Below, piece by piece: positions 1 through 64,000 of a DNA stretch of 64,000 nucleotides. The position numbers were made by a program, and so were the translations under genes. The notes under the pieces were generated by a model. The model ran no database searches, was not told the DNA's origin, and worked only from the letters and a program-made list of their open reading frames with translations. The stretch is from an uncultured Alphaproteobacteria bacterium (GTDB taxonomy: Bacteria; Pseudomonadota; Alphaproteobacteria; RF32; CAG-239). How positions within the stretch are numbered: the first letter of the stretch is position 1; the number at the start of each line of letters is the position of its first letter. The stretch lies in assembly GCA_944392275.1 (NCBI GenBank), contig CALXWA010000004.1, positions 20,562-84,561 of the forward strand. The letters run 5' to 3'.

Positions 1-352
1 TCCTCATCGGTATCAAAATACAATCCGCCTTCGTTCAGCAACGCATACAAACGCACATAATCTGAAACAAAAGCCCATTTTTTAGCTTGAACCGCCTGTC
101 GCAAATACACATTGTCAAACTTATCCAAACAATCATTTCCCCAACACTTAAGTTCAAAGTCGGGAAAAAACTTCTTCCATGAGGCAATACATCTGTTTTC
201 CAACTCGCCGGTAGGCTTATCGCCAAACCAACAATAATGAATAATCTTAGGAATCATATTTTTCTTTCTGCACTATTTACAAATCAACTGCAAATATCAT
301 ATTACAGTCTTAAAAAAAATAAACAGAAAAGTCTTTCTATACACATCATCCC

Positions 353-904
353 TTAATTTTCTTCAATGGTTATAATTTTATCCTGACGATAAACCATGAA
401 GAATTCAATAATTTCAATAATTCCGTATAAAAAGATATAACTTCCCATTAAAACCGTTAACGTAATTGTCCCAACCAACGGATAAGCTAAGATCCAAAAT
501 CCGAACAACACACCCAAAAGCCCAACCGTCAAAGACCACCCCCACGGCAAAGCAAATTTTCTCAAATTCAAAGCTCCGACAATCTGCACCACACCAACGG
601 CAATACTCCACAATGCAAAAATAACCGGTAACGTTGCAGCACTCACGCCCAAATTAGAAACAAAGACCACCCCGACCAACATGTCCAAAAGACCGACCAA
701 CAAATACCAGCCGGATCGATAAGAAAAAGAAGCCATAAAATAACCGGCCCCGACAACAAGAAAGACAATTCCCAAATACAAGGCCAGAGCCATTAAAGTT
801 GCCACCGGATTAAACCAAACAAAAATTCCGAACACCGCCATAATAACACCGGCCAACAAATGCCATAAACTGGCATTATGATAATTCATATTAAATATCC
901 TCAT
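353..904 (-). CDS. HdeD-family (DUF308) integral membrane protein
   Basis: ORF 353..991 trimmed to the ATG at 904 (MRIFNMNYH...), which is preceded by a GGAGAA RBS. The longer ORF would run into the terminator hairpin at 975-1008. About 6 TM helices with a Gly/Val/Leu-rich pattern typical of HdeD/DUF308. Confidence 0.5.
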   Translation of the reverse strand: MRIFNMNYHNASLWHLLAGVIMAVFGIFVWFNPVATLMALALYLGIVFLVVGAGYFMASFSYRSGWYLLVGLLDMLVGVVFVSNLGVSAATLPVIFALWSIAVGVVQIVGALNLRKFALPWGWSLTVGLLGVLFGFWILAYPLVGTITLTVLMGSYIFLYGIIEIIEFFMVYRQDKIITIEEN

Positions 905-974
905 TGCTTTCTCCACATTAAAATTAAAGATACTTATAAAATAATCGTTCAAAAAACAATTCAAAGAGAACACA

Positions 975-1008
975 AGAAAAAAGTCCTTCAAAAAGAAGGA
1001 CTTTTTTT
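975..1008. terminator. Rho-independent terminator (bidirectional hairpin)
   Basis: Perfect 9-bp stem AAGTCCTTC / GAAGGACTT with loop AAAAA. An A-run precedes it and a T7 run follows it, so it reads as a hairpin plus T-run on both strands. It sits directly 3' of the minus-strand gene that ends at 1031. Confidence 0.7.
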
Positions 1009-1030
1009 AAGTTTCAACACCGCAGAAGGC

Positions 1031-1414
1031 TTAATCAACATAAATAACTTCCGTATCTTCGTTATCCGCGGCATTGACACATTTTTTTGTAACTTTTCCG
1101 CTTGATTTAGAAACCATCACAAAACATTTTTTATCAATTTCCGGATAATACTGGTTAGGTTGATAAACCACATCTCGGGCTTGGTTAGCCACAACATAGC
1201 TGCCAAGAGCCACACCGGTTACACCGGCCAACACACCCCAAGCCAAATCATGACGAGGATGATGCCGAACAACATGCACGACCGGGGGATGAGGCGGATG
1301 ATGCCGAACAACATGCACGACCGGGGGATGAGGCGGATGATGCCACGGTCTGGCATAAGCAAAATCCGGACACATCATCAAAACAGCTAAAAAAGCAACC
1401 CCAAAAATTTTCAT
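1031..1414 (-). CDS. secreted His/Pro-rich repeat protein (putative periplasmic metal-binding protein)
   Basis: N-terminal signal peptide (MKIFGVAFLAVLMMCPDFAYA). A 13-aa unit HHPPHPPVVHVVR is repeated twice perfectly, plus a third partial copy. Last gene of the ECF-sigma cluster, followed by the terminator at 975-1008. Confidence 0.6.
   Translation of the reverse strand: MKIFGVAFLAVLMMCPDFAYARPWHHPPHPPVVHVVRHHPPHPPVVHVVRHHPRHDLAWGVLAGVTGVALGSYVVANQARDVVYQPNQYYPEIDKKCFVMVSKSSGKVTKKCVNAADNEDTEVIYVD
1258..1335. repeat. perfect tandem duplication of a 39-bp unit (GATGATGCCGAACAACATGCACGACCGGGGGATGAGGCG), with a 9-bp partial third copy to about 1344
   Basis: Read directly from the sequence: 1258-1296 is identical to 1297-1335. 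In frame, it encodes the HHPPHPPVVHVVR repeats of the 1031..1414 gene. Confidence 0.9.
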
Positions 1415-1472
1415 AATCCACTCCTTTTAGAAAGAGGTGCTTGCTTTTTATATTCACAAGCACCAAATTGTC

Positions 1473-1940
1473 TTAGTCAATCGGTTTTGGTAAATCTTCA
1501 GGTTTTGGAGCACCTTCAACCGGCGGCAGTTTAGGATGGTGCGGCCCTTTTTTCATCCCCAGACGCGGAGCTTTAGGACCTCTTGGACCTTTATGCTTAT
1601 CCATTTCTGCTTTAATTTTGGCAAACTTTTCTTGTTGTTCCGGCGTAAGAATTTTTTCAAATTCTTTCATATTTTCTTTTCTGAGTTTATCCATCTTTTC
1701 ATGAAGTTTCCGAACCTTTTCCATTAACGGCTTAATTTTTTCTTGCCCATCTTCACGAATTTTATCGGCTTTTTCTCGTTGTTCAGCCGTCAGTCCTAAA
1801 TCATCGGCAAGTCTTTTGGCCATTTGCTCGTGCCGAGGAGGTTCTCCGACCGGTCCGGCATTTTTATGGACACGGGCATTTGCCGTTGCCGCAAAAACCA
1901 TAACGGTTGAACACATTAAAACACATAAAACTTTTTTCAT
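1473..1940 (-). CDS. periplasmic LTXXQ-motif protein, Spy/CpxP/ZraP family
   Basis: Signal peptide. Two LTxxQ motifs (LTAEQREKADKI and LTPEQQEKFAKI) in a helical K/E-rich body, with a Pro/Lys-rich C-terminal tail. Stop is 2 nt from the ECF sigma gene, suggesting an operon. Confidence 0.6.
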   Translation of the reverse strand: MKKVLCVLMCSTVMVFAATANARVHKNAGPVGEPPRHEQMAKRLADDLGLTAEQREKADKIREDGQEKIKPLMEKVRKLHEKMDKLRKENMKEFEKILTPEQQEKFAKIKAEMDKHKGPRGPKAPRLGMKKGPHHPKLPPVEGAPKPEDLPKPID

Positions 1941-1941
1941 A

Positions 1942-2436
1942 TTATTCTCCTTTTAAGATTTGCAATTTTTCACTCAGGATTTTCCGAGCATTAAATAATC
2001 TTGATTTAACCGTTCCGACAGATACGCCTGTTTTTTTTGCAATCTGTTCATAGCTCATATCCTCAAATTCAAACAAAACCACAACCTGTTTCATCTTTTT
2101 AGGCAAAGCATCAACAGCCTTCAAAATCATTTTTTGCCGTACTTTTGCATCGAAAACTTCTTCTTGCGAAGATTGAGCCGGAAGATCATTCAAAGTCTCT
2201 TCGTCATTGAGTTGTCTGGCTTCCATTTTATATTGTCTGGACTTAAAATAATCCCGACAAACATTGGCCGTCAAAGCACTGATCCATTGGGTAAACTTTC
2301 CTTCTTCTTTATAATTACTGAGATTTCGCCATGTTTTAATATAAACTTCTTGCTCAATATCTTCATTATAAGAACCGGTAAGTTTTTTAATAATCGCCTT
2401 AACGCGGCTTTTATTTTCCAAAATTATCTGTTTCAT
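1942..2436 (-). CDS. RNA polymerase ECF-type sigma factor (sigma-70 family, group 4)
   Basis: Region-2 signature (EQEVYIKTWRNLSNY...FTQWISALTANVCRDYFKSRQ) and region-4 HTH (MSYEQIAKKTGVSVGTVKSRLFNARKIL); 164 aa. Confidence 0.8.
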   Translation of the reverse strand: MKQIILENKSRVKAIIKKLTGSYNEDIEQEVYIKTWRNLSNYKEEGKFTQWISALTANVCRDYFKSRQYKMEARQLNDEETLNDLPAQSSQEEVFDAKVRQKMILKAVDALPKKMKQVVVLFEFEDMSYEQIAKKTGVSVGTVKSRLFNARKILSEKLQILKGE

Positions 2437-2700
2437 CTAACCAACCATCAATAATCCGTATTCATCTGTAGGCAAGCCCATGTTTTCAATAACCGATGTA
2501 TTGGTTTCACTCACATACCAATTATCTTGAGCATAATTGGCATAAAAGCTATAATCAATATCTCTCGGATAGAAGCTACCAATCCCGATAATACAAACCA
2601 GCATCGCCAAAACCGTTTTAATTTGATTATTACGGCGTTTTCTTGCCAGATACAACGGCTTGGCTTCTTTCAATAACTGAGATACTTCTTCATACATGTT
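2437..2700 (-). CDS. small single-pass membrane protein, candidate minimal anti-sigma factor
   Basis: ORF 2437..2793 trimmed to the ATG at 2700 (MYEEVSQLL...), preceded by an AAGGAGGA RBS. Cytoplasmic segment of about 30 aa, one TM (VLAMLVCIIGIGSF) and a periplasmic segment of about 35 aa. Its stop abuts the ECF sigma start (2437/2436). Confidence 0.4.
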   Translation of the reverse strand, partial: NMYEEVSQLLKEAKPLYLARKRRNNQIKTVLAMLVCIIGIGSFYPRDIDYSFYANYAQDNWYVSETNTSVIENMGLPTDEYGLLMVG

Positions 2701-2783
2701 GTTCTCCTCCTTACACTTCTTAAAACGACATCGGTATCTCAAAAGTTCAAAAAAAAAATAAAAAAAATTACACAAAAGATATT

Positions 2784-3671
2784 TTATGAACACCCAAACT
2801 TTTCATCAAGTAATTTTTTAGCATAATCCAAAACAACTCTAATCCTTGGATTATCCTTCGTATCACGATGGGCAATCAAATAAATTTTACTGGTAAACTC
2901 AAAATGCAAATGATCCAATGGCATTAAAATTCCTTTATAAGAATACGGACAAATACCAATCCCGACACCGGATTTCAAAACAGATTTTAAGGCCATAATC
3001 GAATTTGTCGTATAAATAATATGCTTAGCCTTGCTTAAAAATTCTCTTGGCTTTTTCAGATTCATCAGATAACCGGTTTTATAACAAACCCGATGATTTT
3101 CATAAAGATCATTCATATTCTTCGGAATACCAAACTCTTCCAAATATTTAGAGGATGCAAACAACCCAAAGCGTACATCTTTTTCAGCAATAATAACCGC
3201 ATCAGCTTCTCTTGGCGGAGCATAATCCACCAAAATATCCGTTTCCATCATAGCAATACTTGGGCGTTTATTTCCGAGAATAGTATATAAATGAATTCCC
3301 GGATACTGCTTAATAAAATCAAACAACTTTTTAGAAGAGATATCTCCGGCCGCCGAATCATTTACCGCAAAACGAACAATTCCCTGATAATTACCAACCT
3401 CATCGGCAATATCATCCAAATTTCTTAAACACTTGATGATATTATCCGCAATACTTAAAAATCTTTCTCCTTCCGGCGTAATAATGCTGCCGCGACCATT
3501 GCCGCTCAACAAAACAATTTTTAACTCTTCTTCCAAATCTCCGATATATTTGTTAATCGTATCAACCGAGACACCCAAATGTTTAGAAGCCTCTCGTTTA
3601 CTGCGACATTCCGTAAAAGCGTCCAAATACAATAAAGCGTTTAGTCGTGCAATATCTTTCTTTGTAACCAT
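2784..3671 (-). CDS. LysR-family transcriptional regulator
   Basis: N-terminal wHTH (LNALLYLDAFTECRSKREASKHLGVSVDTINKYIGDLEEEL) followed by a LysR substrate-binding domain; 295 aa. Confidence 0.75.
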   Translation of the reverse strand: MVTKKDIARLNALLYLDAFTECRSKREASKHLGVSVDTINKYIGDLEEELKIVLLSGNGRGSIITPEGERFLSIADNIIKCLRNLDDIADEVGNYQGIVRFAVNDSAAGDISSKKLFDFIKQYPGIHLYTILGNKRPSIAMMETDILVDYAPPREADAVIIAEKDVRFGLFASSKYLEEFGIPKNMNDLYENHRVCYKTGYLMNLKKPREFLSKAKHIIYTTNSIMALKSVLKSGVGIGICPYSYKGILMPLDHLHFEFTSKIYLIAHRDTKDNPRIRVVLDYAKKLLDEKFGCS

Positions 3672-3870
3672 TGTTTTTACCTTTGCACCAATGTTAAAAA
3701 AGGAAAATAAAAAAACTTGCTAAGAATAGTGAATATGTTATTTTAATATAAAAATACACCATTAAAAATTTTTAATAAAATGCACATACTACTTTAGCTT
3801 ATATCTTAAAAAGACAATATTTTCAACAAAAATAATAAAAAACAACGATTTTACAAATAAGAGTCCACAC

Positions 3871-4644
3871 ATGAAAACAACAAAACTATTTTTGCTATTA
3901 CAAATTTTTATCCTAAGCAGTTGTGTTGCCGCCAACACACCACCAGACAATTTCCACTACCAAGAAATTCAAACATCAACCTTCAAACTGGCCTCTTGGC
4001 AAAAAATAAGCTCAAACAATGCCCCCTACAAAATTTACATTGAAGGAGACGGATACGCCTTCAACCACCGAGGAAAAGCCAGCCACAACCCCACTCCCAG
4101 AAGCACAACCCTACGTGATATTGCCTTCAAAGACCCCTCGCCCAATGTCATCTATCTGGCTCGCCCCTGCCAATTTGTCAAAAACGATCCGATTTGTTCC
4201 ACTCGCCATTGGACAACAGCACGTTTTGCTCCCGAAGTGATAAGAGCAACTTCCGAAAGCGTTGAGAAAATAACCAACAATCAACCAATTATCTTAATCG
4301 GTTTTTCGGGAGGGGCTCAGGTCGCCGGATTAGTTGCCACAACCAACCCTCGCCTCCACATAAAAAAATTAATTACCATCGCCGGCAATCTGGATCACCA
4401 AGCCTGGACCAACTATCATCATCTCCCTCCTTTAAATGAGTCCTTATCTTTGGCCGATTATCAAGAAAGCTACCTCCATTTTCCACAAACACACTATGTA
4501 GGGGAAAAAGACAACGTGATGCCGCCACAATTAATCCATGACTTTGTCGGGACAGCCCATAAACAAGATGTTATTCTTGTTCCCCAAGCCGAACATAATT
4601 CCGGTTTTATGGCAATAGCCCCTCAAATTTGGCAAGAACAATAA
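3871..4644 (+). CDS. lipoprotein, alpha/beta-hydrolase fold (GxSxG serine hydrolase)
   Basis: Lipobox (LSSC) after the signal peptide, and a GFSGG nucleophile-elbow motif. Confidence 0.5.
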   Translation: MKTTKLFLLLQIFILSSCVAANTPPDNFHYQEIQTSTFKLASWQKISSNNAPYKIYIEGDGYAFNHRGKASHNPTPRSTTLRDIAFKDPSPNVIYLARPCQFVKNDPICSTRHWTTARFAPEVIRATSESVEKITNNQPIILIGFSGGAQVAGLVATTNPRLHIKKLITIAGNLDHQAWTNYHHLPPLNESLSLADYQESYLHFPQTHYVGEKDNVMPPQLIHDFVGTAHKQDVILVPQAEHNSGFMAIAPQIWQEQ

Positions 4645-4672
4645 AAAATCCCCTGAATAAAATTCAGGGGAT
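4643..4672. terminator. Rho-independent terminator between convergent genes
   Basis: Hairpin ATCCCCTGAAT-AAA-ATTCAGGGGAT with an 11-bp perfect stem. An A-run lies upstream, which is a T-run on the minus strand, so it serves glmS and probably also the plus-strand lipoprotein gene. Confidence 0.75.
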
Positions 4673-4679
4673 CTTACCA

Positions 4680-6521
4680 TTATTCCACAGTAACCGATTT
4701 TGCCAAATTGCGGGGTTGATCGACTTCTCGTCCTAAAGCATCGGCAATAAAATAAGCCAGAAGCTGTAGCGGAATATTTGCCAGTATCGGAGACAACGCC
4801 TCATCAATTTCTGGAATACGGATAATTTCATCAAAAATCGTTACTAAATGTTCATCTAAAGAAGACGTAACAGCAATCATTTTTGCATGACGAGCCTTAG
4901 CCTCTTCACAATTTGACAACATTTTATCATACGTAACGCCTCCGGGAATAAGGATTGCTAAAACCGGCATATTTTCATCCAACAAAGCAATCGGCCCGTG
5001 TTTTAACTCTCCGGCGGCATAACCGGTAGCATTAATATAGCTGATCTCTTTGAGCTTTAAGGCTCCTTCCATAGCTGTTGGCAAATTAACCCCTCTGGCC
5101 ATATAAACAAAACTTTTATATTGAGCCAAACGTAAAGCCTGCTCTTTAAGAGCGTCCGCCTTACTCAAAACCTCATCCATTTTAGCCGGTAGTTCCAATA
5201 ATTGTTGCTTTAACTCTTTTAGCTTTTTAAGATTAGAACCTGTTTGGTGTTCGGCCCAGGCAATGGCAAACAAGTATAAAGAAATCAACTGTGCCGTATA
5301 AGATTTTGTTGCAGCAACACTCACCTCAATACCGGCATTTAACGGAATAATATTGTCTGAATATCGGACAATGCTTGAATCAACACGGTTGGTTAATGTA
5401 AGAATATGAGCTCCTTTGGCTTTTGCTTGTTTAACCGCCGTAATGGTATCCGCCGTTTCTCCGGACTGTGAAATACCAATCGTTAGCGTATCGGCCCCCG
5501 TAATAGTATCCCGATAAATATATTCGCTGGCTGCCTCTACATTAACACTGACTTTTACCAGAGATTCCAAAAGATACTTGGCCACCATTGCAGCGTGCAA
5601 AGAAGTCCCGCAAGCAATAATCTCAACCTTTGTTTTTTTCAAAATCTCATTCCAATTAATTCCTTGCAAATTCAATGGGCTATCAACCGAGGATATTCTT
5701 TCGGATAACAGATTCCGCACAATATCAGACTGTTCATTAATCTCCTTAAGCATAAAATGTTTATAACCGCGTTTACTGATTGCCTCCGGACTAAAATTAA
5801 CCACCTCGGGATTTTTGTTTAAAATATGTCCGTCAAAATCCTTAACGGTAACTTGGTTTTGCGTCACAAGAGCCATTTCGCCATCATCTAAATAAATAAT
5901 TTTTTGTACTTTGCCGATAATGGCCGGAACATCACTGGCAATAAAATTTTCATGATCCCCAAGCCCGATAATTAACGGAGCATTCTTTCGGACCGCCACA
6001 ATCTTATCCGGCTCGTCCTGATGCATAATACAAAAAGCAAAAGCCCCCTTCAAAAGCCTGACAGCTCTGGCTACTCCTTGCTCTAAAGATTGAGCAAGAT
6101 GATATTCTCGATCCACCAAATGCGTTGCCACTTCCGTATCCGTTTCTGAAACAAAATGATACCCTTGTTTGATCAGTTCTTCCTTTAATTCCTTATAATT
6201 TTCAATAATCCCGTTATGAACCAAAACCAACTTTCCATCATTGGAACGGTGCGGATGAGCGTTTTCAACCGTCGGGCTTCCATGGGTTGCCCAACGGATA
6301 TGACCAATTCCCCGTGTTGAAGACAATAACTGTTTTTTATGTTGTTCTAAAACATCGCATAAATTACAGAGTTTTCCCTTAGCCTTAAAAATATCAATAT
6401 TTTCATTATCATTCAACGCAATACCGGCCGAATCATAACCTCTGTATTCAAGATTTTTCAGACCATTAATCAACTCTTCGGCAACCGCGTTGTTGCCGAT
6501 ATAACCAACAATACCACACAT
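4680..6521 (-). CDS. glmS: glutamine--fructose-6-phosphate aminotransferase (isomerizing)
   Basis: MCGIVGY N-terminal Cys amidotransferase domain, two SIS domains, and the C-terminal ...KSVTVE motif; 613 aa. Confidence 0.95.
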   Translation of the reverse strand: MCGIVGYIGNNAVAEELINGLKNLEYRGYDSAGIALNDNENIDIFKAKGKLCNLCDVLEQHKKQLLSSTRGIGHIRWATHGSPTVENAHPHRSNDGKLVLVHNGIIENYKELKEELIKQGYHFVSETDTEVATHLVDREYHLAQSLEQGVARAVRLLKGAFAFCIMHQDEPDKIVAVRKNAPLIIGLGDHENFIASDVPAIIGKVQKIIYLDDGEMALVTQNQVTVKDFDGHILNKNPEVVNFSPEAISKRGYKHFMLKEINEQSDIVRNLLSERISSVDSPLNLQGINWNEILKKTKVEIIACGTSLHAAMVAKYLLESLVKVSVNVEAASEYIYRDTITGADTLTIGISQSGETADTITAVKQAKAKGAHILTLTNRVDSSIVRYSDNIIPLNAGIEVSVAATKSYTAQLISLYLFAIAWAEHQTGSNLKKLKELKQQLLELPAKMDEVLSKADALKEQALRLAQYKSFVYMARGVNLPTAMEGALKLKEISYINATGYAAGELKHGPIALLDENMPVLAILIPGGVTYDKMLSNCEEAKARHAKMIAVTSSLDEHLVTIFDEIIRIPEIDEALSPILANIPLQLLAYFIADALGREVDQPRNLAKSVTVE

Positions 6522-6538
6522 TTTTAAAATCCTTTAAG

Positions 6539-7057
6539 TTAAATTTGCCCCAATTCCTTCAACACGCGAAGGACGTTTTCCTTATTCCGTTTTTTTATCG
6601 GACGAATAGGTCTTCCGGCATAAACCGTCCACGGCTCAAACTTATAATTTGAGGGAACAAAACTCAAAGCTCCGATACTCACTCCTTCCGGAATATGATT
6701 ATTTGGCATAATAACGGAATTGGTCCCCACTCCGGTATATTTTTCCATAGTAACATCGCCCTGAATCTCCTTAACATTCGGAACAGAGTGCGTCACCAAT
6801 TCATTAACATAGTCATTAGAACTGAGCCAAACCTTAACCCCGGCGGCTAAACTGGAATAACTTCCCATTTTAAACTTATACTTACCATCTCCTCCGGAAA
6901 TATAAGTACCGCTTGCTATTTCACAATCAGACCCAATTTCACAAGCTGAGGAGATCCGGCAAAAATCCGAAATACGTACATTATCACCGGCAGAAACAAG
7001 TTCCGGCTTTTTAATAATTACGTATTCACCCAAGATAAAATTTTTACCACACTTCAT
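6539..7057 (-). CDS. left-handed beta-helix (hexapeptide-repeat) acyl/acetyltransferase
   Basis: Repeated [LIV]-G-x-x-x-x hexapeptide pattern throughout; 172 aa; immediately upstream of glmS. Confidence 0.6.
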   Translation of the reverse strand: MKCGKNFILGEYVIIKKPELVSAGDNVRISDFCRISSACEIGSDCEIASGTYISGGDGKYKFKMGSYSSLAAGVKVWLSSNDYVNELVTHSVPNVKEIQGDVTMEKYTGVGTNSVIMPNNHIPEGVSIGALSFVPSNYKFEPWTVYAGRPIRPIKKRNKENVLRVLKELGQI

Positions 7058-7155
7058 AAATAAACCTCATAAGTAGTCACTTCTAATAGTTTAATATTAG
7101 AAGAAAAAAGAGTGATAACGCAAATCACTTAAAGTTTATTTATATTTCAAAAACC

Positions 7156-8820
7156 CTACACCCGAGAATAAGAACGACCGGAGTACGGAACCTCTCTTGT
7201 ACTTTTTTTCTTTTGTGGAGCAAGCTTTTCCTGAAGTTTTTTGATTTTTGCCAAAGGCTTAAATCGATCTCCCATTCCTTTAACTAAATCAGAACTTAAA
7301 GACAAAAAATTAGAAGTTTTCAACAGATATTTTGTAGGATGGCGTTCTTGACGGTCCCGAAAAGAATCTAAAACAAAATTAGCACTCTCACCTTTGTGCT
7401 CTTCCGCGTGAATATCTACCCCGTCTTTGTTGTACATAATCATAATTCCAAAATTTTCCAACAAATTCTTATCAGCGGCAATTTCATCTCCGCTCGCAGC
7501 CGACAAACGATCCCAGTGGTGAATATCAATTTTATAGGGGATAGAAGAACATCCTGAAACCAATTTTGGATTAAAACTTTTATTTTCCTTCAAACTATGC
7601 GCCCATTGACAAAGAAAATCAGGATCCATTCCATTTTCAACAAAATCTTGTTGCAATTTATTGTATATTGTTGAAACTTTTCGCATACAGAGTTGATAGT
7701 CGACCTTACTTCCGCTATCATTCCAATCCTCAATTTCACTTTTAGAAGCAAAACGTTCGAGCCATATTTTTTGTTTTTCCCGTTCAGTCAGATTTTCAGC
7801 CCCACCCAACATCAAAATATCCCCCATCTTGGACGCCAGTTCCTGATAAGGACTATCACAAACATCGGGAACAACATCAACAAAAGCAACATCTTCCAAA
7901 TTTTTTGGATCGCGTTGCAAAATATAAGCTAAATCATAACTGTTAAATTGATAAGCCTTTTCCGGAGCAATTCCCATTTCCGAAAATTTTTGAGCAAAAA
8001 CCTTTGCCATTTTATGGAAATTAGAACTCCCGTTCACAGCGTTCCAAAGAGTACTAAGTGGTTCTCCTTTGTCATTTTGACCAAAGAAATCATAATCTTC
8101 CGGAGCATATTGTTTAACCTTTTTTGTCTTTTGCCAAGATCGAAATGCCTCAGATAACAAACGTTCATTCAATTGATGATTTTTATCAACAGGGGCATAA
8201 AACTTTCCGGCCGCCATACAGCGTAAAATCTTTGTAACACTAGCATCCGGCAAACTATCTTTTGCAATGATATCGGCAAAATATTTTTTATGAATAAAGT
8301 TAAATTGTGCTTCAGGAATTTCTCCTCGCTCCACCAATCGCAGAAGCTGTTCCATCGTCTCTAAACGAACATCATCATCTCTGAGCAAACTTTCAGGTGT
8401 AGCAGAAGCATAATTGCGGACATCTTCTTTTGCCATCAAACATACATATTGTCGACGAAGAGCCGCATGATATTTTCTTACTAATTCGGCAAAATTACCA
8501 TTTTGTAAAGCTTTGACATCATTCTTGTTTACAATTTTTTGCAAGTAAGATGTAACCCTTGCACGGTGTTTAAGACAACACAAATCCAAATTCGTCAAAA
8601 GCTCTCGCAAAAGATCTTTTTCATCAAGATAATTTCTTTGACTAAATTCTTTACGAGCATCCGGCCTTGTAAAAATTTTTCGGGTTATGCTCCTACTTTC
8701 AAAACTTTTTGCAGCAGAAGGACTTGTAGGTGCAGAAGAAATCGGATTTCCGGTTTCCCGATTAATTCTAATTCTTTGTCTTTTTCTTTTAATGGGAGCA
8801 TTTTCTTCAGACATATCCAC
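7156..8820 (-). CDS. hypothetical protein (554 aa, cytoplasmic, no recognisable domain)
   Basis: Long uninterrupted ORF with a GAGGTGG RBS before the ATG. Basic N-terminus (KRKRQRIRINRE); no signal peptide and no TM segment. Confidence 0.6.
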   Translation of the reverse strand: MDMSEENAPIKRKRQRIRINRETGNPISSAPTSPSAAKSFESRSITRKIFTRPDARKEFSQRNYLDEKDLLRELLTNLDLCCLKHRARVTSYLQKIVNKNDVKALQNGNFAELVRKYHAALRRQYVCLMAKEDVRNYASATPESLLRDDDVRLETMEQLLRLVERGEIPEAQFNFIHKKYFADIIAKDSLPDASVTKILRCMAAGKFYAPVDKNHQLNERLLSEAFRSWQKTKKVKQYAPEDYDFFGQNDKGEPLSTLWNAVNGSSNFHKMAKVFAQKFSEMGIAPEKAYQFNSYDLAYILQRDPKNLEDVAFVDVVPDVCDSPYQELASKMGDILMLGGAENLTEREKQKIWLERFASKSEIEDWNDSGSKVDYQLCMRKVSTIYNKLQQDFVENGMDPDFLCQWAHSLKENKSFNPKLVSGCSSIPYKIDIHHWDRLSAASGDEIAADKNLLENFGIMIMYNKDGVDIHAEEHKGESANFVLDSFRDRQERHPTKYLLKTSNFLSLSSDLVKGMGDRFKPLAKIKKLQEKLAPQKKKSTREVPYSGRSYSRV

Positions 8821-8913
8821 CTCGAAACAAAAACATTTTTTTCTTTATTTTATTGTCCTACAACAGGGCTTTGCTTGTCAAACCCTTTTTTTTAAAAAAA
8901 AGAAAAATTTTAA

Positions 8914-8953
8914 TTGACAAAATAGAGAAAATTTGCTATGTATATTTTGTCAA
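8914..8953. promoter_or_regulatory. perfect 11-bp inverted repeat TTGACAAAATA-N18-TATTTTGTCAA bracketing the ATG at 8938
   Basis: Read directly from the sequence. The left arm also contains a TTGACA -35 hexamer, 17 bp upstream of TATGTA. A third half-site CTTGTCAAA lies at about 8874. Candidate operator or mRNA hairpin. Confidence 0.4.
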
Positions 8954-9330
8954 AAAGAACTATTATGCAAGTATTTACAGATCTATTCTTCTTTGCCACA
9001 CATTTTAATATGGATCCCCAAAAAATCCAATGGTGTATCTTAGAAGACAAAAGCAATCCATGTCGATTTTTACTTGGAATAAAAAACAAAGACTCAAAAA
9101 TCGTCATCAGTGTTGAAGAAAGAAAGTTGCGTCGCCTCAAAAGAGGAAAACTTGTAGCACTTGATGCTATCCTCAAAAAAAACAAAAGAGGATACAAGCT
9201 ACAAAGTATCAAACCACTCGTTGCCACCGGAAAAAAAATAATCCTCTCTTTCAAAGAAAAGGATTTAGCCGATTTGTACTACGACCAATGGTACGACGCA
9301 AGCATGGAACCAAAAAAGCACCGCTCTTAA
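8938..9330 (+). CDS. hypothetical small basic protein
   Basis: 130-aa ORF divergent from the 554-aa orphan; Lys/Arg-rich. Start uncertain: the ATG at 8938 lies inside the palindrome, and alternatives are the ATGs at 8965 and 9010. Confidence 0.4.
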   Translation: MYILSKRTIMQVFTDLFFFATHFNMDPQKIQWCILEDKSNPCRFLLGIKNKDSKIVISVEERKLRRLKRGKLVALDAILKKNKRGYKLQSIKPLVATGKKIILSFKEKDLADLYYDQWYDASMEPKKHRS

Positions 9331-9352
9331 CCAAAAGAGCCGTGCTTTTTTT
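9316..9352 (+). terminator. Rho-independent terminator
   Basis: Imperfect hairpin AAGCACCGCTCTT / AAGAGCCGTGCTT followed by T7. It overlaps the stop codon of the 8938..9330 ORF. Confidence 0.5.
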
Positions 9353-9361
9353 ATTATACTT

Positions 9362-9435
9362 TGGCTGCTTCGCCTGGATTCGAACCAAGATTAACGGAGT
9401 CAGAGTCCGCTGTCCTACCATTAGACGACGAAGCA
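9362..9435 (-). tRNA. tRNA-Gln (anticodon CTG)
   Basis: 74-nt cloverleaf on the minus strand: TGCTTCG acceptor with a U1-A72 pair, anticodon loop CTCTGAC, T-loop TTCGAAT, and 3' GCCA. Confidence 0.85.
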
Positions 9436-9572
9436 ATCTCAAAAACATTGTTTTGTATATACCAACAAAAGATAAAATGCAAACACTTTTTTAGAATAAT
9501 TATACAGACCTTTTTTTAATTTTTTTGTCAAAGTACTTGGAAAATTAAAAAAAATCTGTTACACTGCAAATC

Positions 9573-9902
9573 ATGAGAAGTTTTGGATTAATAATAATAC
9601 TGTTATCTCTTTGCTCATGTGCTTCATATTACTACAAAGGATATGACGAAAATTACTACGCCAGTAATTTTCCGGGTTACCAACACAAACGATACTATTA
9701 CCGAACCTACAAGCCCCAACCGGTCCAAAGTTATCCTATTCCCCAAACGCCCATCAGCGTTCGACCTTTAACAACACAAGATTTTTATATGTTGGATAAT
9801 CATCCGGAAGACTATTTTAATACACAAATGTGGGAAGCATCTTCCGGGATTGGCAGTTATGCCATTCACAATTTTTTTGAAAATATATTTGCCAGATTTT
9901 AA
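9573..9902 (+). CDS. Tyr-rich small lipoprotein, hypothetical
   Basis: Signal peptide with lipobox LSLCSC; mature part rich in Y, P and Q; 109 aa. Confidence 0.5.
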   Translation: MRSFGLIIILLSLCSCASYYYKGYDENYYASNFPGYQHKRYYYRTYKPQPVQSYPIPQTPISVRPLTTQDFYMLDNHPEDYFNTQMWEASSGIGSYAIHNFFENIFARF

Positions 9903-9911
9903 GCAAAAAGC

Positions 9912-9948
9912 TCAAAAAAAAAGCCCCTCAAAAGAGGAGCTTTTTTTA
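9912..9948. terminator. Rho-independent terminator between convergent genes
   Basis: Hairpin AGCCCCTC-AAAA-GAGGAGCT (7 of 8 bp paired), flanked by an A-run and a T7 run. Confidence 0.55.
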
Positions 9949-9959
9949 TACATCCGGAC

Positions 9960-12587
9960 TTAAATCTTACCGTAATAAGCATCCAAATACATCTGTTTAA
10001 TTTCCTTAATCAACGGATAAACAGGATTTGCTCCGGTACACTGATCATCAAAAGCCAATTCCGACAATTCATCCAAACCATCCAAGAAGGTCTTTTCATC
10101 AACCCCCCAAGCCTTGATAGAAGCCGGAATACCAATATCTTTTTTCAGTTTCTCAATAGCTTTGATTAAATGAGCGACTTTTTCTTCGTCATTTTTTCCG
10201 CCCAAATTCAACAAATCAGCAACACGGGCATATCTCTTCCGCCCTTCCGGATAATGGTACTGCGAAAAAGTTCCCTGTTTTGCCGGTTTTTCATTTGAGT
10301 TATATTTAATGACCTGAGAAATCATCAACGCATTGGCAATACCATGCGGAATATTATAAGCACTTCCGAGCTTATGAGCCATCGAGTGGCAAACGCCCAA
10401 GAAAGCTTGTGCAAAGGCCATTCCGGCCATGGTTGCGGCATAGTGCATATTTTCCCGAGCTTTAGGATTATTAGCACCATCATTAACCGATACCGCCAAA
10501 TTCTCAAAAATCATTTTAATTGCTTCCAACGCAATACCGTCGGTAAACGGTGTTGCCATAATAGAAGCCAAAGCCTCTAACGCATGCGTCAAAGAGTCAA
10601 TACCCGATGCCGCCGCCAAACCTCTCGGCATGGTTAAAACCAAATCCGGATCAATAATAGACATATTCGGACTCAAAGCATAATCGGCAATCGGATATTT
10701 AATATGTGTTGCCGAATCCGTAATAACCGCAAACGGTGTAACTTCTGAACCGGTACCCGATGTTGTCGGAATAGCAACCATATAAGCCTTAGAACCCAAA
10801 TCCGGGAACATACAAACACGTTTCCGAATATCCATAAAACGCATTGCCAAATCCTCAAACTTGACTTCCGGATGCTCATACATCAACCATACGATTTTTG
10901 CAGCATCCATCGGAGAACCCCCGCCCAAAGCAATAATAACATCCGGCTCAAAACTTCTGGCCATGACCAAAGCCCGATTAACCGTATCGGTGTCCGGATC
11001 CGGAGCAACTTCCGAAAAGATTTGGAAAGCAATTCCCATTTCTTCCAACACACTGGTAATTTTATTGGTATACCCAAGTTGGAACAAAGATTTATCCGTT
11101 ACAATCAAGGCTTTTTTCTTTCCGCACAATTCACGTAAAGCAAAACCAACGGCTCCTTGCTTAAAATAAATTTTAGGAGGAACTCTGAACCACAACATAT
11201 TTTCGCGTCTTTCTGCAACATTTTTAATATTAATCAAGTGTTTAACTCCTACATTTTCACTGGCCGCATTACCACCCCAAGAACCGCATCCCAAAGTCAA
11301 GGACGGATCCAAACGGAAGTTATACAAATCTCCGATACCTCCTTGAGAAGACGGAGTATTGATCAACAAACGACCGGTTTCAACAATCTTGCTAAAATAC
11401 TCGATTCGATCACGATTGTGGTCCGCCGTATACAAAACAGCCGTATGTCCTCTTCCGGCAAAATCAACCAAAGAAGCCGCATATTGAACACCTTCTTCAA
11501 AAGACTTAACCTTATACATCGCCAAAACCGGGGACAATTTTTCATAAGAAAATTCTTCTTCTTTTCCCACTTTTTGGGCTTCTCCGATCAAAACTTTCGT
11601 ATATTCCGGAACTTTTATACCGGCCATCTCGGCAATTTTGACCGCCGGCTGTCCGACAATGGCAGAGTTGAGCTTTCCACCTTGAATAATCGTCTGAGCA
11701 ACTTTTTCTTTTTCTTTTTTATTCAAGATATAAGCCCCGCGATATTCCAATTCTTCCTTAACGGCATCATAAACATCTTTATGAACAATAATCGATTGTT
11801 CTGAAGCACAAATCATACCGTTATCAAATGTTTTACTCATCAAAACGGAGCTAACAGCCATTTTAATATCAGCGGTTTCATCAATAATAGCAGGAACATT
11901 TCCGGCTCCGACACCTAACGCCGGCTTTCCGGAAGAATAAGCCGATTTAACCATTCCCGGACCACCGGTAGCCAAAATCATATTAATCCCATCATGGCTC
12001 ATCAAATGCTGTGTTAACTCAATTGTCGGATCTTCAATCCACCCGATAATATTTTCCGGAGCTCCGGCTTTAACGGCAGCATCTAATAACAGTTTTGCCG
12101 TATAAACCGTACATTTTTTAGCTCTCGGGTGAGGAGAAAAAATAATACCGTTTCTTGTTTTCAAAGCAATCAAAGTTTTAAAAATTGCCGTAGAAGTCGG
12201 GTTCGTTGTCGGAACAACCCCGGCAATAACGCCCAAAGGTTCGGCAATCTTTGTCAACCCATTGGTAGCATCCCGTTCCAAAATACCACAAGTTTTGGTA
12301 TGACGATATTTATTATAAATTTCTTCTGCGGCAAAATGATTTTTAATAACCTTATCTTCAACCACACCCATTCCGGTTTCTTCAACCGCCATTTTGGCTA
12401 AAGGAATACGAGCCGCATTGGCGGCAATGGCAACCGCCTCAAAAATTTTATCGACCTGTTCTTGCGAATAAGTTGCAAAAACTTTTTGAGCTTCATGTAC
12501 TTTGGCAATGACCGTATTTAAGTCATCAATACTTTTAGCTCCGTTGTCTGCAACAAGATTCGCCTCACAACAAGCTTGTTTTTTCAT
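9960..12587 (-). CDS. adhE: bifunctional acetaldehyde-CoA/alcohol dehydrogenase
   Basis: Full-length ALDH domain plus Fe-ADH domain, co-linear with E. coli AdhE (e.g. IPLAKMAVEETGMGVVEDKVIKNHFAAEEIYNKY). ORF 9960..12617 trimmed to the ATG at 12587 (MKKQACCE...), which has an AGGAGA RBS. Confidence 0.9.
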   Translation of the reverse strand: MKKQACCEANLVADNGAKSIDDLNTVIAKVHEAQKVFATYSQEQVDKIFEAVAIAANAARIPLAKMAVEETGMGVVEDKVIKNHFAAEEIYNKYRHTKTCGILERDATNGLTKIAEPLGVIAGVVPTTNPTSTAIFKTLIALKTRNGIIFSPHPRAKKCTVYTAKLLLDAAVKAGAPENIIGWIEDPTIELTQHLMSHDGINMILATGGPGMVKSAYSSGKPALGVGAGNVPAIIDETADIKMAVSSVLMSKTFDNGMICASEQSIIVHKDVYDAVKEELEYRGAYILNKKEKEKVAQTIIQGGKLNSAIVGQPAVKIAEMAGIKVPEYTKVLIGEAQKVGKEEEFSYEKLSPVLAMYKVKSFEEGVQYAASLVDFAGRGHTAVLYTADHNRDRIEYFSKIVETGRLLINTPSSQGGIGDLYNFRLDPSLTLGCGSWGGNAASENVGVKHLINIKNVAERRENMLWFRVPPKIYFKQGAVGFALRELCGKKKALIVTDKSLFQLGYTNKITSVLEEMGIAFQIFSEVAPDPDTDTVNRALVMARSFEPDVIIALGGGSPMDAAKIVWLMYEHPEVKFEDLAMRFMDIRKRVCMFPDLGSKAYMVAIPTTSGTGSEVTPFAVITDSATHIKYPIADYALSPNMSIIDPDLVLTMPRGLAAASGIDSLTHALEALASIMATPFTDGIALEAIKMIFENLAVSVNDGANNPKARENMHYAATMAGMAFAQAFLGVCHSMAHKLGSAYNIPHGIANALMISQVIKYNSNEKPAKQGTFSQYHYPEGRKRYARVADLLNLGGKNDEEKVAHLIKAIEKLKKDIGIPASIKAWGVDEKTFLDGLDELSELAFDDQCTGANPVYPLIKEIKQMYLDAYYGKI

Positions 12588-12696
12588 AAATTTTCTCCTA
12601 CACAATAAATTTTGCAACGTTAAAAATGTAACATTTAAAATCCGAATTAATAGTTAAAATTTAATAACAAACTGAGTTTTCCGATAACATTTTGTA

Positions 12697-13560
12697 TCAT
12701 TTATTTCTGTTTAAACGCTCCCAACGTTCTTGTTTTTTGCGTTCACGTTCTTCGGCTCTTTGTTTTGCCAATTCGGAAAAGCGAGATTTTCGATTATTTC
12801 TTTCTTCTAAAAGCTTAGCCTTTTTTTCTTCGCGTTTTTTCATACGTTCCCGAGCAAGTTTTTGAAAACGAGAAAGATTTTCTTCTTTCCGTTTTAACTT
12901 TTCCTGCTTTTTCTCTTCTCTTTCCCGTGCTCGTTCATAAGCTTTTTTCCGAAATGATGTTGTCGCTTGAGAACGTTCACGTTTAATCATTTCTTGCTTA
13001 AGTTGAGAGCGTTCTTCCTTAAGAGTTTTAGGCTTGTTTTTTTTGCTTTGTGAAGTGTTAGAAGCCCCCGCCTTCTTAGCACCTTCCTCTTGAGAAGGTT
13101 GACTATTGATTGTCTGCGGTTGTTTTTCCTCTACACTGGGCTGAAGAGTAGCATTTTCCTCTGGCTGAGGCTTAGGAGTAGAATTTTCACCTTCCACATC
13201 AAGAGAGTCTTTCTCTTCATCAGAAGGATTTACGCCCTCTTTTTTTTCATTTTCATTTTGAGGAGAAACATCGGCTAAGTTTTCCGATAAATTATTTTCC
13301 TCTCCTGATACCGGAGCATTTTTCTCAAGAATCTCTGCAGAACCCTCTTGTGGATCCGAATTTTCCTCTTGTTGCAAATTTTCCTGTTGTAATTTTTCTT
13401 CTTGAAGAGCTTCTTGTTTTTCTCTTTTTTCACGGGCTTGCCTTTGCCACATATTTTCCCCGGGAACCCAAGTCGGCTCCACGGCATAAACATCCAATTG
13501 CTTCGCATCAGCGTTAGCAACAATCGCAAACAACGTCAAAAAAGACCAAAAAAACTTCAT
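12697..13560 (-). CDS. secreted low-complexity E/K/Q-rich protein (coiled-coil-like), hypothetical
   Basis: Signal peptide (MKFFWSFLTLFAIVANADA). Acidic Q/E/S/P-rich middle, and a C-terminal array of ER/KK heptad-like repeats. The ORF-track start is a GTG at 13566; the first ATG is at 13560. Confidence 0.5.
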   Translation of the reverse strand: MKFFWSFLTLFAIVANADAKQLDVYAVEPTWVPGENMWQRQAREKREKQEALQEEKLQQENLQQEENSDPQEGSAEILEKNAPVSGEENNLSENLADVSPQNENEKKEGVNPSDEEKDSLDVEGENSTPKPQPEENATLQPSVEEKQPQTINSQPSQEEGAKKAGASNTSQSKKNKPKTLKEERSQLKQEMIKRERSQATTSFRKKAYERAREREEKKQEKLKRKEENLSRFQKLARERMKKREEKKAKLLEERNNRKSRFSELAKQRAEERERKKQERWERLNRNK

Positions 13561-13696
13561 AAACACCTCATTTCAAATATAATCATAAATTCATAAAAAC
13601 AAATGTAAAGACCTCAAACAAAATATACATAGAAAAAAACACAAATTGACATCTTACCCAAAACGTATAAAAATACGCAAAAAAAAGGAGAAACAA

Positions 13697-14092
13697 ATGT
13701 CATACAAACGCGTAGCCGCCGCCATAATCGTTCATAACGGAAAAATATTTATTGCCCAAAGACCGGAAGGAAAATCCTTAGCCCACTATTGGGAACTCCC
13801 CGGCGGCAAACAAGAACAAGGAGAGAGTCTGACCGAATGTTTGCACCGAGAACTATCCGAAGAATTAAATATTGATGCCGTCATTGGCGATTTTTTTATG
13901 CAATCAACCTTCGACTATGACTTTGGAACCATAGAACTCAACGCCTATTTTGCCTTTTTAAAAAATCAAACAGACATAAAATCAAACGAGCATGAAAACA
14001 CCGCTTGGGTAACACCGCAAGAACTTTCGCGTTACCAATTTGCACCGGCAGATATATCAATTATTGAAGCCTTAAAAAAAGCTAAAATTTAA
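13697..14092 (+). CDS. mutT: NUDIX hydrolase, MutT/8-oxo-dGTP diphosphatase-like
   Basis: Nudix box GGKQEQGESLTECLHRELSEELNI. Trimmed to the ATG at 13697, preceded by a GGAG RBS. Confidence 0.75.
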   Translation: MSYKRVAAAIIVHNGKIFIAQRPEGKSLAHYWELPGGKQEQGESLTECLHRELSEELNIDAVIGDFFMQSTFDYDFGTIELNAYFAFLKNQTDIKSNEHENTAWVTPQELSRYQFAPADISIIEALKKAKI

Positions 14093-16134
14093 TTTTTCAT
14101 AGCCAATTGCAAAGCTAAAGAAGCTTTGGTCAAGACAGAGGCATCATAAAGCAAAGCCACTTCTTCATCTCGACTAAGATCCAAAGCAACATTATGGTTA
14201 ATATAGTTTTCAAGCTTAATTTCAGCTTGTTTTAACACTGCGGGGACAAATTCGGGAGCCGGCCCATTTGAAGGCAACATAAAAATATGCAAAGCATTCA
14301 TGACCTTATCATGCAAAATCAATTCAATACCTTTATATTTTTCCTCCAACGCATAAAGTTTTTGCTTAAAACTCCGTGCCAAAACCAAAATCCCCGGCTC
14401 TTGAATTTCCTCCGGAATAATAAAGAACTTGTGATCAAAGCACCATTTTCCGGCCTGTGACCTTGAGGTCAACATTGAAAGAGGCACAGACAAAATTAGC
14501 CCGATTGTTATCGGAGAAATCCACCAAAACAATTCATAGGCATAAAAATAAACAATAACTTCCGTAGAAATTCCAAGCAACGTATGCCACTTATGTCTTT
14601 CCCATGCCAAAGACAAAGATGTTGAAGCATCTTCCCTGTTTTGTGTTTTCCATCCGGCATCTCTTCCGGCAAAAACATCAAACACAAACTTACTTTGAAA
14701 CATCATCATAATCGGAGCCATCAATGCACTGAAAACAATCTCCGTTAACACGGATTTTACGGCCCCGAAAGTTCCCCCGATTTTAGATTTAGAACGATTT
14801 TGCTTCAAATAAACAATCAAGCCTAAAAATTTTGGAAAGATTAACATAAACATAGAAATGACAAATAAAGCAATTGTTCCTAATTTATCAAAAACCGGCC
14901 AAGTCGGAAACAACGTTTTCCCCTCTGTAAAATAAACCGGAGGAAAAAACTCTTTACCCAAAGCAATTGCTAATCCAACCAACAAAAAGCTCAACCACAA
15001 CGGAGAAGACAAATAAGACATAATCCCAATAAGGAAATGGACCCGAGAAACCGGATTCAAGTGCCTGGAAACCAAAATTTTCATATGTTGAATATTTCCC
15101 TGACACCAACGTCTGTCACGTACGGCAAAATCAATCATCGTCGGCGGGCATTCTTCATAACTTCCCTTCAATTCGGGAAGCAACCAAGCATTATATCCGC
15201 CCCGACTAATCAAAGCCGCCTCCACAAAATCATGGCTTAAAATATGCCCGCCAAAAGGAGCCTTACCATCCAAAACCGGCAATCCGCAACACTTCATAAA
15301 AGCCTGCACACGAATAATGGCATTATGCCCCCAATAGTTACTGTCTCCTACTTGCCAATAGGCCAACCCGGCCGCCACAACCGGACCATAAACCTTTCCG
15401 GCAAATTGCTGCATACGAGCAAATAGCGAATGTTGGTTAACACACATTGGCGGAGCTTGAATAATTCCGGCATTTTCGTTGACTTGCATCAACGCCACCA
15501 TTTTCATGATTGTTTTGCCCTCAAGCAAACTATCGGCATCCAAAACAACCATAAAATCGTAATACGCACCCCATTTATGGCAAAAATCCTCAATATTACC
15601 GCTTTTTCTGGCAACATTTTTAGCCCGGCGTCGATAGTAAAGATTAATCCCCTCCGGCATCATCTTTTGCATATCAAGCCAAACTTTTTCTTCCTCAACC
15701 CATAATTTAGGATTGGTCGTATCACTCAAAATAAAAACATCAAAAGCCTTAGCTCCGCCTTCTTTGCTTAAACTTTCGGCAATAGCCAAAACATTCCCGC
15801 CGACACTACGAATATCTTCATTATAAACCGGAGCCAAAATGGCCGTTTTGGTATTGATTTTCACATCTGACGGCGGCCATTTTAAGCCAGGCACATGTTT
15901 TTTACTAAGGAGCTCTAAAAAACCCCATATACTTGAGCAAAAAAACAAAGCAATCCAACCAAAGGTCAAGATAAACAAAAAGATCATCAAAAACTTGGTC
16001 AGAAAATTACTATCCGATGGGATAACCTCAATCCACTTTAAGGTCGCCAAAAGTGTCAAAACTATCATCGAACCGAAAAGTTTAATTCTCCGATTTCGAA
16101 CACGACGAACATTAACAGCCGATACCCCCTGCAT
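14089..16134 (-). CDS. opgH: glucans biosynthesis glucosyltransferase H (GT2 family, polytopic)
   Basis: GT2 catalytic core (VLDADSLLEG...QGNIQHMKIL) flanked by multiple TM helices. About 680 aa. Paired with opgG upstream. Confidence 0.85.
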   Translation of the reverse strand: MQGVSAVNVRRVRNRRIKLFGSMIVLTLLATLKWIEVIPSDSNFLTKFLMIFLFILTFGWIALFFCSSIWGFLELLSKKHVPGLKWPPSDVKINTKTAILAPVYNEDIRSVGGNVLAIAESLSKEGGAKAFDVFILSDTTNPKLWVEEEKVWLDMQKMMPEGINLYYRRRAKNVARKSGNIEDFCHKWGAYYDFMVVLDADSLLEGKTIMKMVALMQVNENAGIIQAPPMCVNQHSLFARMQQFAGKVYGPVVAAGLAYWQVGDSNYWGHNAIIRVQAFMKCCGLPVLDGKAPFGGHILSHDFVEAALISRGGYNAWLLPELKGSYEECPPTMIDFAVRDRRWCQGNIQHMKILVSRHLNPVSRVHFLIGIMSYLSSPLWLSFLLVGLAIALGKEFFPPVYFTEGKTLFPTWPVFDKLGTIALFVISMFMLIFPKFLGLIVYLKQNRSKSKIGGTFGAVKSVLTEIVFSALMAPIMMMFQSKFVFDVFAGRDAGWKTQNREDASTSLSLAWERHKWHTLLGISTEVIVYFYAYELFWWISPITIGLILSVPLSMLTSRSQAGKWCFDHKFFIIPEEIQEPGILVLARSFKQKLYALEEKYKGIELILHDKVMNALHIFMLPSNGPAPEFVPAVLKQAEIKLENYINHNVALDLSRDEEVALLYDASVLTKASLALQLAMKN

Positions 16135-16150
16135 TTCAAATTCTCCGCTA

Positions 16151-16594
16151 TCAAACTATTTTTTTATGATGCAATACCGTCCGCAAAATACTCTTAGGTT
16201 TGGGTGTTACAAAAACCTGCGTCGGCATATTGGCGTATTTATATTGAGGAACAACAAAAAGCCTATGCTCATCAATATTTTTTTGCAAAAGAAGAGATTT
16301 TTCCTGCCCGCAAAAAAAATCATAGCCACAATCAGTCGAAAGATTTTGTGTCAAAAACAAATATTTAATCAAAGCAACTTGTTGCTCAGCATCCAAATTT
16401 TCATCGGCAAAATATTGTTGAGCTTTCCGCTTTGCAAATTGCGTTAAAAACGACATAATATCCTGTCCGGAGCTTTTATGATACGCATCAACCAAAAAGG
16501 CTACAATCTTGTCACAACCCTTTTCTTCAATCCCCATTTCTGACAAAAAGGCTCCAACAATATCTTCGGCACTCTGAATTTTTATGGCAACCAT
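16151..16594 (-). CDS. hypothetical protein encoded between opgG and opgH
   Basis: 147-aa ORF overlapping the opgG 3' end by 13 nt. No recognisable motif and no TM segment. Confidence 0.35.
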   Translation of the reverse strand: MVAIKIQSAEDIVGAFLSEMGIEEKGCDKIVAFLVDAYHKSSGQDIMSFLTQFAKRKAQQYFADENLDAEQQVALIKYLFLTQNLSTDCGYDFFCGQEKSLLLQKNIDEHRLFVVPQYKYANMPTQVFVTPKPKSILRTVLHHKKIV

Positions 16595-18156
16595 TGATAA
16601 CTCCAGACCTCAGAAACAACCTTGCCTTTATATTTTAAGACAACCCGCAATTCAGAAACATCTCGATCCGGCTGAAAGTCCAAATAAACTCTCGGAGCTT
16701 TTGTAATCGGATTAATCATTAAATGCTGTCCCTTAATTACACCTTTGCTAGCAGAAATTTCTGCGGTTAATTCACCGTTTTTAATCAGTTCATCAGCATT
16801 TTTCAATGGTCCGTCAACAAAATCAATAACAAATTTTCTCTTATCGTTTTCCAGCATTCCGGAAACACCGCCAACACCGGTATACGTAGAGGCAACCTTA
16901 AACAAACCGTTTTGAATCGGCACCTGCCAAGCCCAATGGAGACGATAAGAAAATTGATATTCATGTCCTTCTTTGATTTTCCGTTCCGGAACAAAAAAGG
17001 CAACAATATTATCATGGATTTCTTGCTGAGAAGGAATTTCAACCAATTGAATAATCCCTTTGCCCCAATTTTCCAAAGGCTCTACCCACACACTGGGACG
17101 CAACTCGTAAAAAGCTTCAAAATCTTGATAATGATCCGAATCTCTGTCTCTTTGCATCAAACCAAAACCTTTGGGATTATCATCAACAAACGAGCTAATC
17201 CGTAAATGTTTGGAATTATCAAGCGGCCGCCACAACCATTCATCATTTCCGTTCCATACCAAAAGCCCATCGCTGTCATGAACTTCGGGGCGATGATCAT
17301 CAAACTGATATTTGTTATTTTCACCAAACAAAAACATTGAAGTTAACGGAGCAACCCCTAACTTTTCAATATCTCTTCTCGGAAACAAAACCGCGTTAAC
17401 ATCAACGGTTGTGGATAATCCGGGTTGTATAATAAAACTATAAGCTCCCGTAATACTTGGACTGTCAAGCAAAGCATATAACTTAATTTCAGCGGCCCCT
17501 TCTTTAGGCTTTTCAATCCAAAATTCTTTAAAAATCGGAAATTCTTCTCCAATCTGCAGTGCCGTATTAATTGCCAACCCCCGAGCCGAAAGACCGTATT
17601 TTTGCCCCTGCCCTAACGCTCTGAAATAGCTGGCTCCCAAGAAAGAAATCAACTCATCATAATAAGATTCGGTATTAAGCGGATAATGCAACCGAAAACC
17701 GGCATAGCCGATTTTTGCAAACTCTTCGGTATTTAATTTATTTTTACCATAGTCAAAAAAAGCCGGAGAATATTGGATACGACGAACTTTTCCGTTCTCA
17801 ATTTCATTAATTTTTACCGAATTTTGGAAAATAAACCCTAAATGGAAAAGTTGCATTTCAAACGGCAAAGACTTTCCGTACCACGGACCGTTTTCACGAA
17901 CAAAGCGAATATCGCGGTATTGATCATAATCCAAATTTTTCAAACTTCCGGGCAAATCAGAAGCCGGCCCCACATAAGCTTTCCGAGCCAAATCCTTTGC
18001 CAAAGCCGTAATCTGTTCACTGGCAAAATTTCCCTTATCAACCGTAACACTCTTTGTTTTTGTGTTAACAACATACCACCACACTCCGCCGGCAAGAGCC
18101 ATCGCCAACAAAAGTCCTGTTCCGATTTTTAATCCTGTTTTAATTTTTCGATTCAT
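16582..18156 (-). CDS. opgG: periplasmic glucan biosynthesis protein OpgG/MdoG family
   Basis: Signal/TM N-terminus and MdoG-like sequence throughout (FRLHYPLN..., WVEPLENWGKG...). 524 aa. Confidence 0.85.
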   Translation of the reverse strand: MNRKIKTGLKIGTGLLLAMALAGGVWWYVVNTKTKSVTVDKGNFASEQITALAKDLARKAYVGPASDLPGSLKNLDYDQYRDIRFVRENGPWYGKSLPFEMQLFHLGFIFQNSVKINEIENGKVRRIQYSPAFFDYGKNKLNTEEFAKIGYAGFRLHYPLNTESYYDELISFLGASYFRALGQGQKYGLSARGLAINTALQIGEEFPIFKEFWIEKPKEGAAEIKLYALLDSPSITGAYSFIIQPGLSTTVDVNAVLFPRRDIEKLGVAPLTSMFLFGENNKYQFDDHRPEVHDSDGLLVWNGNDEWLWRPLDNSKHLRISSFVDDNPKGFGLMQRDRDSDHYQDFEAFYELRPSVWVEPLENWGKGIIQLVEIPSQQEIHDNIVAFFVPERKIKEGHEYQFSYRLHWAWQVPIQNGLFKVASTYTGVGGVSGMLENDKRKFVIDFVDGPLKNADELIKNGELTAEISASKGVIKGQHLMINPITKAPRVYLDFQPDRDVSELRVVLKYKGKVVSEVWSYQWLP

Positions 18157-18224
18157 ATTCCTCGTCCGATTGCAATTTTCTACTCAGTATATCAATCTAC
18201 TTTAAACAAAAAGTCAATCGGTTT

Positions 18225-18261
18225 AAAAGAAAAAAAGAGAAGCGGGTTTCAACCGCTTCTC
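18225..18261 (-). terminator. Rho-independent terminator
   Basis: Perfect 9-bp stem GAGAAGCGG / CCGCTTCTC with a 7-nt loop, followed on the minus strand by a T-run. It lies 3' of the small gene 18287..18511. Confidence 0.7.
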
Positions 18262-18286
18262 AAAATAGAAAATTTTTTCCTTTAAT

Positions 18287-18511
18287 TTATTGCATCGACG
18301 GAGAAGTTTCCTTTTTTTGATAATCTTGAACTCCTTTGTTGATCTCTGCTTTTGTTTCAGCCGCAATATTCCGAAAGCCGTCATCAACTTGGGTTGAAAC
18401 TTCACCAACGGTTGTCGTTTCTGTAATTTTGCCCTCATAGACACCTTTGCCGATTAAATAAATAACAACAATCAAAATCACATAAAATAAATATTTAATA
18501 AATGTCCCCAT
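18287..18511 (-). CDS. small single-TM membrane protein, hypothetical
   Basis: 74 aa with an N-terminal TM helix (FIKYLFYVILIVVIYLIG). AGGAGGA RBS, and its own terminator. Confidence 0.55.
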   Translation of the reverse strand: MGTFIKYLFYVILIVVIYLIGKGVYEGKITETTTVGEVSTQVDDGFRNIAAETKAEINKGVQDYQKKETSPSMQ

Positions 18512-18581
18512 AATCCTTCCTCCTCTATATTGTTCTATGACTCAAATAATTCTTCTTTATCTTTTTTCAAGCATACACAAC

Positions 18582-18610
18582 AAAAAAAGCCCGAAGATTG
18601 TCCGGGCTTT
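18582..18610 (-). terminator. Rho-independent terminator
   Basis: Hairpin AGCCCG-N9-CGGGCT, followed on the minus strand by T7. It lies 3' of the TPR gene that ends at 18625. Confidence 0.6.
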
Positions 18611-18624
18611 TAATAAAGAACAAC

Positions 18625-19590
18625 TTATTCGGCAGGTTTACTTTCCGGTTTGGGTGCACCTTCTTCAGGAACCAAGCTTTGTAATGTTCCGACCGCTTTT
18701 TTGCGTTTCAGTTTATTAACAAACTTCATGGAACGCTGAGCATCCCATTTCTTTTTACCTTCTTCTCTTTGGAAAATCTGTTGATAAACTTCAATTGCCT
18801 GATCAAATTCGGACAACTTGGTCAAACAACTGGCCAACCCGTCATAGAGCTTGTGATGATAGCGATTTCCGATAATTGTCTGTGCTTTTTTATAACATTT
18901 CAAAGCATCATTAAATTTCATCATTTTTTGATAAACAAATCCGATACTGATCCAAGCCTGAATCTCACGACTATCAATATTCAAAATTTTGGTAAAACAT
19001 TTAATGGCGGAAGCATTATCCCCCATCAACTGATAAGTAACACCAACACCGTTCCAAGCCTTAATATTGTTTTTATCATTAGCTAAGACTTTTTTAAAAA
19101 ACGAGATGGCACGATCATATTGTTTAAGTTTTTGTAACGTAACGGCAATACTGAGAAGAGTCTGGGCATGTTTATTATCAATTTTCATGGCTTGTTCCAA
19201 AACATCCAACGCCTCTTTATAAGCAAACATGTGCTGCAAAGCAATTGCTTTGCCGTTTAAGGCTTCCAAAGATGTCTTATCAATCGCCACCGCCTCATTA
19301 AAGCACATAATCGCGTCTTTATACAAGCCACGCATACTTAACGTAACACCTTTGTTGTTTAACACTTCAACAGATGTTGGATTCAATTCCAAAGCCTTGT
19401 CAAAACATTCAACGGCTTCGGTATAGCGGCTGAGTTTTTGAAAAGCAAATCCCTTTGAGTTTAAGGCTTTCCAAGAATCCGGCTGTTCGGCAATTGCCGC
19501 ATCAAATTGTTCAATTGCCTCTTTGTACATTCCTTGATCGAGCAGTTCTTGCCCTCTTTTATATGCTGTATTATCGTTTGATTTAACCAT
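18625..19590 (-). CDS. tetratricopeptide-repeat protein
   Basis: About 8 tandem 34-aa TPR units (xAxxxGxxxxxxxxYxxAIxxFxxALxLxP pattern); 321 aa. Confidence 0.8.
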   Translation of the reverse strand: MVKSNDNTAYKRGQELLDQGMYKEAIEQFDAAIAEQPDSWKALNSKGFAFQKLSRYTEAVECFDKALELNPTSVEVLNNKGVTLSMRGLYKDAIMCFNEAVAIDKTSLEALNGKAIALQHMFAYKEALDVLEQAMKIDNKHAQTLLSIAVTLQKLKQYDRAISFFKKVLANDKNNIKAWNGVGVTYQLMGDNASAIKCFTKILNIDSREIQAWISIGFVYQKMMKFNDALKCYKKAQTIIGNRYHHKLYDGLASCLTKLSEFDQAIEVYQQIFQREEGKKKWDAQRSMKFVNKLKRKKAVGTLQSLVPEEGAPKPESKPAE

Positions 19591-19671
19591 GATTACTCTC
19601 TTATCAATTATAGTTACAAAATAATTTCAGCTAAGAATGTATCATTATCGCAAATAATTGTCAATATAACC

Positions 19672-20625
19672 CTAGAAAATTTTAATATTTTGCGTGACAT
19701 CCATATCCGTACGAAAATCAATCAATTTACATCCGACCCGTCGGCAAAAATCCTGAAGATTTTTTCTCTTCTGAGCAAAATAAGTACGATAATCTTTTTG
19801 ATAGACTTTGGAGTTAGTATCAAAAATCAAGCGTTTCCCTTCATATTGAGCCATATATTCTCCCGATTTTGGCGGCAACTCTTCCAAAACATCAAAAACA
19901 TTAATCAAAAACAATTCTGTTTTGCGTGCCAAAGCGGCCAATTGAAGTTTTTCCGCCTCGTCCAAAAAATTAAAATCACTCAACAAAAAAACACTAGCCC
20001 GGTTTTTAACACTCTGCTCCAACATCTTAAGAGACCTAAGATGTCCCTCTTTTTCCCCTTGATCTTTTCGAGATAAAATTTCTTCCGACACCTGAGCCGT
20101 CTTTTTTAAAATAGCCATCAACTGAGCCCGATTGTTTTGCGGTTTGAACACATAGGTATTCCGACCATCATAAATCACACAACCAAACCGATCTTTATTT
20201 TCCAAAGAAACCCAGCCTAACAAGGAAGCCAATTTGGCCGCCGTAACGGATTTAAGCTCTTTTTTTGTTCCAAACAACATTTGCCCAGACAAATCAAGCC
20301 ACACATAAATTTCATGATCTTTTTCTTCATTAAAAACTTTAGTGTAGGGCTGTTCTTTTCGGGCAGTAATCCGCCAATCAATATCGCGAACATCATCCCC
20401 AAAGCTATAAGCTCGCACTTCCTCAAGCTCCATTCCTCGCCCCTTAAAGGCGGATTTAATATCTCCACTCTGGTGAGAATAGCTTTTCTTTTTACGGATA
20501 GACCGAACATAAGCCGCACTTTGACGCATTGCCATCAATTCTTCCAAAGAGGCATACAAGCCATTACCGGTTTCCCGCGTTTTTGGCTTAAACAAACGTT
20601 TGGCAATTTTTTTTAACTTAATCAT
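19672..20625 (-). CDS. DUF58 domain protein (MoxR-associated, vWA-like fold)
   Basis: DUF58 core (EVRAYSFGDDVRDIDWRITAR...VWLDLSGQM); sits immediately downstream of the MoxR ATPase gene. Confidence 0.7.
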   Translation of the reverse strand: MIKLKKIAKRLFKPKTRETGNGLYASLEELMAMRQSAAYVRSIRKKKSYSHQSGDIKSAFKGRGMELEEVRAYSFGDDVRDIDWRITARKEQPYTKVFNEEKDHEIYVWLDLSGQMLFGTKKELKSVTAAKLASLLGWVSLENKDRFGCVIYDGRNTYVFKPQNNRAQLMAILKKTAQVSEEILSRKDQGEKEGHLRSLKMLEQSVKNRASVFLLSDFNFLDEAEKLQLAALARKTELFLINVFDVLEELPPKSGEYMAQYEGKRLIFDTNSKVYQKDYRTYFAQKRKNLQDFCRRVGCKLIDFRTDMDVTQNIKIF

Positions 20626-20652
20626 CCTGCGACCTTACACCAATAAAACCTC

Positions 20653-21627
20653 TTAAGGCAAAGGAACCAACTTCAAAATTTTATTAATGACAAGATCCGT
20701 GGTAATGCCCTCGGCCTGAGCCTCAAAAGACAAAATAATGCGGTGCCGTAAAACATCATAAACCACGGCATGAATATCCTCCGGCGTTACAAAATCTTTT
20801 CCCTTCAACCACGCATGAATTTTAGAACACCGATCCAAAGCTAAGGTTGCACGCGGACTGGCCCCAAACATCACATAGCCGGACATTTTTTCATCATAAC
20901 GTTCCACATGACGTGTTGCCATAATCAATTGGACCAAATACTCTTCAACCGCCTCACTCATATGAACCTGCAAAGCCAAACGACGGGCTTCCAAGATATC
21001 GGCAATTTCAACGGCCGGCTTTGCCTCCCCGGCAGTATGATTTTGCTCCTGCAAAATTTCTCCCCGAACCAAACGCAAAATTTTCTTTTCGGCTTCGGCA
21101 TCCGGCTGATCAATTTTAATATACATCAAAAAACGGTCAAGTTGGGCTTCCGGAAGATTGTAAGTCCCTTCATGTTCAATCGGATTTTGCGTTGCCATAA
21201 CCATAAACAATTCCGGCAAGGCGTACTTAACACCGCCAACACTGACCTGGCGTTCGGCCATAGCCTCCAACAAGGCGGATTGAACTTTTGCCGGTGCACG
21301 GTTAATTTCATCAGCCAAAATCAAATTGGCAAAAATCGGTCCGTTCCGAAACTCAAAACATCCCTTAGCGGCAACATAAATCTCACTTCCGGTAATATCT
21401 GAGGGCAACAAATCCGGTGTAAACTGAATTCGATTGTATTTTGCTTTAATTAAAGAAGACAGCGTTTTAATAGCTTTTGTTTTAGCCAAACCGGGAGCCC
21501 CTTCCACCAAAACATGCCCATCCGCCAACAAAGCAATCATCAACTTATCCACCAAATCTTTTTGACCGATAATTTGCGAATTCATATAATTTTTCAGAGA
21601 TAAAATTTTATTTGCAACTTCTGACAT
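20653..21627 (-). CDS. MoxR-family AAA+ ATPase
   Basis: Walker A GAPGLAKT, Walker B LILADEINRA, and the MoxR-specific C-terminal lid; 324 aa. Confidence 0.9.
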   Translation of the reverse strand: MSEVANKILSLKNYMNSQIIGQKDLVDKLMIALLADGHVLVEGAPGLAKTKAIKTLSSLIKAKYNRIQFTPDLLPSDITGSEIYVAAKGCFEFRNGPIFANLILADEINRAPAKVQSALLEAMAERQVSVGGVKYALPELFMVMATQNPIEHEGTYNLPEAQLDRFLMYIKIDQPDAEAEKKILRLVRGEILQEQNHTAGEAKPAVEIADILEARRLALQVHMSEAVEEYLVQLIMATRHVERYDEKMSGYVMFGASPRATLALDRCSKIHAWLKGKDFVTPEDIHAVVYDVLRHRIILSFEAQAEGITTDLVINKILKLVPLP

Positions 21628-21629
21628 TT

Positions 21630-22577
21630 TTACAATCCTGCTCCGTTAATCCGATTTAAAAAATTATAATATTCTTCCAAAACCATTGTTTTCATCATAT
21701 CATTGCCCATAAAGTCAAATAACTCGACTGAACGTTTATAATGAGCTTTGGCACGTTCAAAATCTCCTTTTTCACGATTACAGCTTTCAACTCGTGCCAA
21801 ATACAAAAGAGCTTCAGCCTCTGCATAATGATGAGAAACTTTACCATACAAATAAACCGATTTCATCAAAGCTTTTCTTGCTTTTTCAATATCTTTGATA
21901 ACATAACGCAAACATCCGATCGCCGATAAAGCAGAAGCCTCCCCCAACAAATCGCCGTTTTCCCGATACAAATCACGACATCTTTCCAACACATCATGAG
22001 CATAATCATAATTTTTATTTTTAATTTCGATTCGGGCAATGGCACGCAAAACAGAAGCTTCTTTCAAACTAACATGATCGGCTTTATAATATTCTGCTGC
22101 TTTTTGGTAAGCTTTTAAGGCCTCTTTTTCGTTATTTTCAATTAAAAAAACATACGCTTCTTGGTCACAAACATCGCCGAGCAAATCCGGGTTTCCGACA
22201 TTTTCTAAAATTTTTTTAGCATTCCAAAGGGTTTCTTTTGCTTTTTGCAGCTCATTTTGCGAGGTATAAACTTTAGCCAGTTTAATCAAAATTTCGCCAT
22301 ACGTATTCTGAGCAAAATCCTTATCCGCAACCAATGCTCCGGCCGCCTGCAACGTTTTTTCCGCTTGCTTGTAGTTTTCAAGACTAAGCAACAGTTCTCC
22401 CAAACGGGCTAAAACAAAAGCCTCTCCCTCATCATCCTCTTTTTCATGATACAAAGAAGCGGCCTTTTCATAATTTTTCCGAGCATCTTCATATTGACCG
22501 GCACGCCAGTTATCATCGGCTTTTTGAAAGACTTTTGATGCTTCCGTAACCAGTTTTCCCTGACTTGTTCTAGGCAT
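21630..22577 (-). CDS. tetratricopeptide-repeat protein
   Basis: TPR units throughout. Its stop is 3 nt before the MoxR start. Confidence 0.75.
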   Translation of the reverse strand: MPRTSQGKLVTEASKVFQKADDNWRAGQYEDARKNYEKAASLYHEKEDDEGEAFVLARLGELLLSLENYKQAEKTLQAAGALVADKDFAQNTYGEILIKLAKVYTSQNELQKAKETLWNAKKILENVGNPDLLGDVCDQEAYVFLIENNEKEALKAYQKAAEYYKADHVSLKEASVLRAIARIEIKNKNYDYAHDVLERCRDLYRENGDLLGEASALSAIGCLRYVIKDIEKARKALMKSVYLYGKVSHHYAEAEALLYLARVESCNREKGDFERAKAHYKRSVELFDFMGNDMMKTMVLEEYYNFLNRINGAGL

Positions 22578-22652
22578 TGCAGATTCTCCTTTTCAAACTT
22601 TTAATATTATTATATATATGGTCTAAAAGTTAAAAAAACAAGAAGATTAGCA

Positions 22653-24941
22653 ATGGATGATACTTTTGATTTAGAGGAGCCGTTTACACCGGAAACCAAT
22701 GATAATATCTCGGCTTTAATGCCCACCTGCCCCTGGCTTGACATGCTCAATCCGGAGCAAAAATTAGCCGTGCAAACAACGCAAGGGCCGCTTTTGGTCC
22801 TATCCGGAGCCGGGACCGGAAAAACCAAAGTTTTAACCACACGGTTAGCTTATATTTTAGCCAATCGTTTAGCCAACCCGTGGGAATGTCTGGTGGTAAC
22901 GTTTACCAACCGTGCCGCCCGAGAAATGAAAGAGCGTGTGGAAAACATGATTGGCGAAATTGCCAACTCGGTCTGGCTCGGAACCTTTCACAGCATTTGT
23001 GTCAAAATCCTTCGCAATCATGCAGAACTGGTCGGATTACATTCCAACTTTACCATTCTCGGAGAAGATGACCAAAAAAGGTTAATCAAACAAATTCTTG
23101 AAACACAAGGTATAGATTCGCAAAAATATCCCCCCCAGTCAATTCTGGAAAAAATCAGTCGCTGGAAGGATAAAGGTATCAGTGTTGATAAAATCAGCAA
23201 TGATTTTAAAGAAACAACCGTTACTCAGGTCTACAAACTGTATCAAGCCCGCCTTCTGGAGCTAAACTGCGTTGACTTTGGCGACATTATTCTTTATTGC
23301 CTCAATATTTTAATGTCTGACAAAGACGTGTTGGACAAATACCAAAGCCGTTTCAAGTACATTATGGTCGATGAATATCAAGATACCAATGTCAGTCAAT
23401 ATCTGTTAATCCGGCTTTTGTGCCAAAAATATCGCAACATCTGCTGCGTCGGAGATGATGACCAATCCATCTATTCTTGGCGAGGAGCCGAAATTGAAAA
23501 TATCTTGCGGTTTAACAAAGACTTTGAAGATGCCAAAACCATCCGTTTGGAGCGAAACTATCGTTCCACGGCAAATATTTTGGCGGCGGCCTCAAATCTC
23601 ATCGCCCATAACGAAAGCCGCCTTGGCAAAACCCTAAAAGTTGCCGAAAACTCTCCGGCCAACCAAGCCGAAAACAGCAAAATCAAAATTGTCAGTACCT
23701 ATAACGGAGAAGAAGAAGCCAAATATGTCGTTGATGAAATCGACTCTCTGATTCGCGACGGCTATAATTACTCGGATATTGCCATTTTAGTCCGTACAGC
23801 CGCCCAAACGCGCGAATTTGAAGAAAAATTTATGGCTGAGGCCCTTCCTTACCAAGTCATCGGCGGACTAAAATTCTATGAACGAGCCGAAATTCGCGAT
23901 GCCTTAGCCTATTTTCGAGTTGTCTTGCAACCCCATGATGATCTGGCGTTAGAAAGAATCATCAACAAGCCGGCCCGTGGTATTGGTGCCAAGACGATTG
24001 AAAAACTCGAAACCTTTGCTCGCAACAACCATATTTCGCTTTATATGGCAATTGAACAAATGCTGTCTCTTGGAAGCTTTAGCGGAAAAACACAAAATGC
24101 CCTCTCAAAGTTAATCGAAAATTTTCAATCATGGCGTCAAATAATGCCCGCCATCACTCCGGACGAACTGGCCGAACAAATTTTAGAAGAATGCGGATAC
24201 ATTGAAATGCTAAAAGCCGACAACTCGGCTGAAGCCCCGGGGAGACTTGAAAACCTGAAAGAATTAATCAACGTCATGAGCGACACCGACAAATATCCAT
24301 CGCTTTCAGAGTTTATGGAACACGTCAGTTTAGTAATTGACAAAGACGATATCAGTAATGAAAACAAAGTAAGGCTCATTACACTTCACTCGGCCAAGGG
24401 GTTAGAGTTTAATGTTGTTTTTCTTCCCGGATGGGAGGAAGGTCTTTTCCCGCACCAACGCAGTCTAGATGAAAGTGGCAACGCCGCTTTGGAAGAAGAA
24501 CGCCGTCTTGCCTATGTTGCAATAACCCGGGCCAAACAAAAGCTCTATATCTCAATGGCCATGAACCGCCGTGTCTATGGCCAATGGCAACAAAACCTCC
24601 CTTCTCGCTTTATTAATGAGCTTCCCAAAGCCAATATTGAAATATGCAATCGCTGCAATAACCTTTACAACAGCAATTTCAGTAATTATATCAAACAAAA
24701 ACCCACTTCCTGGTTCAACCAACCCAAGGAGAAATCACATGACTTTCGTTCTGGTATCAACCCTGTTGGGAATTTTAGCCGTCAACCTGTTCATGCAAGT
24801 CTGATTGGCTCAAAAGTATATCACGAAACTTTTGGCTACGGAATGGTCGTTGCGGCAGATGGCGACAAGCTTCAAGTCTGTTTTGAAACAGCCGGCATCA
24901 AAAAACTAATGCGTAATTTTGTGACAAAAGTTTCTAAATAA
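22653..24941 (+). CDS. uvrD: ATP-dependent DNA helicase, UvrD/Rep/PcrA family
   Basis: Motif I (GAGTGKT) and all SF1 motifs; 762 aa. Confidence 0.9.
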   Translation: MDDTFDLEEPFTPETNDNISALMPTCPWLDMLNPEQKLAVQTTQGPLLVLSGAGTGKTKVLTTRLAYILANRLANPWECLVVTFTNRAAREMKERVENMIGEIANSVWLGTFHSICVKILRNHAELVGLHSNFTILGEDDQKRLIKQILETQGIDSQKYPPQSILEKISRWKDKGISVDKISNDFKETTVTQVYKLYQARLLELNCVDFGDIILYCLNILMSDKDVLDKYQSRFKYIMVDEYQDTNVSQYLLIRLLCQKYRNICCVGDDDQSIYSWRGAEIENILRFNKDFEDAKTIRLERNYRSTANILAAASNLIAHNESRLGKTLKVAENSPANQAENSKIKIVSTYNGEEEAKYVVDEIDSLIRDGYNYSDIAILVRTAAQTREFEEKFMAEALPYQVIGGLKFYERAEIRDALAYFRVVLQPHDDLALERIINKPARGIGAKTIEKLETFARNNHISLYMAIEQMLSLGSFSGKTQNALSKLIENFQSWRQIMPAITPDELAEQILEECGYIEMLKADNSAEAPGRLENLKELINVMSDTDKYPSLSEFMEHVSLVIDKDDISNENKVRLITLHSAKGLEFNVVFLPGWEEGLFPHQRSLDESGNAALEEERRLAYVAITRAKQKLYISMAMNRRVYGQWQQNLPSRFINELPKANIEICNRCNNLYNSNFSNYIKQKPTSWFNQPKEKSHDFRSGINPVGNFSRQPVHASLIGSKVYHETFGYGMVVAADGDKLQVCFETAGIKKLMRNFVTKVSK

Positions 24942-24975
24942 TCTCTTGCCAACGAGAATACACATTCCTTTTTAT

Positions 24976-25010
24976 AATAAAAAAGCCCCTTTGGAAAAGG
25001 GGCTAATTTT
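24976..25010. terminator. Rho-independent terminator between convergent genes
   Basis: Hairpin AGCCCCTT-TGGAA-AAGGGGCT with an 8-bp perfect stem. An A-run lies upstream and a T-rich stretch downstream. Confidence 0.7.
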
Positions 25011-25032
25011 AACAATTTTCAAAAAAATCTTT

Positions 25033-26361
25033 CTAAAACGGACTGGAAACATCCGGAACGACTGTCCCCTGAGAGGAAGAACCTTTCTCCGGTTTTATAG
25101 AGACCGTTCCGTCAATCCAATAACGTTCAATTTCTTCCACACTGGGAACTTCTACTTTCTTAACTTCCTCAACCCGTTCAATCGTATTGGTCTGTCCTTG
25201 CGTATTAACCAAGAGATTAACCGGTTGGTTAGAACTTGAAACCGGAAGCTCAACAACACTTACGGACGTTCCGGATTTTTTAGGTTGTTCTACCACCTTG
25301 GAGGAAGAAACGCTTGCCGTCGCAACATTCTTTTTTTGTGTTCCCGTATTTTTTCGAATACCGAGATATCTTTCAACGGCGGCTTTTTCACGAGCTTTTT
25401 CCTTAGCCGTAATCAAATTCAAATCATATAAGGCCTCTAATTTTCGCAAATCCTTAGCCGCACCGAAAATATCACGCGACGGAGCTTTTGGTTTCATTCT
25501 TTCCCGGGGTTCCGGATCCATCAAAGCAATAATAATGGTATCTCTTTCAGCCGAAAACTCTTGCGGAGAAATAGCTCGATTTTCAACAGCCTCTTTCAAA
25601 ACTTCAATTCTCTCCACAATCAAATCCGGAGACGGAACCGGCTCATCAATCCCGGTACCGCCCGGTTTATTGGTCAACGGCAATAAGCCTCCGATATTTG
25701 CCTGCCTTCTCGTCAAAAATTCTTCTTGGGTAATAAGGTCTTTTTCAGCCAATTCCTTTAAGGTCAAAAACCGAGAGATAATATTTTGTTCTTGTGGTGT
25801 AAAGAGCTCTCCGACATCGGGCGTTTTTTTCGCCTTAACGACCGGCTTTTTGTTTAGGGCCTTTTGGATGGCCATAGCCGACTGTTCCGCACTGCTTTGT
25901 TCCGAAATATTAAAAGCCTTAACCCCATCTTTATTTTCAATCAACAATTCACTTTGCTTTACTTCAAGCATCCGGAGCTTTTTCTTGGCAATATCAACAA
26001 TTTTTTCGGGAACATTACTGTCGGTACCGAGGATTGTTGTTTCATTTCCGCCAATGATAATTAAATCCTCATAATACTGACGCGCCCGATTCAACCGCCC
26101 TGTTTTTTCCGCCGTTAAGGCCCCCACCAATAAAGCTTGCTGATTTCTCGGATTAGCTTTCAAAGCTTCCGCGACAAACTCGGCCGCCTTTTTAAAATCC
26201 CCTTGAGAATAGGCAACGGTGGCTTGACTAGCCTCTTCATTACCGTTTTTCTCAAACATTTGCACAAACCAGTTCGATTCCTCATCAGAATCTTTTTTAT
26301 CAATCACGGCACAGGCATTCAGGGCACACGCGGCTGTCAGACCAAGCAACATTGTTTTCAT
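25033..26361 (-). CDS. TPR-containing lipoprotein, hypothetical
   Basis: ORF-track start is a TTG at 26403; trimmed to the ATG at 26361 (MKTMLLGLTAACALNAC, a lipobox). TPR-like N-terminal region and a Pro/Ser-rich C-terminus. Confidence 0.5.
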   Translation of the reverse strand: MKTMLLGLTAACALNACAVIDKKDSDEESNWFVQMFEKNGNEEASQATVAYSQGDFKKAAEFVAEALKANPRNQQALLVGALTAEKTGRLNRARQYYEDLIIIGGNETTILGTDSNVPEKIVDIAKKKLRMLEVKQSELLIENKDGVKAFNISEQSSAEQSAMAIQKALNKKPVVKAKKTPDVGELFTPQEQNIISRFLTLKELAEKDLITQEEFLTRRQANIGGLLPLTNKPGGTGIDEPVPSPDLIVERIEVLKEAVENRAISPQEFSAERDTIIIALMDPEPRERMKPKAPSRDIFGAAKDLRKLEALYDLNLITAKEKAREKAAVERYLGIRKNTGTQKKNVATASVSSSKVVEQPKKSGTSVSVVELPVSSSNQPVNLLVNTQGQTNTIERVEEVKKVEVPSVEEIERYWIDGTVSIKPEKGSSSQGTVVPDVSSPF

Positions 26362-26549
26362 AATACGGGCAGAACTCAAGAGATTGCTCCTCAACAAAAT
26401 CAAAAAAAACTTTTTCTGCTGCTCATAATATATAAGATTGAATTATATTACAATAATTTTGTTTGCTTTGTTAATTTGTGCTTGATTTCTTGCAAATATT
26501 ATGTAGTATTGCAGAAAATTAACAAACAATTAACCATGTTTTAACGATT

Positions 26550-26634
26550 GCGGGTGTGGTGAAATTGGTAGACACGCCAGACTTAGGATCTGGTGCCGCA
26601 AGGTTTAAGAGTTCGAGTCTCTTCACCCGCACCA
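26550..26634 (+). tRNA. tRNA-Leu (anticodon TAG)
   Basis: 85 nt: GCGGGTG acceptor, anticodon loop CTTAGGA, long variable arm, GTTCGAGTC T-arm, and 3' ACCA. Confidence 0.9.
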
Positions 26635-26679
26635 TATTTGAGCATTCAGATATGGATTAACAACGAAAGAAGTGATTTG

Positions 26680-28062
26680 ATGAATATTACCGAATTAAAG
26701 TCTGAAGGCTTGAAAAAAGAATATAAAGTATCGGTTTCTGCTTCTGAATTTGAACAGAAAGTTGACGATAAAATCAAACAAGTTGCCAAAAACGCAAAAC
26801 TTCCGGGCTTCCGTGCCGGCAAAGCACCTTTTGCCATGCTAAAGAAAAAATACAAAGATTCTGTTATGGGCGAAGCTTTGGATGATGTTGTTCGCAACGC
26901 CATTGCCGATTTGGTAAAAGAAAAAAATCTTCGTCCGGCAACCCAACCGGATGTTAAAGTTACTTCTTTTGCTGAAGGTAAAGATGTTGAATTTGAAGTA
27001 TCGGTTGACACACTTCCTGAAATTAAAATTAAAGACTTCTCCGGTATTTCATTAGACAAATACATGGCAGAAGTTCCGGCAGAAGAAGTTGAAAAAGCTT
27101 TGAACTATCTTGCTCAAGCTCGGAAAGAAACATCTCCTGTTAATCGTGCAGCCCAAAAGACCGATGTTGTCATGATTGACTTTACCGGATCCGTAGATGG
27201 GGTTGAATTCAAAGGCGGCAAAGGCAATAACTATCCTTTAGAGCTTGGTTCTAATGCCTTTATCCCTGGTTTTGAGGATCAATTAATCGGGGCTAAAGCC
27301 GGTGATAAAATTGATGTTAAAGTCAAATTCCCCGACAACTATCATGCCAAAGATTTAGCCGGAAAAGATGCTGTTTTTGTAACAGAAGTCAAAGAAGTTC
27401 GTGAACAAAAAACTGTAGAAATCAATGACGATTTTGCCAAATCCATGGGTGAAGAAAATCTTGATAAATTAAAAGAAACAATTTCTAACCGCATTAAAAG
27501 CGATTATGAATCCGCTTCTCGCATGAAAATCAAACGTCAATTGTTGGATACTTTAGACAAAGAATACAACTTTGAAGTTCCGTCTTCTTTGGTTGATGCC
27601 GAATACAAAGCAATTCTTGACCAATATGAGCAAGCAAAAAAATACAATCAATTAGATGAAAATGAAAAGAACAAATCCGAAGACGAATTAAAAGCCGAAT
27701 ACAAAGACATTGCCGTTCGTCGTGTAAAACTCGGCCTTGTTCTTTCGCAAATCGGTCAAGAAGCCGAAGTCAGCATCAAACCGGAAGATATTAATGAAGC
27801 CATTATGAAAGAGGCTAAAAAATACCCCGGACAAGAAAAAATGGTTTTAGATTATTATCTGAAAAACAAATCGGCCGTTGATGCTCTCAAAGCCCCGATT
27901 TTTGAAGAAAAAATTGTTGATCATATCATCAGCAAAGCTAAAGTTTCTGAAAAAATCGTAAGCGTTGAAGATTTATACAACTTTGACGAAGAAAAAAAGG
28001 CTGCTAAAAAAGCCGCTCCGAAAAAAGAAACAAAAACCAAAAGCGAAAAGAAATCCGCTTAA
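26680..28062 (+). CDS. tig: trigger factor (ribosome-associated PPIase chaperone)
   Basis: Trimmed to the ATG at 26680 (MNITELKSEGLKKEYKV...), because the ORF-track N-terminal extension overlaps tRNA-Leu. Has the FKBP-type middle domain and a Lys-rich C-terminal tail. Confidence 0.9.
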   Translation: MNITELKSEGLKKEYKVSVSASEFEQKVDDKIKQVAKNAKLPGFRAGKAPFAMLKKKYKDSVMGEALDDVVRNAIADLVKEKNLRPATQPDVKVTSFAEGKDVEFEVSVDTLPEIKIKDFSGISLDKYMAEVPAEEVEKALNYLAQARKETSPVNRAAQKTDVVMIDFTGSVDGVEFKGGKGNNYPLELGSNAFIPGFEDQLIGAKAGDKIDVKVKFPDNYHAKDLAGKDAVFVTEVKEVREQKTVEINDDFAKSMGEENLDKLKETISNRIKSDYESASRMKIKRQLLDTLDKEYNFEVPSSLVDAEYKAILDQYEQAKKYNQLDENEKNKSEDELKAEYKDIAVRRVKLGLVLSQIGQEAEVSIKPEDINEAIMKEAKKYPGQEKMVLDYYLKNKSAVDALKAPIFEEKIVDHIISKAKVSEKIVSVEDLYNFDEEKKAAKKAAPKKETKTKSEKKSA

Positions 28063-28080
28063 TCGGAAGATATAATAATA

Positions 28081-28110
28081 AAAAAACCGGTTCTAAGAAC
28101 CGGTTTTTTT
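28081..28110. terminator. Rho-independent terminator (bidirectional)
   Basis: Hairpin AAACCGGTTC-TAA-GAACCGGTTT with a perfect stem, flanked by an A6 run and a T7 run. Confidence 0.85.
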
Positions 28111-28111
28111 A

Positions 28112-28615
28112 TTATTTATTTTTCAAACTTTTCCATACCGAACGCCGTGGCAACCATGCATTAACATCCATTTTATAATCAATATATTCCTGTCCAAATT
28201 GGTTAGCCAAAGCAAATTCCTCAAAATGAGCCACGTAATAAACCATAGAAAAAGCAATCAAAACGGCAAAAACGAAAAGCGGAACAGAACTAAAGTACAA
28301 ACTTTCGCCGACAACCAAAACTAAAATACCCAAATACATCGGATTCCGAACATAGCGGTAAGGACCACTGGTCACTAATTTGCGGCTTTTTACAGAAAAG
28401 GTTAAATCGGCCTCGCCGTCTTTAATTAAACTCCGATACGACAAAACCAACAAAAGAACGCCTACAATCATCAAAAAAATTGCCAAAAAATATTTTAAGG
28501 TTGAGAACTCAATGAGCGGAACATTATGATACTGTAACACCAAAATAAAAAACGGGACATAAACCCCTAAAATCATGGGTAGATTATATAAAAAAGCCCA
28601 ATCTTTTTTCTTCAT
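28112..28615 (-). CDS. isoprenylcysteine carboxyl methyltransferase (ICMT/PEMT-like) family membrane protein
   Basis: RNPMYLG motif with multi-TM topology. Trimmed to the ATG at 28615, preceded by an AGGAGGA RBS. Confidence 0.65.
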   Translation of the reverse strand: MKKKDWAFLYNLPMILGVYVPFFILVLQYHNVPLIEFSTLKYFLAIFLMIVGVLLLVLSYRSLIKDGEADLTFSVKSRKLVTSGPYRYVRNPMYLGILVLVVGESLYFSSVPLFVFAVLIAFSMVYYVAHFEEFALANQFGQEYIDYKMDVNAWLPRRSVWKSLKNK

Positions 28616-28735
28616 TTTAACATTCCTCCTCTGGCAAATACAGTCTTTATTTAATCTCAGAAACAAACTTAACAAGTAAGAAGAAATAAAATATTTTTAA
28701 AACAAAAAAACGATGCTAAAGAGCACCGTTTTTAA

Positions 28736-28811
28736 TGGTAGCGGGTGAGGGATTCGAACCCACGACACAAGGATTATGATTCCTCCGCTCTACCGACTGA
28801 GCTAACCCGCC
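28736..28811 (-). tRNA. tRNA-Met (CAT anticodon; an elongator Met or a lysidine-type Ile2 cannot be told apart from the sequence alone)
   Basis: 76 nt on the minus strand: GGCGGGT acceptor, anticodon loop ATCATAA, T-loop TTCGAAT, and 3' ACCA. It lacks the three consecutive G-C pairs of the initiator anticodon stem. A hairpin plus T-run follows it at about 28707-28733. Confidence 0.85.
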
Positions 28812-28963
28812 ATCAAAATTCTTGTACTTTTTAATCTTTATATTTTCCCTTGTCAAGATATATTTTAGTTATCAAATTAAAAAAAACAAAAAATTTAATC
28901 AACTGGACACCAGCAAAATATTTTGCTAACTTAAAGCATCCCAAATAATACAGGAAAAAAAAG

Positions 28964-29335
28964 ATGAACAAACTTTTATTTATAGAATATCCCAAATGTT
29001 CAACTTGCCAAAAAGCAAAACGCTGGCTGGAGGAAAAGCATATCTCGTTTGAAGATCGACATATCATAGAAGAGACCCCAACCGTTGAAGAACTTCGCCA
29101 ATGGCATCAACGCAGCCGACAAGAATTAAAAAAATTTTTTAACACCAGCGGCTTAAAATACAAAGCTCTCAACCTGAAAGAAAAATTACCTCTCCTCTCC
29201 ACGGAAGAACAATTCGCTCTTCTTGCCTCGGACGGCATGCTCATAAAACGACCGCTTTTAATAGGAGATGACTTTGTTTTAACGGGATTCCAACCGCTTT
29301 TATGGGAAAAGGCAATTACTTCTTCCGTAAAATAA
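28964..29335 (+). CDS. ArsC/Spx-family thioredoxin-fold protein (CxxC)
   Basis: N-terminal CSTC motif within a YPKCSTCQKAKRWLEE context typical of the Spx/ArsC family; 123 aa. Confidence 0.65.
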   Translation: MNKLLFIEYPKCSTCQKAKRWLEEKHISFEDRHIIEETPTVEELRQWHQRSRQELKKFFNTSGLKYKALNLKEKLPLLSTEEQFALLASDGMLIKRPLLIGDDFVLTGFQPLLWEKAITSSVK

Positions 29336-29900
29336 AATCAACAATATCCCCACATAAACGATTATGGGTCGATTCGGGACTAAGATAATAATCAATGGAA
29401 CATCCGAGCTTTTGTAAAACCTCATAACTACTCTTTCGATCTTGATTCAAAAACGTATCTTTTCCGGCCTCCACCCACACAATCGGAACATCTTTATTAA
29501 TAGGGACCTCAAAATCAAGATACCTCGGAAAATCGCCGCAAAGACTAATAACTTTTTGCGGCCCCAGAATCAACCCCAAATAACAAGACATCAGACCACC
29601 TTGAGAATGTCCGCATAAAATCACGTCATCAAATGTTTGTGACCTTTTTTTCAACTCTGTTTCAATTTGTTCGACAATAAAATCAACGGATAAATTAAAT
29701 TCTTTAACAATCATCTGTGGTTGACCATCGACCTCTTCCTTATCAAACCACTTAAAACCATCGGGGTGTTGTGAGCTTTTTAACGGGGCATTAAAACGCA
29801 AAACATCGCAATCCAAACCATCAGCAATTTTATCAATCAGCTCATAATGAGCCTCTTTATTGGCACCTTTCCCGTGCAAAAAAACAAGCAACTTTTTCAT
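29316..29900 (-). CDS. alpha/beta hydrolase, phospholipase/carboxylesterase family
   Basis: GHSQGG nucleophile elbow; 194 aa. Confidence 0.7.
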   Translation of the reverse strand: MKKLLVFLHGKGANKEAHYELIDKIADGLDCDVLRFNAPLKSSQHPDGFKWFDKEEVDGQPQMIVKEFNLSVDFIVEQIETELKKRSQTFDDVILCGHSQGGLMSCYLGLILGPQKVISLCGDFPRYLDFEVPINKDVPIVWVEAGKDTFLNQDRKSSYEVLQKLGCSIDYYLSPESTHNRLCGDIVDFILRKK

Positions 29901-30012
29901 TTATAACATTCCTTTCAACAAAGACCTCTACAAACCCCGATATTTAAAACTATATTAACTCCTGAAAAGAATTCAAGTTTAATTCATCCCCTCACAAAAT
30001 AAGGAGAAAAAA

Positions 30013-30369
30013 ATGAAAAAAATATTGTTAACAATGACTTTGGTTTTATCTCTGTTTAGCATCAATGCCATGGCTTCCGGCAATGAAGGCGGTTTTTATA
30101 ATCCATCGGCCGCAACAACAAAAGTCAAAGACCTGGCTCAAAAAAATGATAATGATTTTGTCATTTTGCAAGGCAACATCCAACAAGAAACCGGAGAAGA
30201 TATTTATGTTTTTTCTGACGGAAGCGGAACCATCAACATTGAAATTGACAACGATGACTGGAACGGCCAAACCATAACACCGCAAGATATCGTCTTAATC
30301 AAAGGACAAGTCGACAAAGACGGAAATCTTATTGAAATTGATGTTGATGAAGTTCAGCTTGTCAAATAA
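30013..30369 (+). CDS. YgiW/YdeI (BOF) family periplasmic OB-fold stress protein
   Basis: Signal peptide and a BOF-like core (FVILQGNIQQETGEDIYVFSDGSGTINIEIDNDDW...EIDVDEVQL). Confidence 0.65.
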   Translation: MKKILLTMTLVLSLFSINAMASGNEGGFYNPSAATTKVKDLAQKNDNDFVILQGNIQQETGEDIYVFSDGSGTINIEIDNDDWNGQTITPQDIVLIKGQVDKDGNLIEIDVDEVQLVK

Positions 30370-30436
30370 AACAGAGCTTTTATAATAGACAGTCGGTAAA
30401 ATTATCGACTGTCTTATCTAAAATGGAGATAAAAAA

Positions 30437-31036
30437 ATGACGGATGAATTTCTTAAATTAACCCAACAACGACGTTCCGTATATTCACTCGGCAATGAAA
30501 TGCCGATTTATCCGGAAGAATTAACACGCTTATTCCGCGAATGCATCAAAAACTGCCCCACCCCTTTCAATTCACAATCGGGCAGAATGGTGGTTTTATA
30601 TCGCATAAACAATCGTCGTCTATGGAACTTAACCGAAGATATTCTAAAAGAACTCACTCCGGCAGAATCTTTTACCAAAACCAAACAAAAGCTTGATGGT
30701 TTTTCTTCAGGGATCGGAACAATTTTATTTTTCATTGATGATAGTGTTACGGAAGCCCTGCAAAAAAAATATCCTCTTTATGCCAAACAATTTCCGATTT
30801 GGGCCGAACAATCCATCGGCATGCTCCAATACATGGTATGGACCGCTTTGGCCGAACACAAAATCGGGGCCTCTTTGCAACATTACAATCCTTTGATTGA
30901 TGAGCAAGTCCATCATAGTTTTGATATTCCGTCCACGTGGAAGCTCTCAGCCCAAATGCCTTTTGGTTCGATTGTAGAAGCCCCGCAAGAAAAGACGTAT
31001 GAGCCCCTTGATAAACGTCTGCGTTTTATGGAATAA
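30437..31036 (+). CDS. nitroreductase-family protein
   Basis: N-terminal RRSVY motif and a nitroreductase-fold length of 199 aa. Confidence 0.7.
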   Translation: MTDEFLKLTQQRRSVYSLGNEMPIYPEELTRLFRECIKNCPTPFNSQSGRMVVLYRINNRRLWNLTEDILKELTPAESFTKTKQKLDGFSSGIGTILFFIDDSVTEALQKKYPLYAKQFPIWAEQSIGMLQYMVWTALAEHKIGASLQHYNPLIDEQVHHSFDIPSTWKLSAQMPFGSIVEAPQEKTYEPLDKRLRFME

Positions 31037-31044
31037 GCCCTATT

Positions 31045-31087
31045 CTAAAAAAATCCCTTGCCTTTTCAGACAAGGGATTTTTGTGTT
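31045..31087. terminator. Rho-independent terminator between convergent genes
   Basis: Hairpin AATCCCTTG-N10-CAAGGGATT with a 9-bp perfect stem, flanked by an A7 run and T-rich sequence. Confidence 0.75.
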
Positions 31088-31098
31088 ACGTTTTTTTG

Positions 31099-32433
31099 CT
31101 AAAATTCAAAATACAAAAAGATATTTGCAATAGCTACACTGGTTAACATAACCGGAATAGACCATAGCAAAAACTTCATAAAGTGAATATGCAATCCGTG
31201 ACGCATCGCCATACCGGCAACAACCACGTTAGCCGATGCTCCGACCAAAGTACCATTTCCGCCAAAGCAAGCCCCTAAAGACAAGGACCACCATACCGGC
31301 ATCATCACTTCGCGTCCGCCAACGGCTTCTTCCATTGATTTTAACATCGGAATCATGGTTGCTACAAACGGAATATTGTCAATAGCACTGGAAAGAATAG
31401 CCGAAGACCACAAAATCCAGTAAACCATCTTATCAATACTGCCATCGGTAAATTCAATAAACTTTTGTCCTAAGATAGCAAGCACACCGGTCACTTCAAG
31501 ACCATAAACAATAATGAATAAACCGATAAAGAAGAAAATCGTAATCCAATCCACCATATGGAAAATCTGTTCGATTTTATCTTCTCTTTCGCTACCTTGT
31601 TCGCGGAACGTATATAACAACAACAACAATGCCGCTCCGGTTAAAGCAATTGTACCATTATCCAGATAAATCTGTTTAGCAAAAATAAAACTGATAATCA
31701 CTAATGCTAAAACGCTTAAAGATTTAATCAATAAACCCTTATCGGCAATACATTCGAATTCATTCATTTTCAAAACGGCTTCTTGATTTTTCTTGGTTGT
31801 AACCAATTGTTTTTTCCAGAAGAAATCAAACGCCAAAATCAACACAATCATGGTTGTCACAGCAACCGGCGTTAAACGATAAACAAAATCCATGAATCCG
31901 AGATCCAAAGCCGATCCAATCAAAATATTAGGAGGATCTCCGATTAAAGTTGCCGTTCCGCCGATATTAGAAGCAAAAATTTCTAATACCAGATAAGGAT
32001 ACGGATTTACCTTTAATTTTTCCGTAATCTGAAATGTTACCGGTACAATTAATAAAACCGTCGTAACATTATCCAAAAAACCGGAGAAGACAGCTGTTAC
32101 GGCAGCCAAAACCGCCAACAATCCACGAGGGCTGGCTTTAACTTTCTTAGCTCCCCAAACTGCCACAAATTGAAACAATCCCGATTTTTCGGTAATTGCT
32201 ACTATTATCATCATACCGATTAACAAAGCTAATGTATTAAAATCAATCCCTGCGAGAGCTTGTTTTTGAGACAATAGCCCTGAAACAACCATAACGCCGG
32301 CCCCCAAAAGAGCAACAACCGCACGGTTTACTTTCTCTGTAAAAATAATCACATATGCAATCGATACAACAATAATAGAAAATAACTTAGGATCTAATCC
32401 CCAAATAAGATTTGCCGTATTTGTAATATCCAT
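31099..32433 (-). CDS. ArsB/NhaD-superfamily ion permease
   Basis: 444 aa with about 12 TM helices and a central hydrophilic loop. The two halves resemble the duplicated-repeat architecture of the ArsB/NhaD/CitMHS superfamily. Confidence 0.5.
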   Translation of the reverse strand: MDITNTANLIWGLDPKLFSIIVVSIAYVIIFTEKVNRAVVALLGAGVMVVSGLLSQKQALAGIDFNTLALLIGMMIIVAITEKSGLFQFVAVWGAKKVKASPRGLLAVLAAVTAVFSGFLDNVTTVLLIVPVTFQITEKLKVNPYPYLVLEIFASNIGGTATLIGDPPNILIGSALDLGFMDFVYRLTPVAVTTMIVLILAFDFFWKKQLVTTKKNQEAVLKMNEFECIADKGLLIKSLSVLALVIISFIFAKQIYLDNGTIALTGAALLLLLYTFREQGSEREDKIEQIFHMVDWITIFFFIGLFIIVYGLEVTGVLAILGQKFIEFTDGSIDKMVYWILWSSAILSSAIDNIPFVATMIPMLKSMEEAVGGREVMMPVWWSLSLGACFGGNGTLVGASANVVVAGMAMRHGLHIHFMKFLLWSIPVMLTSVAIANIFLYFEF

Positions 32434-32588
32434 TTTTATTTTCCTTAAAATTAAATCAACACTTTATTACTATCGAATGATAATTAATATTTGGTTTAAG
32501 TTTTAGCCTTTTTATCTAATTAAAAAAGGCTCTTCGCTCTTATATTAAAAGAAAACAGGATCAAAAAACAAGCAACCGGAGGAAAAAA

Positions 32589-33065
32589 ATGACAACAGCA
32601 AAAGCATTATTGGCCGGCGGTTGTTTTTGGGATTTACAAAGTGCCTTCAAAAACAAATCCGGCATTATTTCAACCCGTATCGGCTATACGGGAGGACGAG
32701 TTCCCAACCCAACATTTATGGAAATTTACGGTGGCAAAACCGGACACGTTGAAGCCGTAGAAATCACCTTTAATAACCAGATGATATCCTATAAACAAAT
32801 TCTTGAGATTTTTTTTGCCAATCATGATCCGACAAACCATAATTCGGAAGGAAAACTTTTAGCCTCACAACACCGTTCGACAATTTTTTATTTTGACGAC
32901 ACCCAAAAACAACTCGCTAAAGAAAAAATAACCAAACTTCAAACTCAAAACCAATATACCTTTCCGATTATAACGGAAATCAAAAAGGCAACTATGTTTT
33001 ACCCAGCCTCCCCCTATCATCAAACACCACAACCGGGGATTCATCGTCCCCAACTGCTTTCTTAA
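32589..33065 (+). CDS. msrA: peptide-methionine (S)-S-oxide reductase
   Basis: GGCFW active-site motif and MsrA core; 158 aa. The C-terminal end diverges from the E. coli tail. Confidence 0.85.
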   Translation: MTTAKALLAGGCFWDLQSAFKNKSGIISTRIGYTGGRVPNPTFMEIYGGKTGHVEAVEITFNNQMISYKQILEIFFANHDPTNHNSEGKLLASQHRSTIFYFDDTQKQLAKEKITKLQTQNQYTFPIITEIKKATMFYPASPYHQTPQPGIHRPQLLS

Positions 33066-33155
33066 AAAAACTCCGTTAACAAAAAATATTTTACAATAAT
33101 TTTACCTTTTGCTGATATGAATATAATAATAAATCATACCAAAAGAGGAATAAAA

Positions 33156-34316
33156 ATGGATACCGCTCTTTGTCTGCACAACGCTACGGTTTTAACGGGA
33201 TTTTCCGTTATGAAGAAATGTGCGGTTTATATAAAAGATAACTATATTGCCGATGTTTATAATGAAGAGCGATTTAAACAAAAAAAATTTGATAGCAAAG
33301 TCAAGATTATTGATGTCAAAGGAGCTTATGTTGCTCCCGGATTAATTGATACCCATATTCACGGAATTGGCGGATACAGTGCCGATGATGCCGATTATAA
33401 ATCCATTTTGGCAATGTCCGAGATTTTAGCTCGCTATGGCGTAACATCTTTCATCCCAACGCTTTGTGCCGCCCCGGAAAAAGAATTGGTAAAAAAAATA
33501 AAAGCCGTCGTCAAAGCCATGGGTAAAGAAAAAGGGGCTCACATTCTGGGAATGCACCTGGAAGGACCTTTTTTATCCCCTGACCGAATTGGAGCCCAAG
33601 ACCGCTACGGTATTTGTGATGTTGACTTAAAACTCCTTGATCGTTTATGGAAAGCCTCCAAAGGTAAAATCATTAATATGACCCTTGCTCCCGAACTCAA
33701 AGGGATGAGAGAATTGGCCTTAAATTGCATAAAAAAAGGGATTATCATGCAAGCCGGGCATACCAATGCCACTTATGAGCAAATGATAGAGGGAATGCAA
33801 GTAAACATCATGCATGTTACCCATCTTTTCAATGCCATGAGACCTCTCCATCATCGAGAACCCGGAGTTGTCGGAGCCGCTTTAATTCACCCCGAAATTT
33901 CATGTGAAATTATTGGCGACGGAATTCACGTTAACCCAAACTTAATTGCCTTGTTAATGAAAAGCAAACCGCTCAGCCAATTAGTCTTAATAACCGATGC
34001 TTTTGACTTGGCCAAAACCGAACTGCCTCCGGATTCTCCCTACTATTTTGATGAATGCTTCAAAAGAAAATGTGATGATGTGATTGTCGGCTCCGGAATA
34101 TCCATGTTTGACGGTTTACGCAATCTAGTCCGCTATGAAGTTCCGGTAGAAAAAGCAATTCGGATGGCATCATCAAACCCTGCCAAAATAATGAAACAAG
34201 AGAACAAAGGTTTCATCATCCCGGGCTATGATGCAGACATTATCATATTTGATAAAGAATTCAAAAACGTACAAACAATCATTAACGGACAATTTATAAA
34301 GGACGCAAAACCATGA
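33156..34316 (+). CDS. nagA: N-acetylglucosamine-6-phosphate deacetylase
   Basis: Amidohydrolase motifs (GLIDTHIHG, HLEGPFL). Trimmed to the ATG at 33156, preceded by an AGAGGA RBS. Overlaps nagB by 4 nt. Confidence 0.85.
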   Translation: MDTALCLHNATVLTGFSVMKKCAVYIKDNYIADVYNEERFKQKKFDSKVKIIDVKGAYVAPGLIDTHIHGIGGYSADDADYKSILAMSEILARYGVTSFIPTLCAAPEKELVKKIKAVVKAMGKEKGAHILGMHLEGPFLSPDRIGAQDRYGICDVDLKLLDRLWKASKGKIINMTLAPELKGMRELALNCIKKGIIMQAGHTNATYEQMIEGMQVNIMHVTHLFNAMRPLHHREPGVVGAALIHPEISCEIIGDGIHVNPNLIALLMKSKPLSQLVLITDAFDLAKTELPPDSPYYFDECFKRKCDDVIVGSGISMFDGLRNLVRYEVPVEKAIRMASSNPAKIMKQENKGFIIPGYDADIIIFDKEFKNVQTIINGQFIKDAKP

Positions 34317-35104
34317 GACTGATTATCCAAAACAACTATGACGACTGTTCCCGCTGGGCCGCTCAATATGTCGCTTATAAAATAAAAGCTTTTCGCCCGA
34401 CGGCAAAAAAACCTTTTGTCCTCGGTCTTCCAACCGGTTCCACCCCTTTAGGAATGTACAAACTCTTAATTGAGATGTATCAACAAAAGAAACTCTCTTT
34501 TGAGAATGTTGTGACCTTTAACATGGATGAATATATTGGTCTCGATGGCAAGCACCCGCAAAGTTACCGCCACTTTATGTACGAAAATTTCTTTAACCAT
34601 GTTAACATTCCTGCGGCCAATATCCATATGCTAAACGGAATGACCAAAGATTATGCCAAAGAATGCCAACTTTATGAAAACGCAATCAAAAGCTATGGTA
34701 AAATCCATCTTTTTATCGGTGGTGTCGGAGAAGACGGACATATCGCCTTCAATGAGCCGGGATCATCTCTGAGTTCCCGTACGCGTGTAAAAACTCTCAC
34801 CAAAGAAACAATTGCCGCTAATTCTCGCTTTTTTGACAATGACCCGACAAAAGTTCCGCAAACCGTCTTAACCATTGGGATCGGAACCTTTATGGATGCC
34901 GAGGAAGTCCTGTTGATTGCAACCGGAAACAAAAAAGCACGAGCCATTCACCATGCCGTTGAAGGAAGTATCAACCACATGTGGCCCATAAGCATTACAC
35001 AAATGCATCAACATGGGATTATCCTTTGTGATGAAGCGGCCACAAGCGAGCTCCGTGCCGATACGGTTCGCTATTTCAAAGACATAGAAGCACAAAAATT
35101 CTAA
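34313..35104 (+). CDS. nagB: glucosamine-6-phosphate deaminase
   Basis: NagB signature (LGLPTGSTPLGMYKLL...FNMDEYIGL...GEDGHIAFNEPGSS); 263 aa. Confidence 0.9.
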   Translation: MRLIIQNNYDDCSRWAAQYVAYKIKAFRPTAKKPFVLGLPTGSTPLGMYKLLIEMYQQKKLSFENVVTFNMDEYIGLDGKHPQSYRHFMYENFFNHVNIPAANIHMLNGMTKDYAKECQLYENAIKSYGKIHLFIGGVGEDGHIAFNEPGSSLSSRTRVKTLTKETIAANSRFFDNDPTKVPQTVLTIGIGTFMDAEEVLLIATGNKKARAIHHAVEGSINHMWPISITQMHQHGIILCDEAATSELRADTVRYFKDIEAQKF

Positions 35105-35194
35105 TAACATCAGAAAAAAGTTTATTTTTTTTCAAAATTGTTATATATTATAAAAATCATCCGATAGTCTTTCAAAAGAGGAAAGGAAAATATT

Positions 35195-36046
35195 ATGTTT
35201 GATATTGTAAAAAAAGCTTATCGATTATTTTTTACCAACCTTCCGATTATTCTTTTGCTCTGCATTCCCCTATTCTTATTAAGTGCAATTGATATTGCCT
35301 TGTTTGGAGGAGATGTATTTGCAAACGGGTCATCACTCGCTTGGATCTCGGCATTTGTTGTAGCCCTGGCCGGAGCCGCTACCGACATCTCAATTTATCA
35401 GGTATTTTTTAAATACAAAAAAATCAATCCGCTCCGCTGCCCAAAAGCTTTTTTACAATACTTTGTTACGCAAATCATCATTAGCGTTGTAGCGATTATA
35501 CCGATTTTTGTCTTGCAATATCTCTTGAGCTTCTTTATCAGCTCGAATGGTTATATCTTAACGATTGCATTATTGGCAAATTTCTTTATTGGTTTCTATA
35601 TTTTAATTCGTTTCAATTGTGTTTTGCCAATGATTATTACACAGCAAATACCGAGCTATAAAAACTTTTTAACCATGACCGATAAAAGCTATTCTTCATG
35701 GATTTTGGCAGCCGTAAGCATCTTCACACCCTATATCGTGCTGAATTATTTCATTCCGAATATCTACGCAAATATGCTTTTAACAACCTTGGCATTAGTT
35801 CTGTTTAATTGCTTTGCGGCATCCTTTGTATTAGAAAACAACTTAGTAAAAGTAAGTAGTGTTTCCGTTCCGCTAAAAACGAAAACAGAACCGACATTTT
35901 CTAAAACAGAGCCGGCCTCTTCTCAAAAACAAAGCTCCAAAGAAGAACCCAAGGCTCCGCAAAAAAAACTACCTTCTAAAAAGAAGGCCGAAACCAAAAC
36001 TTCTGCAACCAAAACAAAAGTTGCAAAAAAACAAAATGATAAATAA
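35195..36046 (+). CDS. polytopic membrane protein with K/S/T-rich C-terminal tail, hypothetical
   Basis: About 6 TM helices, then a hydrophilic Lys-rich tail (KKLPSKKKAETKTSATKTKVAKKQNDK). Confidence 0.5.
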   Translation: MFDIVKKAYRLFFTNLPIILLLCIPLFLLSAIDIALFGGDVFANGSSLAWISAFVVALAGAATDISIYQVFFKYKKINPLRCPKAFLQYFVTQIIISVVAIIPIFVLQYLLSFFISSNGYILTIALLANFFIGFYILIRFNCVLPMIITQQIPSYKNFLTMTDKSYSSWILAAVSIFTPYIVLNYFIPNIYANMLLTTLALVLFNCFAASFVLENNLVKVSSVSVPLKTKTEPTFSKTEPASSQKQSSKEEPKAPQKKLPSKKKAETKTSATKTKVAKKQNDK

Positions 36047-36057
36047 ATAACAACAAG

Positions 36058-36122
36058 AAAACCCCGAATTTTTTCGGGGTTTTCTTTAAAATAAAAGCTC
36101 TCCATATTCAAGGAGAGCTTTT
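36058..36122. terminator. tandem pair of Rho-independent terminators between convergent genes
   Basis: Hairpin 1 is AAAACCCCGAA-TTTTT-TTCGGGGTTTT. Hairpin 2 is AAAAGCTCTCC-N8-GGAGAGCTTTT. Both have perfect stems and are followed by T-rich tracts. Confidence 0.75.
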
Positions 36123-36125
36123 ATT

Positions 36126-38516
36126 TTAGTGAGGACGCAATTCGCCACCTGTTTTTTTAGCAACCTCAACAATAACCTTATTCATCAGATTTTCAATATC
36201 CTGATCACTAAAGGTATTTTCAATCGGTTGAAATGTAACAGATAAAGCGAGCGACTTTTTGCCATCCGGAACGTTTTCACCTTCATAGACATCAAATACA
36301 CGAACATCGGTAATATGAGCTCTGTCAGCATTTTTAGCCGCAGCAATGACATCCGTCGCCTTAACATTTTTATTAACAATAAAGGCAAAATCTTTATCCA
36401 AAGGTTGGAATAACGAAAGCTCAAGTTTCTTTCTAGCTTTATCGCTTGATTGACGTGGTGTCGGTAAATTACTGACATAAACCTCAAAAGCCACAACCCT
36501 CTGCTTCAGACCAAACATCTTACAAATCATCGGGTGCAGCTCACCAAAATACGCAATGACATTTTTCCCCAAACGAAGAGCCCCGCTTCTCCCCGGATGA
36601 TAATATTCCGGAGCATCCAAACTGATTTGGGCACTGTCATAAGGACCATTTGCCGCAGCAATAGCAGCTAAAGCATCTGCCTTAACATCAAAAACATCAT
36701 AGGAGCGCTGCTCATTCAACCAATGTTTCTTTGAGGTCAATCCACTTCGAATACCAGCAGCAACCGTCAATTGTTCTTTAGGACGGCGTCCGTAAAATTC
36801 AGGTCCTACCTCAAACAAGCAAACATTGCTATAACCGCGAGCAATATTATTTTTAAGCCCGATTAATAAATTCGGTAAAAGAGAAGGACGCATTTCATCA
36901 AGCTCGGTCGTAATCGGATTATATAGTTTGATAGCCTCTCTTCCCTTGCGAAAAGGTTCCGCCAATTTTGAATCGGTAAAGCTCCAAGTAACGGTTTCCA
37001 ACATTCCGCGATCAGCCAATTCATGTTTGACCGTCACCACGCGTCTTTGTTCCGGAGTCAAAACCTGTTTCGGAAATTTTCCATGCGGCAAAGTTTCGGC
37101 CGGAATATGATCCAAACCAATCATCCGCACAATTTCCTCAATTAAATCCTGTTCCCCTTCAATATCTCCTCTCCAGGTCGGAGAAACAGCTTTAACCCGA
37201 TCCCCCTCATCTGTCGTTTCAAAACCAAGATGATTTAAAATCTCAATAATTTTTTCTTTGCTAACCTCCAAACCGACAAATTCTTTCATACGGCTGGGAC
37301 GAAGGTAAGCAACACGAGGTTGTACATCTTCCTTTCCGCAGACAACAATCTCTGAGGCTTCTCCGCCGCAAATTTCCAAAATCAACTGCGTCGCATATTC
37401 TGATCCCAAAACATTGGATTTTGGATCAACCCAACGTTCATACCGATACCGAGAATCAGAATCAATCTGAAATTTGCGTCCGGTACGGGCTATACACTCC
37501 GGAGAAAACAACGCACATTCCAGAAAAACATTACGTGTATCTTCCGAACACCCTTTGGCCAAACCGCCCATGATTCCGCCCAAACATTGGACACCTTCTT
37601 CATCGCAGATTCCCAAAGACTTATTATCCAACAAATACTCTTTTTCATCCAAAGCGGTAAAGGGTTCGCCATCTTTTGCCATACGAACGGTAATGTTACC
37701 TTTAAGCTTATCCGCATCAAAAACATGCAACGGACGAGCCAAATCATAATTGATATAATTTGTTATATCAACCAACGGAGAAATAGAACGCAAGCCGATA
37801 GCCGTCAAACGATCTTTCATCCATTTTGGAGTTTGAGCATGATTATTCACATTGCGGATATAGCGTCCGGTATAGGTTGGACAAGCCTTAAAATCTTCAA
37901 CACTTACATTAATCGGGGACTGGAAGGTGCTGTTTTGTTTAGAAATATTCAAAGGCTTTAATTTTCCGAGCCCCGCTGCGGCCAAATCTCTGGCCACCCC
38001 GCGTACACCCAAGCATTCGGCCCGATTAGGTGTAATTGAAATTTCAAAAACCGGATCAATTTGCAAAACTTCCGCAGCCGGCAAACCGATTTTGGTCTCT
38101 GAAGGCAATTCAATAATCCCGGTATGATCTTCCCCAACCCCGAGTTCTTTTTCGGAACACATCATGCCAAAACTTTCGACACCACGTATTTTTCCGACTT
38201 TTAAGACTTCATTATAACACGGAATAACGACACCGACCGGAGCAAAGATTCCTTTTAATCCCTGATGACAGTTCGGAGCACCGCAAACAACCTGCAATTT
38301 TTCTTTTCCGGTATTAACGGTCAATAATCCCAAATGATCTGAATCAGGATGCTTTTCATAAGTTTCAACTTCTGCTGTGACAAAACCGTCTAACTTATTG
38401 GCAGGATTATAAACTTCTTCCACTTCCAAACCAATTTTCGTTAATGTTTCGGCAATTTCATCAACACTGGCATTGGTATCCAAATGTTCTTTCAACCATG
38501 ATAATGTAAATTTCAT
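36126..38516 (-). CDS. pheT: phenylalanine--tRNA ligase beta subunit
   Basis: 796 aa, co-linear with PheT (tRNA-binding, B3/B4, B5, catalytic-like and anticodon-binding domains). Confidence 0.95.
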   Translation of the reverse strand: MKFTLSWLKEHLDTNASVDEIAETLTKIGLEVEEVYNPANKLDGFVTAEVETYEKHPDSDHLGLLTVNTGKEKLQVVCGAPNCHQGLKGIFAPVGVVIPCYNEVLKVGKIRGVESFGMMCSEKELGVGEDHTGIIELPSETKIGLPAAEVLQIDPVFEISITPNRAECLGVRGVARDLAAAGLGKLKPLNISKQNSTFQSPINVSVEDFKACPTYTGRYIRNVNNHAQTPKWMKDRLTAIGLRSISPLVDITNYINYDLARPLHVFDADKLKGNITVRMAKDGEPFTALDEKEYLLDNKSLGICDEEGVQCLGGIMGGLAKGCSEDTRNVFLECALFSPECIARTGRKFQIDSDSRYRYERWVDPKSNVLGSEYATQLILEICGGEASEIVVCGKEDVQPRVAYLRPSRMKEFVGLEVSKEKIIEILNHLGFETTDEGDRVKAVSPTWRGDIEGEQDLIEEIVRMIGLDHIPAETLPHGKFPKQVLTPEQRRVVTVKHELADRGMLETVTWSFTDSKLAEPFRKGREAIKLYNPITTELDEMRPSLLPNLLIGLKNNIARGYSNVCLFEVGPEFYGRRPKEQLTVAAGIRSGLTSKKHWLNEQRSYDVFDVKADALAAIAAANGPYDSAQISLDAPEYYHPGRSGALRLGKNVIAYFGELHPMICKMFGLKQRVVAFEVYVSNLPTPRQSSDKARKKLELSLFQPLDKDFAFIVNKNVKATDVIAAAKNADRAHITDVRVFDVYEGENVPDGKKSLALSVTFQPIENTFSDQDIENLMNKVIVEVAKKTGGELRPH

Positions 38517-39616
38517 CGAGCCATACCTCCGTTATTGCTTAATCCTCCGGTCATAGAAGATTCATCCAAGGGCAAAAATCCATAATGCTTTAACCAACGG
38601 ACATCCGATTCAAAGAAAGTTCTCAAATCCGGAATACCATATTTTAACATGGCCAAACGGTCAATTCCGACCCCAAAAGCAAACCCTTGGTATTCATTCG
38701 GATCAATTCCGCCGGCTTCCAAAACTCGCGGATGAACCATCCCGCAACCCAAAATTTCCAGCCAATCCGTTCCGGCACCAATTTTAAGCTCGGTTTTTGT
38801 CTTTTTACAACCGATATCCATCTCAGCTGATGGTTCCGTAAACGGGAAATAAGACGGACGATAACGAACCGGAATTTCATCCAATTCAAAAAACGCTTTT
38901 ACAAAGTCATACAAACACCCCTTAAGATGAGCCATGGTAATATTTTTATCAATTACCAAACCTTCAACCTGATGGAACATGGGGGTATGCGTCGCATCAT
39001 AATCAGAACGATAGGTCCGTCCCGGAGCAATAACCCGAATAGGAGGTCTTTTAGCCTCCATCGTCCGAATTTGGACCGGAGAAGTATGGGTTCTAACCAC
39101 ATAACTATCATCAAAATCATCACTGTCTGGATTAGGAATATAGAAAGTATCCTGCATCTGGCGAGCCGGATGGTTTGCAGGCATATTTAAGGCATTAAAA
39201 TTATGGAATTGGTCTTCAATATCCGGACCTTCTGCAACCTCAAAACCCATTTCACCAAAAATAGCAACAACTTCTTCATAAATTTTGCTAACTGGATGAA
39301 TACGTCCTTGATTTTCCGGCCGAATAGGAAGTGTCACATCAATTGTTTCAGCCGCCAGTTTACGATTCAATTCTTGTGCTTCCAAAACTTTTTTCTGTGC
39401 TTCCAAAGCCGCCTCAACTTCGGACTTTAAGATATTGAGTGTTTTACCCATTTCCTTTTTCTCTTCAACGGATAAAGCCCCCAAACCTTTCATCAGTTCG
39501 GTAATTTTACCTTTTTTACCCAATACGGATACCCTAATCTCCTCCAACGTTTTAATATCGGAGGCATTTTTAATTGCTGTCACAATTTCGGTCTTAAGAT
39601 TTTCTGTATTTTCCAT
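38513..39616 (-). CDS. pheS: phenylalanine--tRNA ligase alpha subunit
   Basis: Class II aaRS motifs (FHNFNALNMPANHPARQMQDTFYI). Trimmed to the ATG at 39616 (MENTENLK...). Overlaps pheT by 4 nt. Confidence 0.9.
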   Translation of the reverse strand: MENTENLKTEIVTAIKNASDIKTLEEIRVSVLGKKGKITELMKGLGALSVEEKKEMGKTLNILKSEVEAALEAQKKVLEAQELNRKLAAETIDVTLPIRPENQGRIHPVSKIYEEVVAIFGEMGFEVAEGPDIEDQFHNFNALNMPANHPARQMQDTFYIPNPDSDDFDDSYVVRTHTSPVQIRTMEAKRPPIRVIAPGRTYRSDYDATHTPMFHQVEGLVIDKNITMAHLKGCLYDFVKAFFELDEIPVRYRPSYFPFTEPSAEMDIGCKKTKTELKIGAGTDWLEILGCGMVHPRVLEAGGIDPNEYQGFAFGVGIDRLAMLKYGIPDLRTFFESDVRWLKHYGFLPLDESSMTGGLSNNGGMAR

Positions 39617-39719
39617 TTTTCCACCATCAAAAAATTTTGCATACCTGCCGGATTTAAAAAAGTAAAAGAGTCTAACCTGATTGCTCAAGCTGACTCTCTT
39701 ACGATAATTTAGAATATTC

Positions 39720-40079
39720 TTATTTGCTCAAAGAAGCCTTAACTTGGTCAACCAATTTAGCGAAAGTTTCGGGCTCTTTAACAGCGATATCTGCCAACAC
39801 TTTACGATCAAGCTCAATCCCTGCTTTGTTGAGCCCGCTCATAAATCGGGAGTATGTCATATCATACATACGTGTTGCAGCATTAATTCTCTGAATCCAC
39901 AAAGAACGGAAATTTCTCTTCTTTGCTCTACGATCACGATAAGCATATTGTAATGCTTTTTCAACTTTTTCAACGGCTACTCTGAAAACATTCTTATTAC
40001 GACCTCTGTAACCTTTAGCCATATTTAAAACTTTTTTATGACGAGCACGAGCCGTTACACCTCTTTTAATACGAGACAT
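39720..40079 (-). CDS. rplT: 50S ribosomal protein L20
   Basis: [16 protein letters not shown]... and the canonical L20 sequence; 119 aa. Confidence 0.95.
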
Positions 40080-40091
40080 CTTTCTTTACTC

Positions 40092-40289
40092 CTACAAATA
40101 CGGTAAAAATTGTTTAACAATCTGAACATCAACATTAGAAACCAATGTTGTGCCGCGAGCTTGTCTTTTCATTTTTTGAGTTTTGCAGAAGAGGCAGTGT
40201 CTCTTTTTAGCAAAATTTCTTTTCAATTTGCCGGTGCCGGTAACGCTGAAACGTTTTTTTACAGCACTTTTTGTTTTTAATTTAGGCAT
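40092..40289 (-). CDS. rpmI: 50S ribosomal protein L35
   Basis: Trimmed to the ATG at 40289: MPKLKTKSAVKKRFSVTGTGKLKR...; 65 aa. Confidence 0.9.
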   Translation of the reverse strand: MPKLKTKSAVKKRFSVTGTGKLKRNFAKKRHCLFCKTQKMKRQARGTTLVSNVDVQIVKQFLPYL

Positions 40290-40379
40290 TTTAATCCCTT
40301 TCAAATTCAATCATTAAACTTGGATTTATCAGGAGTCGTCAGGCATGCCAATTCGCCCGGTGGACTCTCAACGAGAGGA

Positions 40380-40408
40380 TTTATACACTCTAATCCACCC
40401 AATTGCAA
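40380..40408 (-). promoter_or_regulatory. candidate sigma-70 promoter TTGCAA-N17-TATAAA for rpmI-rplT-pheST, with an about 80-nt structured leader
   Basis: Minus-strand -35 at 40408..40403 and -10 at 40385..40380. The leader contains a GGCATGCC palindrome and paired GAGTC...GACTC segments. It may be an L20 autoregulatory leader. Confidence 0.4.
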
Positions 40409-40434
40409 GCATTTTTTGCAAAAAAGCTGTCGTT

Positions 40435-41157
40435 TTAATAAAAATTTTTATCACTGACAAAGGTGCTGGCACGCATATCAATCAACTTTCCGTCTTGCAA
40501 CTTCACACACCGATCCATCCGATCCGCCAATTCAAAATTATGTGTTGCAATCAAGGCCGACAACCCCGTTTCTTTAACAATTCCCAACAATTCGTTCAAG
40601 ACCGTTTCCGATGTCTTAGGGTCCAAATTTCCCGTAGGTTCATCGGCCAATAACAACTTAGGTGCATTTGCCAAAGCTCTGGCAATCGCCACACGTTGTT
40701 GCTCACCGCCCGATAGTTCGGCCGGACGATGCTTAAAACGTTTTTCCAACCCCAAACGACGCAATAACCACTCGGCCCTCTCGCGGGCTTCTTTTACCTT
40801 TGTATTGGCAATAAGCTGCGGCAACATCACATTTTCCACCGCATCAAAATCAGCCAACAAATTATGGTATTGATAAACAAAGCCCAAATAATCCCGCCGA
40901 AGTAATGTTCTCATTCCATCTCCGAGCTTAGAGCAACGTTGTCCGTCTAAATAGATTTCCCCCTTGCTGGGTTGTTCCAACAATCCGGCAATTTGTAATA
41001 AGGTTGACTTTCCCGATCCGGAAGGTCCGATTAAAGCAACCACCTCGCCTTTTTCAATATCCAAACTAACACCGCGTAAAACTTCCAGATTTTGAGAACC
41101 TTGCTTAAAACTGCGATGCACATTTTTAAGCTCTAATGTCGGAGCAATTTTATTCAT
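40435..41157 (-). CDS. lolD: lipoprotein-releasing system ATP-binding protein
   Basis: ABC ATPase (GPSGSGKST, LSGGEQQRVAIARAL, LLLADEPTGNLD) encoded directly after lolC/E. Trimmed to the ATG at 41157. Confidence 0.8.
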   Translation of the reverse strand: MNKIAPTLELKNVHRSFKQGSQNLEVLRGVSLDIEKGEVVALIGPSGSGKSTLLQIAGLLEQPSKGEIYLDGQRCSKLGDGMRTLLRRDYLGFVYQYHNLLADFDAVENVMLPQLIANTKVKEARERAEWLLRRLGLEKRFKHRPAELSGGEQQRVAIARALANAPKLLLADEPTGNLDPKTSETVLNELLGIVKETGLSALIATHNFELADRMDRCVKLQDGKLIDMRASTFVSDKNFY

Positions 41158-42397
41158 AACGCAAAGCCTCCACCGGATCAAATTTTGCAGCCCGATAAGC
41201 CGGGTAAAGTGTTGCCAAGAACGACAAGAGCAACGAAATTAACGCAACTGTCAAAACCTCTAAATTATCAACCCTTGCCGGCAGTTTGGATAAGAAATAA
41301 ATTTCTGCCGAAAATAAATCTCTTCCGGCAATATTTTGCAAAAACTGCCGTATATTTTCAATATTGTGGCAAAACCACAACCCCAAAATCAAACCGATAG
41401 AAGTCCCGACAACCCCGATAAAGGCCCCATCCATAAAAAAGATCCGCATAATCATCCCTTTGCTGGCTCCCATCGTTCTCAACACGGCAATATCTCTTCC
41501 TTTATCCTTAACCAACATAATTAAGCCGGTAATAATGTTAAACGCCGCCACCAAAATAATTAAGGTCAAAATCAAAAACATAACATTGCGTTCAACATCA
41601 ATAGCATTAAAAAACGCCGCATTGGATTGTTTCCAATCATAGACATAAGCCCCGGCTCCGACACTCTCTTCAATGACCTTCCGAACACTGCGTAAGACAC
41701 TCTCATCATCTAACGTAACGTCAATATGAGTAACCGCACCCTTTAAGCCAAAATAGGTTTGAGCCGCCTCTAAAGGCATAAAGATAAAATTAGAATCATA
41801 TTCATACATTCCGACATCAAATGTCCCGATAACCTGATAGGACTTCATTCTCGGCACACTGCCAAACGCCGTAACTTTTCCGTTAGGAGAAATTAACGTA
41901 ATCTTGTCTCCGGGAACAATTCCCATCTTAGTTGCCAAACGCACGCCCATAATAACGTTGTCACCGGAAAAATCCTTCAAATCAACATTTTTCATACTGT
42001 TGGCCAAGATAGGCTTTTTCATCAAATCTTCGGCACGAAGACCTCGTACCATAGCCCCCTCGGCGGCCTTTCCGGCACTAACCAATAATTGATTTTCAAT
42101 CATCGGTATCACAATTTGAACATGTTCAATTTCAGCCAAATCTTTAACAGCTTCTTTGTAATTGTTAAACGGATACCCCAAAGGAGACATAATCCCAATA
42201 TGCCCGTTAATCCCCAAAATTCGAGACAACAACTCATGCCGAAAACCATTCATAACCGACATCACAATAATCAACGTTGCCACCCCCAGAGCAATCCCCG
42301 TAAAAGCAAAACCGGTAATAACAGAGATAAATCCCTCTTTTCTCTTGGCTCGTAAATACCTTTTAGCAACCAATCTCTCAAATTTTGAAAATAACAT
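41150..42397 (-). CDS. lolC: lipoprotein-releasing system transmembrane permease LolC/LolE
   Basis: FtsX-like 4-TM permease with a large periplasmic loop; 415 aa; N-terminal KRYLRAKRKEGFISV motif. Confidence 0.8.
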   Translation of the reverse strand: MLFSKFERLVAKRYLRAKRKEGFISVITGFAFTGIALGVATLIIVMSVMNGFRHELLSRILGINGHIGIMSPLGYPFNNYKEAVKDLAEIEHVQIVIPMIENQLLVSAGKAAEGAMVRGLRAEDLMKKPILANSMKNVDLKDFSGDNVIMGVRLATKMGIVPGDKITLISPNGKVTAFGSVPRMKSYQVIGTFDVGMYEYDSNFIFMPLEAAQTYFGLKGAVTHIDVTLDDESVLRSVRKVIEESVGAGAYVYDWKQSNAAFFNAIDVERNVMFLILTLIILVAAFNIITGLIMLVKDKGRDIAVLRTMGASKGMIMRIFFMDGAFIGVVGTSIGLILGLWFCHNIENIRQFLQNIAGRDLFSAEIYFLSKLPARVDNLEVLTVALISLLLSFLATLYPAYRAAKFDPVEALRYE

Positions 42398-42571
42398 TCT
42401 TCTTCTCCAAACTACTTTTCCGTTATAGTTTGTTTATCTGAAGATGACAACCGCTCCCATTGACAATGTGTATAAAAAAAACACAGTTCCATAAATAATC
42501 CGCCAAAATAAAAATAAAAAAAAGCACCCCGTTAAGACGAAGTGCCTTTTTAACAAAAGAAACGACAACCT

Positions 42572-43255
42572 CTATTTGGTCGATTTAACCGCCATTTTTT
42601 GGTTTGCCAACAATCCTTCAGAAATCTGTAAATTTGTCATAATCAAACTATCCAAAGCTTTATCATTGACTTTATGAACATTTTTACCAATTTCTATCGT
42701 TTTGGAGGAAATATAATCCGCCAATTTAATCAGATTAGATTTTGTTTCATGAGGCATTTGGGTATTTTTGTCATTCACCATGGTTTTTATATAAACCCAT
42801 AAGTTCATGTTATTATCCAAAGCCGCAACCAAATCTTTGGCATCTTTATTTTCTTTAGCATTGGATAAATCGACGGCACATTTCAATAACGAAAAGGCTT
42901 CTTCTTTTGCCAAAGAATTTTTAACGGATTCCAACAAACCTTCTGAGATTTGCATGTTAATATTAATCAGGTTTTCATAATCTCCTTTTGTCATCCGTAT
43001 CCCTTTACTCAAGGTCAAACGTTCGACATATTTGGAAAGACTGATTAAATTCTTTTTAATTTCTTCCGGAAGCAAGTTCTTTGCGTTTTTGAGTGATGTT
43101 TCTATCCCAACCCATAATTTTAAATTTTCATCCAAAACCGTCAACTTAAACACTTCGTCATTGCTTTCGGCAGCCTCGGACAAATGTCTGGCATAATTAA
43201 GCAATACGGCAGCTTCTTTTTCGGCCTGTCTGATTTGATTTGTGGTATTTACCAT
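42572..43255 (-). CDS. flaF: FlaF-like flagellar regulatory protein, internally duplicated (two tandem FlaF-like modules)
   Basis: Two homologous halves, each with L-x-x-N-x-x-LW, a LS/ADY(V/I) segment and NLQISEGLL. Single FlaF proteins are about 110-120 aa. Directly downstream of flgH. Trimmed to the ATG at 43255, preceded by an AAGGAAG RBS. Confidence 0.5.
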   Translation of the reverse strand: MVNTTNQIRQAEKEAAVLLNYARHLSEAAESNDEVFKLTVLDENLKLWVGIETSLKNAKNLLPEEIKKNLISLSKYVERLTLSKGIRMTKGDYENLININMQISEGLLESVKNSLAKEEAFSLLKCAVDLSNAKENKDAKDLVAALDNNMNLWVYIKTMVNDKNTQMPHETKSNLIKLADYISSKTIEIGKNVHKVNDKALDSLIMTNLQISEGLLANQKMAVKSTK

Positions 43256-43492
43256 GTTTGCTTCCTTACAATACATATATTTTTTATTTTAATCTAATAA
43301 GCAGATGCAGATTTTAAACCCTTGCGGTTAAAATTTATTTAAAGACCTGCCTTTAATCGATTGGGGAAATAACTAAAGACAGGTCTTTGGGGAATTTGGC
43401 AGCTTTAGGGAAAAGGCTGCCTTAATTTTAAGAAAAAATGGGGAGATTTTTTCTTAAAAACACTTCATAATAATAAGAAAGGGTTTAAGTCT

Positions 43493-44254
43493 TTAGAACG
43501 GAGCAATAATGTCTAACACCTGACGCCCGTATCTTGGTTGTTGAACATCCGAAACAACACCCTGCCCGCCATAAGAAACGCGAAGTTCGGCAATTTTGCT
43601 TGATTCAATTGTATTATCGGAACTAATATCGGCTCGGCGGATAATGCCGCGGACCAACAAGCGTCTAACCTCATAACTAACGCGAATTTCCTGCGTTCCT
43701 TCAATGACCAAATTACCGTTCGGCAAAACCTGCGTTACAACGGCAGCCATCGTCATATCAATCTTTTCTTGGCGATCCACTTTTCCGTCGGCAGAAATTT
43801 CCCGGTTAGAATTAATATCGAGCATTGCAGACGGCTCAACGGCATCCGGTAAATAATCTTTCAAATAACTTTCATAACCGGCTAACGCTCCGATTCCCAT
43901 AGAATCTTTGTTATCATCCCGATTCTGCTCCATTTCATTTTCCATTAAAGCATTATCTTTGGCAGAAACCTTAACCGTAATAATATCACCGACTTTGGAC
44001 GCTCTCTGATCCTTAAAGAACCCGCTGGAGCCAGCCTTCCATAATGAATTGGGATTATTTTTGGCTTCAACCGTCTTAGGCATCGGCATAGAAACGGGTT
44101 CATAATCTTTTGCCTCAACCGGATTAACAATCGGTGTCAACGGTGGTTCCTGTCCGACTTGTTGTAATCTGGACCACATTCCGCATCCCGATAAGGAAGT
44201 TGTCATCATCAAAATCAACGTTCCCTTTAACAAATTTTGCTTAACTTTTTTCAT
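43493..44254 (-). CDS. flgH: flagellar L-ring lipoprotein
   Basis: Lipobox (SLSGCG) and FlgH core (GNLVIEGTQEIRVSYEVRRLLVRGII...); 253 aa. Confidence 0.9.
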   Translation of the reverse strand: MKKVKQNLLKGTLILMMTTSLSGCGMWSRLQQVGQEPPLTPIVNPVEAKDYEPVSMPMPKTVEAKNNPNSLWKAGSSGFFKDQRASKVGDIITVKVSAKDNALMENEMEQNRDDNKDSMGIGALAGYESYLKDYLPDAVEPSAMLDINSNREISADGKVDRQEKIDMTMAAVVTQVLPNGNLVIEGTQEIRVSYEVRRLLVRGIIRRADISSDNTIESSKIAELRVSYGGQGVVSDVQQPRYGRQVLDIIAPF

Positions 44255-44274
44255 CTCTAATAGTCCCCCAGCTA

Positions 44275-44988
44275 TTATTCTTGAATTTCAACGGTTTCAG
44301 CCCCGGTTACTCTTGCCTGAAACTTTTTGCCGCTTTTTAAGTTTGTCATTCCGATCATTTGACCGGCAGCTCCATCTTCTAAGGCCTCGGCTTTGGTCGT
44401 AATTTGCAACCCTTTTGCTTTATAAACCGCCGTTACGATTTTTCCTTTTTTAATAAGAATAACTTGTCCGATATCTCGATCCGTAAACATCTTTCCGGCT
44501 TTCATTGTCTTTTTAACCTCAGACCCGACAAGCTTTTCCAACTCGGTCACATGAGAACTCTTAATTCTGTTTTCCCGAACCGAAATTGTTTTCAACATAT
44601 CTTCCGTAAGAACGGTCCCTTTTTCAATATCTTCTGCAGGCACCCAAACATTTTGCAAAAGGTAATAACGTCCGTTCAAAATTGTTTTATCTTTTGCAAC
44701 CCCATCGGCAAAAATTTCCGCCGTTGCTGAAAACTTATTTTGTTCCTCATCATATTTTAAATGAGAAACCATCACTTTGAGCTTTTGGACATTTTCAAAA
44801 GAATAAGAGGTTTTTCCGCCAAACAATTCCAATTCCATCGGGGTATCAACACCTTCTTCCGCAAACTCTTTCTTAATTGCAGAGATCATATCATCTTCGG
44901 TTAAAACCGCTAAAGATGCCGCATAAACCGATGAAACAAAAGACAACGCAAAAACGAAAATTCCCCAAAACTTATTCATTTTTCCCAT
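44275..44988 (-). CDS. flgA: flagellar basal-body P-ring formation chaperone
   Basis: Signal peptide and a C-terminal SAF domain (AGQMIGMTNLKSGKKFQARVTGAETVEI). Position between flgG and flgH matches Caulobacter-type operons. Confidence 0.7.
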   Translation of the reverse strand: MGKMNKFWGIFVFALSFVSSVYAASLAVLTEDDMISAIKKEFAEEGVDTPMELELFGGKTSYSFENVQKLKVMVSHLKYDEEQNKFSATAEIFADGVAKDKTILNGRYYLLQNVWVPAEDIEKGTVLTEDMLKTISVRENRIKSSHVTELEKLVGSEVKKTMKAGKMFTDRDIGQVILIKKGKIVTAVYKAKGLQITTKAEALEDGAAGQMIGMTNLKSGKKFQARVTGAETVEIQE

Positions 44989-44995
44989 CCAAAGA

Positions 44996-45784
44996 TTAAC
45001 GCAACTGATTAACCGTATTTAGCATCTGATCGGCCGTCGAAATAATTTTAGAATTCAATTCATAAGCTCGTTGTGCCGAAACAAGCTCCGTCACTTCAGT
45101 AACCGCATCAACGTTTGAAGTTATCAAATACCCTTGCAAAATAGACCCGAAACCTTCCGTATCCGGATTATCTAAAATCGGAGCCCCCGAGGCAACTGTT
45201 TCCGTAAACATATTGTCACCGATGGCTTCCAAACCGGCCTCATTCGGGAAAGTTGCCAATTCCAACTGTCCGACATTGACCTCATCGGTTTCCCCGTCTT
45301 GCTTTACCCATACTTCACCGGAGGCATTAACATATACTTCAACAGCATCATCGGGAATTGTAATTTCAGGTTGAACAATATAACCATCGTGGGTAACAAT
45401 CACACCATCGCCGTTTCTTTGGAAAGCACCATCACGAGTATAGCCAATTCCTTTTCCTTCCGGCAATTCAATCTGAAAATAACCTCTCCCGCGGATAGCC
45501 AAATCCAAAGTATTATCCGTTTTGGTCAAACCGCCCCCTTCGGTAATACGATAAACGGCAGCCGTTCTAACACCAAGTCCCAGTTGAATTCCAGACGGAA
45601 CAATGGTTTGATCTGCGGTAGACGCAGACCCCGGACGTACAATATTTTGATACAACAAATCATTAAATTCGGCACGGCGCTTGGTATAAGCCGTCGTGTT
45701 CATATTAGCAATGTTATTGGAAATTACGTCAACGTTGGTTTGTTGTGCCAACATTCCGGTTGCTCCGATATCTAATGCTCTCAT
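44996..45784 (-). CDS. flgG: flagellar basal-body rod protein
   Basis: Rod-protein N-terminus (DIGATGMLAQQTNVDVISNNIANMNTTAY) and C-terminal SAQRAYELNSKII. The ORF-track start is a TTG; trimmed to the ATG at 45784. Confidence 0.9.
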   Translation of the reverse strand: MRALDIGATGMLAQQTNVDVISNNIANMNTTAYTKRRAEFNDLLYQNIVRPGSASTADQTIVPSGIQLGLGVRTAAVYRITEGGGLTKTDNTLDLAIRGRGYFQIELPEGKGIGYTRDGAFQRNGDGVIVTHDGYIVQPEITIPDDAVEVYVNASGEVWVKQDGETDEVNVGQLELATFPNEAGLEAIGDNMFTETVASGAPILDNPDTEGFGSILQGYLITSNVDAVTEVTELVSAQRAYELNSKIISTADQMLNTVNQLR

Positions 45785-45805
45785 AATTCTTTTCCCCTCC
45801 AAAAA

Positions 45806-46549
45806 TTATGCTAATTCCGCATAAGTTGAAATTGTATTAGAAATTCGATCATGTTCTTCATCAATCATCTGTTGAACATATTCATAACTCCGTTGCAAAT
45901 TAATCAACTTCGTCATTTCACTGATTGGCTCAACATTAGATTTTTCAACTGTTCCCTGAGCCACAATTGCTTGGTTTGACCCATAAATAACCGGATTTCC
46001 CTCAACATTATCAAAGAGAGTACCGGCAATTTTTAACAATTTTTGATTATCTTCAAAATGAGCCAATTTCAAACGGCCGATTAACCCGTTTTCCGTCAGC
46101 ACATCTCCGTTTTCGGCAATGGTAATTTCTTTTTCACCCGGAGCAAAAAAGAAAGGATCATTTGTTTCAGAAAGGACAACCGCCCCGTCATTAGTAACCA
46201 ACTTTCCATCAGCATCTAAAGAAAATTGACCTTTACGAGTGTATTTTTCCCCATTAGCCGTTTCCACACAAAAGAAGGCATCGCCTTTTATGGCAACATC
46301 AAACGTATTTCCCGTATGAACAAGTGCCCCTTCTGCAAAATTCTGAAAGCTTCCAAAATCTTCGGTAAAGAAAAGCGGCTCAGCTCCAAAACCCTCAGCA
46401 TCCGGTGTTTGCACCAAATAAGATGTAAACAAAGCATCATCGGCCTTATACCCGGAAGTATTCATGTTGGCCATATTATTGGAAACAATATCCATCTGTT
46501 TCCACAAAGCCATTTGCCGCGATAAAGCGATATAATTTGTATTATCCAT
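45806..46549 (-). CDS. flgF: flagellar basal-body rod protein
   Basis: Rod-protein N-terminal (SNNMANMNTSGYKADD) and C-terminal (LQRSYEYVQQMI) motifs; 247 aa. Confidence 0.9.
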   Translation of the reverse strand: MDNTNYIALSRQMALWKQMDIVSNNMANMNTSGYKADDALFTSYLVQTPDAEGFGAEPLFFTEDFGSFQNFAEGALVHTGNTFDVAIKGDAFFCVETANGEKYTRKGQFSLDADGKLVTNDGAVVLSETNDPFFFAPGEKEITIAENGDVLTENGLIGRLKLAHFEDNQKLLKIAGTLFDNVEGNPVIYGSNQAIVAQGTVEKSNVEPISEMTKLINLQRSYEYVQQMIDEEHDRISNTISTYAELA

Positions 46550-46599
46550 AATATTCTCCCCAATCTTTTGGATAATTTTTCATCGATGAAAGTATATAT

Positions 46600-46614
46600 G
46601 CAATAGTCGTGCCA
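46600..46614 (-). promoter_or_regulatory. sigma-54 (RpoN) promoter TGGCAC-N5-TTGC upstream of flgF
   Basis: The minus strand reads TGGCACGACTATTGCA (46614..46599), a perfect -24 GG / -12 GC spacing. It lies 51 nt upstream of the flgF ATG. Confidence 0.7.
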
Positions 46615-46639
46615 AGTTTTAAAAAAATATTAAAAAAAA

Positions 46640-46665
46640 CAAAAAAAGGCCACAAAAGGCCTTTT
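46640..46665 (-). terminator. Rho-independent terminator of the lepB-rnc-era operon
   Basis: Hairpin AAGGCC-ACAAAA-GGCCTT, followed on the minus strand by a long T-run. Confidence 0.65.
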
Positions 46666-46765
46666 AAAATTTTGCTTATTCTAAAATCTCACGGATAAAA
46701 ATAAAATAAAAAAACAACCCGCACCTGCATGACAAATGCGACATGTTTTTCTTACGACCTACCTT

Positions 46766-47689
46766 TTAAGCGTTAAAATCCAAATTCCACGTAGAATATC
46801 TGTTGCGGTCTTCTTGCCAATGCTCCCGCACCTTAACAAACAAGAAAAGATGAACTCTTTCTTCCAGCAAATCTTCAATTTCTTTTCGGGCCGCTTGTCC
46901 AATACGTTTAATCATGGAACCACCCTTTCCCAAAACAATAATTTTCTGGTTCTCTTTTTCAACATAAATAGTTATCTCGGCACGAATAGAATGATCATCT
47001 CGACGCTCCCACAGTTCAGGTTCAACCGTCAAAGCATACGGAAGTTCTTGATGTAAAAAAATAAAAAGCTTTTCCCGAACAATTTCCGCCGCCAATAACC
47101 GCAACGGCATATCCGAAATCTGATCCTCGGGATAATACCACGGACTAACCGGAAGATGATCGGCCAGATATTTATACAAATCATCACTGCACTGCCCGGT
47201 TAAAGCCGAAATAAAAAAAGTTTCCTTAAAACATCCGGCCGCATTAATTTGGGCGCTCAAGGTCAATAACTTTTCCTTTTGCACCAAATCAATCTTATTT
47301 AACACCAAAACCGCTTCAATTTTGTTTTGTTTTAATTTGGCAACAATACTTTGTGTTTCCTCATCAAAACCACGCTTGGCATCCACAACCAAGACCACAA
47401 TATCCGCATCCTCAACCCCGTTCCACGCCGATGAAACCATCGCCCGATCCAAGCGACGCTTCGGCTTAAAAATACCGGGAGTATCCAGAAAAATTATTTG
47501 TGTATTTTCATAAATACCAATCCCCTTGACCATGGTCCGAGTGGTCTGAACTTTTGGGGAAACAATAGAGACTTTTGAGCCGACAAAATTATTGGTTATG
47601 GTAGACTTTCCGGCATTCGGAGCCCCGATAAGAGCCACAAAACCACACCGGGTTTCCAAAGGATTATCCGTTGTTGCATCCAAAACCAT
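46766..47689 (-). CDS. era: GTPase Era
   Basis: G1 GAPNAGKST, G3 DTPG, G4 NKID, and a C-terminal KH domain; 307 aa. Confidence 0.95.
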   Translation of the reverse strand: MVLDATTDNPLETRCGFVALIGAPNAGKSTITNNFVGSKVSIVSPKVQTTRTMVKGIGIYENTQIIFLDTPGIFKPKRRLDRAMVSSAWNGVEDADIVVLVVDAKRGFDEETQSIVAKLKQNKIEAVLVLNKIDLVQKEKLLTLSAQINAAGCFKETFFISALTGQCSDDLYKYLADHLPVSPWYYPEDQISDMPLRLLAAEIVREKLFIFLHQELPYALTVEPELWERRDDHSIRAEITIYVEKENQKIIVLGKGGSMIKRIGQAARKEIEDLLEERVHLFLFVKVREHWQEDRNRYSTWNLDFNA

Positions 47690-48378
47690 TATTTAATTTT
47701 CTCCAACATTTTTGCCGCTGCATCAAACTCTGCCAACTTTTTGCTATGCCCTTGCCCGACTTGTTCTTCCATATTCGTCAAACTCACACCGACAAAAAAG
47801 AGAGGATTATGCTCACTTCCTTTTCTTTCTATGACACGGTAAATCGGAGCACCCAAACCTTTGGCATGAGCCAATTCCTGTAAAGCCGATTTTGTATCCT
47901 TGGGAGGAGCAACCCTTTTGTCAATTAACTCTTTCCAATGTTCATTAACAAATTCAATGGCTCCGTCGACACCCCCGTCAATATAAATAGCTCCGATAAC
48001 CGCCTCACAAACATCACAAAGGACATTTTCATTTTGCCGAATATCCTCACTGGCAACAACCATATACTCATCCAGATGCAATCTTTGAGCAACCATGGCA
48101 ACCGTCTCTTTACAAACAAGCCCCGTAAATCGTTGCGAAAGACTTCCTTCCGGCTCACTTGGAAACATTTGATACAACAAAGAGGCGATTGACACTCCCA
48201 AAACACGATCCCCCAAAAATTCCAAACGCTCATAATTTCCGGAAACATGAGGGTTAATACTTCCGTGCGTCAAGGCTTTCATTAATAAATCCGGATGCCT
48301 AAATTTGTGTTTTAATATTTCTTCAAGTTTCTCAATCATTTGTATTTTAACACTTTCTTTTGCTGCCTCACAAGCCAC
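47689..48378 (-). CDS. rnc: ribonuclease III
   Basis: ERLEFLGDRVLG signature and a C-terminal dsRBD. 1-nt overlap with era. Confidence 0.95.
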   Translation of the reverse strand: MACEAAKESVKIQMIEKLEEILKHKFRHPDLLMKALTHGSINPHVSGNYERLEFLGDRVLGVSIASLLYQMFPSEPEGSLSQRFTGLVCKETVAMVAQRLHLDEYMVVASEDIRQNENVLCDVCEAVIGAIYIDGGVDGAIEFVNEHWKELIDKRVAPPKDTKSALQELAHAKGLGAPIYRVIERKGSEHNPLFFVGVSLTNMEEQVGQGHSKKLAEFDAAAKMLEKIK

Positions 48379-49106
48379 TACTCTATTCCGTTAAACAACC
48401 GAGACCAACGAATTTTCTTTGGCCAAAGCCATGGCTTATACCATTCATACTCATCGGAATGAGAAAAGAACAAGAACCGAGCTTTTCCGATTAAATTTTC
48501 AAAGGGAACAAAGCCGACATTAACACGACTGTCATCGGAACGATCCCGATTATCCCCCATAACAAAATATGTTCCTTGCGGGACTTCCACCTCTTGAAAA
48601 TTATCATTCATTTCACTATCGGAAATTTCTATAATCTTATGGGTTACACCTTCTGGCAAAGTTTCAATATATTGGCGATAGCGATCGGCACTGCCATATT
48701 CACTACGCAAAACAAAATCATCAATTCTCTTCCGCTCCAACATTTGACCGTTAATATACAATCGTCCGTTTTTGAGCATAATTTTATCACCGGGAAGACC
48801 AATGATTCGTTTAATATAGTCGGTTTTATTATCCCGCGGATATTTAAACACAACCACATCGCCTCTTTTGGGTAACGAGGACCAGATTCTCCCCTCAAAC
48901 AAAGGAATACTCCATGGCAAAGAATGTTTTGAATAACCGTAAGTATATTTAGAAACAAACAGATAATCCCCCACATACAAGGTCGGATACATTGACCCGG
49001 ATGGAATTTTAAATGGTTCAAACCACACCGTCCGGATAAAAATAGCAATTAAGATTGCGTAAATAACTGTTTTTACGGTATCGGTAAAACTTTCTTCTTT
49101 ATCCAT
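48378..49106 (-). CDS. lepB: signal peptidase I
   Basis: N-terminal TM, SGSMYPTL (catalytic Ser), and GDNRDRSDDSR box E. Confidence 0.9.
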   Translation of the reverse strand: MDKEESFTDTVKTVIYAILIAIFIRTVWFEPFKIPSGSMYPTLYVGDYLFVSKYTYGYSKHSLPWSIPLFEGRIWSSLPKRGDVVVFKYPRDNKTDYIKRIIGLPGDKIMLKNGRLYINGQMLERKRIDDFVLRSEYGSADRYRQYIETLPEGVTHKIIEISDSEMNDNFQEVEVPQGTYFVMGDNRDRSDDSRVNVGFVPFENLIGKARFLFFSHSDEYEWYKPWLWPKKIRWSRLFNGIE

Positions 49107-49168
49107 TTTCTGCCTCTATCTTCCCCAAAAATTCATAAGTGAGTGTCATCATATACGCTTTTTTAGAT

Positions 49169-49576
49169 TTAACAACAACAATTTTCTATAATAACAACTG
49201 CTTGGGCATAAGGATAATCATCGCTCAAAGTCAAATGGATTTGACAAGGACCATCTTCTTGCATTGATTTCAACCTTTGCAGGGCTTTTCCGCTAAGACG
49301 AAGATTAGGTTTTCCAAGTTCATCATGCCCGACCTCGATCTCATGCCAGCTGATACCCCCGCGAAAACCGGTTCCCAAAGCTTTTACCAAAGCCTCTTTT
49401 GCCGCAAAAAATTTTGCCACCTGAGCCGCATACTTAACCTTATTATCATTATATTTGGCAATATAATCTCTTTCCGATTTGGAAAAAGTTCGACACACAA
49501 AAGCCTCTTTGTATTTTAACAAAATTTTTTCCACACGCCCGATATTAATAAGATCACACCCCAAACCGATAATCAT
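49169..49576 (-). CDS. acpS: holo-[acyl-carrier-protein] synthase
   Basis: MIIGLGCDLINIGRV... and the 4'-phosphopantetheinyl transferase fold; 135 aa. Confidence 0.8.
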   Translation of the reverse strand: MIIGLGCDLINIGRVEKILLKYKEAFVCRTFSKSERDYIAKYNDNKVKYAAQVAKFFAAKEALVKALGTGFRGGISWHEIEVGHDELGKPNLRLSGKALQRLKSMQEDGPCQIHLTLSDDYPYAQAVVIIENCCC

Positions 49577-49592
49577 TTTTCAATCCGTTCCG

Positions 49593-50108
49593 TTAAACAA
49601 CACGAGGCTTTTGCAATTTACCTAAAATCGTCTTGACCCCGACATAACACAAAATCCATACCACAAGACAATACGGGATACACCCAATCATCATTGGGTA
49701 TAAAATAGGCCAAATATCTTGAAAAAACAAGTCAAAATCCAAATTCATCAAAGCTTTTAGAGATTTATCAAAAAAATGCACAAAATCAACTTTGGTTGCC
49801 CCTTCATAAGAAGCCCCTAACATAAACCGACCGCTATATAAAACAGCAATCCATATAAGCGGAAACGTCCACGGATTTCCCAATACGGTTCCCAAAGCCG
49901 CCGCCATAGAATTAACCCGAAAAATCCATGCCAAAACCACGGAAAGGATTAAATGCAATCCGACAAAAGGTGTAAACGTCATCGCCGCACCAATAGCAAA
50001 ACCAGCGGCAATTTGTTCCGGAGAACCCTTCATTGCCCTCAATTTCAAGACAAATTTTTGCCACAATTTTGCATACGGATAATGATAAAATTTTGCCAAT
50101 AACTTCAT
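49593..50108 (-). CDS. DUF2062 membrane protein
   Basis: GSPEQIAAGFAIGAAMTFTPFVGLH...GNPWTFP pattern. spoT-adjacent, as in many proteobacteria. Confidence 0.6.
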   Translation of the reverse strand: MKLLAKFYHYPYAKLWQKFVLKLRAMKGSPEQIAAGFAIGAAMTFTPFVGLHLILSVVLAWIFRVNSMAAALGTVLGNPWTFPLIWIAVLYSGRFMLGASYEGATKVDFVHFFDKSLKALMNLDFDLFFQDIWPILYPMMIGCIPYCLVVWILCYVGVKTILGKLQKPRVV

Positions 50109-50167
50109 AAAGCACTCCTTTTTTTCTAAAATATAAGAAGTACCTTAGACTTTTAAAGTTTCAAACA

Positions 50168-52309
50168 TTATGCGGAACGATCAACATAAGAAACAACTTT
50201 AGAAGACTTCAATGTTGCAATAATATCGGTTAAATGCCGCAAATCCTTAACCTCAACATCAATCATAATTTCAAAATAGCTAAGCGTTCGGTTAATAATA
50301 TTCAAGTTGGCAATATTTCCGTTACTGCGAGCAATCAAATTAGACAATTCTCCAAGGGCTCCGGGTTCATTAGCCAACATAACTTTCAATCGACCAACAT
50401 GTGGAGTTTCGGAGGCATCATCTCCCCACGAAATATCCAACCATCTCTCCGGCTCATTGGCAAATTTTTCCAAAAGCTTGCAATCAATCCGGTGAACGGC
50501 AACTCCTTTCCCGGTTGTAACGATTCCAACGATTCGGTCCCCGGGGAGCGGATGGCAACATCCCGCAAAATGCACCGCCATTCCCGGAATCAACCCTTTT
50601 ATCTTTAAGGGTTCGCTTTTACTTTTATTTTTCTTTCCCGTAAAGCTCGGAACAATGGACTTAACAACTTTTTCAAGCTTCGACTGTTTGTAGGCCGGAT
50701 AAACCGCCTTCATAACATCCCAGGCGGTAATCAAACCTTCGCCCACTTTGGCATAAATATCATCTATTGATTCGGCTTCAAAATTCGGAAAAACATTTAC
50801 CAAAGCTTTTTCGTTAAAATCAAGATTTTCACTCTTAAAAGTTCTTTCCAGCAACTGTTCTCCGAGTGTAATAAATTGGTCTCTCTTATGGGCTCGAACA
50901 TAACGACGAATAGCGGCCTTAGCTTTTCCCGTTACCACAAAACGATCCCACTCGGTAGACGGATGCTGAGCCTTAGAAGTCAAAATCTCGACCTGATCCC
51001 CATTTTGCAAAACCGTTCTAAGCGGACGTATTTCGCCATTAATTTTTGCACCGACACACGTATCTCCGACAGAAGAATGGACGGCATAAGCAAAATCAAC
51101 CGGTGTAGAATTGATTGGTAAGCCGATTAAATCTCCTTTTGGTGTAAAACAAAAAACCTGATCATTATACATCTCGAGCTTGGTGTTTTCCAAAAACTCT
51201 TCCGGATTAGAGGCCTGCTCCAAAATTTCCAGCAACTCTCTTATCCAGCGGAAATTCTTGCCGACAACCTTTTCCCCTTGCTTATAGGCCCAGTGAGCCG
51301 CAACACCTTTCTCGGCAACCTCGTGCATTTCATGAGTGCGGATTTGGATTTCAATTCGTGTATTTTCCGGCCCGATAACCCCGGTATGAATAGACTTATA
51401 ACCATTTGGTTTTGGAGTAGAAATATAATCCTTAAACCTCCGCGGAATCATATGATATTTACTGTGAACAATCCCCAAAGCTTGATAACAAGCCCCAACA
51501 TCATCCACAATAATTCGAAAAGCCATAATATCGGAAAGTTGTTCAAAGGAAGCATTTTTTTGCTGCATTTTCCGCCAAATGGAATAAGGCGATTTTTCTC
51601 TTCCGGAAACTTCGGCTTTAATACCGTTTTCCTTCATATCCTTTTCCAGTTGACTAATAATTTTAGGAACAATATTGCTGCCTTGTTCCCGCAAAAAGTT
51701 CAAACGAGCTTGGATAGAATCATAAGCATCCCGATGCAATTCCTTAAAAGCAATATCTTCTAATTCGGTCTTAATTTCTTGCATACCGATACGTTCGGCC
51801 AGCGGGGCATAAATATCAAGAGTTTCTTTGGCTATTCGGGCACGTTTTTCCGGGCTTTTTAAAAAATGAAGCGTCCGCATATTATGCAGACGATCCGCCA
51901 ATTTTATCAATAAGACACGAATATCTTCCGACATTGCCAACAACAATTTACGGAAGTTTTCTGCTTGTTTTTTATCGGTTGACTTCTGTTCAATCATGGC
52001 CAATTTGGTCAGCCCGTCAACCAACTGAGCCACTTGATCCCCAAACAAACCTCTGATTTCTTCAACTGTTGTATCCGTATCTTCTACCGTATCATGCAAT
52101 AACCCCGCAATAACGGAGGCACAATCAAGTTTAAACTGGGTCAAGATACCGGCCACTTCTACCGGATGAGAATAATACGGATCGCCTGAAGCTCTAAGCT
52201 GAGCCCCATGTTTTTTCATAGCAAAGACATACGCTCGGTTTAACGCATCTTCATCAGCGTTTTCATCATAAGATTTAACCAAATCAACCAATTCATATTG
52301 TCTAAGCAT
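50168..52309 (-). CDS. spoT: bifunctional (p)ppGpp synthetase/hydrolase
   Basis: HD hydrolase domain (HDTVEDTD) plus synthetase, TGS and ACT domains; 713 aa. Directly downstream of rpoZ. Confidence 0.95.
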   Translation of the reverse strand: MLRQYELVDLVKSYDENADEDALNRAYVFAMKKHGAQLRASGDPYYSHPVEVAGILTQFKLDCASVIAGLLHDTVEDTDTTVEEIRGLFGDQVAQLVDGLTKLAMIEQKSTDKKQAENFRKLLLAMSEDIRVLLIKLADRLHNMRTLHFLKSPEKRARIAKETLDIYAPLAERIGMQEIKTELEDIAFKELHRDAYDSIQARLNFLREQGSNIVPKIISQLEKDMKENGIKAEVSGREKSPYSIWRKMQQKNASFEQLSDIMAFRIIVDDVGACYQALGIVHSKYHMIPRRFKDYISTPKPNGYKSIHTGVIGPENTRIEIQIRTHEMHEVAEKGVAAHWAYKQGEKVVGKNFRWIRELLEILEQASNPEEFLENTKLEMYNDQVFCFTPKGDLIGLPINSTPVDFAYAVHSSVGDTCVGAKINGEIRPLRTVLQNGDQVEILTSKAQHPSTEWDRFVVTGKAKAAIRRYVRAHKRDQFITLGEQLLERTFKSENLDFNEKALVNVFPNFEAESIDDIYAKVGEGLITAWDVMKAVYPAYKQSKLEKVVKSIVPSFTGKKNKSKSEPLKIKGLIPGMAVHFAGCCHPLPGDRIVGIVTTGKGVAVHRIDCKLLEKFANEPERWLDISWGDDASETPHVGRLKVMLANEPGALGELSNLIARSNGNIANLNIINRTLSYFEIMIDVEVKDLRHLTDIIATLKSSKVVSYVDRSA

Positions 52310-52432
52310 TGTTTTTATACATCCGTAAAATTTAAATAAAAAAAGATCCGGAATTAAACTTACAACATCTTTTGTTAAATAAGTCTAAACTTCCGGAATC
52401 TTAATTGCAACAAATTTTAAGCACAAAGACGA

Positions 52433-52918
52433 TTATTTGTCATCATAATCATCGCCGGCATCAAAACCGTCATCCATATCCAAGTCATCATCTAACGGAG
52501 CATCTAAATCATCACCCTCCAAATCGGCATCACCGTCCGTATCCAACAAATCATCATCTCCGTTATGGATTTGCATACTGTCATCCAGCTCATCGGCCTG
52601 CGGCAACAAACCGCTAAACTGTTCATCCAAATCAGACAATTCTTTTTCAGCGGCAAGGATTTCCATTTCTTCTTCTTCAGGCTCTTCAACCTCAACATAT
52701 TTTTGCAAGCCCATAACCAAAGATTTTTGCAACTCTTCAATACTAACGGTTTCTTCGGCAATTTCACGCAAGGCAATTACCGTATTTTTATCATTATCGC
52801 GATCAACCGTTGGTGTTGCTCCGCTGGATAAATCTTTTGCACGCTGTGCGGCAACCATTAAAAGTTCATAACGATTAGGAATTTTTTCAATACAATCTTC
52901 GACAGTAACACGAGCCAT
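52433..52918 (-). CDS. rpoZ: DNA-directed RNA polymerase subunit omega with long acidic C-terminal extension
   Basis: Trimmed to the ATG at 52918 ([30 protein letters not shown]...). The core of about 90 aa is followed by a D/E-rich tail of about 70 aa. Confidence 0.85.
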
Positions 52919-53048
52919 TTTAAACGATCCTCTCAGCAAAATTAAATCTTCGCTACATGGTATAAACACATCTTTTTAAAATTGCAACAAAAAAAATAAA
53001 AAAATACTAATTTTCAATATGATAGAAAAATAATCTCCGATTCTGTTT

Positions 53049-54305
53049 TTAATCTACTCCGCCGATTGGCGTTCCCACCAGTTTGAAATCATTTTTAAAA
53101 AACTTGTCATGCAAGGTTTTCCGATGTTTTCGGACCTCCATCACGTCTGCAAGCGGAGCCTTATACATTTCAATAATTGCCTGCATGGTTGAATAGCGAA
53201 CCTGTTGCATTTTTGGACTAAGTTTCTTGATTTCATCATCATCCGAGCCGCTTTTATACCTTTTGATCGCCAAAACCATATACCGCGGAATTTGTGATAA
53301 ACGATAAGCTTTCAAGGTTTTGTCACAAGTATACGCCCATTCATTAAGGGTAAAACCCTCTTTGGCAACCACTTTTGCCAACGACAACTCTTCACCCAAA
53401 ATAGAGGCTTTTTGCACCAACCTCTGACACGGATTAACCAGATCTTTCATTCCCGGTGCCGCAACAAAATTTTCCGCCGCCGCATCATAGGCCAACCACA
53501 TGGTTGTCAGTTGATAAACTTTCATTTGATTTCCGTTTTGTTTGGCCCATTCTTCAACCCCGTCTAATGTATTAATAAAAGCCTCTACATCTTTTGCCGT
53601 CAACAATGAGTTTTTTGTCGGGTTAAGGGTTCGCAAATCACTCTTCGTCAATGTTTTGGCTAAATTTCCGTTTTCCATATATTTTTCGGGAGGAACCAAT
53701 TTACGGAGATTTTGGTAAAACTCACCATCATAAACAACCTTGGCAAAAGCCTTTCTCTTAACGGGAAACTCAAAATTTTCCTTAGGCTCTTCCCATACTT
53801 CCGGACGCAATAAATAATAAAGCCCCGGAGACAAAAATTCCAAATCTTCAATATCTTTCAAAGCATCGGCCACCCGAGACGGAAAACGATTTTTAGTTTC
53901 CTTAATCCCCGGCATATTCAAAATTTTTTCGGACATATTCGGTACCGAAAACAATGCCGGTCCGATATATTCATACATCTCTTTCGGTAACGAAGCCAAA
54001 ACTTCTAAAAAAGCATCTTCATCCGGCCATTTCAGACGTTTTTCATTCATTCCGTATGTAATAATCGTCTGCCTAAATTCCGGATTAAAATCACCTTGCA
54101 AATCAAAGACACTTTTGTATTGCGGATTATACAATACCTGCTGTTTATAAAAAAAACTTTTTAATTCTTCTAAAGTCGGAAGTTGGTCTTGCTCCAAATC
54201 AATATCATAAACTTTTTCATAATCGGAAATTCCGGCAGCCAGAGAACTTGCCGCAACAAAAAAGCATCCTCCGATTAAAAAAATCAAAAACAGCTTCAAC
54301 TTCAT
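53049..54305 (-). CDS. secreted hypothetical protein (418 aa)
   Basis: Signal peptide (MKLKLFLIFLIGGCFFVAASSLAAG); no recognisable domain. Confidence 0.55.
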   Translation of the reverse strand: MKLKLFLIFLIGGCFFVAASSLAAGISDYEKVYDIDLEQDQLPTLEELKSFFYKQQVLYNPQYKSVFDLQGDFNPEFRQTIITYGMNEKRLKWPDEDAFLEVLASLPKEMYEYIGPALFSVPNMSEKILNMPGIKETKNRFPSRVADALKDIEDLEFLSPGLYYLLRPEVWEEPKENFEFPVKRKAFAKVVYDGEFYQNLRKLVPPEKYMENGNLAKTLTKSDLRTLNPTKNSLLTAKDVEAFINTLDGVEEWAKQNGNQMKVYQLTTMWLAYDAAAENFVAAPGMKDLVNPCQRLVQKASILGEELSLAKVVAKEGFTLNEWAYTCDKTLKAYRLSQIPRYMVLAIKRYKSGSDDDEIKKLSPKMQQVRYSTMQAIIEMYKAPLADVMEVRKHRKTLHDKFFKNDFKLVGTPIGGVD

Positions 54306-55736
54306 TTAGTTTCGAACCACCTTAACCGTAAACGTTAATGTTTGCTCTCCCTTTGCGGGAATATCAATTGTCCAGATTCGAGTTTGAGCTGTTTTATTTT
54401 TACCGACAATATTTTCTGTCACAATCTCCGAACTGCCATTAAAAGCTTGCTCAAAATCAAGTGTGATTTTTTCTTCTTTTTGGTTAAAGAATTGCACCGC
54501 AACATCGGCCTCAAAAGATTTATCCGACAATTTTTGAACACGAACAATCTTCCCCTTAGCATAGACATCAAAAACTTTTCCGATGCTCAGTTCAATCTCT
54601 TCCCCCGTTGTAATTTGCTCCATTTGATCCGACCCCACAAAAGCCAAATTCTTTGCCTCTCGAGCATCATAAAAACGGACCACTCCTTCGGGCAACGGAA
54701 CACCTAAATGACTCTCCTTATCATTTTTGAAGTGGTAGAAAACTTCCGGATGAAGAGCCTCAAAATCATTTTGATAAGAATTAAATGAAATCATCAATGG
54801 CGATTTTAATTGATATTTTGTCTCATAAGCTACATCTTTGGCTTCCATCAACAAAATCTGTTTTGATTGTTGGTTAATAAGATCGGTTTGGAACGGAACG
54901 GAATATTGATAATACTCCGCCATACTCTCAGCCGAAATATTTTTTGCCATAACCGCACGATCTGCCGCAAAGCTTGCATTTAACAAAGCACCGCGAGCCA
55001 TAGGAGCTACCGGAACCGCATTTTGCACATTATTAACTTGTCCGGATACTAAAGAAATTTTTGCATTTTTATAATCCGTCCCTGAGTTATTGGTAAGGGT
55101 TGCCCACGCCTGCCAGTTTAACTTATCTTTCCCAACAAGCTCGGCAACATAATTGGTTTGCCACGAAAGTCCCGTAGTCAGATAATTGAGTACCAAATTT
55201 TTAGCCCCGGCGGATGCAGCATCTACGGAAACGGAAAAGGTCGGTTTAATCTTTAAGTTTTCCGGAAGGTCATTAAAAACGATTCGTCCGGGAAAATCAC
55301 TTTCAATTCCATAAGAAAATTTCAGCAACGGATTTCCATATCCGGCACTGACAACCGTTGCTTTATCAAAATAATTTTCACCACTGTCCGGATTAAAAAT
55401 TACGGTTTTTACCTCTTTTCCGACAAAATGTTGCAAAAGATTATTCTTATTTAAAAGGTCATAAGCATAATTTTGCTCCAAAACTTGAATTCCCTCACCA
55501 ACCAAAAAAGCGGTTTCGGGTTTCATTTGTTCAGAAACGCCTTCAAAAGCAATAACATTTTTCCCCTTTGCTAAATCCGCCTCCCGAGTATCGGAAACCA
55601 ACGCCAAATTTTGCGGATAAATATGGAGCTCGACACCTTTTACATCTAAAGCATCCAGTTTTAAAAGACTCGCATAGAGCGGAGAAATTCCAACTCCCAT
55701 TCCAAGACAAACCCAAACAGCTAAATATTTTTTCAT
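54306..55736 (-). CDS. secreted hypothetical protein (476 aa), possibly DUF4139/DUF4140-like
   Basis: Signal peptide. Beta-rich composition and a LNYLTTGLSWQTNYVAEL segment reminiscent of the DUF4139 family; this resemblance is unverified. Its stop abuts the start of the downstream secreted gene. Confidence 0.5.
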   Translation of the reverse strand: MKKYLAVWVCLGMGVGISPLYASLLKLDALDVKGVELHIYPQNLALVSDTREADLAKGKNVIAFEGVSEQMKPETAFLVGEGIQVLEQNYAYDLLNKNNLLQHFVGKEVKTVIFNPDSGENYFDKATVVSAGYGNPLLKFSYGIESDFPGRIVFNDLPENLKIKPTFSVSVDAASAGAKNLVLNYLTTGLSWQTNYVAELVGKDKLNWQAWATLTNNSGTDYKNAKISLVSGQVNNVQNAVPVAPMARGALLNASFAADRAVMAKNISAESMAEYYQYSVPFQTDLINQQSKQILLMEAKDVAYETKYQLKSPLMISFNSYQNDFEALHPEVFYHFKNDKESHLGVPLPEGVVRFYDAREAKNLAFVGSDQMEQITTGEEIELSIGKVFDVYAKGKIVRVQKLSDKSFEADVAVQFFNQKEEKITLDFEQAFNGSSEIVTENIVGKNKTAQTRIWTIDIPAKGEQTLTFTVKVVRN

Positions 55737-55832
55737 TTATGCCCCTTTCGGATAACAATCTTTATACAATATACTAAAAAATTTACAAAAAAGAAGCAAT
55801 AAATTAAAAATAAACTAGACTCGGGAAAAATA

Positions 55833-55848
55833 TTAACATATGATTAAC
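55833..55848 (+). promoter_or_regulatory. CtrA-box TTAA-N7-TTAAC upstream of gcrA
   Basis: The exact full consensus TTAACATATGATTAAC lies about 40 nt upstream of the gcrA ATG. Direct CtrA control of gcrA is known in Caulobacter. Confidence 0.55.
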
Positions 55849-55886
55849 CTCAATATAAAAACATTTTGTTTGAAGGAGAAATAAAA

Positions 55887-56414
55887 ATGGCGTGGACAGA
55901 TCAAATGGTCGAAGACCTCAAAAAAATGTGGAAAGAAGGTCTGACAACGGGAGAAATCGGAAAACGGCTTAACGTATCCAAAAACTCTATCGTTGGAAAA
56001 GTTCACCGTCTGGGCTTATCAGGACGTCCTTCACCAATTAAGAAAAAAGAAGAGACCACCCCAAAAGCAACAGAAAACAAATCTGCTTCTCCTAAACCGG
56101 CTCCGGAAAAGGCGGCACCTTCCAAAGCTCCGGCCAAAACAAATGTAAAACAAAAACCAGCAGAAACCCCAAAAGACAATTTTCAAACCTGTCTCAACAA
56201 AGAATTAGAAAAAAACTTTCTTTCTCCCAACAATAAAGAGAAGAAAAACAATGGCTTTGTTACGCTGACGGACTTAGACAGCCATACCTGTCGTTGGCCG
56301 ATAGGTGACCCCAAAGATGAAAACTTTCATTTTTGCGGCAAAAAGGTTAAAATCGGCCAAACATATTGTGAAGAACACGCGGCCATTGCCTATGTGAAAC
56401 CTTCTAAAAAATAA
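55887..56414 (+). CDS. gcrA: cell-cycle regulator GcrA
   Basis: MAWTDQMVEDLKKMWKEGLTTGEIGKRLNVSKNSIVGKVHRLGL, a flexible linker, and the conserved C-terminal domain. Trimmed to the ATG at 55887, preceded by an AAGGAG RBS. Confidence 0.85.
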   Translation: MAWTDQMVEDLKKMWKEGLTTGEIGKRLNVSKNSIVGKVHRLGLSGRPSPIKKKEETTPKATENKSASPKPAPEKAAPSKAPAKTNVKQKPAETPKDNFQTCLNKELEKNFLSPNNKEKKNNGFVTLTDLDSHTCRWPIGDPKDENFHFCGKKVKIGQTYCEEHAAIAYVKPSKK

Positions 56415-56428
56415 CAAAATATTAACTT

Positions 56429-56457
56429 TTGACATGATATATTACAGACAATAGTAA
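56429..56457 (+). promoter_or_regulatory. candidate sigma-70 promoter TTGACA-N17-TAGTAA for motAB
   Basis: A consensus -35 hexamer with a 17-nt spacer, about 25 nt upstream of the motA ATG. Confidence 0.35.
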
Positions 56458-56480
56458 TTATCTTTTAAGGACAAGAACTT

Positions 56481-57287
56481 ATGTCTGTAAGTATGTTGAT
56501 TGCGTTTATCGCAGGCATTGCGGTAGTTATCGGTTCAATTGTCAGTGCAACCGACCGTCCGCAAATGTTTATTGATATTCCGAGTATCATTATTGTTTTT
56601 GGCGGAACATTTGTAACCCTTTTTATATCATATGAACTTAAAACGGCTCTTGGAGCCTTGAAATTGATTGGTCAGTCCTTCAAAAGACATGATGATTCGA
56701 TTAAATCCCTAAAAAATGAAGTTGGTCGCCTTATTCGTTGGGGGTATCTTGTCCAAAAGAACGGACTTCAAGGCCTTGAAAATGAAGTCAATGATGATTT
56801 ACGCAAAGAAAATTCCTTTTTGGCTTATGGTGCCGATTTGGTTATAACCGGCTATACCGGAAATGAAATACGCCAAATTTTACTCGATATGCTGGAAGCA
56901 CAAGCCGAACGCTTGAAACGACCGGTAGATGCCTTAAAAAAGATGGGGGGCGATGCTCCGGCTTTTGGTATGCTCGGGACCTTAATTGGGTTGGTTATTA
57001 TGCTTGGCAGCATGGGTGGAGATCCGGCGGCGATTGGTCCAAGTATGGCTGTTGCGTTAATTACAACATTTTATGGTATTATTCTTGCCCGTATCGTTAT
57101 GATTCCGATTGGTACAAAAATGGCCGCTCGAATGGATGTCACTTTATTTAAGTACAACCTCGAACTGGAAGGTCTGGTTCTTTTAGCCGAAAGAAAAAGT
57201 CCTCGCTACATTCAAGATAAAATCAACTCATTTGTCGATGACAATGAACAATTCTTGATTGATCGCGACATGGACAGAGGCTCTTAG
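56481..57287 (+). CDS. motA: flagellar motor stator protein MotA/PomA
   Basis: 4-TM MotA/TolQ/ExbB family. Conserved PAFGMLGTLIGL in TM3 and a cytoplasmic loop; 268 aa. Followed by motB. Confidence 0.85.
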   Translation: MSVSMLIAFIAGIAVVIGSIVSATDRPQMFIDIPSIIIVFGGTFVTLFISYELKTALGALKLIGQSFKRHDDSIKSLKNEVGRLIRWGYLVQKNGLQGLENEVNDDLRKENSFLAYGADLVITGYTGNEIRQILLDMLEAQAERLKRPVDALKKMGGDAPAFGMLGTLIGLVIMLGSMGGDPAAIGPSMAVALITTFYGIILARIVMIPIGTKMAARMDVTLFKYNLELEGLVLLAERKSPRYIQDKINSFVDDNEQFLIDRDMDRGS

Positions 57288-57302
57288 TTCGGAGAGATAT
57301 AA

Positions 57303-57959
57303 ATGAAAAAAAAGTCTGAAGATAAAATTGATGAAGATTGGATGTCGACCTATGGTGACATGGTCACATTACTTCTGTGCTTTTTTGTCATGATGGTTTC
57401 CGTTTCCAAAACAGATGTTGCTAAATTTGAGATGATTCAAGCCGGCCTAAACGAAAGCATAGGCAAACAAAGCGTCACTCGCCCGATTGAAATGATGTTG
57501 ATGGAACTTGCTGAAGATGTTCAGTCTTTAAGTGCAGAAGACAGCATTGCCTTAGGGAGCGATACGCAAGGAGTTGTAATTGAACTTGGCGATAATCTAA
57601 TTTTTGATCATGGCTCTGCTGAACTCAAACCAGAGGCTATTCCCGTGCTAAAAAGAATTGCGGCCACACTCCAATCCGAAAGATACAGCTCTTTCAATTT
57701 TAGTATTGAGGGACACACCAGTGATGAGCCGTTTTCCAGTGCTTTATACCCTTCCAATTGGGAATTATCTTCCGCACGAGCCGCCGCTGTTGCTCGCTTT
57801 TTGGAAAAAAGAGGGATTCAAAGAATGCGTCTAAAAATAACCGGAATGTATGATATTGCACCTAAATATCCCAATTTAGACCCCTATGGACAACCCATCC
57901 CGCAAAATCGAGAAAAGAACAGACGTGTGGTTATCCATGTTGAACCATCCTTTTTATAA
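57303..57959 (+). CDS. motB: flagellar motor protein MotB (OmpA-like peptidoglycan-binding domain)
   Basis: N-terminal TM with WMSTYGDMVTLLL plug/TM motif, and a C-terminal OmpA-like domain (NWELSSARAAAVARFL). Confidence 0.85.
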   Translation: MKKKSEDKIDEDWMSTYGDMVTLLLCFFVMMVSVSKTDVAKFEMIQAGLNESIGKQSVTRPIEMMLMELAEDVQSLSAEDSIALGSDTQGVVIELGDNLIFDHGSAELKPEAIPVLKRIAATLQSERYSSFNFSIEGHTSDEPFSSALYPSNWELSSARAAAVARFLEKRGIQRMRLKITGMYDIAPKYPNLDPYGQPIPQNREKNRRVVIHVEPSFL

Positions 57960-57984
57960 AAAAAGCCCTTCAGGGCTTTTTTTT
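57958..57984 (+). terminator. Rho-independent terminator of motAB
   Basis: Hairpin AAGCCCT-TCA-GGGCTT followed by T9. Confidence 0.8.
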
Positions 57985-57988
57985 TATT

Positions 57989-57996
57989 TAATAATT
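57989..57996. repeat. left copy of the 8-bp target-site duplication AATAATTA
   Basis: Identical octamer immediately outside both terminal inverted repeats; the other copy is at 60076-60083. Confidence 0.75.
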
Positions 57997-58023
57997 AGGC
58001 TCTATTAAACAATTTTGTTGAAA
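57997..58023. repeat. left terminal inverted repeat of the IS1595-family element (GGCTCTATTAAACAATTTTGTTGAAAT)
   Basis: 27-bp perfect reverse complement of 60049-60075. Confidence 0.85.
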
Positions 58024-58108
58024 TATACTCTAAATAAAATCCTTGCTAAATTATTTGATAAGAATTTACAATGTAATTCTGATTAATAATTTATGAAAAG
58101 GATTTTTA

Positions 58109-58333
58109 TTGCCAAATAATACTTTTGAAGATTTCAAAAAATTTTTAGATAATTTTCCTGAAAAATTTGAATCTTTTAATCTGGATATTAACCTTAATGA
58201 ATGTACAATTACTGTTACAATTCATTATTCCAAAACATTTACTGCTTCATTAGGAAAATTTATATGTACTTCTGATGATTTATTTCAAACATATAATGAA
58301 TTGGCTATTTTTCTTAAAGAGAGAGTTAGATAA
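58109..58333 (+). CDS. passenger ORF, 74-aa hypothetical protein (TTG start)
   Basis: Inside the IS element. AAGGA RBS 7 nt before the TTG. No similarity recognised. Confidence 0.35.
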   Translation: MPNNTFEDFKKFLDNFPEKFESFNLDINLNECTITVTIHYSKTFTASLGKFICTSDDLFQTYNELAIFLKERVR

Positions 58334-58579
58334 TAATCTTTTTATGATATTTGATTCTTTTATTATATCAGTATTGTTATTGATAGTTTGATGAATTTCC
58401 AATTTTGGAATAAATTTTACAATATTTAATTTTCTATTTTTCATAACAAAAATCTCCTAATCTTATACAAGTATTTATAAGGAGATTTTTGTTATTTGTG
58501 AATCAAATAATTTTTTCTTTGACTTTTCATTATTTAAGTTGATAATTTATCATATTGAATATCATTGAAAGGTCTAAAA

Positions 58580-59041
58580 ATGTCATATGTAAAAGGAACT
58601 CTATCAAAAGATGAGGAAATTAAAGAAGTTGTGAAACTGCATTGGTTCAATTATATTTTTACAGGTATTATAGCTTTTGTTGCTCTACTTTTTGTAATTT
58701 CTTATTTTGCAAGTGCTGAATTACAAAAAGACCCAGGAACAAAATGGATTGTTATACTTTTTGTTCTATGGGCATTATATGATTTCCTAAAATTATATAC
58801 AACCGAAATGGTTATAACCAATAAGAGAGTTATATGCAGAAAAGGCATTATTAGCGTAAAAACAGAAGAATTGAAAAATGCAAAAGTTGAGTCTATTGAG
58901 ATTAAACAATCAATATTAGGAAGAATTTTTGGGTATGCTACTATTTGGTTTTCAGGAACAGGAACATCAAAAGTAAAATTTGAAGCTGTTGATGACCCTT
59001 GGGCAATAAAAAGCCGAGTGGAGTCAATCATTGGTGATTAA
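58580..59041 (+). CDS. passenger gene: bacterial PH-domain (bPH_2, YdbS/YdbT-like) membrane protein
   Basis: Two TM helices, then a PH-like module (VITNKRVICRKGIISVKTEELKNAKVESIEIKQSILGRIFGYATIWF). The ORF-track TTG at 58565 was trimmed to the ATG at 58580, which has a GAAAGG RBS. Confidence 0.6.
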   Translation: MSYVKGTLSKDEEIKEVVKLHWFNYIFTGIIAFVALLFVISYFASAELQKDPGTKWIVILFVLWALYDFLKLYTTEMVITNKRVICRKGIISVKTEELKNAKVESIEIKQSILGRIFGYATIWFSGTGTSKVKFEAVDDPWAIKSRVESIIGD

Positions 59042-59077
59042 TTTTTTGAAGTGGTGTATTTTTACACCACTTTTATT

Positions 59078-59986
59078 TTATCCCAATAAACAATCTTTTA
59101 TCAACAAATTATTATCGGCACCTGATTTAATCCAACTAAACCAGTTCAAATAATTAGTTAAATATCGGGTGCTGATTCCGTTAAAATGCCTTACAAAATC
59201 TTTCAAACCTTTGTGATAATTGCTTACATTGTTAATATGATATTCTCCGTTTTTATGCTTACCTCGTGCTATTCTCTTATGTTGTAAATTGTGATTTTTA
59301 GCAAATTGAATATATGATTTATGGGAATCTGTTACCAAAATTGAATCTTCTTCAATCTTATTGCCTAAAACATTTTCTGTTTGTTGGGTTGTTAATCGCC
59401 CTCTACCATAAACATCAGAAATAATATTTTTGTTTCCATCCATAGCAACCATTATACCGATTTGGTAATGAGAAATACCTCTTAATTTTGCTTTACCACC
59501 TCTTTTTCTGCCTTTTATACCCTCAATTTTCTTACCTTTATGAGATTCAAGCAAAAATGTTTCATCTGCTTCTACAACACCTGAAACAGTTGTATTTTGA
59601 AACTGTTTTTTGATAGCATTTAAAACCTTATGTCTCCAACGAAAAGCAGTTAAAACAGATATACCACATTTAGGAGCAATTTTAGCAAGTGATAAACCTG
59701 TCATCATCAATTCAATGTATTTGAACCAAGTGTCATAATCTTTTTTAGTGCTGAAAAATATTGTTTTCGTATATTCAGTAAAGGTCTTACCACAATCTTT
59801 ACATCTATATCTTTGGATACCACTACTGCTACCAAATTTCTGAATATGTTTTTTTCCACAAATGGGACAAACAACACCATTTTCAAATCTTTTTACAGAA
59901 GTTTTAGATTTTTGAACTTTGCTGAAAAGATGTTTCAGTTCTTCCTCTGATAACTTTTTTAATTGCTCTAATAAATCTTGATTCAT
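59078..59986 (-). CDS. IS1595-family (ISXO2-like) transposase
   Basis: N-terminal zinc ribbon (CPICGKK...CKDCGK) and a DDE domain; 302 aa. Flanked by the terminal inverted repeats. Confidence 0.85.
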   Translation of the reverse strand: MNQDLLEQLKKLSEEELKHLFSKVQKSKTSVKRFENGVVCPICGKKHIQKFGSSSGIQRYRCKDCGKTFTEYTKTIFFSTKKDYDTWFKYIELMMTGLSLAKIAPKCGISVLTAFRWRHKVLNAIKKQFQNTTVSGVVEADETFLLESHKGKKIEGIKGRKRGGKAKLRGISHYQIGIMVAMDGNKNIISDVYGRGRLTTQQTENVLGNKIEEDSILVTDSHKSYIQFAKNHNLQHKRIARGKHKNGEYHINNVSNYHKGLKDFVRHFNGISTRYLTNYLNWFSWIKSGADNNLLIKDCLLG

Positions 59987-60048
59987 TTTACCTATCCCTT
60001 TGTTTTATATAAGTATTATAAGGGATTTTATGAAAATTGTCAAGCCAT

Positions 60049-60075
60049 ATTTCAACAAAATTGTTTAATAGAGCC
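60049..60075. repeat. right terminal inverted repeat of the IS1595-family element (ATTTCAACAAAATTGTTTAATAGAGCC)
   Basis: 27-bp perfect reverse complement of 57997-58023. Confidence 0.85.
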
Positions 60076-60083
60076 AATAATTA
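60076..60083. repeat. right copy of the 8-bp target-site duplication AATAATTA
   Basis: It overlaps the TAA stop (60081-60083) of the phosphatase gene, so the duplication regenerates the stop codon. Confidence 0.75.
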
Positions 60084-60668
60084 AAATAAATCACCGTCAA
60101 CGGCAAATTTTTCTCCGTCAAACATAAGGCAAAAAGCCGCACAATTAGGAATTTTAGCAAACGGATAATGAAAATAATTTAATAAAGAAGCCATCGTTCC
60201 GCCATGGATGGCAACACCGACAACATCAAAAGGATTATCCTTTCTTTGTGCTAAATGATGCAAAACGCCCAGAACTCGATCCAAAGCCTCTTGCTTACTC
60301 TCTCCTCCCGGAAAACGAATATCCCAACATTTCGGATTGCTCCAATTGTTAAGGACATCGGGAAACTCTTGTCGAACATTCTCTAAAGCTTCACCTTCGG
60401 CTTTACCATAAAAACATTCACGTAAATTATATTCAACCTCTACAGAAATATTGAGTTCGCGGGCAACAATTTCTGCCGTTTGGCGAGCTCTTAGCAAGGG
60501 AGAAGAATAAATAATTTGCAAATTTTTTCTTCTTAATTTTTGAGCCAAATCAAAAGCTTGCTCTCTTCCCAAAGGATTAAGAGGATAATCCATACCGGAT
60601 CCTTGCATTCTACCCAAAGAATTCAATTCTGTTTCGCCATGACGAAAAATATAAAACGCTTTAACCAT
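60081..60668 (-). CDS. histidine phosphatase (phosphoglycerate mutase) family protein
   Basis: RHGETELN catalytic motif. Trimmed to the ATG at 60668, because the longer ORF would overlap tRNA-Gly. Confidence 0.75.
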   Translation of the reverse strand: MVKAFYIFRHGETELNSLGRMQGSGMDYPLNPLGREQAFDLAQKLRRKNLQIIYSSPLLRARQTAEIVARELNISVEVEYNLRECFYGKAEGEALENVRQEFPDVLNNWSNPKCWDIRFPGGESKQEALDRVLGVLHHLAQRKDNPFDVVGVAIHGGTMASLLNYFHYPFAKIPNCAAFCLMFDGEKFAVDGDLF

Positions 60669-60682
60669 TGAAAAACTTTCAC

Positions 60683-60708
60683 AAAAAAATCCGGAACACG
60701 GTCCGGAT
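60683..60708 (-). terminator. Rho-independent terminator following tRNA-Gly
   Basis: Hairpin ATCCGG-N8-CCGGAT, followed on the minus strand by T7. Confidence 0.5.
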
Positions 60709-60713
60709 AAAAT

Positions 60714-60788
60714 TGGAGCGGGCGGCGAGATTCGAACTCGTGACTTCAACCTTGGGAAGGTCGCACTCTACCGCTGAGTTACGCCCGC
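60714..60788 (-). tRNA. tRNA-Gly (anticodon CCC)
   Basis: 75 nt on the minus strand: GCGGGCG acceptor, anticodon loop TTCCCAA, T-loop TTCGAAT, and 3' TCCA. Confidence 0.85.
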
Positions 60789-60892
60789 AAAAAAGATGAA
60801 ACTATGTATAAAACAAAACTTTTTTTTCTGCAAGTTCTTTTTTAATAATACTCCCCAAACATCTTTTGGCAAACATCCTGGCCTAAAACACC

Positions 60893-61180
60893 TTAATTGT
60901 TGGAATTTTGGTATTTACCAATCAAAATAGCCGTATATTTTGCCGCTTTTTCTTTCTCACTCAAAGCCGTTACATTATACAAATTCAAACACGGAGCTGC
61001 TATTTTTTTGGCACTTTCTTCCCCTCGAACCTCAGCCAATTTACCGATTTCTTTTAACTCGGAAACCTCTCGGGCAATACAAGCATTAACCATTGTTGCG
61101 TTAGAATATTCTTCTGACGTTTCATGGGTTAAAGCACATCCGGTCAACAACAAAACCGCAATCAAATATCTCATTTTCAT
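60893..61180 (-). CDS. small lipoprotein, hypothetical
   Basis: Lipobox LLTGC after the signal peptide; 95 aa. Confidence 0.5.
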   Translation of the reverse strand: MKMRYLIAVLLLTGCALTHETSEEYSNATMVNACIAREVSELKEIGKLAEVRGEESAKKIAAPCLNLYNVTALSEKEKAAKYTAILIGKYQNSNN

Positions 61181-61450
61181 TCTCCATCAATAATAAAATG
61201 ATTATTTCGATTTTGCGACAAGCTGTCAAAAATTTTTAGCCTTTATAAACAAAAAAAGCCGATTCTTTTTTACCTAAAATCAAAGCGGTTAATTGCTTCA
61301 TTTTTTGATGGATTTAAAAAAAATATCGTGATATAAAAACGCGCATAGAAAGATTCTATTTAAAAACTCGGTCGGAAGATGAAGATAAAGCTGTCTGCAT
61401 TGACGACCGTTATTGTGTTAAAACTTAACTAAAATAAGGATAATAAATTT

Positions 61451-64000
61451 ATGTCTGACGTTAAGATGAAAATGATGGATGCCAACGAAGCAGCTGCTTC
61501 AGTTGCACACCGCATGAATGAAGTCTGCGTGATCTATCCGATTACACCGTCCTCCCCGATGGGCGAATGGGCAGATGCTTGGTCCGCAGCAAAACAAAAA
61601 AACCTTTGGGGTGTTATTCCTGAAGTTCAGGAAATGCAATCGGAAGCCGGAGCTGCCGGTGCATGCCACGGTTCTTTACAAGCCGGAGCATTGACCACAA
61701 CCTTTACGGCGTCTCAAGGTTTGTTGTTAATGATCCCGAACATGTACAAAATTGCCGGAGAACTCACACCGTTTGTAATGCATGTTGCCGCTCGTTCTTT
61801 GGCATATCATGCCTTGTCAATTTTTGGCGACCACTCCGATGTTATGTCTTGCCGTCAGACCGGTTTTGCAATGCTTTGCTCCAACTCCGTTCAAGAGGCT
61901 CATGACTTTGCTGCCATTGCACAAACTTCTACTTTACGTTCTCGTGTACCGTTCATGCACTTCTTTGACGGTTTCCGTACATCTCACGAGATTAAAAAGA
62001 TTAAACTTTTGTCTGATGACGATTTAAGAGCAATGCTTGAAGGTGTTGATTATACCTTTAACGCCAAAAATGCTCTTCGTCCGGAAGCTCCGGTTATCCG
62101 TGGTACGGCTCAAAACCCGGATGTATTCTTCCAAGGACGTGAAGCTGCCAATACCTACTATGAAAAAGTAGAAGGCATCGTTCAAGAAGAAATGGATAAA
62201 TTTGCCAAAATCAGTGGTCGTCAGTACAAAACGGTTGAATACGTCGGCCCGGCAGATGCTGAACAAGTTATCGTTATTATGGGTTCTGGAGCAGAAACTG
62301 TTGATGAAACCATTACCTATCTTAACAATAACGGCTACAAAGTCGGCTTGCTTAAAGTTCGTTTGTATCGTCCGTTCCCGTCCAAATCTTTTGTTGCCGC
62401 ATTGCCAAAATCTGTTAAAGTGGTCAATGTTTTGGATCGTACCAAAGAATCCGGTTCTATTGGTGAACCGTTGTATTTGGATGTTGTTGCCACATTAACG
62501 CAAGCTTATGCCAACAACGAAATTTCTTCAATGCCTCGCATTTTGGGTGGCCGTTACGGTTTATCTTCAAAAGAATTTACACCGGGAATGGTTCGTGCCG
62601 TTTATGACAATGGGGCTTCGGCAAAACCCATTAACGGCTTTACCGTTGGTATTAACGATGATGTTACCCACAAATCTTTACCTTACAGTGATGATATTGA
62701 CACCGAGGGCAAAGATGTTGTTCGCGCCGTATTCTATGGCTTAGGAGCAGATGGTACGGTTGGTGCCAACAAAAACTCCATTAAAATCATTGCAGAAGAT
62801 GCCGGCAAATATGGTCAAGGTTATTTTGTTTACGATTCTCGTAAATCGGGTTCCATGACCACATCCCACTTACGTTTTTCTGACCACCCGATTAAAGCGG
62901 CTTATTTGATTAACAAAGCCGACTTTGTCGCTTGCCACCAATTCCCGTTCATGAAAAAAGTTGACATTTTGGGTATTGCAAAACCGGGAGCAACTTTCTT
63001 ATTGAACGCTCCATATGAAGGGAATGAAGTTTGGGATCACTTAACGGCTGAAGTTCAACAAGAAATCATTGATAAAAAATTGAACTTCTATGTTATTAAC
63101 GCCGTTGACGTTGCTCGTCAAACCGGTATGGGACAACGCATTAACACCATTATGCAAACATGCTTCTTTGCAATTTCTAACATTTTGCCCAAAGATGAAG
63201 CAATTGCTCAGATTAAAAATGCCATTAAGAAAACCTACAGCAAAAAAGGCGATGCCATTGTTCAAAAGAACTTTGTTGCCGTAGATGCTTCTTTAGAGCA
63301 TTTGCATAAAGTAGAATATCCTGCAAACGTTACCTCAAAATTACATCGTTTGGCTCCGGTACCGGAAAATGCACCGGAATTCGTCAAGAAATTGACTGCT
63401 GAAATTATTGCCGACCGCGGTAATGAGCTTCCGGTTTCTGCATTCCACGATGTTGTTGACGGTACTTGGCCGACAGGAACAACTCAGTACGAAAAACGTT
63501 GCATTGCAACCGAAATTCCGGTATGGGATGCCGACGCTTGTATCCAATGCGGTAAATGTTCTTTAGTTTGCCCGCACGGTGTAATTCGTATGAAAGTTGC
63601 GACGAAAGAAGAATTAAAGAATGCTCCGGCCGGCTTCAAATCCGCTCCTTACAAAGGTAAAGAATTTTCCGGAAAAGAATTTATTTGGCAAATGTCTCCG
63701 GAAGATTGTACCGGTTGTGGTATCTGCGTCAGTGCATGCCCGGTTAAAAACAAAGTTGATCCAAACAAAAAAGCAATCAATATGGAACACATTGAAAATC
63801 ATTTGGATGAACAAGTTGCAAATTGGAAATTCTTTGAAACTTTGCCGTATGTAAAACGTACCGAAGTTGTTAAGAACCTTCCGAAAACAACCCAGTTAAT
63901 TCAACCTTTGTTTGAATTCTCCGGTGCTTGTGCCGGCTGTGGTGAAACACCATATGTAAAATTGTTGACTCAACTCTTTGGTGACCGCATGGTTGTTGCC
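61451..64000 (+). CDS. nifJ: pyruvate:ferredoxin (flavodoxin) oxidoreductase, NifJ/PorA type (5' partial; continues beyond the window)
   Basis: MSDVKMKMMDANEAAASVAHRMNEVCVIYPITPSSPMGEWAD... matches the PFOR N-terminal domain I. The ferredoxin-like domain with 2x CxxCxxCxxxCP (CIQCGKCSLVCPHG and CTGCGICVSACPV) lies at about 63540-63750. The frame is open to the end of the window. Confidence 0.9.
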   Translation, partial: MSDVKMKMMDANEAAASVAHRMNEVCVIYPITPSSPMGEWADAWSAAKQKNLWGVIPEVQEMQSEAGAAGACHGSLQAGALTTTFTASQGLLLMIPNMYKIAGELTPFVMHVAARSLAYHALSIFGDHSDVMSCRQTGFAMLCSNSVQEAHDFAAIAQTSTLRSRVPFMHFFDGFRTSHEIKKIKLLSDDDLRAMLEGVDYTFNAKNALRPEAPVIRGTAQNPDVFFQGREAANTYYEKVEGIVQEEMDKFAKISGRQYKTVEYVGPADAEQVIVIMGSGAETVDETITYLNNNGYKVGLLKVRLYRPFPSKSFVAALPKSVKVVNVLDRTKESGSIGEPLYLDVVATLTQAYANNEISSMPRILGGRYGLSSKEFTPGMVRAVYDNGASAKPINGFTVGINDDVTHKSLPYSDDIDTEGKDVVRAVFYGLGADGTVGANKNSIKIIAEDAGKYGQGYFVYDSRKSGSMTTSHLRFSDHPIKAAYLINKADFVACHQFPFMKKVDILGIAKPGATFLLNAPYEGNEVWDHLTAEVQQEIIDKKLNFYVINAVDVARQTGMGQRINTIMQTCFFAISNILPKDEAIAQIKNAIKKTYSKKGDAIVQKNFVAVDASLEHLHKVEYPANVTSKLHRLAPVPENAPEFVKKLTAEIIADRGNELPVSAFHDVVDGTWPTGTTQYEKRCIATEIPVWDADACIQCGKCSLVCPHGVIRMKVATKEELKNAPAGFKSAPYKGKEFSGKEFIWQMSPEDCTGCGICVSACPVKNKVDPNKKAINMEHIENHLDEQVANWKFFETLPYVKRTEVVKNLPKTTQLIQPLFEFSGACAGCGETPYVKLLTQLFGDRMVVA

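Follow-up and report, generated by a model that had tools for sequence, protein, structure and literature searches.

Few bacterial AAA+ systems are as widespread as the MoxR-DUF58 pairs, and we know of no client or mechanism on which there is agreement. The operons in which they usually occur are difficult to study, most of the partners being membrane proteins. The closest described system is the Bat (Bacteroides aerotolerance; BatI) operon, with homologous operons in Spirochaetes, Francisella, Riemerella and Rhizobium (RL3499-RL3502), in which an MRP-type MoxR gene is likewise followed by DUF58 and then by an unnamed gene, BatA and BatB (vWA proteins with a BatA_N anchor), BatC, BatD and BatE. 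MRP-type MoxR genes are usually found together with genes for DUF58, VWA and TPR proteins, and in Francisella MoxR, VWA1 and TPR1 interact with pyruvate and oxoglutarate dehydrogenases (PMC11834572). MoxR and vWA proteins work together as chaperone and co-chaperone (PMC7159879). Other couples of a MoxR-family ATPase and a vWA protein are NorQ-NorD, CbbQ-CbbO, RavA-ViaA and CoxD-CoxE.

Gene content of the locus

The locus analyzed here lies in a 64-kb stretch of DNA (the window) and consists of four open reading frames on the minus strand, namely a TPR protein of 315 aa (TPR315; 21630-22577), a MoxR-type (MRP-like) AAA+ ATPase (20653-21627), a DUF58 protein (19672-20625) and a second TPR protein of 321 aa (TPR321; 18625-19590). 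This is exactly the order, at the same coordinates, that was given in a preliminary description of the sequence, and its AAA_3/MoxR, DUF58 and TPR calls are backed by Pfam. Homologue searches returned many homologues for all four, which shows them to be real genes rather than chance reading frames. No transmembrane or signal segment was predicted in any of the four proteins. All genes of the module are under purifying selection in a pN/pS comparison across the clade of related loci, and codon usage, ranked with AdhE/Tig/PFOR as the reference set, places TPR315 first, TPR321 fourth and MoxR fifth among the 46 non-reference genes of the window; together these observations indicate that the module is in use and is not decaying.

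The MoxR protein matches Pfam AAA_3 (6.8e-63, 210.8 bits, cutoff 27) and AAA_lid_2 (3.3e-20, 72.1 bits, cutoff 22.7), and the Walker A (G43APGLAKT50) and Walker B (hhhhD106E107) motifs read from its translation are intact. Its identity is 64-82% across the clade and 44-56% to the MoxR proteins of canonical Bat operons. The DUF58 gene, encoding the adjacent vWA-fold partner, begins 27 nt downstream of moxR. The pair differs from the NorQ-NorD, CbbQ-CbbO, RavA-ViaA and CoxD-CoxE couples in the subfamily of its MoxR, which is AAA_3/MRP and not CbbQ/NirQ/NorQ or RavA (21.7 bits to the NCBIfam RavA model, cutoff 681), in the relaxed MIDAS of its vWA partner, and in having no client gene for nitric oxide reductase, Rubisco or CO dehydrogenase nearby.

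A secondary Pfam match of MoxR to bpMoxR (3.1e-17), together with the fact that MoxR-vWA pairs are the core of ternary systems (PMC7159879), would suit a conflict or anti-phage system of that kind with a TPR protein as its sensor or effector arm. We consider this highly improbable, as the AAA_3 match is far stronger and the Pfam scans show neither an effector or peptidase nor the third signature component (VMAP, iSTAND, FtsH or beta-propeller) and the variable effector domains of the ternary systems. PADLOC gives no defence family for the four proteins, only generic TPR and one weak 22.6-bit match, and the fixed chromosomal position of the locus beside a uvrD-like gene across the clade is unlike that of mobile defence islands.

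The DUF58 protein matches PF01882 over nearly the full length of the profile (positions 1-215 of 216; 3.8e-36, 124.8 bits, cutoff 23.4) and has a weak match to VWA_2 (0.008). Since a PDB sequence search found no solved structure of a relative, a predicted model was used to assess the fold, and it shows a Rossmann-like vWA fold in the C-terminal two thirds. Residues 44-101 form the most conserved block of the protein, a block in which model confidence is low. Three MIDAS residues are kept (D111, S113 and D217), giving the relaxed motif D111-L-S113-G-Q115-M, whereas the second MIDAS serine (position 115) is glutamine in the window and is found as serine in 8 of the 30 clade sequences compared with 44 of the 48 outgroup (Bat-operon) sequences. 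Without constraint on this serine in the clade, contact with a client is probably less reliant on the classical metal bridge.

Descent from the Bat operon

A BatA/BatB HMM built for this analysis gave no match in the operon or elsewhere in the 64-kb window, and no other vWA domain was found in Pfam scans of 47 window ORFs. The same HMM had no match in the 30 clade loci (about 470 kb), whereas it gave two matches per locus in 37 of the 40 outgroup loci whose downstream sequence reaches 3 kb or more. As a positive control, Pfam finds VWA, BatA_N and BatD in outgroup loci L035 and L085. Neither BatD nor BatC/BatE, the TPR proteins with a membrane segment or SH3 domain, was found after DUF58 at the locus. 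The earlier statement that the pair lacks its usual vWA partners thus stands for BatA/BatB-type genes, although DUF58 itself has a vWA fold.

The nearest outgroup MoxR/DUF58 pairs (L035, L040, L044 and about 45 others) belong to operons of the canonical type, which include BatD and a pair of vWA genes, and the clade is sister to L035, L040 and L044, all of which have vWA genes, in a neighbor-joining tree. As the nearest relatives of the pair occur in full Bat operons and the 30 clade loci do not, the sequence comparison indicates that the MoxR-DUF58 pair of this clade is a remnant of a Bat-type operon whose membrane genes were probably lost. The loss of the unnamed gene after DUF58 and of BatA, BatB, BatC, BatD and BatE would be placed on the clade stem. 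The arrangement of a divergent uvrD-like gene followed by MoxR and DUF58, with TPR315 before moxR in some loci, is common to all 30 loci of the clade, which is made up of uncultured gut Alphaproteobacteria that we take to resemble the GTDB order RF32, and the uvrD-like gene is kept in place in all 29 loci with upstream sequence. The preliminary suggestion of a reduced variant is borne out by this comparison with relatives, and the clade module is a tidy reduced variant of the known Bat system and does not represent a new type. It resembles the Bat operon in that the nearest relatives of MoxR and DUF58 are found there and that TPR proteins accompany the pair; apart from the missing genes and the unconserved DUF58 MIDAS serine, it differs in that its TPR proteins are soluble, are not orthologues of BatC/BatE and in one case are encoded upstream of moxR.

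The reading that we favor, and which we hold to be the probable one, is a minimal and fully cytoplasmic MoxR-vWA remodelling pair of Bat-operon descent to which TPR315 was later added in one subclade. By analogy with NorQ-NorD, RavA-ViaA, CbbQ-CbbO and Midasin, the MoxR ring would spend ATP to remodel a client protein, presumably a cytoplasmic one, or help it mature, and the vWA protein (DUF58) would dock on the ring and hold that client.

AdhE is encoded in the window and a PFOR-like N-terminus was read there by eye. An anaerobic lifestyle is plausible on this basis, but the two genes say nothing specific about the module. Genes for MsrA and a nitroreductase are also located in the window. 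The proposal of an aerotolerance role drew on a label that applies to the complete Bat operon with its membrane proteins, which are missing here. Deleting the bat genes in full gave no oxidative-stress phenotype in Leptospira biflexa (PMC3557215), so that even for the Bat genes this role is not general. The module might still be a Bat-type aerotolerance system that shields an oxygen-sensitive anaerobe, with BatA-E encoded elsewhere in the genome. The Bat-operon setting of the closest outgroup pairs and the presence of AdhE, the PFOR-like gene, MsrA and the nitroreductase agree with such a reading, which we nevertheless judge to be quite unlikely given the lack of BatA/B in the window and the 30 related loci, the solubility of all four proteins and the Leptospira result. 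The MIDAS serine kept in most Bat-operon DUF58 proteins varies here, which fits a changed partnership. An aerotolerance role of the module is not supported, and the result is a warning against carrying the label over to any MoxR-DUF58 pair.

TPR315, a gene of one subclade

TPR315 is the first gene of the unit and encodes a soluble, all-helical protein of 15 helices and of the TPR_12/LGN type (Pfam TPR_12, 1.4e-20). The gene is limited to one subclade, which includes the window organism, and is carried by 14 loci; it was secondarily deleted in L011, where both gene ends remain. On this distribution TPR315 is a later, clade-only gain, and as roughly half of the clade lacks it, it is not essential to the MoxR-DUF58 pair. 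Upstream, the divergent intergenic region common with the uvrD-like helicase gene (22578..22652, minus strand) probably provides both promoter and leader for TPR315-moxR-DUF58. It contains a promoter-like site (TTAACT-16-AATAAT, 22633..22606), and in the 14 TPR315 loci the gene is preceded by a conserved ATATATATAATAATAT box and by the ribosome-binding site AAAGGAG. At the other end, 2 nt separate its stop codon from the moxR ATG, and the two genes are probably translationally coupled.

The best fold matches of TPR315 are LGN/Pins and Rap proteins, at 12-14% identity, a likeness of fold class alone and not of family membership, and the GoLoco or phosphatase context of those proteins is absent around TPR315. 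An analogy to alpha-SNAP was considered on account of a 46-bit Pfam SNAP match and was rejected, as the best fold matches were to LGN/Pins and Rap and not to SNAP. Superhelices of the LGN/Rap-like type grip extended peptides, and TPR315 might accordingly be pictured as a client-recruiting adaptor or regulator of the pair, a role proposed on the two grounds of gene coupling and fold class. The clade offers a natural soluble-only version of the system that is conserved across many gut species and combines a relaxed MIDAS with a tightly coupled TPR protein predicted to bind peptides, and its soluble parts make it a simpler system in which to ask what the core pair does.

TPR321, a constrained neighbour

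TPR321 is a soluble classical TPR protein (Pfam TPR_1, 4.5e-56) with a conserved basic C-terminal motif. Its identity across the clade is 77-95%, compared with 43-64% for DUF58, and its pN is 0.03-0.14 at saturated pS. Recent horizontal transfer was rejected as the source of this conservation because pS is saturated (0.71-0.84) as in the neighbouring genes. The very strong constraint marks TPR321 as an uncharacterised protein that probably matters to these gut bacteria.

The 81-nt gap between DUF58 and TPR321 had been described as holding a terminator. A terminator scan of the gap finds none; the gap instead contains a sigma-70-type promoter-like site (TTGACA, 17 nt, TG-n-TACATT; 19636..19664, minus strand) that is kept across 24 related loci. 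The -35 box reads TTGACA in 24 of the 25 aligned sequences (TTGACT in L026/L027) and is kept despite saturated synonymous sites. Just 3' of the promoter lies a conserved leader element, AATTATTTTGTAACTATAATT (19606..19626, minus strand), which occurs once in the window and whose core AATTATTYTG is kept in nearly all of the 25 sequences. TPR321 has its own predicted promoter, and the near-invariant -35 box together with the conserved leader indicates that it is separately transcribed. An RNA element in the leader was considered and rejected, the best Rfam match being to a snoRNA family (E 0.13) and no stable fold being found (z-score 0.97).

TPR321 adjoins DUF58 in 24 of the 29 clade loci with sequence downstream of DUF58, while the genes further downstream vary, and the tree suggests that this adjacency is ancestral to the clade. 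With no terminator in the gap, read-through from DUF58 is possible, and the TPR protein of the Francisella moxR operon joins the same interactions as its MoxR (PMC11834572). These points would fit TPR321 as a genuine third or fourth part of the machine, its client or main adaptor, which replaced BatC/BatE and is conserved through many contacts within that machine. On balance we find this doubtful, as TPR321 has its own promoter and leader, and two lineages that keep MoxR-DUF58 have a glycosyltransferase or LptF/G where TPR321 would be. The sole distant homologue found (P0135, 45%) lies beside mraY-ftsW-murG and lpxK and not beside MoxR. Conserved adjacency alone is weak evidence, since the uvrD-like gene is equally syntenic without an expected functional link. 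Orthology to BatC/BatE was rejected, with scores to BatC-position proteins at the generic TPR level (20-30 bits) and 35 bits to the NCBIfam BatC model (cutoff 175).

A more far-reaching version, in which the soluble TPR proteins replaced the Bat membrane arm, TPR315 and TPR321 became hubs that recruit clients to a new cytoplasmic machine of three or four parts and the loss of the MIDAS serine marks a change from client capture through a metal bridge to capture through TPR proteins, appears unlikely to us. In place of the two TPR proteins flanking the pair as a single unit, as first described, we find TPR315 in one subclade and TPR321 with a conserved promoter of its own and a distant homologue away from MoxR. 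On these sequence grounds TPR321 is best described as a strongly constrained neighbour with a possible functional tie to MoxR.

The wider distribution of TPR321 was approached by several searches. A word-index search returned mostly fragments and the one 45% homologue, and the results of an exhaustive HMMER search were dominated by giant multi-TPR proteins; both carry low weight and say little on distribution, as the exact TPR321 sequence is absent from the 15-billion-protein collection in which its neighbours are present. A scan of viral contigs based on an alignment of TPR321 gave no match. Finally, two terminator-like hairpins were found downstream, one closing the TPR321 transcript (18585..18611, minus strand) with an 11-bp stem, a 5-nt loop and a T-run, and the other after the next small gene (18261..18237).

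Gene content of the locus and absence of the membrane partners

Four genes lie on the minus strand in the order TPR315 (21630-22577), MoxR ATPase (20653-21627), DUF58 protein (19672-20625) and TPR321 (18625-19590), TPR315 and TPR321 being TPR proteins of 315 and 321 amino acids. This is the arrangement given in the preliminary description, and its domain assignments are each supported by Pfam (TPR_12, 1.4e-20; AAA_3, 6.8e-63 and AAA_lid_2, 3.3e-20; DUF58, 3.8e-36 with the whole profile covered; TPR_1, 4.5e-56, respectively). The MoxR translation has an intact Walker A (G43APGLAKT50) as well as an intact Walker B (D106-E107), and none of the four proteins contains a hydrophobic stretch that could serve as a signal peptide or membrane helix. 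A divergently transcribed uvrD-like helicase gene (22653-24941) is located upstream of TPR315, whereas downstream of TPR321 a small membrane-protein gene is followed by opgG and opgH. A third TPR-containing protein in the area (456 aa, 25033-26403, minus strand), just past the helicase gene, begins like a lipoprotein (..LTAACALNAC..) and matches SHOCT weakly; it is probably unrelated to the module. Between opgG and opgH, a 147-aa ORF without a Pfam match (16151-16594, minus strand) overlaps the end of opgG; the same gene call is repeated in several independent contigs.

More than 1,200 relatives of the DUF58 protein were found, the nearest named ones belonging to uncultured Alphaproteobacteria MAGs; a GcrA gene in the window is consistent with this class. 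A locus scan using one genome per species yielded thirty loci (the clade), which belong to alphaproteobacterial MAGs of gut and rumen origin and have DUF58 at 43-64% identity. Beyond them there is a sharp fall, to about 34% identity in other phyla. All thirty share the order uvrD-like gene (divergent), optional TPR315, MoxR and DUF58, and TPR321 lies directly 3' of DUF58 in 24 of the 29 with downstream sequence.

The fifty outgroup loci have the canonical layout of the Bat (Bacteroides aerotolerance) operon, and Pfam identified VWA and BatA_N proteins together with BatD in the two that were scanned. An HMM built from the outgroup BatA/B proteins found two matches per locus in 37 of the 40 outgroup loci whose sequence extends 3 kb or more 3' of DUF58, in contrast to none in the 64-kb window and none in the clade loci (about 470 kb). 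No other vWA domain emerged when 47 window ORFs were scanned with Pfam. The absence of BatA/B from the MoxR-DUF58 neighbourhood is therefore real and clade-wide, and the comparison with relatives bears out the earlier proposal of a reduced Bat-type module. In two outgroup loci from Calditrichota (L055 and L077), same-strand genes of BatA/B-like size occur 3' of DUF58 but did not reach 1e-10 with the HMM; they could be vWA genes that have diverged, or a further reduced variant.

The claim that the pair lacks vWA partners holds for BatA/B only, as DUF58 is itself the vWA partner of MoxR. Its AlphaFold model is confident over residues 102-310, and the metal site retains its two defining aspartates, D111 (end of strand 1) and D217 (after strand 4). 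At the second serine position of the DxSxS metal-site motif (MIDAS) the window protein has glutamine, and serine is retained in only 8 of the 30 clade sequences compared to 44 of the 48 aligned outgroup sequences; M116, which follows, does not vary within the clade. The constraint on the MIDAS is thus relaxed in the clade, coinciding with the loss of the membrane partners. Residues 44-101 (SAFKGRGMELEE..GDDVRDIDWRITARK) form the best-conserved block of DUF58 yet have the lowest model confidence (pLDDT 35-45), and may fold only against a partner.

Transcription units and the order of gains and losses

TPR315, moxR and DUF58 are separated by gaps of only 2 nt (TPR315 stop to moxR ATG) and 27 nt, and hence form a single tight unit. 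A terminator had been placed between DUF58 and TPR321, but the terminator scan detected none in this 81-nt gap, nor in the corresponding gap of two clade loci (L010 and L026), so that read-through from DUF58 is possible. The gap instead holds a promoter-like site (TTGACA, a 17-nt spacer and TG-n-TACATT). In an alignment with the gaps of 24 related loci (25 sequences, with synonymous sites saturated between genomes), the -35 hexamer TTGACA is identical in 24 of 25, with TTGACT in two, and the extended -10 is kept. Between this site and the ribosome-binding site of TPR321 is a leader element (19606-19626, minus strand; AATTATTTTGTAACTATAATT) containing an imperfect inverted repeat, AATTAT/ATAATT, whose core AATTATTYTG is common to the related loci. 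The window has a single copy of this element, which gave neither a meaningful Rfam match nor a stable RNA fold; it could act as an operator or enhance translation. On the strength of the conserved -35, extended -10 and leader, TPR321 has a promoter of its own. Terminator-like hairpins follow TPR321 (18611..18585) and the next small gene. The gene at 18287-18511 (minus strand), which encodes a 74-aa protein with a single membrane helix at the N-terminus, has such a hairpin on either side; its homologues lie 3' of TPR321 in several related loci and elsewhere in others.

A neighbour-joining tree built on MoxR and DUF58 together has three loci that carry vWA genes (L035, L040 and L044) as the sister group of the clade, which places the loss of the Bat membrane genes from this locus on the clade stem. 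Every clade lineage except two has TPR321 adjacent to DUF58. In its place, one has a GT2 glycosyltransferase gene 3' of DUF58 (L023, L025 and L034) and the other an LptF/G gene in opposite orientation (seen in L032; the lineage also includes L033). Only one subclade has TPR315, indicating a single gain. The sole member of that subclade lacking it (L011) retains the leader of TPR315 (AAAGCAGAATCTG) together with the final bases ahead of the moxR ATG, which points to a secondary deletion.

The two TPR proteins

The TPR315 family is found only in the clade (195 matches; all of the 120 listed are at least 62% identical), and its predicted model has 15 helices with a pLDDT of 94.4. TPR321, a TPR protein of the classical type, has a conserved basic motif at its C-terminus (EEGKKKWDAQRSxKFVNKLKRKKA), and its gene lacks precomputed Pfam matches in the contig tables. 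It is the most conserved of the compared proteins across the clade (TPR321 77-95%, MoxR 64-82%, helicase 58-76% and DUF58 43-64% identity). Its pN of 0.03-0.14 is two to seven times below that of neighbouring genes at equally saturated synonymous divergence, a pattern attributable to strong purifying selection rather than to recent transfer. A single more distant full-length homologue was found (P0135, 45%), and it adjoins mraY-ftsW-murG and lpxK rather than MoxR. These searches are distorted by the absence of the exact TPR321 sequence from the 15-billion-protein collection, where its three adjacent proteins are present. Conserved adjacency is weak evidence of a link between TPR321 and MoxR, since the uvrD-like gene is equally syntenic without an expected functional tie.

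Proposed role of the module

MoxR ATPases and vWA proteins act as chaperone and co-chaperone couples (PMC7159879). The locus is best read as encoding a minimal, soluble pair of MoxR and DUF58 that would remodel a cytoplasmic client, with TPR315, in one subclade, as a putative co-transcribed peptide-binding adaptor or regulator. Against AdhE, trigger factor and PFOR as codon-usage references, TPR315, TPR321 and MoxR rank first, fourth and fifth among 46 non-reference window genes, a weak signal suggesting that the module is in active use.

An aerotolerance role had been considered plausible from the presence of adhE and PFOR. AdhE is confirmed, and a long open frame running off the window end (61451-64000, plus strand) begins with a PFOR-like N-terminus, judged by eye rather than by HMM, making an anaerobic lifestyle plausible. 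Nothing in the analysis supports the aerotolerance role itself. That label belongs to the full Bat operon, including periplasm-facing proteins missing here, and a Leptospira biflexa mutant without any of its bat genes showed no oxidative-stress phenotype (PMC3557215). A MoxR-vWA defence system likewise has no support: PADLOC returned no family match beyond generic TPR matches and one weak 22.6-bit match, an effector domain is absent, and the chromosomal position of the locus is fixed throughout the clade. The preliminary description is thus correct for the most part once two points are amended: the supposed terminator is a promoter, and the vWA partner is DUF58 itself. Compared with the full Bat operon, where BatA/B with BatA_N and BatD are present, the module is a reduced form of a known system, shared by the whole clade, in which a TPR partner is new and the MIDAS is relaxed. 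Its interest is modest and lies mainly in the simpler model it offers of the MoxR-DUF58 core and in the so far unexplained constraint on TPR321.

Elsewhere in the window, a low-GC island (58000-60000; GC 0.27 versus about 0.39) adjoins an IS1595-family transposase gene (59078-59986) and a tRNA-Gly, and is probably an insertion. The mechanical ORF of trigger factor (26593-28062, plus strand) has its GTG start inside a tRNA-Leu (26550-26634, plus strand), and the true start is probably a downstream ATG (MNITELK..).

Follow-up and report, generated by a model that had tools for sequence, protein, structure and literature searches.

A two-module FlaF encoded beside flgH in a gut lineage of uncultured Alphaproteobacteria

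FlaF is one of the few flagellar factors specific to the Alphaproteobacteria, and only recently has it become clear how it acts. In Caulobacter, flagellins are its ligands and depend on it to be secreted or synthesized (PMC7591256, PMC9812332). The secretion of a flagellin-like co-repressor, which FlaF potentiates, lifts the translational repression by FlbT (PMC9812332). What, then, is to be made of a gene in which FlaF seems to be written twice? Such a gene was pointed out in a preliminary description of a 64-kb stretch of DNA from an uncultured alphaproteobacterium (this whole stretch is called the window in what follows), where its product was said to consist of two homologous halves, both of them FlaF. 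This article documents the domain architecture, conservation, synteny, regulatory motifs and fold similarity of the doubled protein, and asks how the doubling arose and what it might be for. The answer that we favour, and hold to be moderately probable, is that the doubled FlaF would be a flagellin-binding chaperone with two sites, the product of an old in-place duplication, transcribed mainly as a unit of its own.

Two FlaF modules in one polypeptide

The Shine-Dalgarno sequence of the gene, AAGGAAGC, lies 5 nt 5′ of the flaF ATG at 43255 (Table 1). Another in-frame ATG farther upstream, at 43276, has no such sequence, and in all 77 related spacers between flgH and flaF a Shine-Dalgarno-like element is found at most 20 nt from the flaF start codon. 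A protein identical to that of the window is encoded on at least 65 public contigs, and its close orthologues carry the NCBI name “flagellar biosynthesis regulator FlaF.”

Table 1. Positions of the flaF gene, its modules and the neighbouring elements (window coordinates unless a locus is named).
Feature	Position	Strand	Basis
Two-module FlaF coding sequence, 227 aa + stop codon	42572..43255	minus	ORF list and sequence; PF07309 100 bits, two stretches
Module D1, residues 1-113: derived, lineage-specific FlaF module	42917..43255	minus	PF07309 59 bits; D1 profile 183 bits
Module D2, residues 114-227: closest to ordinary single-module FlaF	42575..42916	minus	PF07309 50 bits; D2-like single modules
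Shine-Dalgarno AAGGAAGC of flaF	43260..43267	minus	direct sequence reading
flaF promoter-like region TTTAAA-N16-TAGATT	43291..43318	minus	weak copy of family motif
Structured spacer RNA or flgH 3′ region	43335..43460	minus	three hairpins, C-rich loops UCUCCCCA, CUUUUCCCUAAA, UUUCCCCAAU
flgF-flgG-flgA-flgH: rod, P-ring chaperone and L-ring genes	43493..46549	minus	Pfam on identical genes of L088
Sigma-54-type promoter TGGCAC-N5-TTGCA before flgF	46599..46614	minus	sequence; conserved pattern
Intrinsic terminator right after flaF stop	42518..42551	minus	15-pair stem, then T run
Spacer element in relatives	flgH-flaF spacers of L001-L079; L083 7905-8000; L086 7787-8000; L093 4912-5000		

Against the Pfam family of FlaF (PF07309, a model of 113 positions with a cut-off of 23.6 bits), the intact protein scores 100.1 bits, split over two stretches. 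Scanned separately, the N-terminal half reaches 59.0 bits and the C-terminal half 50.3 bits, both above the cut-off, and each spans nearly all 113 positions. A BLASTP alignment of one half with the other shows 39% identity across 105 residues (E=3e-18), and a leftover of the repeat survives in the DNA itself, 43 nt at 74% identity in copies 315 nt (105 codons) apart. Together, the half-by-half Pfam scores, the self-alignment and the DNA remnant make the duplication real, far beyond chance. The claim of two homologous FlaF halves therefore held in the separate family searches as in the self-alignment, and that of a canonical FlaF made of one module of about 115 residues agrees with the 113-116 positions of the canonical models. 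The sequence segments cited with it are also there, including SKYV and ADYI, with two corrections: the first motif reads L-x-x-N-x-x-L-W (LDENLKLW and LDNNMNLW in the two halves), and the N-terminal half has NMQISEGLL instead of NLQISEGLL.

Set beside FlaF of Caulobacter and other Alphaproteobacteria (PF07309, NF009435, NF009434), each half aligns over the full length of the family model and keeps the family motifs, but the protein holds two modules in 227 residues where the canonical one holds a single module of about 115. It also falls just under the equivalog cut-off of NCBIfam NF009435 (86.0 bits for the intact protein against 91, the halves alone reaching 52.9 and 44.2 bits), and well under that of NF009434 (39.1 bits against 99).

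How widespread is this arrangement? A search of 5.8 billion proteins, clustered at 90% identity, gave 454 clusters of homologous proteins, of which the best 120 are 204-242 residues long, nearly all about 220, and all have PF07309. At the level of genomes, the two-module gene turned up in at least 80 species-level genomes when one genome per species was scanned on the basis of an alignment. The carriers are uncultured Alphaproteobacteria of the human, mouse, chicken and deer gut, under record names that include “Proteobacteria bacterium CAG:495,” “Candidatus Scatocola” and “uncultured Azospirillum sp.”; Ca. Scatocola is assigned to the Rhodospirillales in the NCBI taxonomy, and we take the carrier lineage to be the GTDB order RF32. 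These are abundant uncultured members of the human and animal gut microbiota, and since their flagellins are potential immune ligands, the control of flagellin output has some wider relevance. Literature searches returned no paper on a multi-module FlaF or on the flagella of this lineage. What is known here is the FlaF family; what is new is a two-module architecture conserved across a gut lineage.

Pairwise comparison of 120 orthologues gives a mean identity of 73% for the first module (D1) and 76% for the second (D2), while D1 and D2 of one and the same protein are 33-47% identical. Twenty-five positions are conserved in D1 and D2 alike, including LD-N--LWV, LP and N-QISEGL. This within-module identity, with the common positions, makes the duplication older than the radiation of the family and indicates that neither copy is decaying; as far as sequence comparison can tell, both modules appear to have been held under purifying selection since the duplication. 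The doubling is a real, old and conserved architectural variant of the known FlaF family.

The two modules differ in type. D1 scores 183 bits against a D1 profile and 70 bits against a D2 profile, it has invariant segments of its own such as SKYVERLTLSKG, and outside the gut family its type occurs only in P0129, a relative at 46% identity. The common kind is D2: 40 of 45 single-module representatives score higher on the D2 than on the D1 profile, nearly all modules of three-module proteins do the same, and single-module matches mostly align to residues 114-220 of the two-module protein. D1s and D2s fall into separate groups across the family, a typing that rests on profile scores, the neighbour-joining domain tree being weakly resolved. 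By these scores, D1 is a derived type and D2 the generic FlaF type. The lineage-specific character of D1, its own invariant segments and the preference of other FlaF modules for the D2 profile also speak for an alternative in which labour is divided, D2 keeping flagellin binding and the derived D1 having acquired a different partner, for which the FlhA export gate, a hook-associated or cap protein, or a complex of mRNA and flagellin co-repressor are candidates. We hold this possible, if on balance doubtful: D1 outscores D2 on PF07309 (59 against 50 bits), and the 25 positions common to both argue for a conserved type of ligand.

Where do the extra modules come from? A wider, exhaustive search of 1.84 billion cluster representatives returned 242 relatives, mostly single modules of 110-125 residues, along with three-module FlaFs of 323-357 residues and further two-module proteins. 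More than one module is found in about 14 of the best 150 cluster representatives (50% identity). A tandem FlaF had been called unusual, and at the level of the family so it is; within the gut lineage, two modules are the rule. The relatives are also informative by their position. The three-module P0123 (locus L083), whose cluster also has a member from “Acetobacter sp. CAG:977,” lies directly after flgF-flgG-flgA-flgH; so do, after flgH, the 34%-identical two-module P0140 (L086) and the single-module P0143 (L093), at whose locus tblastn finds one module only. P0123 and P0143 share with the window protein the family, the post-flgH position and a C-rich-loop hairpin after flgH; they differ from it in having three modules or one, none of P0123's three being of the D1 type, and in the genomic G+C of their carriers (about 48%, against 39% here). 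The two-module FlaF belongs to a series of one, two and three modules, which is most simply read as follows: a flaF with one module already stood beside flgH and, in different sublineages, grew in place to two modules or to three. The gut protein would go back to one such old in-place duplication, after which D2 would have stayed near ordinary FlaF, with the ancestral binding mode, and D1 would have diverged as a second site.

Outside the Alphaproteobacteria, a Thermodesulfovibrionales MAG encodes a two-module FlaF with very similar halves (L085 415-1122, JAOAHB010000292.1), which adjoins greA and pyrimidine biosynthesis genes, a non-flagellar neighbourhood. This duplication is independent and recent.

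The flgH neighbourhood and the transcription of flaF

The order flgF-flgG-flgA-flgH-flaF, with flaF in the same orientation as flgH, is found in 76 of the 80 loci, and both flanks are variable. On the identical genes of L088, Pfam recognizes Flg_bb_rod twice, ChapFlgA and FlgH. A link to flagellar genes is something the doubled gene has in common with canonical flaF, and it bears on the question of whether the protein is flagellar at all. One could picture a FlaF-like helical protein that is not a flagellin chaperone, has a non-flagellar function and sits beside flgH for historical reasons. PF07309 domains do occur in non-flagellar neighbourhoods: single-module genes are found among housekeeping genes too, and a plasmid search for a flaF-flbT locus gave only Azospirillum FlaF-DUF2934 fusions, in non-flagellar contexts. 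With FlaF domains found away from flagellar genes, PF07309 membership alone is no proof of a flagellar role. Moreover, the two-module gene itself lies among housekeeping genes in L080, L042 and L044, detached from flgFGAH. Even so, this picture fits poorly and we consider it very unlikely, because the linkage to flgFGAH persists in 76 of the 80 species despite the variable flanks, because it is retained in relatives just 34-44% identical, and because the best matches of the predicted fold are flagellin chaperones.

The fusions just mentioned (L082 5872-6417, on Azospirillum lipoferum 4B plasmid AZO_p5; L081 5845-6420; P0137, P0150 and P0179) resemble the window protein in that their one PF07309 module is 32-42% identical to D2; they differ in that a C-terminal DUF2934 replaces the second FlaF module and the neighbourhood is non-flagellar.

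The gene had been placed at the end of the flgF-flgG-flgA-flgH operon. As to position this is right, flaF following flgH in the same orientation in the 76 loci; as to the operon it is less so. While flgF, flgG, flgA and flgH are closely packed, the flgH-flaF spacer measures 237 nt in the window, with a median of 248 and a minimum of 179 nt in related loci. The promoter ahead of flgF is of the textbook sigma-54 kind. Its pattern recurs 43-51 nt before flgF in 72 of 73 loci, and none of 77 has it before flaF, for which reason a sigma-54 promoter for flaF was rejected. Ahead of flaF there is instead a family motif, TTTAAA-N15/16-TTATAT, often preceded by GTGGAT, which is present in 41 of the 77 spacers (0.8 in shuffles); in 39 of these 41 there are 31-48 nt between its end and the ATG, in the other two 67-68 nt. 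It is clearer in L010, L053, L056 and others, the copy of the window being degenerate. Where flaF is detached from flgFGAH (L080, L042 and L044), a related motif still precedes it, so that the motif moves with the gene. Which sigma factor could read it? A sigma-28 promoter was rejected as well, the motif having no correctly spaced CGA core in its -10 element; the motif fits neither sigma-28 nor sigma-54. No CtrA box (TTAA-N7-TTAA) was seen by eye.

At the other end, flaF has a strong intrinsic terminator of its own (Table 1). Between flgH and flaF, no canonical T-tailed terminator was found in the window, the hairpins of the spacer being without a T tail, so read-through into flaF from the sigma-54 promoter is possible. 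Given a promoter-like motif and a terminator of its own, and sigma-54 only at flgF, flaF is best seen as a separate transcription unit, and to call it just the final cistron of the flgFGAH operon would probably be wrong. In the reading that we favour it would be transcribed mainly as such a unit, from a presumed promoter, apart from the sigma-54-driven flgFGAH genes.

Some other genes of the window may be recorded here. On the plus strand (55866-57959), motA and motB come after gcrA, the gene of a cell-cycle regulator (133 bits); this is consistent with an alphaproteobacterium having a functional flagellar motor. On the minus strand, at 53049-55736 and 7156-8820, there are two large ORFs, of 418 and 554 residues, that match no Pfam family. 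The first of them adjoins a weak DUF4139 protein; a DUF4140/DUF4139 gene is also found near the three-module flaF in L083.

Predicted fold, partners and FlbT

Two independent AlphaFold runs on different alignments (40 and 112 sequences) gave the same topology, with a mean pLDDT of 83 and helices predicted at residues 2-30, 34-56, 64-87, 90-136, 139-161, 169-191 and 198-224. The model consists of two four-helix bundles, in which helix 4 of the first bundle is at the same time helix 1 of the second (residues 90-136); with a pTM of 0.56-0.58, the orientation of the bundles relative to each other is uncertain. In Foldseek, the model matches FliS chains with a probability of 0.98-1.0 and a target TM-score of 0.59-0.78, and each module is thus predicted to have a FliS-like four-helix-bundle fold. 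The predicted module and FliS (PDB 5xef, 3iqc, 1orj, 6ch3) are both antiparallel four-helix bundles, of about 110 residues, which superpose at 1.9-2.4 Å across 102-109 residues, and both families are flagellin chaperones, FlaF according to PMC7591256 and FliS according to the titles of the PDB entries. They differ in that FliS is a single module and the window protein has two, and in sequence, where identity in the structural alignment is just 8-18% with no detectable similarity: the FliS family is absent among Pfam matches, and any FliS chain among PDB sequence search matches, in both cases up to E=10. The predicted fold is consistent with the published function of Caulobacter FlaF.

The favoured model would run as follows. 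Two FliS-like four-helix-bundle modules would be arranged head to tail and joined through one long helix, offering two non-identical binding sites on one polypeptide, each for a presumed ligand. Going by its homology with Caulobacter FlaF, the protein most likely acts in the cytoplasm, where it would bind flagellin and further both its export and its synthesis. The occurrence of one-, two- and three-module FlaFs at one conserved locus offers a natural test of how many clients are bound per module, and which ones, a test supported by the FliS-fold prediction for each module.

Could the fusion instead be a dimer on a single chain? If ordinary FlaF is a homodimer, linking two modules would hard-wire it and leave the function unchanged. 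Tandem duplication of FlaF arose more than once, as the independent case in Thermodesulfovibrionales attests, and such recurrence is expected if self-association is intrinsic to the FlaF module. The idea nonetheless fits poorly, and we rate it as distinctly improbable: the three-module proteins at the post-flgH locus are a misfit to a strict dimer, D1 and D2 have diverged asymmetrically, and the continuous helix predicted at 90-136 would set the modules end to end, like tandem spectrin repeats, and not side by side.

The two-site chaperone is assumed to act on flagellin, and FlaF elsewhere is bound up with FlbT. The gene flaF is generally found upstream of flbT and co-transcribed with it (PMC9812332), and in Rhodobacterales flagellin, flaF and flbT form a fliC-flaF-flbT cluster (PMC11974857). 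Here, flaF comes after flgH, with no flbT within 10 kb. Two FlbT probe sequences, validated against PF07378 (153 and 140 bits), gave no match in the 64-kb window, in the 1.29 Mb of the 80 related loci or in loci L083-L093, among them those of the one- and three-module relatives, so the absence of an adjacent flbT had been rightly noted; against the published flaF-flbT linkage, it is a real difference. A simple regular-expression motif search gave no flagellin gene in the window or in the 80 loci, and neither flagellin nor flbT nor fliS is found in the window or within 10 kb of flaF in any related locus; the partner of the two-module FlaF is therefore a presumed one.

Does the missing flbT point to a new role for the doubled protein? 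Were D1 to bind mRNA or a co-repressor, in the division of labour considered above, the two-module FlaF would take over part or all of the role of FlbT, and the lack of flbT near any of the 80 loci is in keeping with this. However, the single-module flaF at the post-flgH position (L093) has no adjacent flbT either, so this trait is common to both and is not tied to the duplication. The altered FlaF/FlbT control logic proposed at the outset stays conjectural for the same reason, and nothing shows that the doubling of FlaF changes flagellar regulation.

The structured flgH-flaF spacer

The spacer between flgH and flaF has features of its own. In the window, it folds with an energy of -43.6 kcal/mol (z = -10.3), and a single unpaired UUCCCC stands between its hairpins (Table 1). 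The 77 spacers average 5.06 copies of TYCCC on the sense strand; shuffled sequences yield 0.24 and the opposite strand 0.25. In 59 of the 77 loci (6 of 77 in shuffles) the motif lies in a loop closed by at least eight consecutive pairs. The closing stems have 48 different arm sequences among these 59 spacers, and compensatory changes are seen in eight of the nine predicted consensus pairs. The spacer matches no Rfam family. C-rich-loop hairpins come after flgH in the distant loci too, whether these encode one, two or three modules, but not in the loci where flaF and flgH are apart (L080, L042 and L044), from which it follows that the element is part of the 3′ end of flgH. It could be a 3′-UTR element of flgH or a small RNA, with loops that are anti-Shine-Dalgarno-like or bind a protein. 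These UYCCC hairpins may be an undescribed regulatory RNA, and may be more novel than the doubled FlaF.

A bolder proposal, which we think unlikely, brings RNA and protein together: in the gut clade, late flagellar control would have been rebuilt around a multivalent FlaF and a UYCCC-rich spacer RNA. In FlaF, with its one, two or three modules, those that were added could bind different clients (different flagellins, the two disordered ends of a single flagellin, or the export gate), and the spacer RNA could regulate late flagellar mRNAs as an anti-Shine-Dalgarno element or by titrating a protein, in the place that FlbT has elsewhere.

Upstream of flgF in L051 (1-700, minus strand), at the contig end, there is a long C/T-rich region whose units repeat about every 240 nt. 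It was considered as a further TYCCC cluster of the spacer type and set aside as a C/T-rich repeat of a different kind.

Follow-up and report, generated by a model that had tools for sequence, protein, structure and literature searches.

The locus and its genes

The window analysed here is a stretch of 64,000 nucleotides (64 kb) from an uncultured alphaproteobacterium whose genome has about 39% GC. In it, motB, followed by a terminator hairpin (57958-57983), is convergent with a histidine-phosphatase gene (60081-60668, minus strand), and the 33-bp spacer between the two has been the target of an insertion of 2,078 bp (57998..60075, unstranded). The inserted element has the motB terminator on one side and the phosphatase stop codon on the other, as the original prediction had it, and leaves both motB and the phosphatase gene intact. 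A GcrA gene is adjacent to the locus, and the assignment of the host to the Alphaproteobacteria is based on this gene and on the names of the metagenome-assembled genomes in which related elements occur.

Both ends of the element are formed by a perfect 29-bp terminal inverted repeat, at 57998..58026 (plus strand) on the cargo side and at 60047..60075 (minus strand) on the transposase side. Immediately outside them lies the same octamer, AATAATTA, at 57990..57997 and 60076..60083 (both unstranded), as had been noticed from the sequence; the right copy ends with the phosphatase stop codon, which reads TTA on the plus strand (60081-60083). Perfect repeats of 27 bp had been proposed at 57997-58023 and 60049-60075: their perfection and the coordinates of the right one stand, while the left repeat has to be moved to start at 57998 and the perfect length extended to 29 bp. 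The 27-bp core, GGCTCTATTAAACAATTTTGTTGAAAT, spans 57998-58024 on the plus strand, with its exact reverse complement at 60049-60075; no copy beyond these two ends exists in the 64-kb window when up to three mismatches are allowed, and the repeat had zero occurrences in 100 shuffles.

The element is foreign in base composition, being AT-richer than the chromosome as had been anticipated, with 27.2% GC against 39.3% for the remainder of the window (39.1% over 5 kb on the left side, 40.7% over 3.9 kb on the right side). The GC minimum of the whole window falls in the two 1-kb bins that span it, and the cargo portion, at 24.8% GC, is farther from the host value than the transposase half.

The transposase gene (59078-59986, minus strand) encodes a protein of 302 aa, the open reading frame expected there, which belongs to the IS1595 family according to the NCBIfam profile NF033547 (185.4 bits, cutoff 75). 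Its core matches PF12762 (DDE_Tnp_IS1595, ISXO2-like; E 1.2e-10, 42 bits, cutoff 27) over profile positions 2-150 of 153, and the zinc-ribbon profiles PF12760 (26 bits, cutoff 25.4) and NF050000 (51 bits, cutoff 28) are matched as well. The predicted N-terminal Cys4 ribbon corresponds to C40, C43, C62 and C65, kept in 112-113 of 113 homologues; to our knowledge, the zinc finger is missing within the IS1595 family in the IS1016 group only. The D, D and K positions of the catalytic core are all found (D141, D220 and K262), the two aspartates being invariant or nearly so in the 113 homologues, whereas position 255 is a Ser in this transposase and an Asn in all 112 aligned homologues. In our catalytic alignment, based on the IS1016 signature HINGIENFWSQAK as quoted in PMC12561309, this position corresponds to the catalytic Glu (PMC12561309). 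The substitution could leave the copy of the window catalytically weak or dead. The third catalytic residue reportedly varies among IS1595 subgroups, being E, N or H; in the present element it is Ser instead.

Two passenger genes, convergent with the transposase gene, lie inside the repeats. The first (58109..58333, plus strand) starts with TTG (ATG in alleles L002 and L007) and encodes an orphan protein of 74 aa, to which an exhaustive HMMER search assigned no family; only two library representatives match it, with 91% and 44% identity, the latter being of equal length. The protein is confidently predicted to adopt an alpha-beta3-alpha fold (AlphaFold2 pLDDT 83.5), and a comparison of the predicted structure with the PDB gave no significant match (best E 0.3). 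The second gene (58580..59041, plus strand) encodes 153 aa from an ATG, or 158 aa from a TTG at 58565, in which a bacterial PH domain (bPH_2; PF03703, E 2.3e-13) comes after two predicted transmembrane helices. Its sole match in PHROGs is a generic one, to PHROG 3707 'membrane-flanked domain' (E 1.2e-24), and a 67% identical homologue (P0133) is chromosomal in another alphaproteobacterium, adjoining rpsF-rpsR-rplI. A PADLOC scan covering the transposase of the window and the cargo ORFs of its element and of two relatives (L023 and L024) yielded no meaningful match.

Judged from consensus matches, the cargo module and the transposase module would each have their own promoter-like and terminator-like sites. 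An inward-facing site (58043..58072, plus strand, TTGCTA-18-TACAAT), a consensus match, precedes the cargo and falls within the terminal 110 bp, which show 92% conservation among relatives, the second hexamer being TATAAT in these; another consensus match stands upstream of the bPH_2 gene (58519..58546, plus strand, TTGACT-16-GATAAT). The candidate transposase promoter (60015..60043, minus strand, TTGACA-17-TATAAT) agrees with the sigma-70 consensus at 12 of 12 positions and begins 4 bp inward of the right repeat. Where the bPH_2 and transposase genes converge, there is a terminator-like hairpin (59048..59073, unstranded, detected on the plus strand), which probably also ends the transposase transcript. 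A further hairpin with 19-bp arms separates the two passenger genes (58443..58495, unstranded), within a stretch of about 100 bp that is 74-77% conserved in the relatives L023 and L042 despite their differing flanking ORFs. A junction promoter formed by the abutted ends of a circular intermediate was also considered and set aside, its spacing giving no convincing fit.

Filled and empty alleles in the host species

Conspecific metagenome contigs (L013-L020), with flanks 99.2-99.6% identical to the window, carry the empty site, that is, a single AATAATTA between motB and the phosphatase gene. The sequence predicted for this site, TTTATTTAATAATTAAAATAAATC, is found verbatim in L020 and with one SNP in L013, L015 and L017. 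All 2,078 bp, cargo included, are missing from the empty sites, and the alignment of filled against empty alleles, a check named in advance, puts the insertion boundaries at the outer ends of the repeats. The octamer, present on both sides of the element and once where the element is absent, thus bears out the proposed 8-bp target-site duplication, a hallmark of the IS1595 family.

The same insertion is present in independent assemblies from several samples (L001-L006, L009, L011 and L012), among which L002 and L009 run through the element into both flanks. The contigs L004-L006 are identical to the window, and the flanks of the other filled alleles are 98.0-99.5% identical to it. Filled alleles carry SNPs, a nonsense allele of the transposase (R61-stop in L009, L011 and L012) and a deletion (309 bp of cargo in L009). 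In the host species, filled and empty alleles segregate as a presence/absence polymorphism, and some of the filled ones are already decaying. The insertion had been qualified as recent, which agrees with its being polymorphic, but it is not new, as filled alleles have diverged in their flanks by up to about 2% and have accumulated the changes just listed.

All contigs with recoverable flanks that encode this exact transposase have it at the same site. L007 comprises the element and two further bases, and L008 starts at the first base of the element; contig ends of this sort are expected of a collapsed repeat and therefore point to a possible multicopy state. Assemblies are likewise broken at element ends in L010, L021 and L022.

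From the standpoint of the neighbouring genes, the insertion cuts the phosphatase gene off from the terminator that it shared with motB. As the arrangement of the genes suggests, phosphatase transcription would now be directed into the transposase gene, whose expression could thereby become linked to that of a host gene.

Relatives with the same ends and other cargo

The first 29 bases of the element are identical in the relatives L023 and L042, the latter being Asn-bearing, and the cargo-side 110 bp, 29-bp repeat included, show 92% conservation in relatives whose cargo differs. Near-identical repeats, each pair bordered by an 8-bp duplication of its own, delimit L023 (AAAACAAA), L034 (AAAAAAAA), L046 (AAAAATAA), L050 (ATTTCAAA) and L057 (TAAAACAA); L025-L027, which are transposase fragments at contig ends only, were left aside. 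Cargo is present in 8 of 8 relatives examined and is unrelated wherever it was compared. In L034, L043, L050 and L057, repeats of this kind enclose a complete type II restriction-modification system that includes a controller protein. The idea that the cargo ORFs could be fast-evolving orthologues was rejected, since an all-against-all BLASTP of five elements detected no homology among them, and the cargo is thus read as unrelated. In the clade of this element, cargo carriage is the rule.

Furthermore, the Ser at position 255 is common to a subclade of transposases 94-98% identical to that of the window, found at at least three other sites (L046, L050 and L057), where the 8-bp duplications are intact and the cargo differs. 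This recurrence makes the substitution older than several insertions, and, as Ser-bearing relatives occupy four independent sites in all, a Ser at the third catalytic position may be tolerated. A Ser255 lineage inserted at several sites would provide a cheap test case for the tolerance of the DDE triad.

Comparison with known mobile elements

The IS1595 family is defined by an 8-bp duplication, a zinc finger and a DDE domain (PMC8101967), and the features given for it by Siguier, Gagnevin and Chandler (2009), namely a single transposase ORF, a zinc finger, DDE_Tnp_IS1595 and an 8-bp duplication, are the same in the element of the window. Its nearest named elements in the plasmid collection are ISClsp5, ISCaje6, ISBwe1 and ISBth19, with 40-43% amino-acid identity, and all 195 matching plasmid records (195/195) are below 60% amino-acid identity to the transposase. 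At the nucleotide level, a search of plasmids returned a single match of 83 bp, to ISCaje6, and a search of phages with the element returned no match.

Several subgroups of the IS1595 family include passenger genes, such as ISPna2+, ISNwi1+ and ISNha5. Both cargo genes of the present element are inside the repeats and absent at the empty sites, which makes it a transporter IS (tIS). The original prediction had singled out its passenger DNA as unlike most IS1595 copies; passenger DNA is indeed carried, but cargo is found in every close relative examined, and passenger-carrying IS1595 elements such as tISCpe8 and MTnSag1 are an already described category (PMC5704250). The call as a whole is correct but ordinary, and unsurprising to a specialist.

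These described elements, tISCpe8 of Clostridium perfringens and MTnSag1 / tISSag10 of Streptococcus agalactiae, measure 1.7-2.0 kb and have terminal repeats of about 25 bp; like the element of the window, they associate one IS1595-type transposase with passenger DNA within the repeats, have 8-bp direct repeats and prefer AT-rich targets (PMC5704250). The top 25 named matches of the plasmid collection include the transposases of ISCpe8 and ISSag10, which share the zinc ribbon and the D, D and K positions with the transposase studied here but have only 37-41% amino-acid identity to it, and the third catalytic position of tISCpe8 and MTnSag1 is Asn instead of Ser. The differences extend to the cargo, which in tISCpe8/MTnSag1 is a lincosamide nucleotidyltransferase gene co-oriented with the transposase gene and here consists of two genes convergent with it, and to the hosts, Firmicutes in one case and a Gram-negative alphaproteobacterium in the other. 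Conjugative mobilisation has been demonstrated for MTnSag1 and tISCpe8, and the oriT of MTnSag1 lies within its resistance gene (PMC5704250), a gene absent from the element of the window.

A second point of comparison is provided by the transposon-like restriction-modification units of Furuta, Abe and Kobayashi 2010 (PMC2853133), among them one from Neisseria that combines 26-bp repeats and an 8-bp duplication with a transposase-like gene. They resemble the relatives L034, L043, L050 and L057 in having restriction-modification genes between repeats and 8-bp duplications; however, that work left the mobilising activity open (PMC2853133), whereas the transposase of these relatives is intact and clearly of IS1595 type. 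Unlike such units, the element of the window has no restriction-modification genes.

Interpretation and alternatives

Altogether, the insertion between motB and the phosphatase gene is very probably an autonomous insertion sequence of the IS1595 family, one of those that carry passengers (tIS). By analogy with the family, transcription from the consensus promoter immediately inward of the right repeat would yield the transposase, whose N-terminal part, with its zinc ribbon and helix-turn-helix, would bind the repeats; the DDE-type core (D141, D220, S255 and K262) would then link the ends to A/T-rich DNA cut with an 8-bp stagger, and repair of the gaps would give rise to the 8-bp duplication. 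The cargo module would be read inward from the left end, giving the 74-aa orphan protein and the membrane-anchored PH-domain protein, with the terminator-like hairpin lying between it and the transposase gene.

The main competing view, which we hold to be rather unlikely, sees a non-autonomous relic whose transposase was killed by the Asn-to-Ser change, the copy persisting vertically, spreading by homologous recombination of its flanks, or moving only with an Asn-bearing relative in trans. Such relatives with identical 29-bp repeats do exist (L042, for example), the 112 of 112 Asn at position 255 speak for it, and so do the single documented site of the exact protein, the diverged flanks of the filled alleles outside the identical L004-L006, and the decay under way in alleles with the nonsense change or the cargo deletion. 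Nevertheless, Ser255 is shared by a whole subclade whose members have inserted elsewhere with intact duplications and different cargo, and because Ser255 elements occupy these other sites the dead-copy reading has been downgraded; the ORF, the promoter-like site and the repeats are moreover intact or perfect, and the third residue is said to differ among subgroups of the family. Continued transposition by the element of the window, which had been suggested from its sequence, is thus plausible, with the qualifications that Ser255 replaces an otherwise invariant Asn and that the window holds one copy.

Two further explanations are extremely improbable. The passenger genes might not be cargo, a plain 1-kb IS having inserted beside pre-existing host genes with the left repeat as a chance or surrogate end, a scenario to which the chromosomal location of bPH_2 homologues such as P0133 in other Alphaproteobacteria lends some colour; it is refuted by the empty-site alignment, in which the cargo disappears along with the rest of the 2,078 bp, and is further opposed by the conservation of the cargo-side 110 bp next to other cargo and by the cargo GC content, more remote from the host than that of the transposase half. 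An assembly chimera or repeat misjoin in the metagenome-assembled genome could be suspected from the assemblies that break at element ends and from the contig that is almost element only. Yet the same junctions recur in assemblies independent of one another, which cover several samples and several assemblers, two contigs cross the element into both flanks, and the duplication and the empty site agree to the base.

Beyond the autonomous passenger-carrying IS, a broader and decidedly speculative proposal can be made, for which we would give only a small chance: that the element of the window belongs to a hitherto undescribed IS1595-family clade, resident in Alphaproteobacteria of gut and rumen and working as a modular cargo platform, with a conserved transposase module and 29-bp repeats (plus, in small-cargo members, the 110-bp promoter-bearing end and the internal hairpin segment) framing an exchanged 1-2.5 kb that holds restriction-modification systems or small membrane or orphan proteins. 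The pair formed by the 74-aa and bPH_2 proteins would then be a defence or exclusion-type module, and the DDE/DDN triad would have an active 'DDS' form in the Ser255 subclade. That a single IS1595 backbone carries cargo of unrelated kinds, entire restriction-modification systems among them, is relevant to the spread of small defence and accessory genes where neither plasmids nor phages are involved.

For the annotation of an uncultured alphaproteobacterium, it is useful to know the boundaries of an insertion sequence to the base, its empty site and its family, and the filled/empty locus is usable as a natural marker for strain tracking.

Filled and Empty Insertion Sites

The 27-mer GGCTCTATTAAACAATTTTGTTGAAAT lies at 57998-58024 and its exact reverse complement at 60049-60075, and perfect complementarity of the two terminal repeats extends to 29 bp (57998-58026 and 60047-60075). 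The octamer AATAATTA abuts both ends directly (57990-57997 and 60076-60083), which, together with the repeats, delimits an element of 2,078 bp at 57998-60075. Up to three mismatches being allowed, no further copy of GGCTCTATTAAACAATTTTGTTGAAAT was found in the window (64 kb), nor did any of 100 dinucleotide-preserving shuffles of it contain one. The GC content of the element is 27.2%, vs. 39.1% in the 5 kb to its left, 40.7% in the 3.9 kb to its right and 39.3% in the remaining window; of the 64 bins of 1 kb, none is as low as the two that cover the element.

Conspecific contigs were obtained by exact-sequence look-up of MotB in metagenome contigs. Over 2 kb, their flanks match the window at 99.2-99.6% identity. 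In L013-L020, only 33 bp separate motB from the convergent phosphatase gene, with no element between them. Aligned to both window junctions, these empty sites read ...GGGCTTTTTTTTTATTTAATAATTAAAA(T/C)AAATCACC..., with a single AATAATTA. Independent assemblies of several samples contain the filled site (L001-L006, L009, L011, L012), and of these L002 and L009 run through the element into both flanks; an assembly chimera is thereby ruled out. The comparison of filled and empty sites also shows that the passenger genes, a 74-aa ORF and a bPH_2 gene, came in together with the element. The target octamer ends in the stop codon of the phosphatase gene (TTA on the plus strand, 60081-60083), and its right-hand copy keeps this codon joined to the gene. 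The phosphatase ORF is intact after the insertion, as are motB and the motB terminator.

The original prediction, made from the sequence alone, was correct in observation and interpretation, except for a one-base offset and looser statements on recency and on the rarity of cargo. The 8-bp target duplication, the AT-richness and the position between the motAB terminator and the phosphatase stop were all recovered, and the empty site that it had deduced is identical, letter for letter, to L020. Its terminal repeats are indeed perfect, but 29 rather than 27 bp long; the right one was correctly placed, whereas the left one, right in sequence, had been put at 57997-58023.

As for recency, the insertion is not new. 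Filled alleles differ from the window element by 0-0.3% (6 differences in 2,078 bp in L002, 2 in 1,188 bp in L001), and their flanks are as far from the window as those of the empty alleles (98.0-99.6% identity). An A-to-T change turns Arg61 of the transposase into a stop codon in L009, L011 and L012, and L009 (2400-4260, at the window's site) has a deletion of 309 bp (58078-58386) that includes the 74-aa ORF. The insertion is old enough for divergence and, in places, decay, and the claim of recency stands as a presence/absence polymorphism segregating within the species. In one sample the coverage of the element contig was 9.9, about half the 18.2 of the adjacent chromosomal contig (L003, L022), which fits a mixed population with and without the insertion. 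Apart from two extra bases, contig L007 is the element alone, and L008 begins at the element's first base, an indirect hint that the element has more than one set of flanks in those samples; no second site for exactly this element was recovered among the contigs.

Strains also differ in the motB terminator (loop TTCA vs. TTTG, T9 vs. T7; window 57958-57988 vs. L013:4663-4681), and several assemblies end exactly at it (L021, L022). In L009 the motB 3′ end and terminator are rearranged, giving a MotB of 212 instead of 218 aa.

A Backbone With Exchanged Cargo

When species-representative genomes were scanned, the closest relatives turned up in Alphaproteobacteria MAGs, including one from a rumen sample. 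About 20 clusters in the protein database are 60-92% identical, and every one of them comes from metagenomes or from Alphaproteobacteria MAGs. Small ORFs are carried by L023 (2,267 bp, duplication AAAACAAA), L024 (2,161 bp, left end at the contig end), L042 (1,946 bp, an element-only contig) and L046 (duplication AAAAATAA, between a cold-shock gene and rplQ). In L034, L043, L050 and L057, whose transposases are 64-95% identical to the window's and whose inverted repeats are homologous, the cargo is a complete type II restriction-modification system with an N6_N4 methyltransferase, an endonuclease and an HTH controller. The endonuclease is MamI-like in L034:3446-6544 (3,099 bp, duplication AAAAAAAA), unassigned in L043, where the left end was not found, and BstXI-like in L050:2914-6388 (duplication ATTTCAAA) and L057:2912-6385 (duplication TAAAACAA), the same cargo being present at two different chromosomal sites. 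The passenger DNA had been correctly noted in the window, but not its supposed rarity among IS1595 copies, as all eight related elements examined carry cargo and other cases are documented (PMC5704250).

At the nucleotide level, the window element shares with L023 and L042 the transposase module (85-88% identical), the cargo-side 110-bp end (92%) and about 100 bp around an internal hairpin (74-77%), with no similarity to them beyond these three parts; in a comparison of the window with L023, L024, L042 and L046, the small cargo ORFs show no detectable similarity to one another. Since only these parts are shared, the window element is one variant of a cargo-exchanging backbone. The conserved hairpin stretch (window 58394-58515; L023:5590-5860; L042:1440-1660) is non-coding, contains a promoter-like site and is flanked by unrelated cargo ORFs; it may serve the cargo module as a landmark for recombination or regulation.

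The element has all the features quoted for the IS1595 family, i.e., 8-bp duplication, zinc finger and DDE domain (PMC8101967). MTnSag1 (tISSag10) and tISCpe8, of 1.7-2.0 kb, have 25-bp repeats, 8-bp direct repeats and AT-rich targets, and carry a lincosamide-resistance gene (PMC5704250), and a 2010 paper describes transposon-like restriction-modification units that have inverted repeats and 8-bp duplications (PMC2853133). The window element therefore belongs to a known kind. In a plasmid collection, all 195 transposase matches fell below 60% identity; the best 25 are IS1595 transposases at 37-44%, named (ISClsp5, ISCaje6, ISBwe1, ISBth19, ISCpe8, ISSag10) or unnamed. The insertion itself is ordinary; side points worth noting are the cargo-swapping clade, restriction-modification systems included, and a serine as third catalytic residue.

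Transposase and Proposed Mechanism

The transposase (302 aa, 59078-59986, minus strand) scores 185.4 bits against NCBIfam NF033547 (IS1595 family transposase; cutoff 75) and also passes Pfam DDE_Tnp_IS1595 and Zn_ribbon_IS1595, in agreement with the predicted family and Cys4 ribbon. An alignment with 113 homologues shows no or almost no variation at C40, C43, C62 and C65 of the ribbon, or at D141 and D220. The segment HINNVSNYHKGLK aligns to the IS1016-group catalytic signature HINGIENFWSQAK, as quoted in PMC12561309; by this alignment, residue 255 is the third catalytic one and residue 262 the conserved Lys. All 112 homologues aligned at position 255 have Asn there, whereas the window transposase has Ser (codon 59222-59224, minus strand).

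Taken alone, Ser255 would suggest a disabled enzyme. It is, however, common to a subclade 94-98% identical to the window transposase and occupying at least four insertion sites, of which those other than the window's (L046, L050, L057) have their own 8-bp duplications; the substitution is thus older than several insertions. Either Ser255 is tolerated, or these elements were moved in trans by Asn-type relatives, which do exist with the same ends (L042). We think it more likely that the element is autonomous, and probably active, than that it is a relic. Ser255 may represent a “DDS” form of the catalytic triad that is tolerated.

By analogy with the family, the transposase would bind the 29-bp ends and join them to an 8-bp staggered cut in A/T-rich DNA. 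All six duplications seen, in the window and its relatives, have at most one G or C, and the window insertion adjoins the T-run of the terminator. MTnSag1 has been seen in circular form, and a replicative route has been proposed for it (PMC5704250). As to the neighbors, the insertion takes the shared A- and T-flanked hairpin away from the phosphatase gene, on whose side of the element a weak hairpin lies (60091-60106); phosphatase transcripts passing it would enter the transposase gene in the sense direction.

The start of the transposase gene (D-L-I/L-E-Q) reads GATTTAATAGAGCA in relatives (L023:4010-4023; L024:670-684), resembling the repeat terminus TTTAATAGAGCC, and the window copy (59960-59973) is GATTTATTAGAGCA, with one mismatch. 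This likeness could be chance or a putative internal transposase-binding site.

Internal Organization and Neighboring Genes

From the left, the 29-bp repeat is followed by a promoter-like TTGCTA-18-TACAAT (58043-58072; TATAAT in relatives), the 74-aa ORF (58109-58333), the hairpin with 19-bp arms (58443-58495), a promoter-like TTGACT-16-GATAAT (58519-58546), the bPH_2 gene (58580-59041) and a terminator-like hairpin (59048-59073) separating it from the convergent transposase gene, upstream of which a perfect TTGACA-17-TATAAT (60043-60015, minus strand) lies 4 bp inside the right repeat. These promoter-like and terminator-like sites are consensus matches, not proof of function.

The 74-aa protein has only two related library representatives, one of equal length and 44% identical, and its fold, predicted with confidence (pLDDT 83.5), is an alpha-beta3-alpha unit with no significant match in the PDB; it is probably the product of a real gene. 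In the bPH_2 protein, two hydrophobic helices precede a bacterial PH domain (PF03703, E 2.3e-13; PHROG 3707). Outside such elements, its homologue P0133 (67% identical) adjoins ribosomal protein genes, and P0126 (80%) belongs to an island that also contains genes for an excisionase-like HTH protein and a PLD nuclease. At the locus of the 80% homologue, the closest found outside such elements, a conserved block of four genes (L028:1769-4421) follows an excisionase-like HTH_17 gene and encodes a tRNA_anti-like OB-fold protein, a PLDc_2 nuclease, bPH_2 and a 124-aa orphan; it may be a defence-type island.

On the right, the longest phosphatase ORF (60081-60749, TTG start, 222 aa) extends at its 5′ end into a tRNA-Gly gene (CCC; 60714-60788, minus strand). 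The true start is most likely the ATG at 60668 (195 aa), as in the gene calls of the metagenome contigs. Downstream of the insertion there are a 93-aa orphan gene and a large pyruvate:ferredoxin oxidoreductase gene, and a GcrA-family cell-cycle regulator gene stands directly upstream of motA-motB (55866-56414; 56481-57959). The GcrA and oxidoreductase genes fit an anaerobic alphaproteobacterium.

Follow-up and report, generated by a model that had tools for sequence, protein, structure and literature searches.

An IS1595-family insertion sequence carrying a bPH_2 membrane-protein gene and a small orphan gene as passengers

An intact element between motB and a histidine-phosphatase gene

The window, a 64,000-nt stretch of DNA from an uncultured alphaproteobacterium, contains an intact IS1595-family element of 2078 bp at positions 57998–60075. 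The element, its genes and signals, and the duplications that frame it are arranged as follows:

57990–57997: left target-site duplication, 8 bp, AATAATTA, read from the sequence
57998–58024, plus strand: left terminal inverted repeat, 27 bp, GGCTCTATTAAACAATTTTGTTGAAAT
58043–58072, plus strand: inward-facing promoter-like site of the left-end block, TTGCTA-18-TACAAT (promoter scan; consensus match)
58109–58333, plus strand: ORF74 ('ORF_A'), a 74-aa acidic orphan that starts with TTG and is predicted to fold as alpha-beta3-alpha
58280–58444, minus strand: ORF54 ('ORF_B'), 54 aa, basic, convergent with ORF74 (54-nt overlap)
58443–58495, minus strand: conserved hairpin block, a 15–19-bp stem holding the AGGAG of ORF54, then a T-run
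58519–58546, plus strand: predicted promoter of the bPH_2 cassette, TTGACT-16-GATAAT, 10/12 consensus matches (promoter scan)
58580–59041, plus strand: bPH_2 gene, 153 aa, YdbS-like, with two N-terminal transmembrane (TM) helices and a PF03703 domain
59048–59073: terminator-like hairpin where the bPH_2 and transposase genes converge (terminator scan: 11 pairs, then a T-run)
59078–59986, minus strand: IS1595-family transposase, 302 aa, zinc ribbon plus DDE domain (PF12762, PF12760, NF033547, NF050000)
60015–60043, minus strand: predicted transposase promoter, TTGACA-17-TATAAT, 12/12 consensus matches (promoter scan)
60049–60075, minus strand: right terminal inverted repeat, 27 bp, pairing with the left repeat
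60076–60083: right target-site duplication, 8 bp, AATAATTA

The two terminal repeats match perfectly over 27 of 27 bp, with no such match expected by chance. The left repeat GGCTCTATTAAACAATTTTGTTGAAAT recurs in sibling elements, and GGCTCTATTAAAYAATTTTGTTGAAA gives the ends carried by elements of this IS lineage. The transposase is identified by its DDE domain (PF12762; E 1.2e-10, 42 bits, cutoff 27), by NF033547 (185 bits, cutoff 75) and by its N-terminal zinc ribbon, which scores 26 bits with PF12760 (cutoff 25.4) and 51 bits with NF050000 (cutoff 28). Its predicted promoter is conserved in the siblings. The lineage stands apart from other transposases: identity drops from 60% to 47% before the nearest of these is reached, a divergence of more than 50%.

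The element is flanked by motB on one side and by a histidine-phosphatase (His_Phos) gene on the other, and does not lie in a defence island. The stop codon of the His_Phos gene (60081–60083) falls within the right duplication. In contigs that encode an identical MotB protein, motB directly adjoins the His_Phos gene and AATAATTA occurs only once, which identifies this arrangement (L053) as the empty site. Many conspecific contigs carry it, and the population is thus polymorphic for the IS. All exact copies retrieved occupy one and the same insertion site, and no further copy was found in the 64,000-nt window. The GC content is 21–31% inside the element versus about 40% outside. Insertion into this gut alphaproteobacterium was recent and struck the 3' end of the histidine-phosphatase gene, where the 8-bp target is AT-rich. 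Repeats, target duplication, transposase and empty site together bear out the initial proposal of passenger ORFs within an IS1595-family element. An Rfam search of the element gave no match near any gathering score, and GenBank phages contained neither a DNA match to the IS nor an ORF74 homologue.

ORF74 and the left-end module

Two plus-strand ORFs had been predicted between the left repeat and the transposase, and both exist, at 58109–58333 and 58565–59041, each opening with TTG. The first, ORF74, is a real gene, as judged from the structure prediction that had been proposed for it, from a homologue of equal length and from the conserved promoter and ribosome-binding site ahead of it. Its single-sequence AF2 model shows a confident fold (pLDDT 83.5, pTM 0.71). 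Among billions of proteins its relatives form only three clusters, at 99%, 91% and 44% identity. The earlier description of a protein lacking recognisable relatives thus holds for families, given that searches of Pfam, NCBIfam and PHROGs, as well as PADLOC, found nothing for ORF74 or ORF54, but not for individual homologues. The 44% homologue (P0183) is colinear, has the same length of 74 aa and is a stand-alone gene with its own ribosome-binding site and terminators, outside any IS and lacking a partner gene. Divergence at ORF74 amounts to a dN of 0.45 and a dS of 1.27.

The region upstream of ORF74 is shared within the lineage. The block at 57998–58108 is 89–92% conserved in three siblings (L019, L024 and L028), and in each of them a different small ORF starts where it ends. 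The –10 element of its predicted promoter reads TATAAT in the siblings and is followed by an AAAGGA ribosome-binding site upstream of ORF74. These observations bear on whether ORF74 could be a non-coding spacer that is open by chance, an explanation that is very improbable and largely refuted. It would fit the mere three clusters worldwide, the TTG start, the 21% GC of the DNA and the frameshift in the copy carried by a miniature derivative of the element (the MITE L010). However, 74 open codons are unlikely in such AT-rich DNA, and the codon score of 0.37 lies inside the range of known genes (0.21–0.41). The spacer explanation is further opposed by the confident fold, by a colinear homologue with signals of its own and dN below dS, and by the conserved promoter and ribosome-binding site directly upstream. 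The versions of ORF74 in L010 and P0183 start with ATG.

ORF74 faces ORF54 on the minus strand, which was absent from the original prediction, as was the conserved hairpin block. The coding status of ORF54 is uncertain: its AF2 model reaches a pLDDT of 57 and its codon score is lower, while an AGGAG and an ATG at proper spacing recur at this position in four non-homologous variants. The hairpin, an inverted repeat (I3) that is 95% complementary, is kept in L010, L019, L024 and L028, and its G–U wobbles fall on the transposase-sense strand. The breakpoint of a truncated sibling (L034) lies within it. The block resembles the promoter and leader of the transposase gene, a likeness for which we considered the left module as a nested second IS; this was rejected, as ORF54 does not resemble the transposase and additional inverted repeats are lacking. 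An integron attC-like recombination site was likewise dropped as an identity for the hairpin, there being no integrase and nothing else in its favour.

It is conceivable, if unlikely, that ORF74, ORF54 and the hairpin benefit the element rather than the host, either as an addiction cassette (toxin–antitoxin-like, with antisense overlap) or as a transposition-control or immunity cassette, with alleles that vary among sibling IS lineages. The organization of the module points in this direction. A variable cassette of 300–340 nt is bordered by two conserved blocks that both contribute an inward promoter and a ribosome-binding site, and in four lineages it always consists of two convergent ORFs with overlapping 3' ends. 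It is the sole internal part retained by the non-autonomous MITE, at 96% identity; the hairpin sequesters the AGGAG of ORF54, with G–U wobbles on one strand only; and the module has the transposase-like leader described above. The ORF_A proteins are all acidic, with pI values of 4.5–5.3. In contrast, neither ORF matches a toxin–antitoxin, defence or regulator family (toxin–antitoxin homology was sought in Pfam, NCBIfam, PHROGs and PADLOC), and the two genes are convergent, not co-directional. Neither product is hydrophobic (GRAVY –0.29 and –0.26 for ORF74 and ORF54), and neither is therefore a classical type I toxin. The poor fold and weak coding statistics of ORF54 also argue against such a role, as do the absence of the module from the L020, L026 and P0134 elements and its loss in L034, the stand-alone occurrence of P0183, and the frameshift of ORF74 in the MITE.

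A bPH_2 gene under constraint

The second passenger encodes a YdbS-like membrane protein. The longer, TTG-initiated frame (58565–59041) corresponds to 158 aa, but homologues and gene callers place the start at the ATG at 58580, giving a protein of 153 aa that begins MSYVKGTLSK. An exact-protein look-up of the 158-aa version returned no record, and the 153-aa version is used elsewhere. Residues 78–144 match positions 2–68 of the 78-position PF03703 profile (E 2.3e-13, 50.6 bits, cutoff 22), and hydropathy points to two TM segments at about residues 23–46 and 55–75, the windows at 20–49 and 56–75 scoring higher than 1.6. The expected protein of roughly 150 aa, with two TM helices and a bPH_2 domain, is therefore present. 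The family assignment was correct, whereas the accession originally quoted for it, PF10882, is not among the matches.

We retrieved 134 bPH_2 homologues with identities down to 32%; alignment shows variability in the TM region and conservation of the domain. Values of dN/dS of 0.07–0.20 indicate that the gene is under purifying selection. Two IS-borne copies differ by four synonymous and three non-synonymous changes (dN/dS of about 0.2), and comparisons of IS-borne with non-IS copies give 0.17–0.20. The IS-borne gene has kept its promoter, ribosome-binding site and reading frame intact. Loss of conservation had been named as the outcome that would reduce both passengers to spacer; instead both are conserved, bPH_2 by its dN/dS and ORF74 by its 44% homologue, and ORF74 has a confident fold.

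Two non-IS loci (L035 and L012) have both the bPH_2 promoter and the gene; the promoter sequence of L035 also occurs in L034 and is missing from the MITE. The closest non-IS homologue, 80% identical, has Sie-like, PLD-nuclease, Bro-N and HTH_17 genes as neighbours. Other close homologues are found in a plain core context beside rpsF-rpsR-rplI, and a housekeeping membrane role therefore fits as well as a defence role. Among phages, the 'moron'-category family phrog_3707 matches bPH_2 (E 1.2e-24), and tblastn detected 278 phage records at 29–33% identity over 86–100% of the length. PADLOC-DB v2 profiles gave no match for bPH_2, ORF74 or ORF54, and a sequence search of the PDB with bPH_2 found no match. 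The structure named 'PHb2' (Xu et al. 2010) was rejected as a model: it belongs to PF08000, not to Pfam bPH_2, and its ring-forming oligomerisation is therefore not simply transferable. The original suggestion of a selectable role, in envelope stress or phage interference, is plausible in view of the phage-moron family, the restriction–modification (R-M) cargo of sibling elements and the Sie-like/PLD neighbourhood of the homologue.

A more specific possibility is that bPH_2 belongs to an export or self-immunity machine for a membrane-active peptide (bacteriocin), like YdbS and DdE of Firmicutes. We regard this as quite improbable. The architecture is the same, about 150 aa with two TM helices and one bPH_2 domain, and export of EntDD14 requires both DdE and DdF (PMC8657885). 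However, a multi-PH partner (three bPH_2 domains and about six TM helices) was found neither in the IS or its flanks nor beside homologues. These places likewise lack a bacteriocin gene and an ABC transporter. Moreover, the host is a Gram-negative alphaproteobacterium, and lytic phages carry the family singly.

Cargo variability and relation to known systems

The sibling elements have transposases 64–95% identical to that of the window copy and unrelated cargo, with at least seven different cargos on near-identical backbones. Among them are two distinct type II R-M systems, both complete and equipped with C proteins: the cargo of L026 matches type II REase, MTase and control protein (PADLOC), and the R-M matches reach E values of 1e-128, 1e-140 and 9e-21 in one case and are of MamI type in the other. 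Further cargo comprises a DUF805 membrane protein, another membrane protein with a Zn ribbon, and proteins resembling lipoproteins. A 287-kb viral contig harbours one of the siblings. An AT-rich 8-bp target duplication flanks every sibling and the MITE (8-bp duplications in six further copies), and one sibling with identical cargo occupies two sites with two different duplications, indicating that it moved as a unit. For the small ORFs of siblings dN/dS gave no signal, as the copies are nearly identical (5 differences in 2267 bp).

Whether the same gene pair recurs inside other IS1595 copies had been proposed as a check; homologous copies do not conserve it. Besides the unrelated cargo of the siblings, L010, a 664-bp MITE that has the inverted repeats of both ends and an 8-bp duplication, retains 58104–58527 at 96% and lacks 58528–59082 (bPH_2) as well as the transposase core. 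Conversely, L034 retains bPH_2 and the transposase and lacks the left part with ORF74. By these comparisons, ORF74 and bPH_2 are independent modules rather than a pair.

Transporter IS (tIS) blur the boundary between insertion sequences and transposons; to our knowledge, few have been examined closely. Our preferred reading, which we consider probable, is that the element is an IS1595-family tIS with a two-module cargo and, less certainly, a protective bPH_2. Both bPH_2 and ORF74 lie inside the repeats, between the left repeat and a single transposase gene, and the filled/empty polymorphism and the target duplications are signs of transposition of the whole unit. This is an already known kind of element, and its cargo is swappable, for close relatives carry quite different extras, including R-M systems. 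The Zn-ribbon/DDE transposase, expressed from the consensus promoter at the right end, would act on the 27-bp repeats and move the unit with its cargo. The first module would be an ancestral left-end slot, from which a small acidic protein is expressed by means of a conserved inward promoter and ribosome-binding site; its coding sequence differs completely between siblings and is ORF74 in the window copy. The second would be a later-acquired, self-contained bPH_2 cassette of promoter and gene that entered the interval separating the conserved hairpin block from the 3' end of the transposase gene. In L020 and L025 cargo also lies on the opposite side of the transposase, and the picture of a slot is therefore not universal. 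The bPH_2 protein is predicted to sit in the inner membrane through its two TM helices with the PH-like domain on its cytoplasmic side, where it may act like a moron and shield the envelope from superinfecting phage or membrane-active peptides. Such a benefit, rather than a role in transposition, would keep the element in part of the population. We put forward this protective function tentatively, as somewhat less likely than not.

Alternatively, the passengers could be neutral hitch-hikers captured by illegitimate recombination, with the IS persisting by its own transposition only. In that case the finding would amount to an ordinary IS polymorphism. Cargo that differs in almost every sibling fits frequent and mostly inconsequential capture, and the polymorphic IS, with many conspecific contigs showing the empty site and a single copy within the window, is compatible as well; the ORF74 copy of the MITE carries six non-synonymous changes against one synonymous change, plus a frameshift. 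We nevertheless judge neutrality improbable. The IS-borne bPH_2 is intact and constrained both between IS copies and relative to non-IS copies, some siblings carry whole, intact R-M systems together with controller genes, cargo that is not neutral, and each variant small ORF is preceded by the conserved promoter and ribosome-binding site of the left end.

A more far-reaching view, which we deem speculative and rather unlikely, sees the lineage as a platform for cargo exchange and not as a single capture event. The conserved inward promoters of both ends and the hairpin would delimit positions where recombination at the conserved blocks swaps unrelated genes between near-identical backbones. 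The convergent ORF_A/ORF_B cassette, fast-diversifying and kept even by the MITE, would serve the element as an addiction or immunity module. A second position would hold anti-phage or envelope cargo (R-M systems, bPH_2, DUF805), making bPH_2 a phage-exclusion determinant in bacteria, IS and lytic phages.

The lineage provides a compact natural series of near-identical backbones with at least seven cargos, a MITE and a copy in a viral contig, which could show how minimal transposons acquire and exchange genes and shuttle them between gut bacteria and phages. The element also offers a handle on solitary two-TM bPH_2 proteins, which bacteria commonly encode and which occur in hundreds of phage genomes. 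The bPH_2 cassette, 560 bp long, self-contained and mobile in nature, is an easy object for tests of phage exclusion and peptide tolerance.

IS1595-family tIS were reportedly described by Siguier, Gagnevin & Chandler (2009, Res Microbiol 160:232). The tIS category is that of ISfinder/TnCentral (bioRxiv 10.1101/2021.05.26.445724). The present element shares with the IS1595 tIS a single Zn-ribbon and DDE transposase, short inverted repeats, an 8-bp duplication and internal passengers. Unlike those, its lineage resides in gut and rumen Alphaproteobacteria and their phages with a transposase more than 50% diverged, swaps cargo between near-identical backbones, and has conserved internal promoter and hairpin blocks. 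Transposon-like mobile R-M units (Furuta, Abe & Kobayashi 2010, PMC2853133) have inverted repeats and 8-bp duplications, as do the siblings L026 and L043–L052, which are R-M systems. The siblings differ in encoding their own transposase; the window copy has no R-M system. Like other IS-derived MITEs, L010 has both inverted repeats and the duplication and no transposase, yet it retains a complete passenger module (ORF74/ORF54 and hairpin) and not ends only.

YdbS of B. subtilis and DdE of E. faecalis match the window bPH_2 in size (about 150 aa), in the two TM helices at the N-terminus and in the single PF03703 domain. DdE and DdF are needed for export of the leaderless enterocin DD14 (PMC8657885), ydbST is a member of the sigma-W regulon (PMC3498285), and mutations in S. 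aureus ydbT/ydbS alter susceptibility to AMPs (bioRxiv 10.64898/2026.07.05.736553). In contrast to these systems, the window gene is IS-borne and proteobacterial, lacks a YdbT/DdF partner and bacteriocin or ABC genes, and is similar at the profile level only. The phrog_3707 'membrane-flanked domain' proteins, exemplified by those of Salmonella phages Maynard and Marshall and Dickeya phage LIMEstone1, give a profile match to the window bPH_2 over the full length and are likewise solitary small membrane genes on mobile genomes; they are found in lytic enterobacterial phages, whereas the window gene is carried by an IS in a bacterial chromosome.

Insertion site and boundaries of the element

The element is bounded by a 27-bp inverted repeat, GGCTCTATTAAACAATTTTGTTGAAAT, present in exactly two copies in the window and in opposite orientation, where none is expected by chance. 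In contigs that encode an identical MotB protein and are without the element, motB is followed directly by the histidine-phosphatase (His_Phos) gene, and the sequence reads ...TTTATTTAATAATTAAAACAAATCACC..., with a single AATAATTA. Because of the paired repeats, the flanking AATAATTA and these empty sites, the 2078-bp unit is a precise insertion that duplicated 8 bp of its target, and the population is polymorphic for it. The insertion point lies in the final codons of the His_Phos gene (60081-60749); the duplication re-creates its TAA stop (60081-60083) and thus leaves the host gene intact. On the other side, a gap (57984-57989) separates the motB terminator (57958-57983) from the left target-site duplication. 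GC content is 21-31% within the element versus about 40% outside. A GcrA gene lies nearby, part of the basis for placing the host among gut alphaproteobacteria. All exact transposase copies retrieved occupy this one insertion site, and one retrieved 2081-bp contig (L008) consists of the element alone.

The transposase matches DDE_Tnp_IS1595 and Zn_ribbon_IS1595 in Pfam, in agreement with NCBIfam (NF033547, 185 bits versus a cutoff of 75). The original prediction placed a bPH_2 gene and ORF74, a 74-aa ORF, as passengers inside the inverted repeats of an IS1595-family element, and this held: both plus-strand ORFs are in the ORF list.

Features of the element (window coordinates)
57990-57997 and 60076-60083: target duplication AATAATTA, either side of the element
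57998-58024: left inverted repeat, exact copy of GGCTCTATTAAACAATTTTGTTGAAAT
58109-58333, plus strand: ORF74, 74 aa, TTG start
58280-58444, minus strand: ORF54, 54 aa, overlapping the ORF74 3' end
58519-58546: bPH_2 promoter-like site, TTGACT-16-GATAAT, consensus match
58565-59041, plus strand: long bPH_2 ORF, 158 aa, TTG start
59048-59073: terminator-like hairpin between the convergent bPH_2 and transposase genes, consensus match
59078-59986, minus strand: transposase ORF, 302 aa
60043-60015: transposase promoter-like site at the right end, perfect TTGACA-17-TATAAT, consensus match
60049-60075: right inverted repeat, exact inverted copy of the left

Passenger genes

The bPH_2 protein matches PF03703 (E 2.3e-13, 50.6 bits versus a gathering score of 22, residues 78-144), so the predicted family stands, although the accession originally quoted, PF10882, is absent among its Pfam matches. 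Homologues and gene callers use the ATG at 58580, which yields a 153-aa protein (MSYVKGTLSK...); an exact-protein look-up found no record of the 158-aa version. Hydropathy confirms the two transmembrane segments that had been proposed, placing them near residues 23-46 and 55-75. Identity among 134 homologues ranges from 98% down to about 32%, and the alignment has a near-invariant N-terminus and PH-like domain and variable transmembrane helices. Compared with copies of about 80% identity, dN/dS comes to 0.17-0.20; with those of about 67% it is 0.07-0.09. We count the bPH_2 ORF as a real gene because of these homologues, the dN/dS values, the promoter-like site and GAAAGG ribosome-binding site upstream, and the hairpin behind it.

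ORF74 is also a real gene, contrary to initial expectation. It had been described as having no recognisable relatives, and a word-indexed search indeed returned only near-identical copies (99% and 91%), but an exhaustive HMMER search added one relative, P0183, a 74-aa protein 44% identical and colinear over residues 3 to 73 (dN 0.45, dS 1.27). P0183 is encoded by a stand-alone gene outside any IS that has an AAGGGAG ribosome-binding site of its own, and terminator hairpins at its flanks. At its locus (L063 935-1159, SRR33675022 contig), the two bracketing hairpins are similar and GC-rich, and the neighbours are the 3' end of an aspartyl-tRNA synthetase gene and a fragment resembling a DNA methyltransferase N-terminus. 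The TTG start of ORF74 aligns with ATG both in P0183 and in the derivative element L010 described below, and its codon-usage score (0.37) falls within that of known genes of these elements (0.21-0.41). AlphaFold2 without an alignment predicted an alpha-beta-beta-beta-alpha fold (pLDDT 83.5, pTM 0.71), for which a search found no informative structural neighbour. The original prediction had left room for both ORFs being non-coding spacer; both are conserved, bPH_2 with dN/dS of 0.07-0.20 and ORF74 through its 44% identical homologue. The status of ORF54 as a gene is doubtful because of its AlphaFold pLDDT of 57, its codon score of 0.11, lower than that of ORF74, and the lack of relatives in our searches.

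Modular anatomy and sibling elements

A transposase search retrieved siblings with the same inverted repeats and transposases 64-95% identical. They occur in MAGs of gut and rumen Alphaproteobacteria, in metagenomes of the human gut and in a single IMG/VR viral contig of 287 kb. They form a distinct lineage, since below 60% identity the next transposase stands at 47%. All-against-all comparison of the elements defined three conserved parts.

Conserved parts (window coordinates)
Part 1: right end plus transposase
Part 2, 58443-58510: hairpin block, about 55-80 nt
Part 3, 57998-58108: left end, 110 nt

The left-end block contains a promoter consensus match, TTGCTA-18-TA(C/T)AAT, and an AAAGGA ribosome-binding site, and stops 7-12 nt ahead of a start codon in four lineages. 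The ORF behind it differs in each lineage and is small and acidic (61-74 aa, pI 4.5-5.3). The hairpin block has a stem of 15-19 bp with AGGAG inside, followed 7-10 nt on by an ATG on the transposase strand and an ORF of 44-54 aa, again different in each lineage; in one lineage the stem is kept by G-U wobbles that pair on the transposase strand only. In these lineages the two blocks are separated by 300-340 nt that always hold two convergent, 3'-overlapping ORFs, among which no sequence similarity between lineages was found.

The ORF54 leader (58443-58510) carries TTCACA-17-TATAAA and then an AGGAG-sequestering stem; the transposase leader (59987-60043) carries TTGACA-17-TATAAT and an ATCCCTT/AAGGGAT pairing across the ribosome-binding site. 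Their close likeness suggests that the two control regions arose by duplication or share their regulation. The 5' arm of each is located upstream of where the transcript is predicted to start, a placement that in classical IS transposase genes protects from read-through.

Cargo of sibling elements (retrieved loci)
L019, L039-L042: 2267 bp; Zn-ribbon membrane protein, 93-aa protein, 70/45-aa convergent pair
L024: 2382 bp; DUF805 multi-TM protein, 61/47-aa pair
L028: 1946 bp; 133-aa protein, 65/44-aa pair
L026 (3412-6885): 3474 bp; complete type II R-M system with C protein (PADLOC E 1e-128, 1e-140, 9e-21)
L043-L052: MamI-type REase, N6/N4 MTase, HTH C protein
L020: 2161 bp; lipoprotein-like protein, more ORFs beyond the transposase on the other side
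L025: incomplete; lipoprotein-like protein, additional DNA beyond the transposase on the other side

A survey for the same gene pair in other IS1595 copies found different cargo in the siblings. Each complete copy is flanked by its own AT-rich duplication of 8 bp. The cargo-laden unit moves as a whole, because the L019-type element, with identical cargo, was found at two different sites, one with the duplication AAAACAAA and the other with TAATTATA, and its copies differ at only 5 positions. The R-M systems of the two sibling lineages are different type II systems; both are complete and lie between the inverted repeats. In the P0134 lineage, which has R-M cargo, only 4 nt separate the transposase stop from the methyltransferase start. 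On the viral contig (L024, IMGVR_UViG_3300045988_152025), the element with DUF805 cargo (transposase 91% identical) interrupts a D12-class Dam DNA methyltransferase gene, leaving the two halves at 3453-3926 and 6263-6619, with flanking duplication AAAAATTT. The Zn-ribbon membrane protein of a sibling occupies the position of bPH_2, and one bPH_2 homologue (P0083, 218 aa) has zinc-ribbon domains fused at its N-terminus.

Two further loci separate the passengers. L010 4950-5613 (ERZ16268230 scaffold_11602) is a 664-bp MITE-like derivative with both inverted repeats and the 8-bp duplication ATTTTTTA; it keeps 58104-58527 at 96%, including the ORF74/ORF54 module with ORF74 frameshifted, and lacks 58528-59082 and the transposase core. 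Its contig is phage-like (Mtd_N, dUTPase, two N6/N4 MTases, a tail-fibre-like gene). L034, at another site, has the transposase and the bPH_2 gene, the latter 98% identical at the amino-acid level; this locus is truncated within the hairpin and is without the left repeat. Because L010 keeps only the ORF74/ORF54 module and L034 only the bPH_2 gene, the two passengers are independent of each other. Loci without an IS also have the bPH_2 promoter and gene: sequence shared with L035 starts at about 58511, and L012-L017 have 83% nucleotide identity over exactly 58542-59041. The simplest history would be that an ancestral element of about 1.5 kb, comprising left end, small-ORF cassette, hairpin and transposase, later gained a bPH_2 cassette, complete in itself, which entered between the hairpin block and the 3' end of the transposase gene. 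There is good support for the structural reading, a transporter IS (tIS) whose two passenger modules are independent. An addiction or control role of the small-ORF cassette is possible but rather unlikely, and family searches gave it no support.

Possible roles of bPH_2 and comparison with known elements

The bPH_2 protein matches phrog_3707 over its full length ('membrane-flanked domain', category moron, E 1.2e-24), and tblastn matched 278 phage records, mainly large lytic enterobacterial phages, which carry the family singly. Small bPH_2 proteins of Firmicutes act with a large multi-PH partner in exporting a leaderless bacteriocin (PMC8657885), belong to the sigma-W envelope-stress regulon (PMC3498285) and alter AMP susceptibility when mutated (bioRxiv 10.64898/2026.07.05.736553). 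Tentatively, the IS-borne bPH_2 might be a moron-like envelope protector, acting by excluding phages or by conferring tolerance to membrane-active peptides; the R-M cargo of the siblings fits this defence theme. Against it stand the lack of a PADLOC match, the failure to find a partner gene, and the existence of core-genome homologues. The last are orthologues 67-68% identical that adjoin the rpsF-rpsR-rplI operon in two other alphaproteobacterial MAGs (L018 5001-5495, L036 4001-4462), a conserved core-genome position, which is a hint that the family may have a housekeeping function.

The closest non-IS homologue (80% amino-acid identity; L012 3269-5921, ERZ16268177 scaffold_637) lies in a four-gene cluster with a tRNA_anti-like OB-fold protein, a PLDc_2 nuclease (DrmC-like) and a phrog_2412 protein. 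The OB-fold protein has a weak Sie-like PHROG match, and Bro-N and HTH_17 genes adjoin the cluster, a candidate prophage moron or defence locus.

In the literature searched we found no description of a bPH_2 gene as tIS cargo, of a series of near-identical backbones with swapped cargo, of conserved internal promoter and hairpin blocks, or of a variable convergent small-ORF cassette kept by a MITE. The element itself is of an already known kind, since tIS have been described, as have R-M units that have inverted repeats at their ends and 8-bp duplications (PMC2853133), an arrangement that the sibling R-M elements share.
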